From: Dehalococcoidia bacterium
Lineage (GTDB): Bacteria; Chloroflexota; Dehalococcoidia; Bin125
Direction: 5' to 3'
Assembly: GCA_963663895.2 (NCBI GenBank)
Contig: CAXXRD010000001.1
Span: 768,001 to 832,000, forward strand
DNA length: 64,000 nt
The notes below the pieces were generated by a model. The model worked only from the letters and a program-made list of their open reading frames with translations, did no database searches and had not been told where the DNA came from. The translations under genes were made by a program, and so were the position numbers. This document shows positions 1-64,000 of this stretch, piece after piece (position 1 is the stretch's first letter; every line of letters begins with the position of its first letter).

Positions 1-874
1 TGTGGATTCCCTCGCCGGAGAGGGGGTCGATGAGGCCGGCGGCGTCGCCAACGAAGGCGACGGAGTCGCGGGTCAGGGGCTCGTCGAAGCGGCGCAGCGG
101 CAGCGTGTAGCCACGCACGTCTTCGAGCTGCGCGGGGCTGAAGCCCTCGGAGGTCGCGTAGGCAGCAAGGTGGGTCTTGAGTTGCGGGCCGACGACCGGC
201 CAGCCGCCCACGCCGATGTTGGTGTGGCCGTCTTTGGGGAAGAGCCAGCCGTAGCCGCCGGGGAGAGAGCCGAGGTCGAGGGAGACGTGGTCCGGAGAGT
301 GCCGAGGGAGACCGGGGCTGTTGGCTTCGAGCGCGACGGCGCGGTCGAGGACGGGCATGTCCAAGGCGCGGCGGCTGACGCCATTGGCGCCGTCGGCCGC
401 GACCAGGGCGGCGGCGGCGGCGCGTTCTCCATCATGGAAGTCGACGATCATCCCGGCGCCGTTGCGATGGATCGCGGAGACGGCGCGGCCGTCCGCGAAG
501 GTAGCACCGGCCGTGACGGCTTGGCCGGCGAGGAAGGTGTCGAGGTCGCGGCGCCGGGTCATGATGGCAAGGGGCTCGGGATAGGTGTGCGCGAAGCCAC
601 GGTCGCGCTTGTAGGTGACGCGGAAGCCGTAGACGACGCGCCGGCTGACCGAGCGGAGGCTGAAGGGAAGCCGCGCGGCAGCGGCGACAAGGACGCCGCC
701 CCCGCAGGGCTTGCTGCGGGGGAAGCGCTCGCGGTCGACGAGGAGAACGCGCGCGCCGTGTTGCGCGAGGCGGAGAGCAGCGGTGGAGCCGCCGGGCCCG
801 GCACCCAAGACGATGACATCGTAATGGGGGAGGCCGTCCTGGGAGACGGGAGAGTGGACGCCCGTGGCGGTCAT
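1..874 (-). CDS. Geranylgeranyl reductase family FAD-dependent oxidoreductase (3' end beyond window)
   Basis: Missing from the ORF track; hand-translated from ATG 874: DVIVLGAGPGG (Rossmann), RERFPRSKPCGGG, AADGANG, GYGWLFPK, GDAAGLIDPLSGEGI. Start overlaps plsY stop (ATGA). Confidence 0.9.
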   Translation of the reverse strand, partial: MTATGVHSPVSQDGLPHYDVIVLGAGPGGSTAALRLAQHGARVLLVDRERFPRSKPCGGGVLVAAAARLPFSLRSVSRRVVYGFRVTYKRDRGFAHTYPEPLAIMTRRRDLDTFLAGQAVTAGATFADGRAVSAIHRNGAGMIVDFHDGERAAAAALVAADGANGVSRRALDMPVLDRAVALEANSPGLPRHSPDHVSLDLGSLPGGYGWLFPKDGHTNIGVGGWPVVGPQLKTHLAAYATSEGFSPAQLEDVRGYTLPLRRFDEPLTRDSVAFVGDAAGLIDPLSGEGIH

Positions 875-1479
875 GCGTCGGGCGGCGCGGCGGGCGTCTC
901 GGAGGCGAGAAGCCACGCGCGGATGCGTTGCCAGCGGTCGAAGGCGTCCTTGAGGCCAGCGAGGATGGGAGCGGCGAAGCAGAAGGCGATGACTTCGCCA
1001 GGGAGGTGGAAGGCGATGGCGAGGAATGGCAGGGGAGCGGCGACGACCAGGATGCCAAGCGGTGCGTGGCGGGTGGTGAGGAAGGTGACGGTGCCCGCCA
1101 AGAAGGTGAGGCCGAATTGCCAAGGCAGGAAGGCGCCGGCGGCGCCAAAACCGGTGGCGGCGCTGCGCCCCCCCCGAAAGCCGAGCCAGATGGGAAACAT
1201 ATGCCCGAGCATGACGACGAAGCCGGCGGCGACCCACCAGGCAGAATCGAGGTCGAGCCAGCGAGCAATGGAGACGGCGAGGAGGCCCTTGCCCGTGTCG
1301 AGCAGGAGGGCGATATGGCCGCTGAGCCAGCCAGCACCCTCACGGATAGCGTTGCCGGAGCCGACGTTGCGGTCACCGACGGTGCGGAGGTCTTTGCCGG
1401 TGCGCCAGTAAAAGATCAGCCAAGTGACCGGGATAGAGCCGATGAGGTAGGCGAGGATGAGAACGAGCGCTTCGTGCAT
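871..1479 (-). CDS. plsY: Glycerol-3-phosphate acyltransferase PlsY
   Basis: AYLIGSIP, DLRTVGDRNVGSGN, LDTGKG, GHMFPIWLGFRGG motifs; hydrophobic. Confidence 0.9.
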   Translation of the reverse strand: MHEALVLILAYLIGSIPVTWLIFYWRTGKDLRTVGDRNVGSGNAIREGAGWLSGHIALLLDTGKGLLAVSIARWLDLDSAWWVAAGFVVMLGHMFPIWLGFRGGRSAATGFGAAGAFLPWQFGLTFLAGTVTFLTTRHAPLGILVVAAPLPFLAIAFHLPGEVIAFCFAAPILAGLKDAFDRWQRIRAWLLASETPAAPPDA

Positions 1480-1514
1480 AGCCTTGCCGGCGCGGAAGCG
1501 TGCCGGGGGTGACG

Positions 1515-2456
1515 CTAGGCCCTGACCGGTTGGTCCGTGTAGAGGGGCTGGATCCAGCGCTCGTATTGGGGAAGGCGGCCGAGAGCAGCGCCGAAGTAGA
1601 GCTCCTGGAGCTTGGCGGTCACGGGGCCGATGCCGCCGCTGCCGATGACGCGCCCGTCGACTTCGAGAACGGGAGTGACGTGCGCGGCCGTACCGGTCAT
1701 GAAGAGCTCGTCGGCGACGTAGAGCTCGCTGCGGTCGATGGGAGATTCAAGCACTTCCAGGCCGATCTCGGCGCGGGCGAGCTCGATCACGGCGGCGCGC
1801 GTGATCCCGACGAGGATGTTGTCGGCGCTGGGGGGCGTGTAGAGCTTTCCGTTCATGACGAGAAAGATGTTTTCGCCGCTTCCTTCCGAAACGTGACCGT
1901 CCTCGTTGAGGAGGATGGCCTCTTCGTAGCCGCGCTGGAAGGCTTCCGTCTTGGCGAGGGCGGAATTGACGTAGACGCCGTTGACCTTGGCGCGGACGGG
2001 AATCGCCGTGTCTTCGGCGCGGCGCCAAGAAGAGGTGCAGCAGCGGATGCCTTTGTCGATGTCGAGATAGGCGCCAAAGGGCGCCGTGTAAATGAGCAGG
2101 TCTTGCTCGACATCATGGAGGCGGACCCCGAGCACTTCCTGGGACTTGTAGACCATGGGGCGAACGTACATGTCCTCGCGGAAGGCGGCTTTGCGAAGCA
2201 GCTCATGGGTGATCGCGACGAGCTGCTCGTCCGCGTAGTCGATCTCCATCATGAGGATATGGGCGCTCTTGCGGAGCCGCTGAAAATGCTCGATCGCGCG
2301 GAAGAGATAGAGCTGCTGCTGGTCGGAGTTCCAGTTGGCGCGGATGCCTTCGAAAACGGCGGTGCCGTAGTTGAAGGCGTGAGTCATGATACCGATCTTG
2401 GCCTCGGCCAAGGGCATGAACTCACCTTTGAAGAATGCGTAGGGGGTGCCAGCCAT
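1515..2456 (-). CDS. ilvE: Branched-chain amino acid aminotransferase
   Basis: HAFNYGTAVFEGIRA, AKVNGVYVNS (PLP Lys), EGSGENIF, ILVGITR, ELFMTGTAA. Confidence 0.95.
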   Translation of the reverse strand: MAGTPYAFFKGEFMPLAEAKIGIMTHAFNYGTAVFEGIRANWNSDQQQLYLFRAIEHFQRLRKSAHILMMEIDYADEQLVAITHELLRKAAFREDMYVRPMVYKSQEVLGVRLHDVEQDLLIYTAPFGAYLDIDKGIRCCTSSWRRAEDTAIPVRAKVNGVYVNSALAKTEAFQRGYEEAILLNEDGHVSEGSGENIFLVMNGKLYTPPSADNILVGITRAAVIELARAEIGLEVLESPIDRSELYVADELFMTGTAAHVTPVLEVDGRVIGSGGIGPVTAKLQELYFGAALGRLPQYERWIQPLYTDQPVRA

Positions 2457-2639
2457 CGCGCGGGACCTCCTGTTAAAGCAGCGTGGTTGGGAACGCGCAA
2501 GCCGGGCCAGTATAGAACGCGATCGCCCCTGCCGCGTGTGCCGCCGCTACGCTGTTCCCTTGCGAACGCCTGGGGCCGCTCAGCAGCGTGTTACGCTCCG
2601 GCTCCGAAGAGCGCCGTGCCCCGAGCGGAGGAGCGATCT

Positions 2640-3503
2640 ATGGCCGTGCCGCGCTACACCGTTGGTGCTTTGAGTATCGCAGTCGTGTCGGATGGGACGA
2701 TGTGGCGGGACGGAGGGGCCGTGTTCGGCGCGGTGCCGAAGATGCTGTGGTCGCGAGTGTGCCCCGAGATCAACGAACGCAATGAGGTGCCGTTAGGACT
2801 GAACTGCCTGCTCGTGGAGTCCGAAGGCAAGACCGTGCTGATCGACACGGGTTACGGCAACAAGAACACGGCGCTGTTGGAGAAGCGCGGGGTGCCGGTT
2901 GAACACGGGCGGCTGCTCGCGTCGTTGGAGGCGGCGGGGGTGGGCGTGGAGGATGTCGACGTGGTGATCAACAGCCACTTACACAGCGATCACTGCGGCT
3001 GGAACACACGCCGCGCGGGGGAAGATCTGCGGCCAACGTTTCCCAGGGCACGCTACTACGTGCAGCGGGCAGAGTGGGAAGCAGCGCTCCACCCCAACGA
3101 GCGCACGCGGGCGGGCTACGATGCGGAGCACCTCCTGCCGCTCGCGGAGGCGGGGCAGGTGGAGTTCCTAGAGGGCGAGTACCAAGTGACGCGGGAGATT
3201 CGCGTGATCGAAGCGCACGGGCACACGGCGGATCATGCAGCGGTGATCATCAGCAGTGGCGGCGAGACCGCCGTCTACTTGGGCGATCTGGTGCACCATG
3301 CGGTGCAATTGGAGCGGCTGCCATGGCTGTGCGCCTACGACGACCTGCCCCTCATGTCGATGGAGACGAAGCGGAGGATCGTGGCGGAGGCGGTCGCGCA
3401 TAATCAGCTGCTGATTAGCGCCCACAACACCTTTCCGGGAGTCGGACGGCTACGATCGCAGGAGGGAAAGACACAGTACTTGGTCGAGGCGGGAGGCGCG
3501 TAG
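2640..3503 (+). CDS. MBL-fold metallo-hydrolase, YtnP-like
   Basis: DGGAVFGAVPKMLW, SHLHSDHCG (HxHxDH), GHTADH, GDL; GGAGGAG RBS before ATG 2640. The longer ORF-track start is antisense to ilvE. Confidence 0.9.
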   Translation: MAVPRYTVGALSIAVVSDGTMWRDGGAVFGAVPKMLWSRVCPEINERNEVPLGLNCLLVESEGKTVLIDTGYGNKNTALLEKRGVPVEHGRLLASLEAAGVGVEDVDVVINSHLHSDHCGWNTRRAGEDLRPTFPRARYYVQRAEWEAALHPNERTRAGYDAEHLLPLAEAGQVEFLEGEYQVTREIRVIEAHGHTADHAAVIISSGGETAVYLGDLVHHAVQLERLPWLCAYDDLPLMSMETKRRIVAEAVAHNQLLISAHNTFPGVGRLRSQEGKTQYLVEAGGA

Positions 3504-3521
3504 TCCGAGGGAGGAGATGCC

Positions 3522-4166
3522 GTGGTCAGTCCCCAGAACATCGAGAACTGGCTCAAGCAGCAAGAGGCGAACGAGGTCGAGGCGGCGACGCAGCGGCGCA
3601 AAGTCTACATTCAACAGCGGCGGCTGGGCGATTGGGTCGCGCGGATCGAAGAGTCGGAGGAGGTGCCGGATCTGGACGCGGTCGACCGGGCATTCCTGCT
3701 GGTATGGCACAAAGGAAAGCCCTTGGTGGTACGGCGGGGCGGGGCCTTCGAGCCGTGGCTGGTGCCGACGCTGGATCGCGCGGCGGAGCCGGAGCTGTTC
3801 GACGACTCGGCCGCCCCGAGGACGCGGAGTCGCGCGAAGCGGATGGGGCGATGGCTGAAAAGCATCGCGCGAGAGCGCTGGGGGATCGGCATGGGCGGCT
3901 GGTATCAATGGGGCTTCGAGCGACGGACGGCGACGACGGAGGCGACCGAGGCGGCGCCCGGAAGCGAGCGCTTCCACCTGTTCCTGTGCCTGACGGCGAC
4001 CAAGCTGGCCGATCTGGAAGTGGATGGCGAGTGGGCGCGACGGTACGCAGTGACGCGAGACTTGAACAAGCTGGTACGCGACCAGCACCTTGAGTTCGAG
4101 ACGGCGCTCATGCAGGCACACAGCAGCTACTTGGTCCGGCAGCAGACCGGCAGCGCGGGATCGTGA
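3522..4166 (+). CDS. Hypothetical protein
   Basis: GGAGGAG RBS, protein-like composition, stop overlaps gcvT start (GTGA); no family recognised. Confidence 0.65.
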   Translation: MVSPQNIENWLKQQEANEVEAATQRRKVYIQQRRLGDWVARIEESEEVPDLDAVDRAFLLVWHKGKPLVVRRGGAFEPWLVPTLDRAAEPELFDDSAAPRTRSRAKRMGRWLKSIARERWGIGMGGWYQWGFERRTATTEATEAAPGSERFHLFLCLTATKLADLEVDGEWARRYAVTRDLNKLVRDQHLEFETALMQAHSSYLVRQQTGSAGS

Positions 4167-5251
4167 CGCGGGCGCTCCTGCAACTGGCGCTGCGTGACCG
4201 ACACGCAGCCCGGGGGGCGCGCTTCGCGCCGTTCGCCGGGTGGGCGATGCCGGTGCAGTATGGGGGGATTCTGGAGGAGCATGCGGCGGTACGGAACGGG
4301 GTAGGGGTTTTCGACGTCTCGCATCTAGGCCGGGTGTGGGTGCAAGGCGCGGGGGCGGGGGCGGCGATCCGGTCGGTGAGCACGTATGACGTGACGCGGC
4401 TGGAGCCGGGGCGAGCACACTACAGCCTGTACTGCACGCCGGAGGGGGGAATCGCAGACGATATTTTCGTGTACCACGTGGCGGCGGAGCGGTGGCTCGT
4501 GGTGCACAACGCGGCCAACGCGGCGGCGGACTATGCGCGGCTGGCGGCAGTGAAGCAGGGAGCGGTGGAAGAGGTGACGCGCGCAACGGTCATGCTTGCG
4601 GTCCAAGGACCGGAGGCGCGAGCGACGCTGGGGGCGGTGCTGGGCGCGGAGGTGTGGGATCTGGAGCTGCACGACTGTCGGGAGTTGTCGTGGGGGGGAG
4701 GAGCCGTGATCTTCGCGCGGACGGGCTACACGGGAGAGGACGGAGGCGAGTGCATCACGGATCGAGAGCGGGCGGGTCCGTTGTGGGACGCGTTGGTCGA
4801 GGCGGGCGCGGCGCCCGTGGGGCTGGGCGCACGCGACACATTACGCTTGGAAGCGGCGCTGCCGCTGCACGGCAACGACATCGACACGGACAGGCATCCG
4901 TACGAAGCGGGGCTGGGGTGGGCGGTGACCCTGCAAGACGCGGCGCCGTTTACGGGGCGGGAGGCGCTGGTCCGGATCAAGGAGAGGCCGCGGGAGCAGC
5001 GGCTGGGGCATCTACGAGCGCTGGAGCGCGGAGTGCCGCGCGCGGGATATCCGGTCTACAACAACGCAGGCGAGGCTATCTCGCGCTTGACCAGTGGGGC
5101 GTACAGTCCGACGCTACGACTTGGGATCGGGATGGCGTACCTGCCGCGCGCGTTGACGGAGCCAGGAACACGACTCATGGTTGATGTACGAGGACGGTCC
5201 TTGCCGATGGGAGTCGTACGGCGGCCGTTCTACAAGCGCGAAGAGGCGTAG
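4163..5251 (+). CDS. gcvT: Glycine cleavage system aminomethyltransferase T
   Basis: FAGWAMPVQY, FDVSHLG, RTGYTGEDG, GLGARDTLRLEA. Confidence 0.97.
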   Translation: MTRALLQLALRDRHAARGARFAPFAGWAMPVQYGGILEEHAAVRNGVGVFDVSHLGRVWVQGAGAGAAIRSVSTYDVTRLEPGRAHYSLYCTPEGGIADDIFVYHVAAERWLVVHNAANAAADYARLAAVKQGAVEEVTRATVMLAVQGPEARATLGAVLGAEVWDLELHDCRELSWGGGAVIFARTGYTGEDGGECITDRERAGPLWDALVEAGAAPVGLGARDTLRLEAALPLHGNDIDTDRHPYEAGLGWAVTLQDAAPFTGREALVRIKERPREQRLGHLRALERGVPRAGYPVYNNAGEAISRLTSGAYSPTLRLGIGMAYLPRALTEPGTRLMVDVRGRSLPMGVVRRPFYKREEA

Positions 5252-5263
5252 GTCGGCAGAGCG

Positions 5264-5647
5264 ATGGAGTTACCCACGGATCTTCGGTACACCTCCGAGC
5301 ACGAGTGGATCCGGCTCGACGGGGATGAAGGGACCGTGGGAATCACCGACTTCGCCCAGGAGCAGCTGGGCGACGTGGTGTACGTTGAGCTGCCCGAGGC
5401 GGGGACGCAGCTTGTGCAAGGCGACACGTTCGGGAGCGTCGAGTCGGTGAAAGCGGTATCGGACTTGTTTGCGCCGGTGAGTGGCGAGGTGTTGGAGCGG
5501 AACGAGTCGCTGCTGGACGCGCCCGAACTCGTGAACACGTCGCCTTACGTGGACGGCTGGCTGCTCAAGCTGCGGGTGGAGGAACTGACGCAGGTGGACG
5601 CGCTGCTGGACGCTGCATCCTACAGGAGCGAGACGGAGAGCGCCTGA
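5264..5647 (+). CDS. gcvH: Glycine cleavage system H protein
   Basis: HEW, GITDFAQEQLGDVVYV, VESVKAVSD (lipoyl-Lys). Confidence 0.97.
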   Translation: MELPTDLRYTSEHEWIRLDGDEGTVGITDFAQEQLGDVVYVELPEAGTQLVQGDTFGSVESVKAVSDLFAPVSGEVLERNESLLDAPELVNTSPYVDGWLLKLRVEELTQVDALLDAASYRSETESA

Positions 5648-5648
5648 G

Positions 5649-7043
5649 GTGAAGGGCCGAGCGGGCGCGGCGCCTACTCCATACATCCCCAACACGGACG
5701 CGGACCGGGCGGCGATGCTGGCGCGGGTAGGGCTGGCGTCGACGGAGGAGCTGTTCAAGGAGCTGCCGACAGATCAGCGGGATCCGCTGATCGATCTGCC
5801 GCCCTCTTTGGGCGATCTGGACCTGCTGGAGCACCTGCGGACGCTGGCACGCCGCAACGCGGCGGCGCAGGAGCGGCCCAGCTTCTTGGGCGCGGGGGCC
5901 TACCGGCGGTCCGTGCCGGCTGTCACGGGGTCGTTAGCGGCGCGCTCGGAGTTCATGACGGCGTATACCCCCTATCAGCCCGAGATCAGCCAGGGAACGT
6001 TGCAGAGCGCTTTCGAGTTCCAGTCGGTGGTATGTGAGCTGGCGGGGCTCGCTGTTGCGAACACCGGTTTGTACGACGGCGCCAGTGCGACGGCGGAGGC
6101 GTGCCTGCTGGCGGCGCGGGTGACGCGCCGCAGCGCCGTGGCGCTGCTGGAGCCGATACACGCCGGAACGGTAGACGTGGTGCGGACCTACGCCTATGGG
6201 ATGGGATTGCGAGTAGACGTGATCGGGTCCGCCGCGCAACTGACCGACGAGCACGCAGCGGTTGTCGCGCAACAGCCCGATTTTCTGGGGACGATCCGCG
6301 ATATCGAGCCGATCGCCGAGGCGGCGCACGCCGTTGGGGCACTGTGCGTGACGGTGGTGGATCCGCTGACGCTGGGGCTGCTGCGAGCCCCCGGCGACGC
6401 CGGTGCCGACATCGTGACGGGAGAGGGACGGGATCTGGCGGGGCCGGTCGCGTTCGGAGGGCCATCGTTAGGATTGTTCGCGGCGCGGGAAGTTTATTTG
6501 CGGCAGATGCCCGGCCGGATTGTGGGCCGGACGCAGGAGCAGCGCGGGGCGCGGCGCGGCGATGGGAGCGAGGCGCCACCGCGGACGGGTTACGTGCTCA
6601 CGCTGCAGACGCGCGAGCAGTTCATCCGGCGGGAGCGAGCAACGTCCAACTTTTCGACGGGGCAGTCGCTGCTGGCGCTGGCGTTCACGATCACCCTGCA
6701 GGCGCTGGGTCCGCAGGGGCTGCGCGAGCAGGCGACACTCTGCTACCAGAAGGCGCACAACGCGGCAGCCCGGGCGGCGGCGATCCCGGGCTTTGCGGTC
6801 GTGGAGCGGGGACCGTGGTTCCAGGAGTTCCTGCTCCGAGGCCCGCTTCCGGCGGCGGCAGTGCGGGCGGCGCTGGCGGAACGGGGGATCGAAGCAGGGC
6901 TGGACGTGTCCGATCGGAGTGAGCCCGCCGCGCGCGAGGCGCTGCTGATGTGCGTGACGGAGACAACGACCGAGCGGGAGGTGGATGCACTGGTGGCGGC
7001 GCTCACGGCGATCGGGGGCGCGACGGGGACGGGACGTGATTGA
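5649..7043 (+). CDS. gcvPA: Glycine dehydrogenase (decarboxylating) subunit 1
   Basis: FLGAGAY, EFMTAYTPYQPEISQG, LQTREQFIRRERATSN. Confidence 0.95.
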   Translation: MKGRAGAAPTPYIPNTDADRAAMLARVGLASTEELFKELPTDQRDPLIDLPPSLGDLDLLEHLRTLARRNAAAQERPSFLGAGAYRRSVPAVTGSLAARSEFMTAYTPYQPEISQGTLQSAFEFQSVVCELAGLAVANTGLYDGASATAEACLLAARVTRRSAVALLEPIHAGTVDVVRTYAYGMGLRVDVIGSAAQLTDEHAAVVAQQPDFLGTIRDIEPIAEAAHAVGALCVTVVDPLTLGLLRAPGDAGADIVTGEGRDLAGPVAFGGPSLGLFAAREVYLRQMPGRIVGRTQEQRGARRGDGSEAPPRTGYVLTLQTREQFIRRERATSNFSTGQSLLALAFTITLQALGPQGLREQATLCYQKAHNAAARAAAIPGFAVVERGPWFQEFLLRGPLPAAAVRAALAERGIEAGLDVSDRSEPAAREALLMCVTETTTEREVDALVAALTAIGGATGTGRD

Positions 7044-8568
7044 GCGGGCGATCGGGGAAGAGGATTTCGGCGCGCGGCTGGCGTTCGACCGCGGTGCGGC
7101 CGGGCGGCGCGCGGCGGCGGTACCGCAGTGGCAGGGACGGGAGACCCCACTCCCGGCTGCGCACTTGCTGCGCGATTCGGTGCGGCTCCCGGAGCTGAGC
7201 CAGGGCGAGTTGGTGCGGTACTACACCGCGCTGTCGCAGCGAAATTTTGGGGTGGACACGGGCTCGTATCCACTGGGTTCCTGCTCGATGAAGTACAACC
7301 CCAAGGTGAACGACTTGGTTGCGTCGCTGCCCGGGCTCGCCAACGCGCATCCGGCGGAGCCGGAGGCCGCACAGGGAACACTGCGGATCCTCCTGGATCT
7401 GCAGCGAGCGCTGGGCGCGATCACGGGACTGCCGCACGTCAGCCTCGCTCCCGCAGCGGGCGCCCAGGGCGAGCTGGCCGGGATTTTAATGATCCGGCGG
7501 GCGCTGGAGCAGCGGGGCGAGATCGACAAGCGGCGGCGCGTGTTGGTGCCAGACAGCGCCCACGGAACCAACCCCGCGACGGCGGCGATGGCCGGCTTCA
7601 CGGTGACACAGATTCCGACGGCGGCGGATGGGGCGATGGACCGCGCGGCCCTGGCAGCGGAGCTGGACGGATCGGTCGCGGCGATGATGGTGACGTTACC
7701 CAACACGCTGGGGCTGTGGGAGACGGGGATCGAGGAGGTGGCGCGCGATCTCCACCGCGTGGGGGCGTTCGTGTACGGAGACGGCGCGAATTTGAACGCC
7801 ATCGTCGGACGGGTGCGGTATGGGGATCTGGGGATCGATATCGCGCACCTGAACCTGCACAAGACGTTCAGCACGCCGCATGGGGGAGGAGGACCGGGAG
7901 CGGGACCGGTTTGCGCAAGCACGGCGCTGGCGCCGTATCTCCCGGCCCCGGTGGTGGCGGAAGGAAGTACGGGCACGCTGGCGCTGCACCGACCCGGGGA
8001 GAGCATCGGACAGCTGCAGCAGTTCCACGGGAGTGTGGGAGTGCTGGTGCGGGCTTACGCCTATATCCGAACGCTGGGCTTGGCGGGGCTGCGAGCGGTC
8101 TCGGAGAACGCGGACCTCAACGCGAACTACTTACGCGTACTCCTGGAGCCGCACTACGATCTGCCGCACCCGCGCCAGGGGTTGCACGAGGTCGTGTTCT
8201 CGGGATCGCGACAGCGCAAAGCGGGAGTACGCGCTTACGACATCGCCAAGCGCTTGATCGACTACGGGTTACACCCTCCGACGGTCTATTTCCCGCTGAT
8301 CGTAGACGAGGCGCTGATGATCGAGCCGACGGAGACGGAGTCGCGGGAGGATATCGAACGCTACGCGGCGGCTCTGGTGGCGATCGCGGAGGAGGCGGAG
8401 CGGGATCCGGAAGCGCTGGAAGCGGCGCCGCAGCGCACGCCGATCGGGCGGCTCGACGAGACGCGGGCGGCGCGCCGGCCGGTGCTGCGCTGGCCCGGCC
8501 CGGAAACCAAGCCGTGCGGGAGCAAGGGGACGGTCGAGCGACAGGTGCAGGAAGCGGCGGGAGCTTAA
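7036..8568 (+). CDS. gcvPB: Glycine dehydrogenase (decarboxylating) subunit 2
   Basis: YPLGSCSMKYNP, PDSAHGTNPA, HLNLHKTFSTPHGGGGPG; start taken as GTG 7036 overlapping gcvPA. Confidence 0.95.
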   Translation: MIERAIGEEDFGARLAFDRGAAGRRAAAVPQWQGRETPLPAAHLLRDSVRLPELSQGELVRYYTALSQRNFGVDTGSYPLGSCSMKYNPKVNDLVASLPGLANAHPAEPEAAQGTLRILLDLQRALGAITGLPHVSLAPAAGAQGELAGILMIRRALEQRGEIDKRRRVLVPDSAHGTNPATAAMAGFTVTQIPTAADGAMDRAALAAELDGSVAAMMVTLPNTLGLWETGIEEVARDLHRVGAFVYGDGANLNAIVGRVRYGDLGIDIAHLNLHKTFSTPHGGGGPGAGPVCASTALAPYLPAPVVAEGSTGTLALHRPGESIGQLQQFHGSVGVLVRAYAYIRTLGLAGLRAVSENADLNANYLRVLLEPHYDLPHPRQGLHEVVFSGSRQRKAGVRAYDIAKRLIDYGLHPPTVYFPLIVDEALMIEPTETESREDIERYAAALVAIAEEAERDPEALEAAPQRTPIGRLDETRAARRPVLRWPGPETKPCGSKGTVERQVQEAAGA

Positions 8569-8570
8569 TA

Positions 8571-8609
8571 CACCGCCGCCCCGGACTTGCGACCGGGGCG
8601 GGGTGGTGG
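8571..8609. terminator. GC-rich hairpin between convergent genes
   Basis: CGCCCCGG-N8-CCGGGGCG core with CACC/GGTG extension just after gcvPB stop; no U-tract. Confidence 0.5.
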
Positions 8610-8825
8610 CTAGGCGGCTTCCTGGCTGCGGCGGTGGTCGCTGAGAGCCGTGACCGCGGCGGCGCGGTCGAGCTCAGCGCCCGCACGGACGAGAGTCCGG
8701 GCGGCCAGGGAGCGGAAGCGGGGGAGATTGGTCGGGCGCTGCGAACTGCGGGACTCGGCCTTCCCCACTTCGCGCCGGTTCTCTGCCATGGCCGAGCGAA
8801 TCTGGTTTTCAATGTAGAGGTTCAA
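8610..8825 (-). CDS. Small hypothetical protein (~71 aa)
   Basis: AAAGGAG RBS before TTG 8825 (MNLYIENQIRSAMAENRRE...). Confidence 0.5.
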   Translation of the reverse strand: MNLYIENQIRSAMAENRREVGKAESRSSQRPTNLPRFRSLAARTLVRAGAELDRAAAVTALSDHRRSQEAA

Positions 8826-8850
8826 AACGGGCTCCTTTCTGTGATGCCTT

Positions 8851-8887
8851 TGCGATCCTCTTCGCATCTCTTGCGATTATCTTCACA
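8851..8887. promoter_or_regulatory. Two tandem CRP/FNR-type boxes
   Basis: TGCGA-N6-TCGCA (8851-8866) and TGCGA-N6-TCACA (8872-8887) in an AT-rich divergent intergenic region; CRP consensus is TGTGA-N6-TCACA. Confidence 0.6.
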
Positions 8888-9058
8888 AATTTAAACGGCG
8901 CAGGTCGGCAGTTTGTTGCAGCCGAACTGTTAAGCGTGTGTTGAACTGACACGCGGATTACGGAGAGAGCGGGCCGCGACGCGCGCGCGGCGGGCCGCGT
9001 AGAATACGCGGAAGCGGCGCCACGGGACGGCGCCGAGGAGCAGCTTAGGGGGATTGGC

Positions 9059-10102
9059 ATGGCGTCCGAGACAGAAGCGCAGGCGCTGCTCGACAAGCAA
9101 GCGATCTGGGACCGGATCATGCTCTACGCGCGCGGGGTCGACCGCTGCGATTGGGATCTGGTGCGGTCCTGCTTCAGCGAGGGGGCGCTCGACGAGCACG
9201 GCGTCTTCAAGGGAACGCTGGACGAATTCGTGCCGTGGATCCAGGAAGCGCTGGCTCGCTATCGCGTGACGATGCACACCGTGAGCAACGTCCAGGTGGA
9301 GCTGGAAGGGGATGTCGCGCATGCCGAGTCGTACGTGACGGCATACCACCGGCTGCCCGGCGCGGACGGGAAGCCCGAGCAGGACTTCGTGGTGGGAGCG
9401 CGCTGGAATGATCGGCTGGACCGGCAGGGCGACGACTGGCTGATCAGTCATCGGCAGGTGGTGTGGGATTGGAACAAGATCGAGCCGGTGGGGCGCGAAT
9501 GGGATTTCAATGAGAGGTATGTGAAGGCACGACGGGACCGGCAGGATCCGGTCTATGACCGGCCGGCGTTCTCGCCGGATTTCCAGCGGCCGAAGGACTT
9601 AGCGGGGCGCGTTCAAGAGTTGGCGGACAAACAGACGATCCGCGAGACGCTGTATCGCTACTGCCGGGGCGTCGATCGGCTGGACCCGGAGCTGATCCGG
9701 TCCTGCTACTACCCGGATGCGACAGACGACCATGGAACGTACCAAGGGCACCGAGACGGGTTCGTGCGGCACGCCGGGGACGGACTCGCGACCATGTTGG
9801 GGACGATGCACTACATCGGCAACGTGCTGGTCGATGTGCAGGACCGAGTAGCCTACAGCGAGTCATACTGTGTCGCTTACCACCGGATGCCGTCACGGAA
9901 GACGGGAGTGGCGGAGCACGTGGTGGCCTGCCGGTACGTGGACCGGTTCGAGCGCCGGGCAGAGCGGCCCTGGCTGCTGGGGGACCGGACGGTCACGTAC
10001 GAATGGAGCCGGATCGACCCGGTGGGCGAAGAGCAAGCGTATGCGCCGTCGTTCCAGCGGGCGCAGCGCAACAAGAGCGACCTCATTTACCAGCGTCCTT
10101 GA
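9059..10102 (+). CDS. Tandem SnoaL-like (NTF2-fold) domain protein
   Basis: Two homologous halves, each with DKQxI...RGVDRxD...RSC...DxHG...TMH...NV...ESY..AYHR. Confidence 0.85.
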   Translation: MASETEAQALLDKQAIWDRIMLYARGVDRCDWDLVRSCFSEGALDEHGVFKGTLDEFVPWIQEALARYRVTMHTVSNVQVELEGDVAHAESYVTAYHRLPGADGKPEQDFVVGARWNDRLDRQGDDWLISHRQVVWDWNKIEPVGREWDFNERYVKARRDRQDPVYDRPAFSPDFQRPKDLAGRVQELADKQTIRETLYRYCRGVDRLDPELIRSCYYPDATDDHGTYQGHRDGFVRHAGDGLATMLGTMHYIGNVLVDVQDRVAYSESYCVAYHRMPSRKTGVAEHVVACRYVDRFERRAERPWLLGDRTVTYEWSRIDPVGEEQAYAPSFQRAQRNKSDLIYQRP

Positions 10103-10141
10103 ACGGCGCGCTCCGGGCAGCACTGTAACGAGAGAGCAGCG

Positions 10142-10615
10142 ATGGCGGAGTTCACGTACCTCTCGAAGAACCGGTTGGTGCTGAAGGATGGCGTGCGGCA
10201 TGCGTACCTAGGCGAGGTGCCAGAGCCGGTGCCGTACGGGGTGCAGGGGGCATTGCGCGAATACTACGGAGCGCCCGCCGGTGGCCCGCCGGTAGCGGCG
10301 ACGCTGGATCATATCGTGGCGGCGGTGGGTGGGTGAATGTACGGCACGCTCGCACGGGCGCTGCGAGCACGGAATGTGGAATTTGACCCGGCAACGTATA
10401 CGGCGGATGTCGAGGGGACGATCGAGGGGCCGGCCGGGCAGGGATCGCCGATCCGGATCACGCGGATCCACGTGCATTATCAGATCGAGATGCTGTCGGG
10501 GGATCGGGAAGCGGCCGAGCGGGCGGTGGCGGTGCACGCGGCAGGGTGTCCGGCGCACGAGAGCGTGAAGGCGGCGATCGCGATCACCGCTTCAGCGGAG
10601 ATCCGCGAGCGCTAG
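10142..10615 (+). CDS. OsmC/Ohr-family protein, probable selenoprotein (UGA 10334-10336 = Sec65, 157 aa)
   Basis: ORFs 10142-10336 and 10337-10615 are in one frame separated only by TGA; LDHIVAAVGG-U aligns with the first OsmC Cys, and AAGCPAHESV supplies the second (CP). Confidence 0.8.
10348..10368 (+). promoter_or_regulatory. Candidate bacterial SECIS hairpin
   Basis: Perfect 7-bp stem GCTCGCA/TGCGAGC with G-rich loop CGGGCGC starting 18 nt after the UGA. Confidence 0.65.
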
Positions 10616-10627
10616 CCGCGGCGGGCG

Positions 10628-10798
10628 CTAGCTCGTGCTCCCCCTGTCTTTGCGGACGGCCTTGCGAGCGCGCTTGAGGATGGCGTCGCGGTAGATCTTG
10701 CGAAGAGAGGCCCCGTGCATGCGGAGAGCGCGGCGCTCCTTTTGGCGCCGGGCGCTGCGGCGCTCGCCGCGGGTGGGTTGATCGCCCGGGTCGGTCAT
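10628..10798 (-). CDS. Small basic hypothetical protein (56 aa)
   Basis: MTDPGDQPTRGERRSARRQKERRALRMHGASLRKIYRDAILKRARK; fills the gap between OsmC and larA. Confidence 0.5.
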   Translation of the reverse strand: MTDPGDQPTRGERRSARRQKERRALRMHGASLRKIYRDAILKRARKAVRKDRGSTS

Positions 10799-10868
10799 GT
10801 CCGTGAGTGTAGGGCGCGTTGACCGTGCGGAAGCGGCCGTGCGACGCTCGCGCCGGGAGGAAAACAAC

Positions 10869-12158
10869 ATGCGGGTGGAGCTGCTGTACGGGGAGCAGGG
10901 GCTGGAGGTGGATCTGCCGGATGGCAGCGACGTGATCCGGCCGAGGGAATCGACGCCGCTGGCGGATCCGGAATCGGCGTTGCGCGACGCGCTGGCCCGG
11001 CCGATTGGGGCGCCGCCGCTATGCGATCTGGTGCGGGCGGACGATCGGGTGACGATCGTGTTCAGCGACCTGACGCGGCCGGCGCCAAACCGATTGTTGG
11101 CACCGGTGCTGCTGCGGGTGGTGGAGGGAGCGGGGATGCCGCGCGATCGGATCACGCTGTTGGTGGGGACGGGGCTGCACCGGCAGATGTCGGCGGCGGA
11201 AGTGAAGGCCCTGTTGGGGCCCGAGGTGGCGAAAGGCTACCGGGTGGTCGTGCATGATGCGCGGGATCCGGACTCGTTGACGTTTCTGCGCCGCTATCCG
11301 GGAGAGCGGCGGGGCGGCATCTATCTCAACTCGACCTATCTGCAGGCGAGCGTGCGGATCGTGACGGGGTTCGTGGAGCCGCACATCTTCGCCGGGTACA
11401 GCGGGGGCGGGAAGGGCGTGCTGCCGGGCGTGGCGGCGGCCCCCAACATCATGCGCAACCACAGCGCGGAGAATCTGCTGCATCCGCAAGCGACCTTCTG
11501 CGTGGGGGCGGGCAATCCCATTTTCGAGGAGATGCGCGACGTGGCCGTGGCCTCCGAGGTGACGTTTCTCTGCAACGTGACGCTGACGGCGGACAAGGCG
11601 GTCAGCGGCTTCTTCTGCGGGGATCTGGTGGAGGCGCACGAGGCAGCGATGGCGGAGGTGGACCGGTCCGCGGTGCGGCCGGTGCCCCATGCCTACGACA
11701 TCGTGGTAGCGACGAACGGAGGATACCCCGCCGATCTCAACGTCTATCAGTCGATCAAGGGGATGGCGGCGGCGGCGCGGGCGGTGCGGGAGGGAGGCGC
11801 GATCGTGCTGGCATCGGAGTGCCGGGAGGGCGTGGGGAACGAAGACTACGCAGAGTTTTTGTCGTCGCGGGAGAGTCCGGAGGCGTTGATGGCGATGCTG
11901 CTGGAGCCCGGGTTCCACCGGATCGACCAATGGGGGATTCAGTGCCAGGCGATGGCGCAGCTGAAGGCGGAGGTGCACCTCTACTCGTCGCTGGCGGCGG
12001 AGACGGTGCGGGCGGCGCACCTCACGCCGTGCGCAGACGTGTCGGCGACGGTGGCGGAGCTGGCCCGACGGGTGGAGGAGCAGTCGGGGGAGCGGGCCAA
12101 GGTGCTGGCGCTACCGTCCGGGTTCCAGGCGATCCCCACGGTGCCGACGGCGGAGTAG
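10869..12158 (+). CDS. larA: Nickel-pincer-dependent lactate racemase family protein
   Basis: SDLTRP, GTGLHR, EPHIFAGYSGGGKG, RNHS, DLNVYQSIKG; GGGAGG RBS before ATG 10869. Substrate not inferable. Confidence 0.88.
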   Translation: MRVELLYGEQGLEVDLPDGSDVIRPRESTPLADPESALRDALARPIGAPPLCDLVRADDRVTIVFSDLTRPAPNRLLAPVLLRVVEGAGMPRDRITLLVGTGLHRQMSAAEVKALLGPEVAKGYRVVVHDARDPDSLTFLRRYPGERRGGIYLNSTYLQASVRIVTGFVEPHIFAGYSGGGKGVLPGVAAAPNIMRNHSAENLLHPQATFCVGAGNPIFEEMRDVAVASEVTFLCNVTLTADKAVSGFFCGDLVEAHEAAMAEVDRSAVRPVPHAYDIVVATNGGYPADLNVYQSIKGMAAAARAVREGGAIVLASECREGVGNEDYAEFLSSRESPEALMAMLLEPGFHRIDQWGIQCQAMAQLKAEVHLYSSLAAETVRAAHLTPCADVSATVAELARRVEEQSGERAKVLALPSGFQAIPTVPTAE

Positions 12159-12160
12159 CG

Positions 12161-13375
12161 CTAATACGACTTGGGCAGGCCGAGGCCGCGGGCGGCGATG
12201 ATGTTGCGCTGCACTTCGCTGGTGCCGCCTTCGATGGTGTTGGCGACGGAGCGCAGGTACCAGTACTCGTAGCGGCCGCCCTTGGGAGCGAGCTCGGGGT
12301 TGCCGGAGGCTTGCATCTGGGGAGTGAGCTGGCCGTAGAGGCCGAGCAGCTTCACGGCGGTGCGGTAGAGGCGCTGGTTGAGCTCGTTGGTATAGAGCTT
12401 GGCGATCGACGCCTCGGCGTTGGGGGGGCGGCCGCGGCTCTGCATGGAGACGACGCGGCAGGCGAGCAGGCGGCCGGCGAGGGCGGCGATGTAGAGGTCG
12501 GCGAGCTCGTAGCGGAGAAGCGGGTTGCGATGGAGGAGGGAGGCCGTGCCGACCTTCTGCTTGGCGAAGGCGACGAGGTCCTCGAGCGCCTGGCGCTGGC
12601 CGACGGCGGCGCCGATGCTGCTGCGCTCGATGTCGAGCGTTTGGACGGCGCCGTACCAGCCGCGATTGACCTCGCCCAGGACGTTGACGTGGGGGACGCG
12701 GACGTCCTCGAAGTAGACCTCGTTGAACTCGGCGGAGTTCGTCATCTGCACGAGGGGCCGCACGCTGACGCCGGGCGCGCGCATGTCGACGATGAAGTAG
12801 GTAATGCCTTTGTGCTTGGGTGCATCGGGATCGCTGCGGGCGAGGAGGATCATCCAGTCGGCGTGCCGGGCGCCGCTGGTCCAGATCTTCTGGCCGTTGA
12901 TGATCCAGTCGTCGCCGTCGCGGACGGCGCGGGTCTGGAGACCGGCGAGGTCTGAGCCGGCGCCCGGTTCGGAGTAGCCCTGGCACCAGATGACCTCGCC
13001 GCTGAGGATGGGCGGCAGGTGCTCCTTCCTCTGCTCGTCGGTTCCGAGAGCGACGATGGTGCCGCCGGCGATCTGGACGGTGATGATGCCGGGCCGGACG
13101 GCGCGCGCCTCCGCCATCTCCTCGTTGAAGATGAACTGCTCCATGATGGACATGCCGGCCCCGCCGTATTCGGCCGGCCAGGAGGGAGCGATCCAGCCGC
13201 GCTCCGAGAGCTTGCGGAACCAGATGCGGGTCGTCGGGGTGAGCGCGTGCTGATCGGACCCCGGGGGGCGTTCGGCGTTGATCCGGACGCGCAGGGGATC
13301 GTAGGCATCGTGGAGAAAGCCGCGCACCTGGGAGCGGAAGTCTGCCTCGGCTGGGGGATCGTGGAAGTCGACCAC
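12161..13375 (-). CDS. Acyl-CoA dehydrogenase family protein
   Basis: WCQGYSEPGAGSDLAGL, INGQKIWTS, FNEVYFEDVRVP, TIEGGTSEVQRNII. Confidence 0.95.
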   Translation of the reverse strand: MVDFHDPPAEADFRSQVRGFLHDAYDPLRVRINAERPPGSDQHALTPTTRIWFRKLSERGWIAPSWPAEYGGAGMSIMEQFIFNEEMAEARAVRPGIITVQIAGGTIVALGTDEQRKEHLPPILSGEVIWCQGYSEPGAGSDLAGLQTRAVRDGDDWIINGQKIWTSGARHADWMILLARSDPDAPKHKGITYFIVDMRAPGVSVRPLVQMTNSAEFNEVYFEDVRVPHVNVLGEVNRGWYGAVQTLDIERSSIGAAVGQRQALEDLVAFAKQKVGTASLLHRNPLLRYELADLYIAALAGRLLACRVVSMQSRGRPPNAEASIAKLYTNELNQRLYRTAVKLLGLYGQLTPQMQASGNPELAPKGGRYEYWYLRSVANTIEGGTSEVQRNIIAARGLGLPKSY

Positions 13376-13461
13376 GGGGTCCTCCGTGCGAGGCGATTCT
13401 AGCCGACGCTCCGACCGAGTGCGGTGCGCGCGGCCGAGTTCCTGGGTACGATTCGAGTGCG

Positions 13462-14199
13462 ATGGTGCGACAGAAGATTCCGGAGGCCGAGGCGCGGCGG
13501 CTGCTGGGCGGAGCGCCGGTGCTGCTGGTGACGACGCGCTGGCAGGCGGTGTCGAACGTCTTCGCGGTGGCGTGGGCGATGCCGGTGAGCACGAACCCGC
13601 CGCTGCTGGCGATCGCGGTGCACCCGTCGCGGCACAGCCACGACATGATCAGCTTCGGGGAGAGCTTCGCGCTCAACATCCCGGCCCGGGTGCTGCTGAA
13701 TCACACGCAATGGGTGGGGATGGTGAGCGGCGTGCAGCTGGAGAAGCTGGATGTGGCGCGGCTGCCCCACTTCCGGGCCAAGGAGGTCGAGGCTCCGCTG
13801 ATCGAGGGCTGCGTGGGTTGGATCGAGTGCACGGTTTCGGACACATTCACGACGGGCGACCACACGCTCTTCATCGGGAAAATCGTGGCGGCGCACGTCG
13901 ACACGGAGGCGTGGGACGCGGAGCGGAAGGTGTGGTCGCTGACCGACGAGGAATACCAGCCCCTGCACTACCTGGGGGGGCGGAGCTACGCGATGCTGGA
14001 CTCGGTCTTCGACTCGGAGGTGGAGGCGCGGTCGGCGGAGCAGATGGAAGAGGAGGGCTTCGGAAAGGAGCTGGAGGAGGCGGAGGAGGAGCGGCGCCGG
14101 AAACGGGAAGAGGCGGAGCAGAGCCGGGCCGAGAGCGAGCAGCGGGGCGAAGAGGAGGTCTCCCCGGCGAAGGCGCCACGAGAGCGACCGGAAGGGTAA
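13462..14199 (+). CDS. Flavin reductase-like FMN-binding protein with charged C-terminal tail
   Basis: PVLLVTT, STNPPLLAIAV, FALNIP, APLIEGCVGWIEC, GDHTLFIGKI, LHYLGG. Confidence 0.88.
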   Translation: MVRQKIPEAEARRLLGGAPVLLVTTRWQAVSNVFAVAWAMPVSTNPPLLAIAVHPSRHSHDMISFGESFALNIPARVLLNHTQWVGMVSGVQLEKLDVARLPHFRAKEVEAPLIEGCVGWIECTVSDTFTTGDHTLFIGKIVAAHVDTEAWDAERKVWSLTDEEYQPLHYLGGRSYAMLDSVFDSEVEARSAEQMEEEGFGKELEEAEEERRRKREEAEQSRAESEQRGEEEVSPAKAPRERPEG

Positions 14200-14381
14200 C
14201 GGACAAGAGGCGTCATGCGCCGCCGACTGCGAAACGGGCACCAGTTGCAGACGGCACCGGCGGGCATCGACCAAATAGCCACAGCCCCCGTGCGGCCGCT
14301 GGAGATGCGGTAGCGGAGGACCCCACAGCGTTACGGTGACGGCGAGCCTATCGCAAGCCTGCGAACTGCTAGGCTCGCGAT

Positions 14382-15263
14382 GTGCGGAAGATCTATTTCG
14401 GCGACAACCTCCCGATCCTGCGAGAGATGCCGAGCGGCCAGGCCGATCTGGTCTACATCGATCCGCCGTTCAATACCGGGGGATGGCAGACGCGGACGCG
14501 GCTGCGAACGGTCAGGGACGACAACGGCGATCGCGTCGGATTCCAGGGGAAACGCTACCGCAGCGAGCAGATCTCTAAGAGCCAGTTCCATGACCAGTTC
14601 GACGACTTCCTGGCCTTCCTGGAGCCGCGGCTCATCGAGATCAAGCGCCTCCTCTCGGACAGCGGCTCGCTCTACTTCCACATCGATTACCGCGAGGTGC
14701 ACTACTGCAAAGTCCTGCTCGATCAGATCTTCGGGCGCGACTGCTTCCTGAACGAGATCATCTGGGCCTACGACTACGGCGGACGGCCCAAGCGGCGCTG
14801 GCCGGCCAAGCACGACAACATCCTGCTGTACGTCAAGGACCCGCAGCGGTACACCTTCAACCGCGACGACATCGACCGGATTCCCTACATGGCGCCGGGG
14901 CTGGTGGGGCCGGAGAAGGCGGCCAAGGGCAAGCTGCCCACCGACACCTGGTGGCACACGATCGTCGCCCCCGGGAGCAAGGAGAAGACAGGCTATCCCA
15001 CACAGAAGCCGGAGCCCCTGATCGAGCGGATCGTGCGGGCGTCGAGCTCACCGGGATCCGTCGTGCTGGACTGCTTCGCCGGATCGGGCACCACGGGGGC
15101 CGTCTGCGCCCGCCTCGATCGCGGCTTCGTCCTGATCGACAACAACGAAGAGGCGATCCGGATCATGCGCCACAGGTTGCCCAAGGACGCCGAACTGATT
15201 GGCTGTGCGTCTCTCGACCCGGAATCCGCCTCAGCAGCCGGAGTTCAAGCCGCGCTCTTGTAA
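14382..15263 (+). CDS. Site-specific DNA amino-methyltransferase, beta class (probably m6A)
   Basis: YIDPPF (motif IV) precedes YPTQKP and VLDCFAGSGTT (motif I). Confidence 0.93.
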   Translation: MRKIYFGDNLPILREMPSGQADLVYIDPPFNTGGWQTRTRLRTVRDDNGDRVGFQGKRYRSEQISKSQFHDQFDDFLAFLEPRLIEIKRLLSDSGSLYFHIDYREVHYCKVLLDQIFGRDCFLNEIIWAYDYGGRPKRRWPAKHDNILLYVKDPQRYTFNRDDIDRIPYMAPGLVGPEKAAKGKLPTDTWWHTIVAPGSKEKTGYPTQKPEPLIERIVRASSSPGSVVLDCFAGSGTTGAVCARLDRGFVLIDNNEEAIRIMRHRLPKDAELIGCASLDPESASAAGVQAALL

Positions 15264-15274
15264 GCACGCGTCAA

Positions 15275-15799
15275 ATGGATGACCACTTTTCCACTCTTGT
15301 TCGAGTTGCTGAAGAACTCAAAGTTCAAGAAGAAGCTCGAAGTGGATCTGATGCCTGGGAGAACAGTCCGTTTCAATGGATGACAAAAGGGCTTTCTTCA
15401 AGAACGAAGGGTGCCATTTTTGAGAAAATCGTTGAGGGATGGTGCCACGCGAACCGCTTGAATGTTCGCCGAAGTCCAGATTCCGAGGCTGACCGTTTGA
15501 TCGGCGGGACAAGAGTTGAGATCAAGGGCTCGACACTATGGAAGGGTGGGACTTTCAAGTTCCAACAGATACGCGATCAGAACTATGAGTTTTGCGTTTG
15601 CCTTGGGATCGAGCCGTGTGATGCACACTGCTGGGTGATTCCAAAGTCCGTGATCTTGGCTAAAGCGAGGGGGCAACACACTGGAGGAGAGGCAAGCGAC
15701 ACCCAGTGGCTTTCGTTCAAGGCAGCGACTCCCCCTAGCTGGCTCGCAGATTACGGCGGGTCACTTGCCGCGGCGGCCGAGCGGTTGCGCGCTCTATAG
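15275..15799 (+). CDS. Probable type II restriction endonuclease (PD-(D/E)xK)
   Basis: 11 bp after the MTase, lower GC; KGAIFEK...EADRLIGGTRVEIKGS fits E...D...ExK. Confidence 0.65.
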   Translation: MDDHFSTLVRVAEELKVQEEARSGSDAWENSPFQWMTKGLSSRTKGAIFEKIVEGWCHANRLNVRRSPDSEADRLIGGTRVEIKGSTLWKGGTFKFQQIRDQNYEFCVCLGIEPCDAHCWVIPKSVILAKARGQHTGGEASDTQWLSFKAATPPSWLADYGGSLAAAAERLRAL

Positions 15800-15906
15800 C
15801 TCGGGCCTCTCTCCAAGGCGATCGTTGCATGGGCGTGGGAACAAGCGGCGGGTGGGTGGCATGCCCACGAAGCGCCCTCTACCAGGGAATCGCGCGGCGC
15901 GGACAC

Positions 15907-16845
15907 TCAATTCCCGTTCTGCCGGGCATACAGAAAGTCCACGGGATCAATGCTCCCCGAGGTTCCGGCGCCGTCGGAGATCGAGCAGGGATCGCCCGTG
16001 TTCGTCGATACTTCCACATGGACATGGAGCCCTTCGCCGGGCGCTCGATTTAATCCCAAATTACCGATAGTGCCGAGCCGATCGCCTCGAGCAACGGCCT
16101 TGCCAAGGAACAGACTTTCGTCGTGGGGTCCGTGCAAGTACTTCACGATGTGGTCGCCGGTACGGACGGCAATAAGGCCGTACCTGCCCGCGCCGGGCTG
16201 ACATGCCACGGTGCCACTGGTCAAGGAGAAGAATGCATGTCCGGTGCCCCCGCGGTCAGTTCGGTCGACATCCCAGCCAGAGTGGCCGCCCCGATAGCCG
16301 GGATGGGCAGGATGGCCTCCTTGACCGCACCAGCTGCCGCTGTGTGAGTATCCATCGGGGTGAGAATGCGGGTCGTTCGGGCAATTGCGGTAGTCGTTGT
16401 AGCCGAACGCAAGACTCGCGCCATATTTGAACAAGGCTTCAGCCAGTACTCTCTGTTTTTCTGTTCTACTAACGGCCGCGAACGTGTCGCCATGGTCGTC
16501 CGCGAACGGGTCCACCTCCACGGGTACCGACACCGTGACGAAGTTGGACTGGCGGAAGCGCCCCGACGGGCTCCGCTCCGACATGTCCAGCGGCGTGTTG
16601 TGCGTCGTCCACGTGCCCTCCGCGGGCCGCGTGCTCAGGTACAGGGCGCCGTCGTTGACGCCCTGCCACACGCGGACCTCCACGTCGGCGGTCGTCTCCA
16701 CGGTGCGCGACTGCGCGTAGGCGACGGCCGAGCCGGCGGCGATCACCAGGACCAAGGCGGCGATGATCAGGTTCTTGCACGTGGAGCATCCCCCCTTTTT
16801 CTTTTCGTTTCTTCGGCCGCGGCCGGCGGGCGGCGGGCCTGGCAT
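15907..16845 (-). CDS. Exported M23-family metallopeptidase-like protein (start uncertain)
   Basis: Signal peptide KNLIIAALVLVIAAGSAVAYAQ; HSGWD (HxxxD), YLH, GNLG, HVH. Nearest in-frame ATG is 16845; ATG 16789 is one base out of frame. Confidence 0.7.
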   Translation of the reverse strand: MPGPPPAGRGRRNEKKKGGCSTCKNLIIAALVLVIAAGSAVAYAQSRTVETTADVEVRVWQGVNDGALYLSTRPAEGTWTTHNTPLDMSERSPSGRFRQSNFVTVSVPVEVDPFADDHGDTFAAVSRTEKQRVLAEALFKYGASLAFGYNDYRNCPNDPHSHPDGYSHSGSWCGQGGHPAHPGYRGGHSGWDVDRTDRGGTGHAFFSLTSGTVACQPGAGRYGLIAVRTGDHIVKYLHGPHDESLFLGKAVARGDRLGTIGNLGLNRAPGEGLHVHVEVSTNTGDPCSISDGAGTSGSIDPVDFLYARQNGN

Positions 16846-17020
16846 CCCGGCCACCGACACGCGTGTCGCCGCGAGCGGAGGGACCGCCGCGACGGCGCGC
16901 TCATCCTGTAGAGCTGGCGGGCAGTGGCGGCCACCGCAGCCGCCGCCCTCGTCCCTAGCCCGCAGGCGTCCGCCGCGCCCGGCGGTTCCAATGCCGTCCG
17001 CCTGGCGGAGGCCGGGCGGC

Positions 17021-18145
17021 TCAGCCGGCCGCTGCCTCAGCCTCGGGCGCGCAGCCGACGGTCCACTCGCCACTGACGGCGGCCTCGACTTGGACGATGG
17101 CGATCTTTCCCTTGCCGACGATCAAGGGTCCTGTGAAGACCCCTTCTTCAATCGGCGCGCCGGTGGTGAAGTAATGATCGACCGTCCAGGACTCGCCATC
17201 ATCCGACACACGGGTGAAGGCGCTGAACGCAGCGGGCGCGAGGGCAGACCCATCCCATGCCAAGTTATTGCGGACGGTCACCGTGCAGGTATAGCGGCCA
17301 GTGGACAAGGAGAACTCAGCATCCTGCACAAACTTGTCGCCGGTGCCGCTCACGCTGACCGTGGGCGGGGCCGGGGGCGGGGGCGCGTCCGTCGTCGTAC
17401 AGCGGATCGTCCAGGGCGCGTTCGCGGCGGTGATGACTTGGAACCGGATGATCCCCGCCGCGACGTGGGCGTCCGGGCCGTCGCCGACGATCAGCGGCCA
17501 CACCTCCCAGCCGCCCGCGGTCACCGACCGCTGCACGGGGACAAGGGTCCACAGAGAGTAGGATCGCCAAGGCTCGTCGCTCGGCGGGTCCAGGTCCGGG
17601 ACATGGACGAAGAAAGACTCGCCCGCGTTGTCGGCCACGGTCGCCGCGCAGTTATAGCGGCCGGGGGCGAAGATGAGGTCCACGTTGGCGGGGTAGTAGC
17701 CAAAGCCCTGGGGAGCCATGAGGCCCGTCCCGCTGGTTTCGACCAAGGGCGTCGGCAGAACGGGGACGGTGAATGTGTGGAAGGCTAGCGCGTCGCCGCC
17801 GACGGCGCGCAGCCGGAACCAGTAGATGCCGCCAGGCTCGATCTGGCTGAGGCGGTTGATGCGATCGGGTGCGTTCGGGTGCCAGAGCTGCCACGACTGG
17901 GCGGCGTTGTCCCAAGCCGCCACGGTGACGATTGCCCACTGGCCGCCTGCCGCCACGGCCTTCGCCACATCGGGCAGGGCACGGGTCGCGTTGCCGCTGA
18001 GGCCGCCGTCGTAGACGATCTCCACCCAGCCCGTGGGGGGATCGTCGCTATCGGCGTGCACGGGCGTTCGCGCGACGGCACCAACGGCGGCGATCAGGGC
18101 GAGGGCGGCGAGGAGGTACAGGAACCGGGGCCGGAAGATGGACAT
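17021..18145 (-). CDS. Exported hypothetical protein
   Basis: GAAAGG RBS, signal peptide ending VHA, Pro-rich linker, two similar beta-rich modules (GRYxC..TV..N...WT..C). Confidence 0.75.
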   Translation of the reverse strand: MSIFRPRFLYLLAALALIAAVGAVARTPVHADSDDPPTGWVEIVYDGGLSGNATRALPDVAKAVAAGGQWAIVTVAAWDNAAQSWQLWHPNAPDRINRLSQIEPGGIYWFRLRAVGGDALAFHTFTVPVLPTPLVETSGTGLMAPQGFGYYPANVDLIFAPGRYNCAATVADNAGESFFVHVPDLDPPSDEPWRSYSLWTLVPVQRSVTAGGWEVWPLIVGDGPDAHVAAGIIRFQVITAANAPWTIRCTTTDAPPPPAPPTVSVSGTGDKFVQDAEFSLSTGRYTCTVTVRNNLAWDGSALAPAAFSAFTRVSDDGESWTVDHYFTTGAPIEEGVFTGPLIVGKGKIAIVQVEAAVSGEWTVGCAPEAEAAAG

Positions 18146-18223
18146 GGGCAGCCTTTCTCAGCGGAACACCCCTACCACGCGAGCGGGCGATGCGACCCGC
18201 GGGGGAGGGCCATTCGGTATGGA

Positions 18224-18257
18224 AGACTACCCCCCCCCCCCCCAGTCAAGGAGTCAA
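18224..18257 (-). promoter_or_regulatory. Sigma70-type promoter with poly-G spacer
   Basis: Minus strand: TTGACT-CC-TTGACT(18249-18244)-G14(18243-18230)-TAGTCT(18229-18224), about 80 bp upstream of ATG 18145. Confidence 0.65.
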
Positions 18258-18402
18258 GGCGGGGAGTGTGTCGATCGACACACAAACGAACGATCGCGAG
18301 CCGATTGTTCCCCTCGGGGAGACCGAGCGGTTGGGCGTTATCGGATGTGCTTGGCCGGGGAGATGATGTCCAAGCGCCGACGGAAATCCGCCGCTCACAG
18401 GT

Positions 18403-18492
18403 GAGGAATGCCGGCTCCGGCCCAGAAATCCAGGAGGTCCCGCCTGTCCCCGTTCATTCCACCTGATAATGAGAGGGGTAATGAGGGGAATA
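18403..18492. repeat. Conserved element 3' of tRNA-Ser, copy 1
   Basis: Ungapped match to 28423-28512, 67/90 identical by hand count. Confidence 0.75.
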
Positions 18493-18542
18493 ACTCGTAC
18501 ATCGTAGGAAAAGACTTGATTCCCAGGAACTTTGTGGGGATG

Positions 18543-18634
18543 TGGCGGAGAGGATGGGATTCGAACCCATGAGGGACCGTAAAGCCCCTACACGCTTTCC
18601 AGGCGTGCCTGTTCAGCCACTCCAGCACCTCTCC
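18543..18634 (-). tRNA. tRNA-Ser (GGA)
   Basis: GGAGAGG/CCTCTCC acceptor + GCCA, anticodon arm CACGC-CTGGAAA-GCGTG, long variable arm, GGTTCGAATCC; TAAAAT -10 at 18660-18655. Confidence 0.97.
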
Positions 18635-18766
18635 GATCCGTTCAAGCGTCGCATATTTTACCCGCCCGCTGCGGTCGCCCAGCAACAGGATGCGCCCTGA
18701 GACCGCCAAATCGCGAGGGGATACACCAAGTGATGACATTGGCTTGGTAGTCAGGCATGCAGGTTA

Positions 18767-19678
18767 TTAGTACCAGTCGTACGGGGTGTTCGGACGCCGA
18801 GCCCAGGCGCTTCGCCCGACTTGTCTCATGGCCGGTCCCAACGCGGACATGAGACGAGTCCACTCCTGCGCGTTGGTGTGCCGCCATATGCCGTGACCAG
18901 GGAACACCCACTCCACCTGCAATGAGGCGATCCTGTCCATGGTGTCCGCAAGCGCCGACCACGAGTACCACGTCTGTACCGGTGTTACGTCGAACTCGCC
19001 TCGCCGATGGTTCCAGAGCAATGTATCGCCGGTGAACAGGCACCGGTCGTCCACGTGATAGAGGACATGGCCCTTGGTGTGCCCCGGAGCGGGGATTCCG
19101 CTCACCCCTGACGCGATGAAGGCCACGGTGGAGCCATCCAACAGATCGGTTGCATAGGGAGCGGCGTCGGCATCGGCTTCGCCTATCCACACTCTGGCCC
19201 CGTACCGCTCCGCCCAGCGGTCCGCGTCGGCCACGTCGTCCCGATGACTCAGCAACACGTGGGCAATCCCACCCATCCGATCGATGCTCGAAGCAAGTGG
19301 GCGGCTGAATCGCGGGGAATCGATCATCAGGTTGCCGTCGGGACGCACCACGAGATACGAGTGGCCGCCGAACGATGCAAGGGCGTTGTTGCCGAGGGCG
19401 TAGACCCCAACCTCCATCGGGTAGGGGAACACCCCCTCCGGCTCCCTGCGATGTTCTCGGTTGCCTATGGACTTGGTTGGGCATGCTGCGGCGGCCCGCC
19501 ATAGCGCAGCTTCCTGATCCTCGTTGATGGGCTGCCGGGCGACAAAGGAACGCCCATCGGCATCCATCTCGATCAGGCCGGGTGCCCAATGCCGGGCAGC
19601 ATCGCACCTGATGCAGCGCGTATCCACGAACCAGGGGCCGGGTGCGTTGTGTGAATTGGCCTGATCCACTCTAGGCAT
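18767..19678 (-). CDS. Ferredoxin-like domain fused to MBL-fold hydrolase
   Basis: FVDTRCIRCDAA...ACPTKSIG, IDSPRF, SHRDDVAD, PGHTKGH, FTGD, FPGHG; GGGAGAG RBS before ATG 19678. Confidence 0.85.
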   Translation of the reverse strand: MPRVDQANSHNAPGPWFVDTRCIRCDAARHWAPGLIEMDADGRSFVARQPINEDQEAALWRAAAACPTKSIGNREHRREPEGVFPYPMEVGVYALGNNALASFGGHSYLVVRPDGNLMIDSPRFSRPLASSIDRMGGIAHVLLSHRDDVADADRWAERYGARVWIGEADADAAPYATDLLDGSTVAFIASGVSGIPAPGHTKGHVLYHVDDRCLFTGDTLLWNHRRGEFDVTPVQTWYSWSALADTMDRIASLQVEWVFPGHGIWRHTNAQEWTRLMSALGPAMRQVGRSAWARRPNTPYDWY

Positions 19679-20608
19679 AGTGGTTCTCTCCCATATCGAG
19701 TCACAATAGAGGCGCTTGGCCAGTTCCTCGGCCATTTCCTGACCCAGGAAACTTCACGCGTGTTCCATAAGGGACCTACCAGCCGAATTGGCCACTTCTG
19801 AGCCTTCGGTGATACACGCGAGCCATTCACGCCGCCGGTGCGCGGCCTCGAACGACTCTTCTGGAGGCATGCTCCCAGAAGTCACGCCGAAGTGTTGGTA
19901 GAAGTCCTCACGCTGCTCCCAACGCCCGATGGTTGACGCATGCCCGCCCCATTTCGTGTCATCCTCCACCGCCCGATAGAGCCTCTCACTTAAGAATCCA
20001 GGAGCATCGGACTGGACCGGCTTCCGCTAGGCTCGAAACTCCCCTTCACCGGCCTGGCAAGATTCGCCAGCGGACAAGCGCGACTTCCATGCGACACCCT
20101 CACTTTCACGCTACCTGGAGCAGTCGCGCTCCAGCCTGAAGAGAAACGGCAAGGCTCGCTTCGCCTGGGGTTTCATGGCAAACCATAGAGCCAAGAACTC
20201 TCGACGGCTTTAGGGTTCCGATGTATCCCCCAAACAATGGTGGTGGGATCGAGGCGAAGGAACGACAAAGTCATAGCGAAGGCCGACGGCAAGGAAGGCC
20301 CCATCCCGAGCGGGCGCCAGGCGTGCTCCCCCTGCGTCCGCGCGGTAACAACACCGGGCTCGGGCCGGTATTGCGATGGGGAAGGGCGCTGCCCGTTGGT
20401 CACGAAGCCCGGCGGGCGCTGTTGGGTGTAACAGCTGACCATCCGTGGATGTCAGCGAGAACCGGGATTGGGTGGCTGTCCCTTGGTGGTCGCTTCGCGT
20501 GCCGGTGCCTCCTGCAGTGCCAGTCGTGGACCTGCGGTATCGGCACGCGGGTAGGGATAGACTTCCACGACGTTTGAACCCTGGACGGACGAGTAGTGGG
20601 CGCGACGG

Positions 20609-21019
20609 CTACTCTGGGGTCAGGCCTAGGACCAGATCGCGCAGTGTGACCAGGCCGTGGGGCGCCCCGGCGTCATCGACCACCAGCGCGCGCGCGACGC
20701 GAAATTGCACCAGCAGCCGCACCGCGTAGCGCGCCAGCATCCCCGAGCGCACCGTCAGCGCCGGCTTCGCCATGACCTCGTAGACATTGACCCGCTCCGG
20801 TGCGCGGTTGCGGGCGATCACCTCCCGCGCCAGGTCGCTCACCGTGATCAGTCCCAGCTCGTCGTCGTCGTGGCGCCGGTTGACCACCAGCGAACTGATC
20901 TCCAGCCGCTTCATCATCGCCATCGCCTCGGCCACCGTCGCCGACCCGTCGATGGCGTGCACCTGCGCCCCCGTGATGTCGGACACGCGGATCGCCCTGG
21001 TGTCTCCGTTATCGGTCAT
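20609..21019 (-). CDS. CBS domain protein
   Basis: TVAEAMAMM...ISSLVV...GLITVSD...VYEVMAKP; CBS pair. Confidence 0.9.
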   Translation of the reverse strand: MTDNGDTRAIRVSDITGAQVHAIDGSATVAEAMAMMKRLEISSLVVNRRHDDDELGLITVSDLAREVIARNRAPERVNVYEVMAKPALTVRSGMLARYAVRLLVQFRVARALVVDDAGAPHGLVTLRDLVLGLTPE

Positions 21020-21366
21020 AGCGCGCCTTCCAACTCCTCTATCAGCGTGGGCAACTGCGTGGAGAGGCCGACAGCGTCATCGATGCTGAGCTGAAAAGCG
21101 ATGCCGGCGCCGTGCTCACGGTCCATGCCACCGGCCGCCGCGAGCCGCTCCAGGATGTCCCGGGCCCGCGGTTCCGCCACGAGAAACAGCACCACGTCGC
21201 GGCTCGCCACCAAGTCCAGCCCGAGAAAGGTCTTGGCCGGCTTCAGTCCCTCGCCGCGCACACTGCTGATGATGGTGGCGCCCGTCGCGCCGCCCGCCCG
21301 CGCCGCATCGATGATGTGCTTCGTCTTCTCGCCGCTCACCAGCGCGACGATCAACGCCATCTTCAT
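21016..21366 (-). CDS. P-II-like regulator
   Basis: [10 protein letters not shown]...DAARAGGATGATII..RGEG...GIAFQLSIDDAVG; 4-nt overlaps on both sides. Confidence 0.88.
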   Translation of the reverse strand: MKMALIVALVSGEKTKHIIDAARAGGATGATIISSVRGEGLKPAKTFLGLDLVASRDVVLFLVAEPRARDILERLAAAGGMDREHGAGIAFQLSIDDAVGLSTQLPTLIEELEGAL

Positions 21367-22154
21367 GAATCCACCTCCTGGCGTTCCCTCCGGATGCGCC
21401 AGCGTGCCACCCGTTCGGCGACGATGGCGTAGCCTAGCACCGACATAATGGGGAAAACACTGGCGAAGGCGATCAGTCCGAAACCGTCGATGAGCGGGCT
21501 GCGCCCCGGGACGTTGGCGGCGAGGCCCAGCCCCAGCGCCGCCACCACCGGCACCGTGACGGTCGAGGTGGTGACCCCTCCGCTGTCGTAGGCCAGCGGG
21601 ATGATGGTGCGGCTGCTCAGGTACGTCTGCACGATGACGATGATGTAGGCCGCCACGATGTACCACGGCAGCGGCGTGCCCGTCACGATGCGGAAGCACC
21701 CCAGCGACACCCCGACGGCCACGCCCACCGCCACGGCGATGCGCAGCCCCCAAGCGTTCACCGCGCGGCCTGAAACCTCCTCGGCCTTCAGCGCCACGGC
21801 GATGAGGGACGGCTCGGCCACCGTCGTCGCAAAGCCGATGGCCGCCGCGAAGAGATAGACCACCCAGTAGTCCTCCCACCGCACCGCGTCCGCCAGCGCC
21901 GACGCCCCCGCCGTCTCCGTGAGTTGCCGCGCCATCGTCTCGCCGATGGGGAACAGCGCCTGCTCCAGCCCGATGAGGAACAGCGCCAGCCCCAGCAGCA
22001 CCATGACCGACCCGGTGGCGATGCCCCCGATGTTGGGCAGGCTGCGCCGCAGCACCCCCACCTGGAACACCACCAGGATGACGACGAGGGGCGTCACGTC
22101 CCGCAGCGTGTACAGCAGGGTTTCGCCGAAGCGCGCCAGAAACTCCAGCATCAC
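21363..22154 (-). CDS. DUF1538 membrane protein
   Basis: [51 protein letters not shown]. Confidence 0.9.
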
Positions 22155-22912
22155 GCCACCATCCCGTAGCCCAGCACGCAGATCATGGGGGTGAGGCTAG
22201 CGAAGGCGATCAGCCCGAAGCCGTCGAGCATCGGATTGCGCCCCCGGATGGTGGAGGCGAGACCTACCCCCAGGGCGGTGATCAGCGGCACCGTGATCGT
22301 GCTGGTCGTCACGCCCCCGGAGTCGTACGCCACCCCCACGATCTCCTCGGGCGCGAACAGGGTCATCAGCATGACCAGCACGTAGCCGCTGATGATGAAG
22401 CGGTGAAGGGGCCACCCCTTCAGGATGCGCAACACTCCCAGGATGATGGCGAGGCCGACGGCGACGGCCACCACCACGCGCAGCTCCAGGGCGTACCGGT
22501 CCTGGGCAGCCTGGCTGTCCCCGATGAAGTCCGCCTCCGCCGCCACCTCGGCCGCCTCGGCCGCCACGGCGATCAGCGCCGGCTCCGCCACGGTGGTGCC
22601 GAAGCCCAGGCAGAACGCCAGCGCCAGCAGCGCCGTCGCGCTCCCCTTGCGCGCCATCCCCTGGGCCAGCGCCTCGCCCAGCGGGAACAGCCCGCTCTCC
22701 AGCCCCTGGATGAACAGCGCCAGCCCCAGAACGACGCACACCAGACCGACGACCACGTTGGCGATGTCGGGAAAGGGCTGTTGCAGGACGACGATCTGGA
22801 AGAAGGCGATGACGGCGAAGATGGGCGCCAGATCTCGCAGCGCGCCCAGAGTCTGCTGCCCCATGGCCAACGCGAAACGCGGCAAACCATGCTCCTCGCA
22901 CGTGTGCTGCAT
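22151..22912 (-). CDS. DUF1538 membrane protein (paralog)
   Basis: [47 protein letters not shown]. Confidence 0.9.
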
Positions 22913-23261
22913 GGGGTCTGCTAGGCCTGCGCAGTGCGGCTACACCCTACGAAGCGGCGCGGCACGGATCAATGACAATCCCGCGGTGCGGCGCCTAGCA
23001 CGGCGCGCGTTCCGGCATCCTCCGCCGTGGGCTTGCCGACGCCTACGCGTGGCTGCTCACGACGGACCGCTACCCGCCCTTCCGCCTGGGGCCATAGGGT
23101 CGCCGGGCCCGGCTGGGCCGCCTGCGACGCTGCAAGTAAACAGGTCTTAGGGCGAGGTCGCCTTCAGAGAGCGAGGCTGCCGGGCGACAGGTCGCCCGCG
23201 TGGCAGCCTGCTGCATCATGACGGCAAGCCTACAGCGCAACCAACCTACGGATCGGACGCG

Positions 23262-24011
23262 TCAGGGTAACCCTTGCTCAATGCCCAGAACGCTGTAGTC
23301 GCCATCCAGGATCAGGCGGACAGAGACGTACAGCCCCAGCATCGGGAGCAACACCCAGATGGCGTTCGGGCCGAAGATATAGATATAGAACTCTCGCGTA
23401 GTGATGAGGGTTTGCTTCTGTCCCACGAGGAAACTAACCAAGTAGAGCGAGGACGCGTACACCCACTGCCAGAAGAGCATCGCCCCAAGAATGCCGGCGG
23501 CGACGGCCGGCAGAAGCCCGGCCGTATAGGTCACGTAGAGAGTCAAGCTCAGTGCGGGCGTCAGGAACCCGTTCGCGATATCGACGTTGAAACCGTACGT
23601 GTTGCGATCCGCATACGCCGAATCAAACAGCGAGTACGTCGCCCAGACGTCCGCCCAGACCGTCGGAGAGAGGATCCGGTGCAGCGGCACGCTGGTCGTG
23701 AGGAATTCTACGGCGGGAGTTCTGCCGGTCTCGTGCCGCCGTCTGCGCCAAAATTCCGCACGCTCTTCAATGTAGTCCCTTCGAAAGAACAGGCACATCT
23801 CCCAGTAGCAGATCAAGAGATTGGTCGAGAAGAACAGGCTGAACAGGCACTGGAAGGCATCCAGGTCACCGTGGAGGAGGTAGCGAACGCCAATGCCAGG
23901 CAGTGCCAGGAGTGCGACCGCCAACACTGCGATCAGACCAGCCGGTGCTCCCCACCGGTGCGTTCGTCCGCCGTGGCCCGAAGCTGCTTGAGCGGCGCTG
24001 TTTCCCCCCAT
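23262..24011 (-). CDS. Membrane protein, EBP/EXPERA (sterol isomerase-like) family
   Basis: Multiple TM helices; ICYWE, VWATYSLFDSAY and GPNAIWVLLP resemble EBP WxEY..GDSRY and NxxWxxxP motifs. Confidence 0.6.
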   Translation of the reverse strand: MGGNSAAQAASGHGGRTHRWGAPAGLIAVLAVALLALPGIGVRYLLHGDLDAFQCLFSLFFSTNLLICYWEMCLFFRRDYIEERAEFWRRRRHETGRTPAVEFLTTSVPLHRILSPTVWADVWATYSLFDSAYADRNTYGFNVDIANGFLTPALSLTLYVTYTAGLLPAVAAGILGAMLFWQWVYASSLYLVSFLVGQKQTLITTREFYIYIFGPNAIWVLLPMLGLYVSVRLILDGDYSVLGIEQGLP

Positions 24012-24496
24012 GGCCTAGCGTCCTCGTCGCTTTACGCTGTCCTGCCCTGCAGGACTGGGAAAACAGGGCGGCGAAGGCCGAGGAACTGGTGGCATAGGTC
24101 AAGGGGTCTGATATCGAATCGCAACCATCGCGGATGAGGGTAGCGCGCCAGCCGTCGACCGAGTCCGCGCGCCGGACCAGGATCCACGATCAGAGATTGC
24201 GATCCAACGATCTGATCCTGACGCCTTCGACGAGGATGGCGGTCAAGGAACGTCATGTGGAGAGGCGGACCGTTAAGGAAAAAGGCACGCTGCTCTCTTG
24301 GTCGCTTCGGAACATTGATCCCGGTGATGCGGTAGTCGGAGCAGATGGACGGGGAGAACTGCTCCGCGAGGAACTCCTCCAGGGCCCGCGCCGCCGGTGG
24401 ACAAGGCACCGCTGCAACCGGATCGCTCGGAAGTCCGTGCCACGATGCCGCGGCTCCACTCGACCCTCACCCGCGTCCGCTTATGGGGCGTGCTAG

Positions 24497-26809
<2,313 letters not shown>

Positions 26810-26925
26810 CCACCCCAGAGGTGGAGCGTGTGGGGTACCCTGCGCCGGCGGCGAACTCGGTGATAGGAGTTGAGCCTCTCCGGCCCACTGCGCGGATCTC
26901 GTGGAAGGCTCTCGGGTAGACGCCC

Positions 26926-28362
26926 ATGACGCAACGTGACCTCCAGATGGCGCCGGACCAGATGCTGGATCTCGCACGCATGGCAGCGGAGCTGCTGGTC
27001 CAGCGCAGCGAGAACCTGGCGGCGGGAGATGCCTGGGACGGTGAGTTTCGCGAGGGTCTCGCATCTGCGCTGATGGAGGAGGCTCCGGAGGCCGGTCGAC
27101 CTGCAAAGGAAGTGCTGGAGCAGGCGGCGCGGGAGATTCTCCCCTACGCCGCCCGGCTGGATCACCCGCGCTTCTTTGGCTTCGTCCCGTCCTCACCCAC
27201 CTGGCCGGGCGTTATCACCGACTTCATGGCGAGCGGTTTCAACATCAACGCGGTGACCTGGCTGACTGCGAGCGGCCCGAGCCAGGTTGAGCTGGTGGTC
27301 ATCGAGTGGTTCCGGCGCTGGCTCGGCTATCCGGAAGGCGCCGGCGGACTCTTCACGAGCGGCGGGTCGGTGAGCACGGTCGACGCCTTCGTGGCGGCAC
27401 GGGAGGCGGCCGGTCATCCCGAGCGCGCGACAGTGTACATGAGCGATCAGGGGCACGTGGCGTTTCGCCGGGCCGCCATGATCATCGGCGTGCGGCCCGA
27501 GTGCGTGCGGACAATCCCGAGCGACGGGCACTTCCGCCTGGACATGGACGGCCTGCGTCGCGCCGTGGCGGACGACCGTGCCGCGGGCTGCAACCCCATC
27601 ATCGTGTGTGCGAACGCCGGAACGGTGGGCACCGGGGCCATTGACCCCCTGGAGGAGATGGCGGACTACTGCGAGTCCGAGGGCATCTGGCTGCACGCGG
27701 ACGCAGCGTACGGTGGCTTCGCAGTCCTAAGCGATGCAGGAAGAAGACTGCTGCGTGGGATCGAGCGGGCCGATTCCATCGGGCTGGACCCGCACAAGTG
27801 GTTCTTCCAGCCGTACGAGGCCGGGTGCCTGCTCGTCAAGGACGCGAGCACGCTCCAAGACGCATTCGAGGTCCGGCCCGACATCCTGCAGGACACGGTG
27901 TGGGGTACGAACCACCCAAACTTCGGAGATCGGGGGCCGCAGGTCAGCCGCTCCTTTCGGGCCTTGAAGGTCTGGATGTCGGTCCAGGTGTTTGGGATGG
28001 CCGCCTTTCGACGGGCCGTTGCGAAGGGGTTGGGACTAGCCGCACAGGCCGAAGCGCAGGTGCGTGCCAGCCCGGTGCTGGAGAGCCTGAGCCCCACGTC
28101 GCTGGGGATCGTGTGCTTCCGGGTGAATCCCAAGGACACCGAGGTCGGAGAAGAAACCCTGGAGAAGATCAACAGGACTGTACTCGCCCGGGTCTTCTGG
28201 GAAGAGCCTGCCTTGGTGTCGTCCACGTTGCTGCGGGAGCGGTTCGCACTCCGGATGTGCATTCTCAACCACACGACGGATTGGGAGGACGTCCACGAGA
28301 CCCTGGCGGCCATCGAGCGGTTCGGGCGAGAGGCCTTGGCTGAAGCGGCTGTGCCGGGATAG
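26926..28362 (+). CDS. Group II PLP-dependent decarboxylase (aromatic L-amino acid decarboxylase-like)
   Basis: HPRFFGFVP, FTSGGS, AGTVGTGAIDPL, WLHADAAYGG, DPHKW, SRSFRALKVW. Confidence 0.92.
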   Translation: MTQRDLQMAPDQMLDLARMAAELLVQRSENLAAGDAWDGEFREGLASALMEEAPEAGRPAKEVLEQAAREILPYAARLDHPRFFGFVPSSPTWPGVITDFMASGFNINAVTWLTASGPSQVELVVIEWFRRWLGYPEGAGGLFTSGGSVSTVDAFVAAREAAGHPERATVYMSDQGHVAFRRAAMIIGVRPECVRTIPSDGHFRLDMDGLRRAVADDRAAGCNPIIVCANAGTVGTGAIDPLEEMADYCESEGIWLHADAAYGGFAVLSDAGRRLLRGIERADSIGLDPHKWFFQPYEAGCLLVKDASTLQDAFEVRPDILQDTVWGTNHPNFGDRGPQVSRSFRALKVWMSVQVFGMAAFRRAVAKGLGLAAQAEAQVRASPVLESLSPTSLGIVCFRVNPKDTEVGEETLEKINRTVLARVFWEEPALVSSTLLRERFALRMCILNHTTDWEDVHETLAAIERFGREALAEAAVPG

Positions 28363-28422
28363 ACCCTGCAGCAGCGGGATTCGAGCAGTTCCCTCCCCAT
28401 CGCCTTGGTGTGCGCCAGGTCC

Positions 28423-28512
28423 GAGGAATGTCAGCTCCGGCGCGTCAGCCAAGAAAGTCCTGCATGTCCCCGTGCATTCCAACCAGAAATGGGAGGAGCA
28501 ATAAGGGGAATA
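28423..28512. repeat. Conserved element 3' of tRNA-Ser, copy 2
   Basis: Homologous to 18403-18492; both end about 50 bp from the tRNA CCA. Confidence 0.75.
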
Positions 28513-28521
28513 GATCATCTC

Positions 28522-28559
28522 TCAAGAGAAAATCCCTAGTCTTCTAGGGCTTTTCTTGA
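28522..28559 (-). terminator. Intrinsic terminator-like hairpin after tRNA-Ser(CGA)
   Basis: Minus strand AGAAAAG-CCCTAG-AAGA-CTAGGG-ATTTTCT. Confidence 0.65.
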
Positions 28560-28562
28560 TTC

Positions 28563-28655
<93 letters not shown>

Positions 28656-28869
28656 CGCTCCGCGATCAATATAGCAACGGCGCCGCTAGGCACTGTGCAG
28701 GCGCGCCGAAAAACCGAAGACTAAGAGAGTTCAGTGTAACTGTCGGGAGCGGGCCAGCGCCCGCGGGGTGGAACGCGACTCCGGAAAGCCGGTCCAGCGT
28801 ACGCGAGGAAGACGGCAGCTTGACCCGCAGCCACGTGGCAGGCCTTCGGTCCATCATCACCCGGCGCGT

Positions 28870-30720
28870 CTACTCGGAGAGCACGACCTGCCTCGGCGGC
28901 AGCCGGTCCTGGGCCTCCCACACGCGGTCGAGGATCGGGCGTCCCTGGCCCGCGGGGTCGACCAAGTCGGGCCGGTACGTCCAAGAAAGCTCGCTGCTGT
29001 GGGCGCGGATCACCACCGGACGGATGCGATAGCCGATCAACCGCTCGGCCGTGAAGCCCAGCTCCATGAGCATCCCCTGTGTGGTTTCGAGCGACCAATT
29101 CTGATCGAAGACGAAGTTACCGAAGGAGTAGGCCACGAGTGCGCCGTCGAACTGCTCGACGGCCTGCACCCAGTGCGGGTGATTGCCGACCACGGCCGTG
29201 GCGCCGGCCTCAACCGCGATCCCGCCCAGCTCGCGCTGGAAGGCGGTCGGGTCGGCGGTGTATTCCACGCCCCAATTCGTTCCGACCAGGACATGATGCG
29301 CAAGATCCCGCGCCGCTCGCACATCCTCACGCACGATCGCAGCGTCGAGCGGGGCCGTGCCCGCATGGCCGTCCGTCGCCGCGTACCAGGGCGCGATGGC
29401 GTCGTAGCCGAGGAAGGCGAAGCGCACGGGGCCCTGGCCGGTCTCGACGCTGACCACCGCCGGCGCGCGGGCGGCGGCCAAGTCCGGCCCGGCGCCGGCG
29501 GTAACGATGCCCGCTGCGTCCAATCGCGCCAGCGTATCCAGCAGCGCCCCAACGCCCGAGCAGCCCTCCCAGCAATCCAGCATGTGGTTACCGATCGTCA
29601 GCACCACGTCCAGGCCGGCGCCGGCCAGGGCGGGTACGACGCGGGGGCTGCCCTGCAGCACGACCGTTTCCACGCAGGGGGTCGGCTCGCCCAGGTCGGT
29701 GAGCGGCGACTCGAGCGGCGCCACGGCGAGATCGGCCACCGTAATCGCGTCGCGCACGCCGTCGAACATCGCCCCGTAATCATCAAGGGCGGCGAGCACG
29801 TGGTTGGTGCAGCGCACCGGGATCAGCTCGCCGGTGACCAGCATCCCCACCGGGTCGAAGGGGGGCACGGACTCCATCCTGGCGGCGGCCTGGGCGCCGG
29901 CGTCCCCGGCGGCAGGGGCGCTGATCCAGCGCACCAAGCGCAGCGGCGACTGCCGCGCCGGGTCGCGGTAGGGGTCGTGGCCATCAACGGTGAGAGCCAA
30001 GACGCCGAGTCGCAGCCGCTCGGGGGCGACCAAGGCGAACGCGCCCGGCGTAGAGGCGACACGGTCCGTCAGCTCGTCATCCGGCAGCAAGGCCGCCGCC
30101 AGCTCATGCATCGGGAGGCCAAGGGCGTCCGCGATGGCGACGGCCTGCGAGGCAGGCAGATAGACGCTGATCGGCTGCGGGCTGCCGCCGAAGGCGGACC
30201 AGTCCCGGGCGTCGCCGCGCATGATCCGCAGGACGTCGTCAAGAGCCAGGTCCAGCACATCGCGTCGTTGATCCGTGATCGCCGCCCAGCGCGCCAGCAC
30301 GACCGGGCGGGAGTCTGGCAGCGGGACATCCGCGATCACCCACTCCGTGTCGGGGGCAGTGCCCGTCCCGGAAAGCCCGGGCCCCGGCGCCTGCGTCGCG
30401 GGCACCGGGATGGCCGTTGCTTCCGAAGGAGGCGCGGCAGTGGGAAGGGGTTCAAGGATGGCGGCAGGTAGCGCAGCAGCTTCGGCAGCCGGGGAGGGCG
30501 GCGGGGCATCCTCAGCGCTCCTCGTGCAGGCCAATGCCGTCGCGACGTTCACGAGCAGCAGCACGCCGAAGAGCGGAACAAGGGGGATCATGCGACGCCC
30601 TCGGCGCAGCCGTTTGTAAACAGATCGAAGCGCCGCTCGCAGAGCGGGCGCTTGCCAGCCAGACGCTCGGCGCCGCCTCGCACGGGGCGCCTCCCAGGCT
30701 GTCCCCGTCGCCGGCACCAT
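28870..30720 (-). CDS. CapA-family metallophosphatase lipoprotein with N-terminal PstS-like segment (start may be 30591)
   Basis: PLESP, TIGNHMLD, NWGVEY, VVGNHPHWVQ, YSFGNFVFDQ; lipobox TALAC after a hydrophobic stretch. Confidence 0.85.
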   Translation of the reverse strand: MVPATGTAWEAPRARRRRASGWQAPALRAALRSVYKRLRRGRRMIPLVPLFGVLLLVNVATALACTRSAEDAPPPSPAAEAAALPAAILEPLPTAAPPSEATAIPVPATQAPGPGLSGTGTAPDTEWVIADVPLPDSRPVVLARWAAITDQRRDVLDLALDDVLRIMRGDARDWSAFGGSPQPISVYLPASQAVAIADALGLPMHELAAALLPDDELTDRVASTPGAFALVAPERLRLGVLALTVDGHDPYRDPARQSPLRLVRWISAPAAGDAGAQAAARMESVPPFDPVGMLVTGELIPVRCTNHVLAALDDYGAMFDGVRDAITVADLAVAPLESPLTDLGEPTPCVETVVLQGSPRVVPALAGAGLDVVLTIGNHMLDCWEGCSGVGALLDTLARLDAAGIVTAGAGPDLAAARAPAVVSVETGQGPVRFAFLGYDAIAPWYAATDGHAGTAPLDAAIVREDVRAARDLAHHVLVGTNWGVEYTADPTAFQRELGGIAVEAGATAVVGNHPHWVQAVEQFDGALVAYSFGNFVFDQNWSLETTQGMLMELGFTAERLIGYRIRPVVIRAHSSELSWTYRPDLVDPAGQGRPILDRVWEAQDRLPPRQVVLSE

Positions 30721-30752
30721 GCTATCGCGTCGCGACCGCCGTTCAGCGCCTG

Positions 30753-30995
30753 CTAGTCGTCTTCACCTTCGGAGTGGAGGTCGCCGCGGCGGCGGGCGGC
30801 GCGGAACTCCTGCTGGAGCCGCTCCTGCTCGTCGTGGGCGGCTTGGCGGGCGGCGGCTACAGCGTCGCGCAGGGGGGAAGGCGCGCCGGGCGGGGCAGCG
30901 CCGGGGGCGGATCCGGATCCGACCGAGCGGCGGCGGGCGGCGGTGGCGATGACACCGGCGAAGAAGCCGAAGAGGAGACCGCGTCCGAAAGCCAT
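30753..30995 (-). CDS. Small membrane-anchored protein (YtxH-like layout)
   Basis: MAFGRGLLFGFFAGVIA followed by a charged helix; start overlaps the upstream stop. Confidence 0.6.
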   Translation of the reverse strand: MAFGRGLLFGFFAGVIATAARRRSVGSGSAPGAAPPGAPSPLRDAVAAARQAAHDEQERLQQEFRAARRRGDLHSEGEDD

Positions 30996-31315
30996 CAGCC
31001 GAAGCGCCCGCCGAAGATGCCCAGGGCGCGCCGCACACCGGCCACGAAGCCGCGCACGCGGATGATGGGCGTGACGACGGCATCGGAGACGTACTCGCTG
31101 GTGACGCGGACGTTGCGGACGGTGCCGCCCGCGTTCTCGAGGAGGGGGCCAAGGCCGTCGCCGATGGTCGCCCGGCCGACGCCGATGAAGCGATAGAGGC
31201 CCCAGCCGACGGCGGCGAGGACGACCATCGTCACGATCAGGGTGAGAATGGCGACGATACCGAAGACGATCAGGACGATGTCGCGGATATCGGTAAGGAT
31301 GGAGAGCGTTTCCAG
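30995..31315 (-). CDS. Small membrane protein (DUF948-like layout), probable CTG start
   Basis: Hydrophobic frame extends upstream of GTG 31234 to LETLSILTDIRDIVLIVFG, preceded by GAAAGG and an in-frame TAG. Confidence 0.6.
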   Translation of the reverse strand: METLSILTDIRDIVLIVFGIVAILTLIVTMVVLAAVGWGLYRFIGVGRATIGDGLGPLLENAGGTVRNVRVTSEYVSDAVVTPIIRVRGFVAGVRRALGIFGGRFG

Positions 31316-31446
31316 CGTGGCGCTGCCTTTCTACGCGGCGCGGCCGACGTGATCGGAGGGGGGTCGGTATGCTATGCGCCGCGCCGCAACGCAGCGGACG
31401 GGAGTATACCACCTAGAGCGATCGGCGCTGATCGGCGCAGCAGCGC

Positions 31447-32571
31447 TCAGGCAGAGGGTGCGGCGCGGGCCAGGGGCGCTTGGTGCCAGTCGCGCACGGT
31501 GCGCTCAATGGTGCCGCCGGCGATGACGCGGGATCCGTCGTAGCAGACGGCGGCCTGTCCGGGAGCGACGGCGCCGGCGGGAGCGCGGAGCCGGATCCAG
31601 ACCGTATCGGCGGCGTTGGGAGCGGCCGGGTAGAGCAAAGCGGGGACCGGGTCCGCCCGGTAGCGGAGCTTGACCTGGGTATTCATGGGCTCAGCGGGCG
31701 CGGGGATGAGCCAGCGCCAATCGGTGGCACGGAGACCCGCAACGCGCAGATCGTCCTGAGCCCCAAGCTCCACGGCGTTACGGGCAGGTTCGATGGCGGT
31801 GACGAAGGCGGGCGCGCCGAGGGCGAGGCCGAGACCGCGGCGCTGGCCGATGGTGAAGCGATGGGCGCCTCGGTGCTCGCCCAGGCACCGGCCGTCGCGA
31901 TCGACGAAGGCGCCGGGGCGATCCGGAAGGTAGCGGGCGAGGAAGTCGCGGTAGTCCCCGCCGGGGACGAAGCAGATATCGGCGCTGTCGGGCTTGTCGG
32001 CTACCGCCAGTCCGTGCCGCTTGGCGATCGCGCGGACGCCGTCCTTGTGCAGCTCGCCGAGGGGGAAGCGCGTGCGCGCGCGCGCCTCGGCCGGCAGGGT
32101 GTAGAGAACGTAGGACTGGTCCTTGCCGGCATCAAGGGCGCGGTGGAGTTCGACGCCGCCGGGTCCTTCGACGCGGCGGGCGTAGTGGCCGGTCGCGATA
32201 TAGTCGGCGCCGAGGGCCATGGCCCGCTGGAAGAAGGCGTCGAACTTGATGTGCGTGTTGCATTCGAGGCACGGGTTGGGGGTGCGGCCGCGCGCGTAGG
32301 AGCCGACGAAGTGGTCGACGACCTTGGTGCGGAAGGGTTTCTCTAAGTTGAGCACGTAGTGGGGAATATCGATCTGCTGGGCGATGCGGCGGGCGTCGTC
32401 GATGTCCTCGACGCCGCAGCACTGGGTGCGGCCGCTGAAGCCGGCAGGGCGCGCCTCGGTCCAGAGACGCATGGTGATGCCGATAGTGTCGTAGCCCTGC
32501 TCCTTGCAGAGCAAGGCGGCGACGGAGGAGTCCACGCCGCCGCTCATGGCGACGACGATCCGCTCGGGCAT
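31447..32571 (-). CDS. mnmA: tRNA 2-thiouridylase
   Basis: AMSGGVDSSV, GRTPNPCLECN, IATGHYAR, KDQSYVL, APGQAAV. Confidence 0.97.
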   Translation of the reverse strand: MPERIVVAMSGGVDSSVAALLCKEQGYDTIGITMRLWTEARPAGFSGRTQCCGVEDIDDARRIAQQIDIPHYVLNLEKPFRTKVVDHFVGSYARGRTPNPCLECNTHIKFDAFFQRAMALGADYIATGHYARRVEGPGGVELHRALDAGKDQSYVLYTLPAEARARTRFPLGELHKDGVRAIAKRHGLAVADKPDSADICFVPGGDYRDFLARYLPDRPGAFVDRDGRCLGEHRGAHRFTIGQRRGLGLALGAPAFVTAIEPARNAVELGAQDDLRVAGLRATDWRWLIPAPAEPMNTQVKLRYRADPVPALLYPAAPNAADTVWIRLRAPAGAVAPGQAAVCYDGSRVIAGGTIERTVRDWHQAPLARAAPSA

Positions 32572-32639
32572 TGCTATACTCCCGCCTGCTGTGCCGCGCT
32601 GCGGTCGCGCGCGCGGCTGCCCGAGAGAGGACGGAGCGC

Positions 32640-32987
32640 CTGCAAGGATCGCAGCTTGCTCGCCATATCGCCGACGCGCTGGCCGAGTTGCAGGCGGAGG
32701 CGGTCGTGGTGCTGGATATCAGCCGGGTCGCCGGATTCACGGACTATTTCGTGATCGCGACGGCGAAGTCGCCGCGTCAATTCGAAGCGCTGGCGCACGT
32801 GGTGGAGCGGGAGGTCCCCGCCGAGACGGGGGCGGCCAAACCGCGACGTGAGGGAAAGTCCGACTCCGGCTGGCAGCTGTTCGATTACGGGGACGTGGTC
32901 GTGCATTTGCTCACTCCCGAGCAGCGCCACTACTACGGCCTAGAGCAGCTCTGGTCGGGCGGGACGCCGCTGCTGCGGATCGAATAG
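32640..32987 (+). CDS. rsfS: Ribosome silencing factor (probable CTG start)
   Basis: VVLDI...TDYFVIAT...WQLFDYGDVVVH...YYGLEQLW; GAGAGG RBS before CTG 32640. Confidence 0.9.
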   Translation: MQGSQLARHIADALAELQAEAVVVLDISRVAGFTDYFVIATAKSPRQFEALAHVVEREVPAETGAAKPRREGKSDSGWQLFDYGDVVVHLLTPEQRHYYGLEQLWSGGTPLLRIE

Positions 32988-33013
32988 GCGCGCTGCCGGC
33001 GCATGCGGCGCAA

Positions 33014-33469
33014 TCACTCGTAAATCCAACGATCGGTATCGCGATCCCAGGGAAGCAGCTCGTCTTCGGAGAAGAAGAGGGCGATCTCCCTCCGGCCCGA
33101 CTCGACCGAGTCGGAGCCGTGGACGAGGTTGCGGCCCACTTCGAGCGCGTAGTCGCCGCGGACGGTGCCGGGGCCCGCCTCGAGTGGATTGGTTGCGCCC
33201 ATGGCGCTGCGGATGGCGCCGACGGCGCCGGGCCCTTCGAAGGCGGCCACGACGACGGGACCGCTGGTCATGTATGCGAGCAGGCCGGGAAAGAAAGTCT
33301 TGTCGACGTGCTCCGCGTAGTGCCGGCGGCCGAGGGCGTCGCTCATGCGGATGAGCTTGAGGCCGATGAGCTTGAGGCCACGCTCCTCAAGGCGGCCAAG
33401 GATGCGGCCGCTGAGGCCGCGCTGCACACCGTCGGGCTTCACGAGAACAAGGCTACGTTCGATCGTCAT
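33014..33469 (-). CDS. ndk: Nucleoside diphosphate kinase
   Basis: KPDGVQRGL, GATNP, GTVRGD, NLVHGSDS. Confidence 0.97.
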   Translation of the reverse strand: MTIERSLVLVKPDGVQRGLSGRILGRLEERGLKLIGLKLIRMSDALGRRHYAEHVDKTFFPGLLAYMTSGPVVVAAFEGPGAVGAIRSAMGATNPLEAGPGTVRGDYALEVGRNLVHGSDSVESGRREIALFFSEDELLPWDRDTDRWIYE

Positions 33470-33474
33470 TTTCT

Positions 33475-34251
33475 CTACTTCCGCGAAGGTAGTGAGGCTG
33501 AGTGCCGACCCTCCGCCGCTGTTGGCAGGTCTTTGTTCTGCGACTCCGTTGGCGCCGCCGGCTGGGGTTGGGGACCGATGGCGGGCTCGCGCAGGTAGAT
33601 GGGCTCAAGGCGGCCGGGGGCGAAGTCGCCGCCCGCTTGGAGCCGGTTCCACCCTAGCTCGGCGAGGAGTCCTGCGCGACGCAGCGCGACGGCGGGGGTG
33701 GCAAGGATCCAGCCTTGCGCGACAAGCGCGCTACGATCGGCGTCGCTCAGCCGATCGAGGTCGCCCGTGAGCAGGCCGGGGGATGCCGCTGCGCAGGGCA
33801 GGGCGTCGAGGAGGGCGCTCCAGGCAGGGTAGAGATTGGGCGGGCTGAGCTCGGTCCATGCGCCGGCAGGGCCGCGGTAGCGAGCGAGGGCCCATTGGTC
33901 GCGTCCAGCAGCATGCACGGCGGCGATGTCGCCGGGACTCGCGGCATGAGCGTAGGCCTCGATCTCCAGGCGGCCGACGCCCAGGGCGGGAACCGTCAGG
34001 GCGAGAGCGAGGGCGGTCGCGGTGGCAATGCCGGCGCGGATGCCGCCATACGCGCCGGGGCCCAGATCGACGAAGACGGCGCTGAGCGCTTGGGGCTCGA
34101 CTTGGGCAAGGCGACAGGCCTGATCGATCATGGGGACGAGCGTGGCGGTGTGCCGGCGACCGGCAGGCCAGGTGAACTCGGCGACGATACGGCCCTCCAA
34201 ACTGAGGGCGACGCTGGCAGTGGGGCCGACGGTATCGATGGCAAGTTCCAC
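33475..34251 (-). CDS. tsaB: t6A biosynthesis protein TsaB
   Basis: LAIDT, H...LVPMI, GPGAYGGIR, LEPIYLR; adjacent to tsaE. Confidence 0.9.
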   Translation of the reverse strand: MELAIDTVGPTASVALSLEGRIVAEFTWPAGRRHTATLVPMIDQACRLAQVEPQALSAVFVDLGPGAYGGIRAGIATATALALALTVPALGVGRLEIEAYAHAASPGDIAAVHAAGRDQWALARYRGPAGAWTELSPPNLYPAWSALLDALPCAAASPGLLTGDLDRLSDADRSALVAQGWILATPAVALRRAGLLAELGWNRLQAGGDFAPGRLEPIYLREPAIGPQPQPAAPTESQNKDLPTAAEGRHSASLPSRK

Positions 34252-34808
34252 TAGCGCCCACTCACCTTCGCGGCGCCCCGAGGCGAGCGCTCATCGGTCG
34301 TGAAGTCCTGAAGCCGCGCGGCGGCCGTGGGTCCACAGGCGGCGATGGTGATGACACGGTGCTCCGTGATCGCCTGCGGGCCAAGATCGGCCTCGAAACG
34401 CACCACGAGGTGGTCGGCCGGAGTATCCGCCGCCCAGCGCTCGGGCCACTCAACGACGAGGACTCCATCAGCAGCCTCCTCATCGAGCCAGAGGTCGGCC
34501 ACTTCGGCGGCGGCGAGCCGATAGAGGTCGGCGTGGAAGAGCGGCAAGCGGCCGTCGGGGTGCTCGGAGAGCAGCACGAAGCTGGAGCTGCGCACCGGCG
34601 TGGGCGTGCCGAGGCCGCAGCCGAGGCCCTGGGCGAAGACGGTTTTGCCAACGCCGAGCTCGCCGGAGAGCAAGACGACGTCGCCACGCTGCAGCAGACG
34701 GCCGAGGCGCTCGCCGAGAGCGGCGGTCTCCGCCGGCGAGCGGGTGGTGGCCGACCAAGGGGACGCCGAAGCCGCAGGGTCCGCAGTGCCTTCTTTGGAG
34801 GAACGCAT
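34251..34808 (-). CDS. tsaE: t6A biosynthesis ATPase TsaE
   Basis: LSGELGVGKT, SSSFVL, HADLYRL, VVEW; start approximate. Confidence 0.92.
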   Translation of the reverse strand: MRSSKEGTADPAASASPWSATTRSPAETAALGERLGRLLQRGDVVLLSGELGVGKTVFAQGLGCGLGTPTPVRSSSFVLLSEHPDGRLPLFHADLYRLAAAEVADLWLDEEAADGVLVVEWPERWAADTPADHLVVRFEADLGPQAITEHRVITIAACGPTAAARLQDFTTDERSPRGAAKVSGR

Positions 34809-34918
34809 TCTTCCGCAAGTATATGAGGAGGAACGGCGAAGTACCGTCCTGCCGGCGATTGCGCAGCAGATGGACCCGTCGCCAGGGGCGTAGACTGACG
34901 CGGTCGAAGGAGGCGCCG

Positions 34919-35926
34919 ATGAGCGAGCCAGTGCGGGTGCTGTCGGCCTTGCCGTTGCCGGAGGCGACCCAGCAGGCGCTGCGGGCCGTCGATGCGCGGG
35001 TCCGCGTGCGGGTGCTGAGCCGGGAGGCGCGACGGCGCTTCCGGAGAGCGGCAGGGGGAGACGAGGCGGCGGCGGAGATCCGCGAGGCCCTGTCGGAGAG
35101 CGCGGTGCTGTTCGCGCTGGGATTCGATCATTCCTGGCTGCCGGAGAAGGGACCGCTGCGCTGGATCCAACTGGCGTCGGCGGGAGCAGATCACGCGATC
35201 AGCAGGCCACTGCCCGCCGGCGTGGTCCTGACCAATGCCGGCGATCTGTACGCGACGCCGGTGGCGGAGTGGGTGCTGGCGTTCTTGCTGATGCACGCCA
35301 AGCAGATGCCGTTTTTCTTGGCGCGGCAAGCGGAGGCCGTGTGGAGCCGCACGGATCGCCTGGGCACGCTCCGCGGAGCGACGGTGGCGATCGTAGGGAT
35401 GGGAGCGATCGGAGGAGAGACGGCGCGCCTCTGCCAGGCGTTCGGGGCGCGGGTGCTGGGGTCAACGCGCAGCGCGCGCGCCGGCGGGCGGACGCCGCCC
35501 CACTGCGATCAACTCTTTGGGCCCGACCATCTGCACGCGATGGTGGCACAAGGGGATTACGTGGTGCTGGCCGTGCCGCTGACCGAGACGACGCGCGGCT
35601 TCTTCGACGCGGAAGCGCTCGCGGCCATGAAGCCGGAAGGGGTGTTGGTGAACGTCGCGCGCGGAGCCGTGGTGGACCAGGCGGCATTGGTGGAGGCGCT
35701 GAGCGAGAAGCGGATCGCGGCGGCTTACACGGACGTCGTGGTGCCGGAGCCGCTGCCCGACGGGGATGATCTGTGGTCAACGCCGAATCTGCACATCACG
35801 CCGCACAACAGCGGCGTGTTCAACGACTGGGTGGCGGAGGCGGGAAAGGTGCTTGAGGCGAATCTGCGGCGGTTCGTGGCGGGGGAAGCGCTGGCGCACG
35901 TCGTGTACTTGGAGCGCGGTTACTAA
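34919..35926 (+). CDS. D-2-hydroxyacid dehydrogenase
   Basis: SAGAD, GMGAIG, PLTETT, NVARG, PEPLP, TPHNSG; AAGGAGG RBS before ATG 34919. Confidence 0.93.
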   Translation: MSEPVRVLSALPLPEATQQALRAVDARVRVRVLSREARRRFRRAAGGDEAAAEIREALSESAVLFALGFDHSWLPEKGPLRWIQLASAGADHAISRPLPAGVVLTNAGDLYATPVAEWVLAFLLMHAKQMPFFLARQAEAVWSRTDRLGTLRGATVAIVGMGAIGGETARLCQAFGARVLGSTRSARAGGRTPPHCDQLFGPDHLHAMVAQGDYVVLAVPLTETTRGFFDAEALAAMKPEGVLVNVARGAVVDQAALVEALSEKRIAAAYTDVVVPEPLPDGDDLWSTPNLHITPHNSGVFNDWVAEAGKVLEANLRRFVAGEALAHVVYLERGY

Positions 35927-35929
35927 GTC

Positions 35930-35947
35930 CTCCCGCTGAAGCGGGAG
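35930..35947. terminator. Short hairpin between convergent genes
   Basis: CTCCCGC-TGAA-GCGGGAG directly after the stop; no U-tract. Confidence 0.35.
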
Positions 35948-36027
35948 CTGGGACGTCCTGCGCCGGCGAGCGGGGCCGTTGATTGATCCCCGTCCTTCGC
36001 GCGGCGCGGATGGAGCAGGGATGCGCG

Positions 36028-38478
<2,451 letters not shown>

Positions 38479-38588
38479 GCGCTTTGAGCGTAACACCCCC
38501 CCAGCGCGCGAGCGATCGCCCGCGTGACGGCAGGCTGCAGGGCGCGTGGCGGTCCGGACGCCGCCGCGGACGAAGGGCGGCGCGCGGG

Positions 38589-39620
38589 TTAGGCGCCGAC
38601 GAGCAGGCTTTCGTCTATGGGGGAGTTGCGCTCGATCACATCCAGGTATTCGAGCGCGAGGCTGGCACCTTGGGCGACACACTCGATGGGGTGGTCGGCA
38701 AGATGGCAGGGGATCCCCGTCTCTTCGGTGACGAGTCGGGGGAGGTTGCGGAGGAGAGAGCTGCCCCCCGTCATAACGATGCCGCGGTCGATGACATCGG
38801 CGGCGAGCTCGGGCGGGGTTTTCTCGAGCGCGGCTTTGATGGCGCCGAGAGCGACGGCAAGCGGCTCTTGCAAGGCGGTAGCGACCTCGTTCGAGGTGAC
38901 GGTCACGGTACGGGGCAGGCCGCTGAGCTGATCGCGCCCGCGCACTTGGGTGCGGAGCGTGTCGTCCACCGGGAGGGCGGAGCCGATGTTGATCTTGAGA
39001 TCTTCGGCGGTGCGCGTGCCGATGATGAGGTTGTGGCGGCGCTTCATGTAGGCGACGATCGCATCATCAAAGCGGTCGCCGGCGACGCGCACGGATTCCC
39101 AGGTCATCATGCCGTACATGGTGATGAGCGCCGCTTCCGTGCGACCGGCGCCGATGTCACAGACGAGGTTCCCGCGCGGGGTAGCGACGGGGAGGCCGGC
39201 GCCGATGGCGGCGGCGAGCGGCTCAGGGATGAGGTGCGCGGGACGGCGGGCACCGGCCTGCTCGGCGGCATCACGAACGGCCCGCTGCTCGACGGTATTC
39301 ACTCCAGCCGGAATACAGATCATGACTTCTGGCTTCACGAGAGCGAAACGACCCGTGACCTTGCCGATGAAATAGCGCAGCATCGCCTCCGTGACGACGT
39401 AGTCGGCGATCACGCCGTCGCGCAAGGGACGAATGACGCTGATGCTGTCCGGGCTACGGCCCAGCATGGCGCGGGCGGCCGTTCCGACGGCGACGACAGC
39501 GTTATCGCGGTGGGTGAGTGCCACGGTGGCGGGCTCGTTGAGCACTACGCCTTGGCCCCGCACGGCGGCGAGGATATTGGCGGTGCCGAGATCGATGCCG
39601 ATCTTTTTGCCGAGTACCAT
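38589..39620 (-). CDS. mreB: Rod shape-determining protein MreB family
   Basis: [38 protein letters not shown]. Confidence 0.93.
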
Positions 39621-39731
39621 GGTCCTCCTTGGCGCCTACGCAATCGCTGGCAGGGCCACTCGCTAGTGTATATCGATCGCGAGACGATTCGGACGGAAAC
39701 GCAGGCGACGCGGCGGCGGGCGCTGGAGCAG

Positions 39732-41012
39732 TCAGGCGCTGGATTCGCGAGGAGCGACACGCTCGATGGAGGCGCCGAGCGCGCGTAGCTTGCGGTCGAG
39801 GCACTCATAACCCCGATCGAGGTGGTACGCGTCCCGTAGCTCGGTGCGACCGCTCGCGGCGAGGGCGGCGACGACAAGCGCCGCGGCGGCGCGGATGTCG
39901 AGGCCGCGCACGGTGGAGCCGCGGAGCGGAGTCGGGCCCTGGACGATCGCCGTGCTGCCGGCGGTGTGGATGCGGGCGCCAAGCTTACGCAGCTCGCCGA
40001 CGTACTGGAGGCGGCTCTCGAAGACACGCTCGTGCACGACGCTGACGCCGTCGGCCTGAGTAAGGAGCGTGGTCATGAGGGCTTGCAGATCGGTAGGGAG
40101 GCCCGGGAAGGGGACTGCTTGGACGGTGCTGGCGTTGAGACGATCAGCGGCAGCCACGCGGACTGCGGTCTCGTCCTCGTGGACGTGGACGCCGATATCG
40201 GTGAGCTTGCTAAAGAGCGCATCAAGGTGCCGGGGCTGGGCCCCGTCGAGCGTCAGGTCGCCACCGGTCATGGCAGCGGCGATCGCGAAGGTGCCGGTCT
40301 CGATACGGTCGGGGATGAGGCGGTGGTCGGCGCCGGCGAGGGCGGGGACGCCGTCGATCTCAATCGTATGGGTACCGGCGCCGTGCACCTGTGCGCCCAT
40401 GGCGGTCAGCATGGAGGCAAGGCAGACGACTTCTGGTTCGGCGGCAGCGTTCACGATGGTGGTGTGGCCAGCGGCGAGGACGGCGGCGAGGAGCAGGTTC
40501 TCCGTGCCGAGCACGCTGGGGTAGTCAAGGACGACGCGGGCGCCGCGCAGCTGCGCCGCGGAGGCAACATGGCGGCCGCCGACTTCGCGGATATCGGCGC
40601 CGAGGGCAGCGAAGCCCCGGAGATGGACGTCCAGCGGCCGCTGGCCGATCCCGTCACCGCCGGGGGCGCTGCAGGCAGCACGGCCGAGGCGGGCGAGGAG
40701 CGGGCCCATGACAAGGAAAGAGGCGCGCTGATTGGCGACGAGACGATCGGGCGGCGCGTCGCCGAGCGGGCCGGGGGCCGCGAGATGGAGCGTGTTGGCA
40801 GCAGGGTCGACAGTGACATCGGCACCGAGGTGTTCGAGGATGGCGCCGAATAGACGGACGTCGTCGATCATGGGGACGTTGGTGATGCGACAGGGTGCAT
40901 CGGTGAGGAGGGCAGCGGCCATGCAGGGCATGGCGGCGTTCTTGCCCCCGCTGATCGGAACGGCGCCGTGCAAACGAGCGCCCCCGTCGATGAGGTAGGA
41001 GACTTGGGTCAA
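39732..41012 (-). CDS. murA: UDP-N-acetylglucosamine 1-carboxyvinyltransferase
   Basis: SGGKNAA, RASFLVMGPLLAR, PGGDGIGQRP, PDRIETGTF, PTDLQ, HLDRGYE; GGAGG before TTG 41012. Confidence 0.95.
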   Translation of the reverse strand: MTQVSYLIDGGARLHGAVPISGGKNAAMPCMAAALLTDAPCRITNVPMIDDVRLFGAILEHLGADVTVDPAANTLHLAAPGPLGDAPPDRLVANQRASFLVMGPLLARLGRAACSAPGGDGIGQRPLDVHLRGFAALGADIREVGGRHVASAAQLRGARVVLDYPSVLGTENLLLAAVLAAGHTTIVNAAAEPEVVCLASMLTAMGAQVHGAGTHTIEIDGVPALAGADHRLIPDRIETGTFAIAAAMTGGDLTLDGAQPRHLDALFSKLTDIGVHVHEDETAVRVAAADRLNASTVQAVPFPGLPTDLQALMTTLLTQADGVSVVHERVFESRLQYVGELRKLGARIHTAGSTAIVQGPTPLRGSTVRGLDIRAAAALVVAALAASGRTELRDAYHLDRGYECLDRKLRALGASIERVAPRESSA

Positions 41013-41125
41013 CTGAGGCCTCCGACGCCTAACACATCCCCAACTTGCGCCGAACAGGACCACTCCACTGTACGCCTGTACGCGGGCGCGGTGACACGCG
41101 TTCACCGCGCGGCGCCGGCAGCGCG

Positions 41126-41575
41126 TTAACGGCTGGGGGAATCGCCGCTGCGCTGCGAGGCACGCCGTCGCGCACGGCGCTCACCGACGCGGATACGCAT
41201 CAGGGAGCGCTGCATGGCGGCCTGGGCCCGCGCGCGGTTGACGTCCACCTCACTCCGCAGGCGGTCGGCAGCGCGGGCCCGCGCCGCCTCGGCGCGCTCG
41301 AGATCGATTTCATCCCCGCGCTCGGCGGTGTCGGCGAGCACAGTGACGGTGTCTTCGTGGACTTCGAGGAAGCCCCCACTGACGAAGAATGGCTCGTCGT
41401 CGTTGCCTTCCCTTTGGACGCGAAGCTCGCCGGGCTGGAGGACGGTGACGAGCGGGGCGTGGTTAGGGAGGATGCCGAGCTCGCCGATGACGCCGGGCGC
41501 AATGACCGCGTCGATGCCGGTCTCTTCGAAGAGGACCCGCTCACCGGTGATGATTTCGAGACTGAGTTTCGCCAT
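41126..41575 (-). CDS. atpC: ATP synthase epsilon subunit
   Basis: GELGILPNHAPL, SGGFLEV, IDLERAEAA. Confidence 0.95.
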   Translation of the reverse strand: MAKLSLEIITGERVLFEETGIDAVIAPGVIGELGILPNHAPLVTVLQPGELRVQREGNDDEPFFVSGGFLEVHEDTVTVLADTAERGDEIDLERAEAARARAADRLRSEVDVNRARAQAAMQRSLMRIRVGERRARRRASQRSGDSPSR

Positions 41576-41630
41576 CTTTTCTCGTTAGCGGTTGGGGGCG
41601 CGCTGCTTGCGGGCGGACCCCCAGAACTTA

Positions 41631-43068
<1,438 letters not shown>

Positions 43069-43091
43069 TGCTCTCTCCTCTCGTCGCGGGG

Positions 43092-43780
43092 CTAGCTCGC
43101 GACCCGTGCGGCGTTGACGGAGGCGTCGTTTCGCAGCAACTCCGTCAGATCGAACTCCTGGAGGGATTCCAACACGCGATCGGCACTCCCGAGCGCCGCG
43201 CGGGGAGATGTATTCGCTGCGGACGGCAAGCACGCGCATGCCGGCGCGGCGCGCGGACTCAATGCCGGCCGGCGCATCCTCGATGGCTACGCAGTCTTGG
43301 GGGGCGCGGCCGAGACGCGCGGCGGCGGTGCGGTAGATCTCCGGGTCCGGTTTGCCGTTGTGCACTTCGTCCCCGGTGACGATCGCCCTGGAAATAGTCG
43401 CCGAAGCGCAACGTGGCGAGCGCGATCTGGACCCACTCCCTGCGAGAGGATGAAGCCAGCGCGCACGGAAGACCGGCGGCGCGGACCTGGTCCAGAGCGG
43501 CCCGGGCGCCGGGCAGAGGCCGGGCGGCGGTGCGGTAGAGCTCGGCCAGCGTCGCGTCGTAGCGGGCGCTGTAGGTCTCGAAATCGGTGCGGAGATCGAA
43601 GCGGGCGCGGAGGTCTTCCCAGATATCGCGGCCCGTTCTGCCCACGTAGCCCGCGTAGGTCGCCACATCGAGCTGGATGCCCTGCTCCGCGAGGATCGCG
43701 CGGGCCGCCCCATAGTGGAGGCGCTCACCATCGACGAGTACGCCGTCCATATCGAAAATGATCGCGGTTGCGGTCGTCAT
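43092..43780 (-). CDS. HAD-family phosphatase (2 apparent frameshifts near 43390, 43205)
   Basis: [31 protein letters not shown]. Confidence 0.88.
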
Positions 43781-44663
43781 CCGGCCAAGGCCTCGACGCC
43801 GCCTGCGATATCGAGCAGCTCGGCGGTGATCTGATTCTGGCGCGCCTTGTTGTAGTCGAGCGTGAGATCTTCAACCATCTCGTTGGCGGCGTCGGTCGCG
43901 TTCTTCATCGCGACCATGCGGGCGGACTGCTCGCTCGCGGCAGCCTCCAGGATGGCTTGATAGAGCTTGCGTCTCGACGTAGCGGGGGAGGAGCTCCTCC
44001 AGCAACGCTTGCGGGGACGGCTCGAAGATGTACGGCATTTCCTGCGCGGGACCATCCGTCTCGGGCGGTTGGACCGGGAGGATCTGCACGGTGGTGGGTT
44101 TCTGGTTGGCGGTACTGACGAACTGGGCGTAGACGAGCAGCACTTGGTCGACGGCGCCGGCGATGTAGTCGTCGATTGCGACGCGGGAGATGGGGCGAAT
44201 CTGGGGCAAGGGAGGGGTAGTCGCCGAGCTGGGTGAACTCGGCGCGAAAAGGAATGTCGAAGCGGGCGTAGTAATCGCGGCCTTTGCGGCCGACGGGGAT
44301 CATGGAGACCTCGCCCGTGCGGTCGGGACTGAGGACGATCTCTCCGGCGTGACGCTCAAGGTTGGCGATGAGGCCGCCGGCGAGGCCGCGGTCCGGCGTG
44401 ACGAGGAGCACGGTCGCTTCACGGATCTCGCGCTGCTGGAGGAGGGGATGCGCAGCGCCGCCATCTTCCGCGTCCTCGCCGCTGTGGGCCGTGGCGAGGT
44501 TGCGCAACACGGCGCGCATGTGTTCGGCGTACGGCCGGGCGGCGAGGGCTCGCTCCTGCGCGCGGCGCATCTTGGAGGCGGCGACGAGCTGGAGCGCATT
44601 GGTGATCTTGGCCGTGTTTTCGACCGAGCGAATGCGGCGGCGGATCTCGCGGAGGGTTGCCAT
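43777..44663 (-). CDS. atpG: ATP synthase gamma subunit (2 apparent frameshifts near 44210, 43965)
   Basis: [53 protein letters not shown]. Confidence 0.95.
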
Positions 44664-44700
44664 GCAGTCGTGTCCGCTCCTCTATGTCACGGCGCTGCGC

Positions 44701-46234
44701 CTAGAAAGGCACCGTGGCTTTGAAGTCTCCGAGCGCTTTGGTGAGTTGTGCCTCGGTGTCCTCGTTCAGATCGCCGGTCGCATCAATGGCGTCGGCGATC
44801 TGGGGGTGGCTGCTGTTGAGGAAGTCGACGAGGGCTTTTTCGAAGGCGCCGACCTTGTTGACCGCGACATCGTCCAGGAAAGCCGTGCCCGGCGGCCCAG
44901 ATCGCGGCGACCTGGTGACCAAGGCGCAGGGGCTCGTTCTCGGGTTGAACGAGGAGGGCGTTGAGCCGCAGGCCCCGCTCCAGCTGACGGCGGGTAGCGG
45001 GGTCGAGGTCGGCGGTCCCAAACTGGGCGAACGCCTGGAGATCGCGGAATTGCGCCATATCGAGGCGGAGCTGGCCAGCGACCGCCCGCATCGCCTTGCG
45101 CTGGGCGGCACCCCCGACGCGGCTGACCGAGATGCCGGCGTTCACGGCGGGGCGCTGGCCGGCATTGAAGAGGTCCGCCTCCAGGAAGATCTGGCCGTCG
45201 GTGATGGAGATGACGTTCGTGGGAATGTAGGCGGAGACGTCGCCCGCCTGGGTTTCGATGATCGGCAGAGCGGTCATTGACCCGCCGCCGTTGGCGGCGT
45301 TGAGCTTGGCGGAGCGCTCCAACAGACGGGAGTGCAGGTAGAAAACGTCGCCCGGGAAGGCTTCGCGACCGGGAGGACGGCGCAGCAGCAACGAGACTTG
45401 ACGGTAGGCCCAGGCATGCTTGCTGAGGTCGTCATAGACGATGAGGGTGTCCTTGGCCTTGCTCCATGAAGTGCTCGGCGATGGCGCAACCGGCGTAGGG
45501 CGCGATGTATTGCTGGGCGGCGGCCTCGGAGGAACTGGCGGCGACGACGACCGTGTGATCGAGCGCGCCGTGCTCCTCTAAAACGCCGACGACCTGCGCG
45601 ACTTTGGCCTGTTTTTGGCCGATGGCGACGTAGACGCAGAGTAGGGTCGCCCCCTTTTTGGTTAATGATGGTGTCGATTGCGATGGCGGACTTGCCGGTC
45701 TGGCGGTCGCCGATGATGAGTTCGCGCTGGCCGCGACCGATGGGGATCATGGCATCGATCGCTTTGATGCCCGTTTGCACGGGGGTGTCGACGCTCTGGC
45801 GCGTGACGACGTTGGGGGCGATGCGCTCGACGGGACGGCGGGCGGCCGCCTGGATAGGGCCTTTGCCGTCGATCGGATCGCCCAGGGCGTTGACAACGCG
45901 ACCGATGAGCGCGTCGCCAACGGGGACGTCGGCAACGCGGCCAGTGGTCCGGACCTCGTCGCCTTCCTCGATCTGCTCGTAGGCACCGAGGATGACGGCG
46001 CCGACGATCTCCTCTTCCAAGTTCAAGGCCATGCCCATGATCGGATTGCCTTGCGCGTCGGTGTGGGGAAACTCCAGCAGCTCCCCAGCCAAAGCGCCGG
46101 AGAGGCCGTGGATGCGGGCGATCCCATCCGCGGCTTCGACAACCGTGCCCACGTCTGCCGCGACGACGCCCGTCTCGAAGCCTTCGATCTGCTGGCGAAT
46201 GATGGAAGCGATTCTCTTCTGGGCGAACAGCCAT
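44701..46234 (-). CDS. atpA: ATP synthase alpha subunit (about 4 apparent frameshifts)
   Basis: [59 protein letters not shown]. Confidence 0.95.
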
Positions 46235-46243
46235 AGTTCTCTC

Positions 46244-46789
46244 CTACCGGCTGCGGCCGGCGATGCTTTGGCGGAGGCCGTGCAGTCGCGTACGAACGCT
46301 GCCGTCGACGAGGTGGTCGCCGATGCGCAGGACGGCTCCACCGAGCACTTCCCGCGCGACATCTTCCTGGAGCGCCACTTCCGTCGCGCCGGCAGCGGTA
46401 CGGATGGCAGCGGACAGCTGCGTGCGCGCGTTGTCCGTGAGGGGGATTGCCGTGGTGATGTGCGCGCGGACGACGCCGCGCTGATCGTTGAGGAGCTCGT
46501 CGAAGATCTCGACGATCTCCTCAGTGAGGGCGAGACGACGCTTACGTACGAGCAAGCGGGCGAAGTTGAGGACCTGGGGGTCCACGCCCTCAAGGCCCTG
46601 TTGCAACAGCTCGGTCTTGCGGGCTTCGGGGGTCGTGGCGCTGGTCAGGAAACCGCCGACGGTGGGCTCAGCGACGAGAGCGCGCAGCCTCTCGAGGTCG
46701 GCGCGCCAGCGGTCGAAGGCAGCCGCGTCACGGGCGATCCCGAAGATCGCTTGAGCGTAACGCTTGGCGGCGACTTCGCGAACGGGCAC
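46244..46789 (-). CDS. atpH: ATP synthase delta subunit
   Basis: [32 protein letters not shown]. Confidence 0.93.
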
Positions 46790-46807
46790 GACAGCCGTTC
46801 TCCCGCG

Positions 46808-47314
46808 CTAATTCTGACTGGCGGTGCCGAAGGTCGACTCGGCCAGCATTTCCTGGATAAGGCGCTCGTGGGCGTCGCGATCGAGGGCCTGGCCGATCAC
46901 GCGCTCGGCGGCGGCGATGGTCAGGTCGGCGAACTCTTCGCGGACACGGGCGATGGCAAGATCGCGCTCCTGCTGGATCTCCTGTCGCGCACGGGCGACG
47001 ATCTGCTCCGCTTCTTGGCGCGCGTTGTCGCGCGCCTCGGCTTCGATGCGTTGCGCGATCTCCTGGGCTTGGGCGACGAGGGCCTGGCCCTCCTGCCTCC
47101 CTTGCTGAATTTCGGTCTGAGCCTGGGCCTGGGCGTCTTGCACGGCAGCCTGGGCACGCTCAGAGGCCTTCAAGCCATCTTCAATCCGCCGCCGGCGCTC
47201 GTCCAAGACGCGCCGGAGAGGCTTGTGCAGGAATACCCAGAGGATCAGCAACAGGATGCCGAAGTTGACAAACTGCGTGATCAGGCCGGGCAAGTTAATG
47301 CCGAGACCGTCCAC
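46808..47314 (-). CDS. atpF: ATP synthase b subunit
   Basis: LGIN...QFVNFGILL..L...KPL...LDERR followed by coiled coil. Confidence 0.95.
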   Translation of the reverse strand: MDGLGINLPGLITQFVNFGILLLILWVFLHKPLRRVLDERRRRIEDGLKASERAQAAVQDAQAQAQTEIQQGRQEGQALVAQAQEIAQRIEAEARDNARQEAEQIVARARQEIQQERDLAIARVREEFADLTIAAAERVIGQALDRDAHERLIQEMLAESTFGTASQN

Positions 47315-47335
47315 GGCGCTCTCCTTTCCGAAAGG

Positions 47336-47368
47336 GAGGGCGGCGAGTCGCGGGAGCGTGCCGCCCTC
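47336..47368. promoter_or_regulatory. Intercistronic hairpin between atpE and atpF
   Basis: 9-bp stem GAGGGCGGC/GCCGCCCTC. Confidence 0.5.
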
Positions 47369-47389
47369 GGGGTCGCACGCGCGGCGGCG

Positions 47390-47653
47390 TTAGAAGACGA
47401 ACCCGATCATCACGGCGACGACCAGAGCGTAGATGCCGATCGCTTCCGCAAAGGCCATGCCCAAGATCATGTTGGGCTGGATGCGCTCGGCGGCGTCTGG
47501 GTTGCGGCCGAGCGATTCCATCGCTTTGCCCACCAACCAGCCGATGCCGAGTGCCGGTCCCAGGGCCCCGAACCCGATCGCGAGTCCGGCTCCGAGGAAC
47601 TTCAGTCCGTCCGAGAATCCTGTGTCGCCGATTTGGAGTACGAGATCAGGCAT
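47390..47653 (-). CDS. atpE: ATP synthase c subunit (H+-type signature)
   Basis: GAGLAIG.GALGPALGIG, RNP, FAEAIGIY; lacks the Na+ ES/ET motif. Confidence 0.95.
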   Translation of the reverse strand: MPDLVLQIGDTGFSDGLKFLGAGLAIGFGALGPALGIGWLVGKAMESLGRNPDAAERIQPNMILGMAFAEAIGIYALVVAVMIGFVF

Positions 47654-47707
47654 ACCTTCCTCCGCCAGCGGCCACGCGGCCGCACTTGCCTCGAATGAAT
47701 GAGCCGC

Positions 47708-49243
47708 TCAATGGGCGGCGGGACTCCCTTTCGTGCTCTTCGTCATCGTGGGCGCCGTGGGAAACGGCGGTGACCGCGAAGACGAGCGTGAGCATGGCGA
47801 AGACAAACGCTTGGATGACGCTCACGAAGACTTCCAAGCCGTAGAACACCGTGGCCACCAGGAAGGGGACCAGGAACGCCGCCATGAATAGCAGGATTTC
47901 GCCCGCGAAGATATTGCCGAAGAGTCCGGAAGGTGAAGGAAACGATGCGGGCGACCTCGGAGATGATCTCCAGGATCCCCACCATCAAACCGACGGGGCC
48001 CTTGACGAGGGCGGCGTCCCCGACGCCGATGAAGCGCCCCGAAATTGGTGCCGAGGCCGAGGGATCGGATCCCCCACCACTGCACCCAGATAAAGGCCCA
48101 CAGGGCGATGGCCAGCGGCAAGTTGATGTCTGTGGCGATCGATCGGAAGAAGGGAAAGATCAGGCCGATGCCTTCGCCGTCTTCCAGGCCCTCTTGGGCA
48201 CGCTTGAGCACAACGCCGACATGGGCGGTGTTGACGGTGATGGGCAGGGTGATCTCGCCGGCGGCGGCGGGGCGATTCTCTTCGCTGGCTTCGTGTGTAG
48301 GCGTGAAGATGCGGGCGTCGCTGTAGCCGCCCACGTCGGCGACGATGGGGTCGACGAAGGGGTCGAATTCAAAGTCCTTGGCGCGGAGAGGAATGATGTC
48401 GACGCCGCCCGCGTTGAGGATGGCGCCGTTGAGCTCGGTGTCGCCGACATCGGTGACGGCGAGCGGCAAGTTGAAGACGAGGTAGTGCTCGATCGCCGCT
48501 TCTGGGAGGCCGGCGGCGAGGAGCCGCTCCTCAATGGCATGCTCCACGTCGGCGGGATCGGTATCGGCGGGGATGGGATGATCCGTGAACTGGGCACGGA
48601 CGGCGGCGTCCTGGGAGCCGATCTCCCCCGTAAGGAGCGTGGCGATGCGTTGGTCCGCCTCGGCCTGGTGACTCGCCTCGACGGGGATGGGTTCGGTCGC
48701 GACGTTGGCGAAGGCCTGGTTCAAGGCCTCGATGGAGATGACCTGCTCGTGCCCTTGATGGATCTCGTGGAACAGCTCTTCGGCATTCTCCTCTAGCTCT
48801 TCGAGCCACAAGACGCGTTCGTCCTCGGTGACGCCGATCACGTTGTTCCAGGGAAAGAGGCCGAACCAGTTGCCGATCAGGAGGAAGAGGAAGATCGAGG
48901 CGACGACCGGAAAGAAGCGGCGGGCGTTCTTCCTGCCCGCAACGAGCTCGACGATGTTGTAGAAGGCCTCAATGAGCGCCTCAAGGAGATTCTGAAACCC
49001 GCGCGGAACGAGCGCGCTCTCCACACGGCGCAGACGCCGGTAGAGCAGGAGCGTGGGGATGGCCATCAAGATGATGACGACCCAGGCGGAGAGGAATCGT
49101 GTTGGTGATGCTGTAGCCCCCGAGGTCCACGATCTCCTCGGCGGCGATGGACGATGTGCGGGGTGGGTGCCCTTGAGGAACGCGAAGCCGACGACAAGGA
49201 TGATCAGGGAGAGGAGCAGGTACCCGTTGCGCTTACTCAGCAC
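47708..49243 (-). CDS. atpB: ATP synthase a subunit with large loop insertion (several apparent frameshifts)
   Basis: VPRGFQNLLE, NWFGLFP, FRSIATDIN, SFTFR-LFGNIFAGE, LEVFVSVIQAFVFAML. True stop probably 47708; ORF track runs on to 47646. Confidence 0.9.
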
Positions 49244-49271
49244 GCGAGACCTCCCAAGGCGCGCGGGAGCG

Positions 49272-49510
49272 TCACGGCCGACCGCTGCCGGGGGGAGACA
49301 TGACGTTCTTCAGCATGCGATAGGCGCCCCAAGCCGCCACGATCATCCCCAAGAGGATGCCGAGAAGCGTGAACAATGGTTTTGCGTCGACCTTGGCCGT
49401 CGAGCCAGAGTCCGCCCAACGTGCCGAGGACGATACAGGTGGCAAAGTACCAGCCGATCCCCACAAGCTGAAAGGCCGGCGGAAGATTACGTATCGCCGC
49501 GACCCCCCAT
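49272..49510 (-). CDS. AtpZ/AtpI-family small membrane protein (2 apparent frameshifts)
   Basis: LVGIGWYFATCIVLGTLGGLWLD + KPLFTLLGILLG; directly upstream of atpB. Confidence 0.8.
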
Positions 49511-49580
49511 TAAACCAGGAGGGAGCCTATCACGCGCGATCGGGTGGAGCAATGAAGCCGTCGCCCGCGCCCTCCATCGG

Positions 49581-50124
49581 TTAGCGCTTGTCGAAGTCGT
49601 CGAGATCAAGGGCTTTCGATAAAGTCGCGGAAGGCAGACATCTTCTCCAGGTCCTCTTCCTTGACGGGAGTCGGAGGGGGGCGCTCGCCCGCCTGGGTGG
49701 CGACGGCCATCTCGCCCTCTTTATCCATGACCACGCCAGGCTTTTTCGAGCACGGCTTCCTCGGCGAAGATCGGGGCAGCGGCGCGGACGGCGAGGGCGA
49801 GGGCGGCGCTAGGACGGGAGTCGATCTCGAAGGAGCGGATCGTTGATCTGAAATATGGATGCGAGCGTAGAAAGTGTCGTTGTTGAGGTCGTTAACAACA
49901 ACGCGCCTGACCGAGGCGCCGAATTCCTTGAGCGCGTTGGAGAGGAGATCGTGCGTCATGGGACGGGCGACGCTGACGTCTTGAAGGCGAACCGCGATGG
50001 CGTCCGCCTCGGCGGCGCCGATCCAGATCGGGAGGAAGCGCTCTGCTCCTTTCTCTTTGAGCACGACGACCCGCTGATAATTCATCAGGGAGACGCGAAT
50101 GCTTTCGATCCGGAGTTCGATCAT
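49581..50124 (-). CDS. Bifunctional nuclease (DUF151) family protein (apparent frameshifts in 3' half)
   Basis: VVVLKE...LPIWIG.AEA.AIA...RPMTHDL...FYARI; ends FRDFIESLDLDDFDKR after repair. Confidence 0.88.
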
Positions 50125-50169
50125 CGCCGCCTCGCGCGAGGACAAGGAGTGCGGTGGGCCAGCGCGTCG

Positions 50170-50199
50170 AGCATAGGACCGCTTAAAAAAACATGTCAA
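50170..50199 (-). promoter_or_regulatory. Sigma70-type promoter for DUF151-atp operon
   Basis: TTGACA (50199-50194)-18 bp-TATGCT (50175-50170). Confidence 0.7.
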
Positions 50200-50214
50200 T
50201 GAAGGGGCGGGCAG

Positions 50215-51644
50215 CTACGGGGGCGCGGGCTGGGCGGGGGGAGCCGTTTGGCGGGCGGCCAGGCGCCGCATCTGCACGCTCACCAGAGCGAGAAAGAGCG
50301 TAATCCCGGCGACGACGAAGAGCACCCGCTCGATGCCGATGGCGTCGGCGATCCCGCCGACGGCGAGGAGAACCACCATGGAGACCCCGTTAGCCAGCAT
50401 CAGCTGGGCCGCGAAGATGCGGCCGCGCATTTCGGCGGGGGCGCGCTCGTGCAGCTCGGTCTGGGGCGGGCGCGTTGACCAGGCCGTAGCAAACGCCGAG
50501 AGGGAAGGCGAAGAGCAGGGTGACGAAGACGAGGAGGGAGACGCCGCCGACTTGGTCGGGGCCGAGGAGGCCGAAGGGTTGCCGGTCTTGCAGGAAGTCG
50601 ACGAAGAAATTGATGCCGCCCATGGCCGCGATGACCACGGTGAGGCCGAAGAGAGCGACCGTGACGATGCCGTTGCCGGTGAAGCGGCGGCCCAGCCAAG
50701 GAAGCATGCGCAAAGCGAGCAGGGCACCGATGCCGGTGGGCCAAAAGATGAAGACGGAGTTGTCGGCGTCGATCTCCAGGATCTCTTGGACGAAGCGCGG
50801 CACGAGAAGCGCGAAGAGGAAGAGCAGCATGCCGCCACTGGCAAGTTGGATGAGCGCGAGGGTGGTCAGACGATCGGCGCGGACGGCATGCCAGGCAGCG
50901 GCGAGCTCACGGGGGACGGTAGCGAGGCGGTCGCGCCAGGTCTCGCTTGTGTAATCGCCGAGGGAGGGGAGGCCGGGCAGGCGACCGATCAGGGGAACGG
51001 TGAGGAGGATGAGGGCGGCGGCAAGGATGTAGGAGCCGTCGAAGCCGAGCGCTTTGAGCATCACCGGGGCCAGGAAGACCATGCCGACCAGTTGGGAGAA
51101 GGTGAGCGTGACGATGAAAGCCGAGTTGGCGGCGAGCAGTTGGCGGCGGGCCACGAAGCTGGGCACGGCGGCAGTGGCCGCCGGAAGAAAGAACTGCCCC
51201 ATGGTCGCGGTCAGGAAGGTGATGGCGTAGATGGCGAGGAGGGAGTTGTCGGCGAAGAGGAGGAGCACGGTCAGCACGGCACGCAAGGCGTTGGTGATGA
51301 TCATGACCGTGCGCTTGTTCCAGCGGTCCACAAGGACGCCGGAGACCAAGCCGAAAACGACGGGCGGGGCGGCGAGGGCGATGAATCAAGCCGGAACCCG
51401 CCAAGCTACTGCCGGTTTTTTCGACGATCAGGATGAGGAGAACGAACTGCAGCGCCGTGTTGGTGGTTTGGGCGATACCCTGCGCGGCCCACAGCGAGAC
51501 GAAGCGATCGTTACGAAAAAGGGGACCGTCCACCGGCGCTTCGGAGCGAGCGGCCGTGTGGAAGATCCAAGCGAGCAAGCCCAGCCGCCCCGGCCGAGAA
51601 GGGGCGGGCGGCGGCCCGTCCTGCGCGGGCTTATCCGCGCTCAC
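50215..51644 (-). CDS. MFS transporter (2 apparent frameshifts near 51390, 50460)
   Basis: FRNDRFVSLWAAQ, SGVLVDRWNKR, QFFLPA, MRGRIFA. Confidence 0.88.
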
Positions 51645-53018
51645 GGCGCGGAGCGAACGCGGCGCAAGCGCCGCGTGAGATTCAAGGGATCGGCTTTACC
51701 CCATTGGGCGTAGGCCCAGGCGTAGACCAGCAGCAGCGGCGCCAAGGCAAGGACGATGCGCACGTCCACGACTTCGGCCAGCGCCCCTCCCACGAGGAGC
51801 GGAGCGATGGAGGCGAGGCTGGACATCAAGCTCTGGACGGAGAAGATGCGCCCCTGCATGAGCAAGGGCACCCGCTCATTGAGGACGACGTTGGCGGCGA
51901 CATTGACGACCGAGAGGGCAAACCCCAGCGGGAAGGCGATCAGCATCACCATCTGCGACTTGGCGCTGATGTCGGGGAGCGGGCCGAGACCCTGGTCGCT
52001 GAAGCCGAAGAGGGTCCCGATCGTGGCGTCGACGCCGTCGATAAAGGCAAGCAGCAAGAGAGCGGCGATGAAGCCAACGATGCCGGCCGTACCCAGCCAA
52101 GCAGCGTCGCGGCGGCGGGCGAGGGAGGAAACGAGGCGCAGCCCGACGAGCATGCCGATCACGCCGGGCAAGAGCACGATCGGAAGGTCGCTCACCCCTT
52201 GGCCCAGCACCTCCTGTAAGTAGACGGGCATCAGCGCGGCGAGCAAGGGGATGGTGGCGGCGAGGAGGGTGAGCTGGACGGCGGCGCGAAAGACGATGCG
52301 GTCCTGCTTGAGGAAATCGAGCGCTTCGAGAAAGGCCTGTTTGCCCCAGCGTGAGGCTTCGTCCGGGAAGCGAGGGGCGAGCCTCCCGGAACCGCCGGGG
52401 ATCACGGCGGCGTAGATGGCGGCCGCGGAGAAGAAGATGGCGGTGACCACAAAGAGCGCACCAATGCCAGCGAGCTCGGCGAGCAGCGGGGCGAGGATCG
52501 CGAGTCCCGCGATCTGCGCAAGGTAGCGCATGAGGTTGAGGAAGGCGTTGGCGCTGGTGAGCTCGGCCTTCCCGACGAGCGTGGGAACGAGCGCGGACTC
52601 AGCCGGGCCGACGAAGGGGGCGAGCATCGCAAGCAGGGCCGCCAAGAAGTAGATCTCGACCACGCCTTGCGTGCTGAGAACGAACACAAAGCAGACGCCG
52701 GCGCGCAGGGCGTTAGCGGCGAGGAGCGTCCAGCGCTTGGGAACGGCGTCGATCACGGAGCCCGCGACCACGCCGAGGACGGCGGAGGGGAGGACCCACA
52801 GGAGCACGAGGAGGCTGATCTCGATGCCCGAGCTGGTTAGCTGGGCGATGGCGATGAGCGATCCGAACTGAGCGGTGTTGGAAGCGATCTGGCCGAGGGG
52901 TGCGGGCGAGCCAGAGGACACGGAAATCGCGGTTCAGGTAGACGGGCGAGTGCGCCGACTCCGGAGCTTCGGCGCCCGGGTCGCCCTCGGAGCCCGCGCC
53001 GGTCGCGAGCCGCATCAT
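51641..53018 (-). CDS. MFS transporter (apparent frameshift near 52910)
   Basis: NRDFRVLW, AGSVIDAVPKR, FVGPAESALVP, MQGRIFS. Confidence 0.88.
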
Positions 53019-53815
53019 GGGGGATCGGGCAGGGGAAGGGCTGCGTTGATCGCGTCGCGCAGGCGCATCGCCGCCGCCCGCGCGGCAGCCGCAAAATCGG
53101 GGCCCTGCGAAGCGTAGAGGATGGATCGAGAGGCCGTAATGAGGAGGCCCGCGCCCCCGGCGTCGACGCCCGCCGCGAGGGAAGCTTCAAGGTCGCCGCC
53201 CTGAGCGCCGATGCCGGGGATGAGGATGGGAAGGGTGGGGCAGCGCGCGCGCACGGCTCGCAGCGCCGCTGGGTCGGCGGCGCCGACGACGAGGCCGCTG
53301 TTGCCGTGTTCGGCGCCCCATTCCATCGCGAGCTGCGCAACACGCAGGTAGAGCGGCTCGCCGCCCACGTCGAGATCCTGCAGATCGGCGGCGCCAGGAT
53401 TGGAGGTGCGACAGAGTACGAAGGCGGCGCGGTCCGGGCGGGCGAGAAAGGGGCGTACCGCGTCGCCGCCCATATAGGGGCTGACCGTGACGGCATCCGC
53501 GCCAAGCTCGTCGAAGGCGGCCGCAGCGTAAGCGGCGGCGCTATTGGGGATATCACCGCGCTTGCCGTCAAGGATGACGGGAATGGCATCCGGCACCGCT
53601 GCGATGGTCTGGCGCAGGATGCGCCAGCCTTCGGAGCCGTATGCCTCATAAAAGGCCGCGTTGGGTTTGTAGGCGCATACGAGGTCGTTCGTCGCGTCGA
53701 TGATGGCGCGATTGAAGAGGAGCGCGTCTTCAAGGTCAGGGCGGGGGTCGAGGCCGACGCAAAGCAGCGAGCGGTTGGTGATGCGGGCGGCGGCCAAGGT
53801 TTCGCGGAAGCTCAT
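53015..53815 (-). CDS. pyrF: Orotidine-5'-phosphate decarboxylase
   Basis: LCVGLDP, YKPNAAFYE, LDGKRGDI, RTSNPG, PGIGAQGG, SRSILYA. Confidence 0.96.
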   Translation of the reverse strand: MSFRETLAAARITNRSLLCVGLDPRPDLEDALLFNRAIIDATNDLVCAYKPNAAFYEAYGSEGWRILRQTIAAVPDAIPVILDGKRGDIPNSAAAYAAAAFDELGADAVTVSPYMGGDAVRPFLARPDRAAFVLCRTSNPGAADLQDLDVGGEPLYLRVAQLAMEWGAEHGNSGLVVGAADPAALRAVRARCPTLPILIPGIGAQGGDLEASLAAGVDAGGAGLLITASRSILYASQGPDFAAAARAAAMRLRDAINAALPLPDPP

Positions 53816-53908
53816 GTGGTGATCTTACCGGGCAGGTTTCCCACAGCCGTACCGGCATCGCGAGGCGGGGCGTTTCGCGGACGGCACGGCGCGAGTATGG
53901 TCGGCGAA

Positions 53909-54640
53909 ATGGCGGCCCGAGCATCTGTCGCCGTGCACTTGACGCCACCCGCACCGTATCTGGTCGCGGGGCGGACGGCGGTGCTGATCGACACACTGCG
54001 GGCGACCACGACCATGACGACGTTGGTACGGGGCGGAGTGGCGGCGATCTACGCCTGCCCAAGTATCGAGGCGGCGCGTGCGCTGGCGGGGCGCTTGCAG
54101 GGCAGCCGGCTGTGCGGCGAGGTGGAGGGAGAGCGCCCGGAAGGGTTCGATTTCGGCAACTCGCCGACGGAGTTCGCAGCGCTGGACGTCGCGGGGTGGA
54201 ACGTGGTGCAGGCCACCACCAACGGTACCCCCGCGCTGCGGTTAGCAGCCAATGCGAGGCAGACGCTGGCCTGCTGTCTGCGCAATCGCGGCGCGGTGGC
54301 GGCCCGACTTGCCGGCGAGCCCGCGATCGCGATCGTGTGCGGGGGGGAGGAAGGCGGAACGACAGCCTCCGTCGAGGATACCTACACGGCGGGAGCGCTG
54401 GTGGACAGACTGTGTACCCACGACCCGGCACTCCAGTTCAACGCGGGAGCGCGGCTCGCGCGCCGGGTGTTTCAAGCATACGGAGACAGCATGGCGGCGT
54501 TTCAGGAGTCTCCGCACGCGGCCGATCTGCGAGCGCGGGGGTTCGCAGCGGACTTGGCGTACGCTGCGGAGCTCGATGTGGAGCGGGCCGTGCCGCGGGC
54601 GCTGGTCAACGCGGAGGGGCAGGTTATCGTCAGCGGCTAA
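53909..54640 (+). CDS. comB: 2-phosphosulfolactate phosphatase (ComB family)
   Basis: IDTLRATTT, GFDFGNSP, TTNGT, ED..TAG; alternative start 53897. Confidence 0.88.
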   Translation: MAARASVAVHLTPPAPYLVAGRTAVLIDTLRATTTMTTLVRGGVAAIYACPSIEAARALAGRLQGSRLCGEVEGERPEGFDFGNSPTEFAALDVAGWNVVQATTNGTPALRLAANARQTLACCLRNRGAVAARLAGEPAIAIVCGGEEGGTTASVEDTYTAGALVDRLCTHDPALQFNAGARLARRVFQAYGDSMAAFQESPHAADLRARGFAADLAYAAELDVERAVPRALVNAEGQVIVSG

Positions 54641-54665
54641 GCTGCATGGCGAATAGGGGGATGCG

Positions 54666-55910
54666 ATGCGCGCGGAGATCGTGTCGGTCGGAACCGAGAT
54701 CCTGCTTGGCGAGATCCAGGACACGAACGCACGGTACCTGGCCCAGCGGCTCCCGGCGCTCGGCATCGATCTCTATTTCATGCACCAAGCAGGCGATAAC
54801 CTGGCGCGCCTGCGCGACACCATCGCCGCGGCGCTGGCGCGGGCCGATCTGGTGCTGGTGACGGGAGGACTGGGCCCCACCGAGGACGACATCACCCGCG
54901 CCGCGATCGCGGCGGTCTTCGGTGAGGAGCCGGCCGTCGACGCGGAGTTGGAGCGCACGCTGCGCGAATTCTTCGCGAGCCGCAACTTAAGGATGCCGGA
55001 GCGGAACGTGAAGCAGGCGATGCTGATCCCGTCGGCCACGGCGATCCCCAACCCACGGGGGACGGCGCCCGGCTGGTGGGTTGAGCGAGACGCCAAGATC
55101 GTGGTGGCCATGCCCGGCCCGCCGGCGGAGCTGTCCGGGATGTGGGAGCGGGATGTGCGCCCGCGGCTGGCCGAGCGCAGCGAGGGAATGGTGATCGTCA
55201 GTCGCACGCTGAAGACGGTGGGGATCGGGGAGGGAGTCGTGGACGAGACGGTCGCGCCGCTGCTGGAGAGCCACAACCCGACGATCGGCGTGTACGCCAA
55301 AGGGGACGGCGTGCATCTGCGGCTGACGGCCAAGGCAACGTCGCCGGCGGCGGCGCGGGCGTTGATCGCGCCCGTGGAAGCGCAGGTGCGGGCGCTGTTC
55401 GGAACGGCGGTATGGGGCGCGGACGACGACACCCTGGCACAAGCCGCGGGCGTGCTGCTCAAGGAGAAGGGGCTCACGCTCGCGGTGATGGAGTCTTGCA
55501 CGGGCGGGTTGCTGGCCAGCGCGATCACGGACGTAGCGGGGTCGAGCGCATACTTCCGGGGTGGGCTGGTGCCGTATACGGCCGAGGCGAAGCAGCAGTA
55601 CGGGGTGCCGGCGCAGGTGATCGCGGCCCATGGATTAGTGAGCGAGGCGACGGCGCGCGCGATGGCGGCGGCGGCGCGCGCAGAGCTGGGCGCGGACGTG
55701 GGGGTCGGGGTCACGGGCGTGGCGGGCCCGGAACCCCACGATGGCGCGCCGGTGGGGACGATCGAGGTCGCGATCGAGACGCCGGATGCGTCGGGGCACG
55801 GGGGATTTGTCTTCGCACAGAGCCGCGAGGCGATCAAACGCCGGGCGGTGACGACGGCGCTGCTGCTGATCCGCAGAGCGGCGCTGGGCGAGCTGCGCGC
55901 AAAGAGCTAA
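54666..55910 (+). CDS. cinA: Competence/damage-inducible protein CinA (with NMN deamidase domain)
   Basis: SVGTEILLG..DTN, TGGLGPTEDDIT, GTAPG, ESCTGG, TGVAGP. Confidence 0.95.
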   Translation: MRAEIVSVGTEILLGEIQDTNARYLAQRLPALGIDLYFMHQAGDNLARLRDTIAAALARADLVLVTGGLGPTEDDITRAAIAAVFGEEPAVDAELERTLREFFASRNLRMPERNVKQAMLIPSATAIPNPRGTAPGWWVERDAKIVVAMPGPPAELSGMWERDVRPRLAERSEGMVIVSRTLKTVGIGEGVVDETVAPLLESHNPTIGVYAKGDGVHLRLTAKATSPAAARALIAPVEAQVRALFGTAVWGADDDTLAQAAGVLLKEKGLTLAVMESCTGGLLASAITDVAGSSAYFRGGLVPYTAEAKQQYGVPAQVIAAHGLVSEATARAMAAAARAELGADVGVGVTGVAGPEPHDGAPVGTIEVAIETPDASGHGGFVFAQSREAIKRRAVTTALLLIRRAALGELRAKS

Positions 55911-56050
55911 CCACGTCCAGCGCGATCGGTCAGAGCCGGCGGTACGCATGGTACCGTTGGCCGCGGCGGGGTGGCATGGCCGACGCCAATGCTCCCCGTG
56001 AGCCGATCCGTCGCGCGGCGCGGACAGCAGGCGCTCCTAGTAGAGACGGC

Positions 56051-57073
56051 ATGCAAACCACCGCTCTCCCAATCGCGTTGGGCGCGAACTGGATATACGC
56101 GCTGCCCTCCAAGGAGGGGCTGTTGCTCGTCGACGCGGGGCCGGACTACCCCGGCTCGTGGGACGAGCTGGTGACGCAGCTCGACGGCTACGGCTACCGG
56201 CCCGAGCAAGTGCGGCGGGTCGTGGTCACGCATGCGCACGTGGATCACGCGGGGCTGGCGGCGCGGTGGCAGGAGTTGGGGGCGGAGGTGTGCGGGTCGG
56301 CGGATGAGGTGGAGCGCTTCGCGGCGGGGCTGGCGGTCGGCTGGTACGACTCCGATCTGGTGCTGCGCTTGCTGGCCGAGTGCGGGGTCCCGGAGGAGCG
56401 ACTGACGGGGCTGCGCCAGCACTATCCGCCTCATCCGGAGCAACTGGCCGCCTGGCGGCGGTCGCCCCCGGAAAAGCTGCCGAGCAAGCGCTGGCCGGGA
56501 ATGTTGTGGGCGACGCCGTTTCGTCCCGACCGCACGCTGCAGGCGGGGGATGTGGTGTCGGTGGGGGAGCGCGCGGTGCGCTTCGTGGCGACGCCGGGCC
56601 ATACCCCCGGCGACTCGGTCTACTACGAGGAAGCCAGCGGCGCCTTGTTCAGCGGCGACCACTTGCTGCCGCGGACGACATCAACGCCCGGGATTCACTT
56701 CTTCAACCACCGCTACGAGGAACGGATGCGGAGCCTGCCCGAACAGGGGCGCTCGCTACAGCGGGTGCGAGCACTGGGTGCGACGCATCTGTATCCGGGG
56801 CACGGCGAGGCAACGCCGGATGTCGCCGGCGCGGCCGAGCGGACGGCGGCGCGGCGTGCCAAGCGGCAAGGCAGGATCTTGCGCGAGGTCGAGCGGGGAC
56901 CGCTGACGCCCTACGAGGCGCTTCAGCGCTTTTTCCCGCATCTGCCGGACGGCCGGATCCGGCAGGCGCTGGCGGAGATCATCGGGCTGATCGACGCCCT
57001 GATCGTGGCAGGGCTGGTCGAGGAGCATCGCGAGGACGGAGTGATCCGAATCGCGGCGGCGTCTAGCGGGTGA
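56051..57073 (+). CDS. MBL-fold metallo-hydrolase with C-terminal winged-helix-like region
   Basis: LVDAG, THAHVDHAG, TPGHTPG, SGDHLL, YPGHG; start could be 55976. Confidence 0.88.
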   Translation: MQTTALPIALGANWIYALPSKEGLLLVDAGPDYPGSWDELVTQLDGYGYRPEQVRRVVVTHAHVDHAGLAARWQELGAEVCGSADEVERFAAGLAVGWYDSDLVLRLLAECGVPEERLTGLRQHYPPHPEQLAAWRRSPPEKLPSKRWPGMLWATPFRPDRTLQAGDVVSVGERAVRFVATPGHTPGDSVYYEEASGALFSGDHLLPRTTSTPGIHFFNHRYEERMRSLPEQGRSLQRVRALGATHLYPGHGEATPDVAGAAERTAARRAKRQGRILREVERGPLTPYEALQRFFPHLPDGRIRQALAEIIGLIDALIVAGLVEEHREDGVIRIAAASSG

Positions 57074-60000
57074 GACGGCGGTAGAGGGCGGGGAGATGGC
57101 GGGGCAAGGAGCCGATGTCGCTGACGATCTCGTAGCCCATGTCCTGGCACATCTCTTGGAGGTAATCGTGGCCTTGCCGGTCGACGGTGAGGCAGAAAGG
57201 CGTAATGCCCTCGCGGCGGGCCTCGGTGAGCGCCATCTTGGTGTCGTGGATGGCGTACTCCTTTTCGGTACGGTCGCGGCCGTAGCCGTGATCTTGGGGC
57301 CGGCCGTCGGAGATCACGACGAGAATGCGGACTTTCGAGCGCGCTTCCTTCAGCTTGACGATAGCGTGACGGATGGCGGGACCCATACGGGTCGAGCGTA
57401 CGGGAGTGATCTTATCGATGCGCTTCTTGATGCCGTCTGAGAAGGGCTCCTCTATGTCCTTGATGACGTAGAACTCGACGTTGTCCCGGCCGTAGCCGCT
57501 AAAGCCGTAGATGCCGTAAGTGTCGCCGATGGATTCGAGAGCTTCGGTGAGGAGGACGATGGCGTCCTTTTCGAGGTCGATGATGCGTTTGGAGGGCTGG
57601 CCGGCCTCCCGGGCGCGCTTCTGCGCCCACCAGGTGAAGTACTTACGCGGGTCGTCGTCGAAGGCGGCGTCGTCCGCACCGAAGCGTTTGCGACGATGGA
57701 TCTCCTCGTCGGTACTGGCGGACATATCGAGGAGGAAACCCACGGTGACGTCACGCTCGACCTTGTTGCGGCGATAAAAGAGGTTGGAGTCCGTGGGAGC
57801 GCCAGCGGCGCGCTGGACGATCCATTCGACCACGGCGTCAAGGTCGAACTCCTCGCCATCGGGAAGATGTCTGATCTTGCGGAAGAGCTCGGGGCGGAGC
57901 AGCTCGAACTGCTTGCGCGTTTCCTTCACAAGGGCGGCGTTCTCGCTGAGCGTGTGGTTGTAGAAGTCGACCTCCCCGCTTGGGAGCGTGCGCTGCTGCA
58001 GGCGGCACCAGCGGGGCTTGTAGTCGTTCGCGCGGAAGTCCCACTCATCATAAAAGAAGAACTGGGGATCGTCGGGGAGTGATGCGTCACCGGAGTCCTG
58101 GCTGGAGGCGTAGTCGCCCTGGAGCTGCTGCCCCGGGGTATCGGATGGGACGCGGGTGCTGGCCATCTCCTCCATCAGGTTGTCCATCATGGCGGAGACC
58201 GCGCCGTCGAGATCGCCGGCGTCGTCCTCCGCGAACTCGATCTCCGCGCTCTTCTCGATGAGCTCCTTGAGCTGCTCGGGGGTGATGGGGATAGGCTCGC
58301 CCTCGTCCGTACCCTCGCCGCGCATCTGGAGCAGCATCTGAACGAGCTCGGGTTTGAAGTCGCCGCGGAAGTCGACGGGCTCGGGGCTCTGATAGGCCTG
58401 CGGGCTGCGGCCGCTCAGGGACGCGGTCGTCGCAGCGGGGGCGCTGAGGGACTCATCACCCTGTGGCACGTCCTGCTCCTCCGTGACCTCCTCTTCGGGC
58501 GGATCAGCGGGGAGCCACTGCGACTCGTCAAGCTGGACGTTGGGAATCGAGGCGATCCACTCGTAGAGGCGGAGAGCGGCCTCGGCGGAATCTTCGACGG
58601 AGGCGTCGCCGTCGCGCATCCGAGCGAGAATCTGAAGCGGGGTCTTGATGAGCTCCGCGATCTCGGGGGGCCACTGGATCGTGTCGCCGGCATCCAGGCT
58701 CAGGCGGACAAGATTCTCGACGGCGGCTTCGCGGGCGGGCATGGTTGCAAGAGCGCGGCGGCGGACGACGGCGGCACGCTGCAAGCGCTCGAAGGCCGTG
58801 CGGACGCCGGGATACTCCCGGCGGAGGACGCTATCAATGCGGGTGTCCTCAACGATCGTGAAGAGATCGGCGATGAGGCGGCGATCGTCGAAGAGGTCGA
58901 AGAAGCGCTCCATGTCCGTGAGGGCAGGATCACCGTCGCGGGCCGGAGCGCGCGTGAAGCGGAGATCGTCGAAGAGGGTGGCCGGGCGGGAGAAGCGGAA
59001 GTGGAAGGAGTCAAATTCCAGCCGCCCCGCTTGGTGTGTCGCGAAGACTTTGTAGACGGAGAAGTTCAGCGCTTTGTCGTTGTGCTCCTCGACGACCGCG
59101 GGCAGGTAGATGGCCGTGCCTTCCGTCGTGGGGCTGCTCTGACTGACCCAGCCGACTCCACGCTCGGCGAGGGCGTCGAGCGGGAAGACGGCCACGTCGG
59201 CGCCGGTGAGCGCGCGACAGTAGAGCCGGATCAGCTCGGCGACGTTCTCGAGCTCAACGCGGGAGGAGAGCGCCTGGATGACCTCTTCGCCTTTGGCGGA
59301 CTCCAGGCGAAAGAAGGCCTCCCCGCCCGCTGCGCTCTTCTGCAGGATGGCCAAGCCCTGCGCATGCCAGCGGGCGAGATCGTCGTGGCTGACGCGCGCA
59401 AGGACGGCGGGCGACGATTTGATGAACTCCATCGCGGCGAGGCCGGAGTGGGGAAGCAATTCCTCGGCGAGAGCGATAACGCGGCCGTGCACGGCGTCAT
59501 CAACTTCCGCCAGCGCCGCGGCCGCATCGAGGAAATAGGGATGGCCTTGCCGTCCCACCATCAGCGCGACGCGGCCGGAGAGCGCAAGGAAGCGCGCGCG
59601 CTGCTGGGGCTCGACGCGCTTGATGGCGTTGGGGCTGCGCTCAAAGTAGTTGCGCGCGTCGGCCCAGGCCGTGTTGGCGACGATCGAACCGAATTCGAGG
59701 ACGGGAGCCCGATCGGCGCGGTCGAGCTCGCCAAGGACGGCGGCGGACATGCCCAGGCAAGCGCTGGCCAGCTCGTAGGAGTGACCGGCGAGGGCGTCGA
59801 TCAGTTCGACGAGGAGGCGCGTCTGGCCGAGGGGCAGCTGCGAGAGGATGGCGGGGCTGACGTCGAAATACTGCGCGGCGAGGGAGCCCGACTTCCAGGT
59901 GCCACGGTAAAGCAGGCGACCCTGCTCGCCCCAGTCGGGCGCCTGCGCGGGAGCAAGGTGCGGAAGCGCGGCGGGGCTGGCGCGGAAGTAGGCCGCAGCA

Positions 60001-60329
60001 AGCGCGGGGGAATCGGCGGCGAGATCACGGCCACTGCCTGCCCAGGCTTGGAAGTGGGGGAGGGGCAGTTGGTCGAGCACGGCGGCGCTGACGCGACAGT
60101 AGACGCTGGCGGCTTCCCAAGCACGGAGGGAATGGCGGGCGACCGCGAGCCCTTCGTCCGCCCAGGCAAGGAGGGCGTCCGCGTCTAGGCGCTCCTGGAG
60201 CTGGGTGCAGGCTTCGTCGAACTCCTGCAAGAGCGGCGGAGGGAAGGTGGCGAGCGCCTCACGGATGGCGGCCAGGGCGGGCTCCGTGGCGCTGGGCCTG
60301 GGAGAGTGTGGGCGGGGACTATCGGGCAT
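57063..60329 (-). CDS. Large CbbO/NorD-type VWA protein with N-terminal helical repeats
   Basis: YDEWDF...Y...WC, DGEEFDLDA, MIDAS DMSAS, STRMGPAIRHA, ISDGRPQD, DTKMAL.EAR. Confidence 0.9.
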   Translation of the reverse strand: MPDSPRPHSPRPSATEPALAAIREALATFPPPLLQEFDEACTQLQERLDADALLAWADEGLAVARHSLRAWEAASVYCRVSAAVLDQLPLPHFQAWAGSGRDLAADSPALAAAYFRASPAALPHLAPAQAPDWGEQGRLLYRGTWKSGSLAAQYFDVSPAILSQLPLGQTRLLVELIDALAGHSYELASACLGMSAAVLGELDRADRAPVLEFGSIVANTAWADARNYFERSPNAIKRVEPQQRARFLALSGRVALMVGRQGHPYFLDAAAALAEVDDAVHGRVIALAEELLPHSGLAAMEFIKSSPAVLARVSHDDLARWHAQGLAILQKSAAGGEAFFRLESAKGEEVIQALSSRVELENVAELIRLYCRALTGADVAVFPLDALAERGVGWVSQSSPTTEGTAIYLPAVVEEHNDKALNFSVYKVFATHQAGRLEFDSFHFRFSRPATLFDDLRFTRAPARDGDPALTDMERFFDLFDDRRLIADLFTIVEDTRIDSVLRREYPGVRTAFERLQRAAVVRRRALATMPAREAAVENLVRLSLDAGDTIQWPPEIAELIKTPLQILARMRDGDASVEDSAEAALRLYEWIASIPNVQLDESQWLPADPPEEEVTEEQDVPQGDESLSAPAATTASLSGRSPQAYQSPEPVDFRGDFKPELVQMLLQMRGEGTDEGEPIPITPEQLKELIEKSAEIEFAEDDAGDLDGAVSAMMDNLMEEMASTRVPSDTPGQQLQGDYASSQDSGDASLPDDPQFFFYDEWDFRANDYKPRWCRLQQRTLPSGEVDFYNHTLSENAALVKETRKQFELLRPELFRKIRHLPDGEEFDLDAVVEWIVQRAAGAPTDSNLFYRRNKVERDVTVGFLLDMSASTDEEIHRRKRFGADDAAFDDDPRKYFTWWAQKRAREAGQPSKRIIDLEKDAIVLLTEALESIGDTYGIYGFSGYGRDNVEFYVIKDIEEPFSDGIKKRIDKITPVRSTRMGPAIRHAIVKLKEARSKVRILVVISDGRPQDHGYGRDRTEKEYAIHDTKMALTEARREGITPFCLTVDRQGHDYLQEMCQDMGYEIVSDIGSLPRHLPALYRRLTR

Positions 60330-60957
60330 CGGATGCTCTGGGCGCGGGGGAGACGCCGGAGTGTCGCGCGACCACGCGGGTGGGATCAGGAAAATTGTCG
60401 AAGGTCACGGACTCGTCGATCGTATCCAACACAGCGTAGGAGAGCTGGAAGCCGTTATGGGGATCGCGGGGCTCGCCGGCGGAGCCGGGGTTAATCACCA
60501 AGGCATCGCCGATGCGCCGCTCCAGCTGGTAGTGCGTGTGGCCGTAGATCACGAAGTCCGCCTCTAAATGGGCGAGCTTCTGCAGATCGGCGCTGGAGGG
60601 GTAGAGATAGTCGCGGTAAGGCTCCCAAGGCGTCGCATGGAACATGAAGAGGGTCTTGCCGTCCAGCGTGGTGCGCAGGGTGTTGGGATGGGCGCTGGTC
60701 CAGGCGAGTAGCTCCCGATCGACCTTGGGGGACTCGCGCGCGCGTACGCCCGCGGCGCTCAAGAGGATCTCCTCATGGTTGCCGAGGATGAACCGGGCGC
60801 CGCGTTCGCGCAGGCGGGCGACGACCTCGTTGCTGAAGCGGAACTGGTAGACGGCATCGCCGGCGCAGAGCAGCTCATCGACGGGGCCCATGCGGGCAAG
60901 AGCGGTGTCCAGCGCCTCGATATTGCAGTGGATGTCGGAGAGGATGCCTAGGCGCAC
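60319..60957 (-). CDS. Metallophosphoesterase (YfcE-like)
   Basis: SDIH, AGD, GNHE, FH, GHTH, INPGS. Confidence 0.9.
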   Translation of the reverse strand: MRLGILSDIHCNIEALDTALARMGPVDELLCAGDAVYQFRFSNEVVARLRERGARFILGNHEEILLSAAGVRARESPKVDRELLAWTSAHPNTLRTTLDGKTLFMFHATPWEPYRDYLYPSSADLQKLAHLEADFVIYGHTHYQLERRIGDALVINPGSAGEPRDPHNGFQLSYAVLDTIDESVTFDNFPDPTRVVARHSGVSPAPRASDAR

Positions 60958-61002
60958 TGGGGTCCTCGAAGCGGATGCAGGAAGAGCGAGGAACGAGCGG
61001 CG

Positions 61003-61914
61003 CTATTCAAAGATGGACGCGATCACTTCTTCGACGCTGCGCTGGATCTCGGCGTCGTCGGTCAGAGACCACACGATCGCAATCTGACAAGCGCGGCGGG
61101 GGGCGATGCCCTGGCGGATGAGGCTGCCTGCGTAGATCAGCAGGCGGGTGCTGGCACCCTCGCTGAGGCCGTGCTCGCGAAGATGGCGGATTTTTTCGGC
61201 CATCTTGGCGAGGCGGAGCGCGGTCTCGGCATCAATGCCGGATTCGTGCTGGATGATCTCGGCCTCGATCTCACGAGGCGGGTAGTCAAACTCGATGGCG
61301 ACGAAGCGCTGGCGCGTGCTCTGCTTGAGGTCTTTCAGGGCGCTCTGATAGCCCGGGTTGAACGAGATGACGAGGAGGAAGCCGTCGCGGGCTTGGAGGA
61401 GCTGCGACTTCTTCTCGACGGGAAGGATCCGGCGGTGATCGGTGAGGGGGTGAATGAGGACTGTGGTGTCCTTGCGTGCCTCGACGACCTCGTCGAGGTA
61501 ACAGATCGCGCCCGCTTTGACGGCGCGAGTGAGGGGGCCGTCGATCCAGACCGTCTCCTGCCCTTCGAGCAGGTAGCGGCCGACGAGGTCGCTGGCGGTG
61601 AGGTCTTCGTGGCAGGCAACGGTGACGAGCGGCAGGCTGCTCTCCTGCACGATCTCTTTTCTGCCGTCACGGGAGACGACGACGGGGCGGTTGAGGTGAA
61701 AGGCCATGTACTCCACGAAGCGGGTTTTGCCGCAGCCGGTGGGCCCTTTGAGGAGCACGGGGATCTTGGAGTTCCAGGCCGCGCGGAAGAGCTCGACCTC
61801 GTCCCCGACGGGAACGTAGTACGGCTCTTCTTGGAAGCGGAACTCCTCAACCGCCCAGGAGCGGTATTCGGTAAGGGGAGCTTCGGTTTGGGAAGTCATG
61901 ATCTCTCGCTGCAT
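61003..61914 (-). CDS. CbbQ/NirQ/NorQ AAA+ ATPase
   Basis: [61 protein letters not shown]. Confidence 0.95.
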
Positions 61915-61930
61915 CCAGTCGCGTGGCGCT

Positions 61931-62542
61931 CTAGCCAGTTGGCAGGAGGCGCCCTCGCAGCGCCTCCCATTCTTGGTCCACTCGCGCCCAAGCCTCCTCT
62001 ACTGAGCCGCTGTTGTCGATCACGCGGTCAGCATGCTTGATCCGCTCCCCGTCGGTGAGCTGGGAGTCGATGCGCGCGTTGGCGGCTTCGGTGCTGAGGC
62101 CGTTGCGCTGCATGAGGCGCTGCCGGGCGATGGAGCGGGGCACCGTGACGACCCAGACTTCGTCGGCGAGGTCCTGCCAGTCCGCTTCGATGAGGACCGC
62201 CGCTTCGAGCACGGCGACCTGGGATCCGGCGCGCTCAAGGCCGCGCAACTCTTCCACGGCGAGCGCCTTGATGGCGGGCCAGACGATATCGGTCAGGCGC
62301 TTGAGCGCGGCGGCGTCGCCGAAGACTTTGGCGCCGAGGACACGGCGGTCGATAGCGCCATCGTCGGCGACGATCTCGCGGCCGAAGCGGTCGACGACGG
62401 CATCGTAGACGGGACCGCCGGGCGCGTAGGTTCGATGTCCGAGCAGATCGGCGTCGAGCAGCGCGGCGCCACGCTCGACGAGCCTGGCGGAGACGGCGGA
62501 TTTACCAGAGGCGATGCCGCCGGTCAGTCCGATCACGTGCAT
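61931..62542 (-). CDS. coaE: Dephospho-CoA kinase
   Basis: [34 protein letters not shown]. Confidence 0.95.
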
Positions 62543-62834
62543 GCGCCCCGCCTTCAAAGAACCGAGCCGACCGGCACGCCTGGTGGCGAAACAAACAAGG
62601 CCCATCCGGGCCGAGAAATGAGGCTATCAATGGCCAATTCCGAGCGTCAAGGTAAACCCCCCAGGGACTCCCCGGCGCTGCGGCCGTCCAGGCGGTAGCG
62701 GGACGGCTCGATCGCTTGCGCTCGGCGCGGGCTCCAGACTCCGAGAGAGTGTATCGCCGCTGTCAGTGATGGGAGGAGAGCGAACATGATAATAGAGGCG
62801 CGCGTCCGCACGATCGTCCCAGGGAGAGCAGGCG

Positions 62835-63308
62835 ATGGCCGTCGAAGCGTTGAGCAGTACCGCGGACTTGGAAGACGCCCGCGAGCAGTTGCTGCAGAGC
62901 TTCGCCGGCTTGGATGAGTCGCTCCTGAACGAACCCAACGTCGTGGGCGAATGGAGCATCCGCGAGGTGGTCGCACACATCGCCACCTGGGATGCGTGGG
63001 TGCGCGAGGTGCTCGACGCTGCCCCGCAGGGCGCCCCGGCCAGCGTGCCCGACGAGGAAGCGACGAACCAGCGAGCGCAGGAGCGCTTTGCCGGGACGCC
63101 GTTCGGAGAGATCCGGCGCGAGATGCGATCAACGCGAATGCCGATCCTCTGCCAGTTCGCGGCGATGAGTGATGCGGAGCGGGCGCGCCCCCGCTACCTG
63201 ATGGACGACAAGCTGATCTCCGCGGACGATCTGGCCGAGAGCTTCATCGAGCACGATCTGACGCACGCATCGGAGATCCGGGCTTGGCGCAAGCTGCGGG
63301 GCGTCTAA
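62835..63308 (+). CDS. DinB/YfiT-like protein
   Basis: GEWSIREVVAHI...HDLTH metal-binding His pattern. Confidence 0.85.
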   Translation: MAVEALSSTADLEDAREQLLQSFAGLDESLLNEPNVVGEWSIREVVAHIATWDAWVREVLDAAPQGAPASVPDEEATNQRAQERFAGTPFGEIRREMRSTRMPILCQFAAMSDAERARPRYLMDDKLISADDLAESFIEHDLTHASEIRAWRKLRGV

Positions 63309-63324
63309 CCCGACCCCTAGACCG

Positions 63325-64000
63325 CTAGTCTTGGAGGAGCTCGCGCAAGGCCGCGGCAAGCGGCGGTAGCACCTTCTGGTAGTCCTCGACCACGCCAAAA
63401 CGGCAGAAGTTGTAGATGTTCGCGCCGGGGTCCTTGTTAATCGCGACGATGTTCTTGCTGCCCCCGCAGCCGGCCATGTGCTGACTGGCGCCGCTGATCG
63501 CGACGGCGAGGTAGAGCGTGGGCGAGACGACCGTGCCCGTGAGCCCCACCTGTTGCGCGGGCGGGTACCAGCCGAGGTCGCAAGCGGCGCGGCTGGCGCC
63601 CACCGCAGCGCCCAGCACGGAGGCGAGCTCCTCCAAGTCACGGAAGGCGCTCTCTTGGCCGAGGCCGCGACCACCGGCAACGACGATCTCCGCCGTGTTG
63701 AGCGGAATCCCTTCCGACTGGGCCCGCTCCTTGCCGGTGACGGCGGCGCGGGGGGCGACGGGATCGACCGCGATGGCGGTGATCGATCCGCGCCGTGAGG
63801 CGTCGGGATCCAGCGCGTCCTGCGATTTCGCGCGCACGGTGATGACCTGCGGATCGCTGGTGATGGTCACGACCTGACGAGCGTTGCCGCCGAAGCAGGG
63901 ACGCGTGGCGCGGATCCGTCCCTCCGCGACGGCGAGGTCCACGGCGTCCATGACGACGGCCGTGTCGAGACGGGCGGCGAGGCGGGGGGCCAGATCTCGG
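63325..64000 (-). CDS. etfA: Electron transfer flavoprotein alpha subunit (5' end beyond window)
   Basis: VAGGRG, VGASRAA, QVGLTG, ISGASQH, AINKD. Confidence 0.95.
   Translation of the reverse strand, partial: RDLAPRLAARLDTAVVMDAVDLAVAEGRIRATRPCFGGNARQVVTITSDPQVITVRAKSQDALDPDASRRGSITAIAVDPVAPRAAVTGKERAQSEGIPLNTAEIVVAGGRGLGQESAFRDLEELASVLGAAVGASRAACDLGWYPPAQQVGLTGTVVSPTLYLAVAISGASQHMAGCGGSKNIVAINKDPGANIYNFCRFGVVEDYQKVLPPLAAALRELLQD

Follow-up and report, generated by a model that had tools for sequence, protein, structure and literature searches.

A putative selenocysteine-containing protein of the OsmC/Ohr fold encoded across an in-frame UGA in a Dehalococcoidia genome

The window analyzed here is a stretch of 64,000 nucleotides from contig CAXXRD010000001.1 of a Dehalococcoidia bacterium. 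On its forward strand, an open reading frame of 64 amino acids (10142-10336) ends in a TGA at 10334-10336, and a second one of 92 amino acids (10337-10615) begins with an ATG at the base right after that TGA, with the frame unchanged. An earlier note on this DNA had claimed that two frames abut across one TGA, and we reproduced this layout. When the TGA is decoded, the two parts become a single frame of 157 codons (10142-10615, forward strand), in which the TGA is codon 65 and which is closed by a TAG at 10613-10615. The ATG at 10142-10144 was taken as the start codon; all of the 30 orthologs likewise have an ATG where the protein match begins or slightly ahead of it. The motif GAGAGAG, 5-11 nt upstream of this ATG, is a candidate ribosome-binding site. 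A scan of 9900-10900 for promoters and terminators gave nothing on the forward strand, and a promoter-like site on the reverse strand (10337-10308) was taken as a chance match.

Around the TGA the read-through protein reads ...ATLDHIVAAVGG-U65-MYGTLARAL..., or ...HIVAAVGG-U65-MYGTLARAL..., and its C-terminal part reads ...HAAG-C136-PAHESVK.... Both conserved redox positions of the OsmC fold are present, the first as the TGA (U65) and the second as C136, a TGT at 10547-10549 in the GCPAHESVK block. The second residue, presumably the resolving cysteine, is invariant in our 31-row alignment (A3). Two further residues are invariant in the same alignment. One is Arg19 (CGG, 10196-10198), a candidate active-site arginine; among 57 distant full-length homologs, 25 have R and 14 have K at this position. 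The other is Asp56 (GAT, 10307-10309), a candidate active-site acid nine residues before Sec65, with D in 54 and E in 2 of the same 57. We take these two to be possible equivalents of the catalytic Arg and Glu of Ohr, given their similar spacings.

Scored with Cys in place of U, the read-through protein matched the Pfam OsmC family (PF02566) with 43.5 bits against a cut-off of 27.5, over residues 56-149 and profile positions 10-98 of 100, so that the TGA lies inside the match. The six-frame search of the genome with the same model returned the gene at 35 bits, again with one TGA inside the match. A conserved N-terminal extension, in which E28, P29, V30, Y32, G33, Q35 and G36, among others, are invariant, lies outside the Pfam domain. 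The AlphaFold2 model, built on 31 aligned sequences, had a mean pLDDT of 83.4 and a pTM of 0.79, and residues 21-50 were modeled with lower confidence (pLDDT 60-69). Foldseek found 23 matches in the PDB at E <= 0.001, and those listed were all OsmC, Ohr, YhfA-type or 'putative redox protein' entries, including 2onf, 1qwi, 1nye, 1lql, 1ml8 and 6ecy. The alignments had TM scores of about 0.4-0.58 and a high rmsd, which we would expect if the solved OsmC/Ohr proteins are domain-swapped dimers. The PDB titles among these matches include Ohr bound to dihydrolipoamide. Single-sequence and profile searches against solved structures were not significant (OsmC at E 0.38), so the placement in the OsmC family was settled by the fold comparison alone; TATA-binding proteins (E >= 0.085) came up in these searches without significance and were taken as spurious.

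Compared with the Cys-based OsmC and Ohr proteins (such as 1qwi and 1nye, E. coli OsmC; 6ecy, 1n2f and 1zb9, Ohr), the read-through protein shares the fold (Foldseek E 8e-5 to 3e-3), membership in PF02566 and two redox-active positions on the same structural elements. It differs in the predicted Sec for the first Cys, in its N-terminal extension and in sequence, with only 11-19% identity. The genome contains one other Pfam-positive OsmC gene, a Cys-type paralog at C1:332362-332631. In a profile alignment, ...GALGGCMLITL... of the paralog fell on ...AAVGG-U-MYGTL... and its ...ERGC... on ...AAGC136.... This alignment was weak overall (probability 22%, E 0.00097), yet both redox positions coincided. 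The proposal of the earlier note, that the TGA stands at the first catalytic Cys (VAAVGG-U) and that the second Cys follows in GCP, thus agrees with the two cysteines of the paralog.

We searched with the read-through protein in the genomes of 60 relatives and in its own genome. Matches were found in 32 of these 61 genomes (own included), including 30 of 36 in the same Dehalococcoidia family and 1 of 24 elsewhere in the class, and every match contained exactly one TGA at identities of 59-97%. In all 30 returned loci the TGA fell in one alignment column within an invariant block, and these orthologs had no other in-frame stops. A scan of named genomes with the peptide patterns CPAHESVK and P[VIM][AT]ATLDHI, both of which exclude the TGA column, confirmed 109 loci, and among the best 80 of the 109 the TGA was in the column in all 80. 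By record label, 68 of these 80 are Chloroflexota, mostly Dehalococcoidia metagenome-assembled genomes (MAGs), and the remaining 12 are labeled Methylomirabilota/Rokubacteria, Actinomycetota, Acidobacteria or Clostridia. The sets of 30 and 80 loci share genomes and together hold 90 distinct gene sequences. Because the TGA is conserved to this degree, the in-frame abutment of two frames at the column of the catalytic Cys is far beyond chance.

A lone in-frame stop resembles a fresh nonsense mutation, and the locus might be a pseudogene, or the TGA might have arisen by an error in sequencing or assembly. However, the same TGA occurs in the 90 distinct genes, whose identity reaches down to 58%. 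The median dN/dS (Nei-Gojobori, 36 pairs from 9 of the 30 orthologs) was 0.18 for the part before the TGA and 0.32 for the part after it; both values lie well below 1, which indicates that both parts are maintained as coding sequence. In addition, the site is covered by contigs from three runs, each belonging to a different study. Over lengths of up to 901 nt these contigs differ from the window at 3-4 positions each, and all agree with it at 10334-10336, so that no TGC, TGT or TGG was seen there in three independent assemblies; contigs rather than reads were used for this check, and rare variants could escape it. A decayed or misread gene is therefore hardly conceivable.

In 19 public runs, drawn from no fewer than 11 studies, at least half of the words sampled from 9900-10800 were present, and several of these runs are labeled as sponge metagenome. 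In one metatranscriptome run (X20, share 0.09), a contig of 151 nt covers 10083-10233 with two differences, which does not demonstrate transcription of the gene. A 45-nt piece from the same run, with four differences, probably came from another organism.

With a profile search against 1.84 billion cluster representatives we obtained 608 matches at E <= 0.001. We examined 153 proteins, namely 143 new ones among 150 listed of the 608 matches and 10 found earlier. These comprised 57 full-length proteins, 27 N-terminal pieces that mostly end in ...AAVAG, 35 C-terminal pieces that mostly start with MYGT..., and 34 other fragments. Of the 57 full-length proteins, 46 have C in the column of U65, three have W, two have D and two have S, while L, G, A and R occur once each; 48 have Cys in the C136 column, and 43 have it in both. 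The earlier note had expected that homologs would show Cys or a conserved TGA at codon 65 and that TAA or TAG there would speak against its reading. The Cys forms and the conserved TGA were both found, and the stop codon in the column is TGA in 110 of 110 loci, with no TAA or TAG.

These data bear on the most obvious alternative, in which the TGA is a true stop and the locus encodes a split OsmC-like protein of 64 and 92 amino acids, translated by stop-restart coupling at UGAAUG and assembled from its halves. An ATG directly follows the TGA in all 30 and all 80 loci, a G-rich GGTGGGTGGG stretch precedes the TGA with a Shine-Dalgarno-like GGTGG a few bases upstream in the window, and gene callers yield exactly the 64-aa and 92-aa products. 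However, the residue after the column is L in 32 and M in 14 of the 46 Cys forms, which read C-L or C-M as one chain, and the paralog reads GGCM. The ATG thus encodes a residue of the family, and no restart function is needed to account for it. As DNA, the G-rich stretch lacks conservation; it merely encodes the conserved AVGG. A split at this place would delete the catalytic residue, although the surrounding residues are all invariant. The column uses TGA exclusively, whereas the terminal stops of the 30 orthologs are TAG in 18, TGA in 8 and TAA in 4, and selA was detected in all 32 sampled carriers. We therefore consider a split protein very unlikely.

The source genome (2.37 Mb in 5 contigs, 91% complete, 66.5% G+C) appears to be equipped for decoding Sec. 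We found selA (498 bits) and selB (327 bits), both free of internal TGA, and selD (359 bits) with an in-frame TGA of its own in ...CGG-U-ASK..., an N-terminal stretch that we take to be where Sec-type SelD proteins carry Sec. There is one tRNA-Sec (71 bits), which ARAGORN calls as SeC with the anticodon TCA (UCA). A second, borderline match to RF01852 proved to be tRNA-Ser(UGA). The machinery that the earlier note had proposed to look for is thus complete with selC, and its inference that this organism decodes Sec is supported. Above-cut-off matches to selA were found in 36 of 36 genomes of the family; this fits the proposal but does not discriminate within the family. Five carriers that bear other phylum labels were checked as well: selA exceeded the cut-off in three of them, was present as a fragment in one (a Clostridia MAG) and was not found in one (an Actinomycetota MAG). 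The Actinomycetota, Acidobacteria and Rokubacteria/Methylomirabilota copies of the gene are near-identical, with terminal branches of 0.017-0.061, so the count of phyla may be inflated by mis-binned contigs.

The UGA could also be a sense codon for Trp or Gly, as in genetic codes 4 or 25, and the residue would then not be Sec. The three full-length database proteins with W in the column (P0004, P0008 and P0126) could be translations made with such a code. However, TGA serves as a normal stop in this genome, where it closes 992 of the 2310 open frames with 300 codons or more; 8 of the 30 orthologs terminate in it; selA and selB lack it internally; and the column holds Cys, not Trp or Gly, in most of the homologs. 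General reassignment of the codon is thus extremely improbable. We believe that 10142-10615 is very probably one gene, in which the UGA at codon 65 is read as selenocysteine and of which the product has the OsmC/Ohr fold. The Sec would be inserted at 10334-10336.

Downstream of the UGA there is an inverted repeat at 10348-10368 on the forward strand, with a perfect 7-bp stem (GCUCGCA/UGCGAGC) and a 7-nt loop (CGGGCGC); 11 nt separate the base of the stem from the UGA, and 18 nt separate the loop from it. The hairpin with a G-rich loop at bacterial SECIS distance that the earlier note had described was thereby recovered with the same stem and spacing. Folded alone it has -10.0 kcal/mol, and its stem pairs reach probabilities of 0.79-0.85 in a context of 48 nt; when the 67 nt of 10334-10400 are folded, a competing hairpin occupies the minimum free energy (MFE) structure. 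The bSECIS model, as given in the legend of Fig. 2 of PMC13188914, has a loop of 3-9 nt, a stem of 4-16 bp, a G in the first two loop positions, a distance of 16-37 nt from the UGA and an MFE of at most -7.5 kcal/mol. In our implementation, made for contiguous stems only, the hairpin of the window passed with its loop of 7 nt, G at position 2, stem of 7 bp, 18 nt and -10.0 kcal/mol. A passing hairpin was found at the TGA in 26 of the 30 and 70 of the 80 loci, or in 78 of the 90 distinct genes, and the other 12 failed this contiguous-stem test. The background was 12.1% (1345 of 11160) at other in-frame positions of the same genes and 11.2% (674 of 6000) at random positions of the genome.

The stability of the hairpin is not exceptional. 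A hairpin of equal or greater stability under the same criteria was found at 254 of 6000 random genome positions (4.2%). The folding energy of 10334-10400 did not differ from dinucleotide shuffles (z = 0.09; 104 of 200 shuffles fold at least equally well), nor did that of the gene differ markedly from synonymous-codon shuffles (z = +0.78 for the window gene, and a median of -1.1 over the 30 orthologs). RNAalifold on 27 distinct 60-nt stretches after the TGA gave no shared structure and no compensatory pairs, and the register of the stem varies between genera and clades, at 18-26 nt from the UGA. An Rfam scan of 10100-10700 at E <= 10 returned no SECIS families and three miRNA or sRNA matches at chance level (E 4.8-6.7). 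Because the Ala/Arg-rich LARAL.AR is self-complementary at the codon level, the hairpin comes partly for free. With the chance rate of 4.2% and the unexceptional energies, the hairpin alone is weak evidence. It is the conserved placement of a SECIS-like hairpin, and not unusual stability or covariation, that lends real though modest support to Sec decoding.

Gene prediction has concealed this gene. The database matches are mostly the C-terminal half of about 90 aa alone, some of them named 'OsmC family protein' by NCBI, and elsewhere the databases hold the two fragments, as the earlier note had supposed of standard pipelines. Members of the subfamily with Cys in the column (e.g., P0003, P0123, P0124, P0125, P0127 and P0130) are predicted at full length by gene callers, because a Cys codon does not interrupt the frame. 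They share with the window protein a length of 140-168 aa, the N-terminal block, LD[HY].V.A...C[ML].GT and the C-terminal motif CP..[EQR]S, and carry Cys where the window protein has its predicted Sec.

The relation of the two forms was examined in a quick maximum-likelihood tree of 73 rows with an arbitrary root, made from 50 of the 57 full-length proteins and 23 of the 110 Sec loci, picked by hand. Seven proteins with garbled tails (P0179, P0015, P0008, P0200, P0204, P0248 and P0196) were left out. All 23 Sec forms fell into one subclade of 29 rows (SH-aLRT 89), with five Cys forms and one W form nested within it; Cys-type members thus interleave with Sec forms in this tree. Across a branch with a support of 98 stands a clade of 32 rows with Cys and other residues and no Sec form. 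All 110 genomic loci have TGA, and Cys forms of the group appear only as a few nested relatives.

OsmC-like selenoproteins have been predicted since 2005, when Zhang, Fomenko and Gladyshev assigned three sequences from the Sargasso Sea to COG1765 (PMC1088965), and they are also listed in the reviews PMC9312934 and PMC13188914. Their motif, UxxT, is printed in tables of PMC1088965 and PMC13188914. Through this shared motif we equated that family with NCBIfam NF041052, 'OsmC-related (seleno)protein'. In Chloroflexota, this model gave 10 matches above its cut-off in 9 of 151 genomes, at 120-174 bits and with a TGA in 9 of the 10, and five members translated with TGA as U read GFULLTQ or GFULATQ, which is the published motif. 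Both families occur in Chloroflexota, and they share the OsmC fold, a predicted Sec in place of the first Cys, a retained second Cys and a hairpin downstream of the UGA. However, the protein of the window reaches only 26.3 bits against a cut-off of 95, and its gene was not retrieved at E <= 0.001 in the genome search with the NF041052 model. It reads U-M-Y-G-T where that family reads U-L-L-T, has an N-terminal block EVPEPV.YGVQGALREYYG unlike that of the UxxT family, and has the GCPAHESVK block where that family has ERGC[FY]TMQAL, in a comparison made with the NF041052 members. The score, UMYGT and the blocks of its own at both ends place the protein in a distinct subfamily. The statement of the earlier note that OsmC-like Sec proteins had already been predicted is thus correct for the superfamily, but the predicted proteins belong to a different subfamily from this one.

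Full-text literature searches gave no description of the UMYGT subfamily, and 'OsmC' is absent from the main text of the BSepDB paper; the supplementary family lists of BSepDB and the reviews were outside this search, and the subfamily may be listed there. It is quite possible, although we would not yet call it probable, that the gene belongs to an uncatalogued selenoprotein family. This would be a second Sec lineage in the OsmC superfamily apart from UxxT/NF041052, with near-exclusive use of Sec, common in MAGs of Dehalococcoidia and of Methylomirabilota/Rokubacteria and annotated only as a fragment of about 90 aa. The mechanism and the kind of element are not new.

OsmC and Ohr proteins are established to reduce hydroperoxides with a peroxidatic and a resolving Cys and to be recycled by thiols. 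By analogy with them, the most likely chemistry of the window protein is peroxide reduction by Sec65 and Cys136. The stem-loop 11 nt past the UGA would recruit SelB, which would deliver Sec-tRNA(Sec) to the ribosome. The product would be a protein of 157 residues, probably a dimer, with Sec65 at the peroxidatic position and Cys136 as the probable resolving cysteine. The selenolate of Sec65 would attack the hydroperoxide, as in OsmC and Ohr; the resulting selenenic acid would be trapped by Cys136 as a selenenylsulfide, and a thiol reductant, perhaps of the lipoyl or thioredoxin type, would then restore the enzyme.

It may also be that Sec is inserted but that the protein is not a peroxidase and carries out other redox or sulfur/selenium-transfer chemistry, which is suspected for some YhfA/COG1765-type members of the superfamily. 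The protein falls far below the cut-off of the model for OsmC proper (TIGR03562; 13.8 vs 85.8 bits), its conserved N-terminal extension lies where the predicted structure is less confident, and its structural matches include proteins of unknown function (2onf and 1ml8). Moreover, no conserved gene neighborhood or operon was seen among the 110 loci, with flanks of 1.5-3 kb, which could point to a substrate or a reductant. SnoaL-like and LarA-like neighbors recur in 5 of the 110 loci, all close relatives, and GcvPB and acyl-CoA dehydrogenase neighbors in one and two, respectively, although the flanks seldom reach that far. On the other side, both redox positions of the peroxidase subfamilies are retained, Arg19 and Asp56 are invariant at a spacing similar to that of Arg and Glu in Ohr, and bona fide OsmC and Ohr are among the top structural matches. 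We regard a different chemistry as the less likely outcome, though one with an appreciable share of probability.

MAGs of Dehalococcoidia are reported to rank among the most selenoprotein-rich bacterial genomes (PMC13326102, Table 2), and the gene described here fits with this. Systematic mis-annotation hides a probable redox enzyme of 30 of the 36 sampled genomes in this Dehalococcoidia family. The OsmC superfamily would thus possess a second lineage with Sec at the peroxidatic position, in which the Sec form outnumbers the Cys form. We suggest that this lineage is well suited to studying what an Ohr/OsmC-type peroxidase gains from selenium, such as a higher rate or resistance to over-oxidation.

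The known OsmC_like_Se family (NF041052), whose published motif is UxxT, is separate from the subfamily to which the selenoprotein gene at 10142-10615 (+) belongs, and it also occurs in the same phylum. We found 10 matches over the cut-off among 151 Chloroflexota genomes, carried by nine of them. Nine of the 10 matches had a TGA, and the tenth has Cys in its place; with the TGA taken as U, five members gave GFULLTQ or GFULATQ (L133-L138 are loci of this family in other Chloroflexota genomes). The presence of NF041052 genes with TGA indicates that Chloroflexota contain two different subfamilies of predicted Sec-bearing OsmC proteins, NF041052 and that of the window. The selD gene of the window's organism, located outside the window (C2:564495-565427 of its own genome, or 1501-2433 of the extracted locus L001), has one in-frame TGA and reads ...LALCGG-U-ASK... 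with the TGA taken as U, so that the selenophosphate synthetase is apparently a selenoprotein as well.

Some copies of the selenoprotein gene were irregular. In one Dehalococcoidia MAG (L114, around the match at 3001-3453), two in-frame TGAs lie two codons apart, and the codons GTC TGA GGG TGA ATG would translate as V-U-G-U-M; the extra TGA may encode another Sec, or it may reflect a nonsense mutation or a sequence error. In G037, a genome of another family and the sole carrier beyond the family within the class sample, the gene (G037:C1:106128-106576) was seen as two overlapping matches covering query residues 3-92 and 75-156, with one TGA in each; a frameshift or faulty assembly is the likely cause. 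Near-identical copies were also obtained from MAGs labelled Actinomycetota, Acidobacteria and Rokubacteria/Methylomirabilota (L109, L117, L120 and L123), with terminal branch lengths of 0.017-0.061 in a quick tree, and a search for selA in the Actinomycetota-labelled carrier MAG found no match. Taken together, these two results suggest either that contigs were mis-binned or that the gene was transferred recently.

Another small hairpin, GGUCGAGUUCGACC, occupies positions +41 to +54 downstream of the TGA in orthologs of the relatives (L025-L050), where it codes for KVEFD. It is kept in most relatives and is absent from the genus of the window's organism, in which the codons are different. When 90 distinct genes were compared, about half of them also showed a hairpin when the scan was started at codon offsets between -16 and -10. 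On the opposite strand, a sigma-70-like match (10308-10337, -; TTCACC, 18-nt spacer, TATGAT) overlaps the TGA and was taken as a chance occurrence, not as a real promoter.

Upstream of the selenoprotein gene is a gene for a 347-aa protein (9059-10102, +), in which two stretches matched the SnoaL_4 domain. This protein also resembles ring-hydroxylating dioxygenase beta subunits weakly; the terminal TGA of its gene sits 39 nt 5' of the selenoprotein start codon. The downstream gene (10797-12158, +) encodes a homolog of LarA-type (nickel-pincer cofactor) 2-hydroxyacid racemases, which scored 404.5 bits against the lactate racemase equivalog, below the model's cut-off of 460.

At least half of the sampled words of the region 9900-10800 were present in 19 public runs, and sequences from four runs were aligned to it. 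Several runs that carry this region almost word for word are labelled as sponge metagenome, which points to a possible sponge association of this organism.
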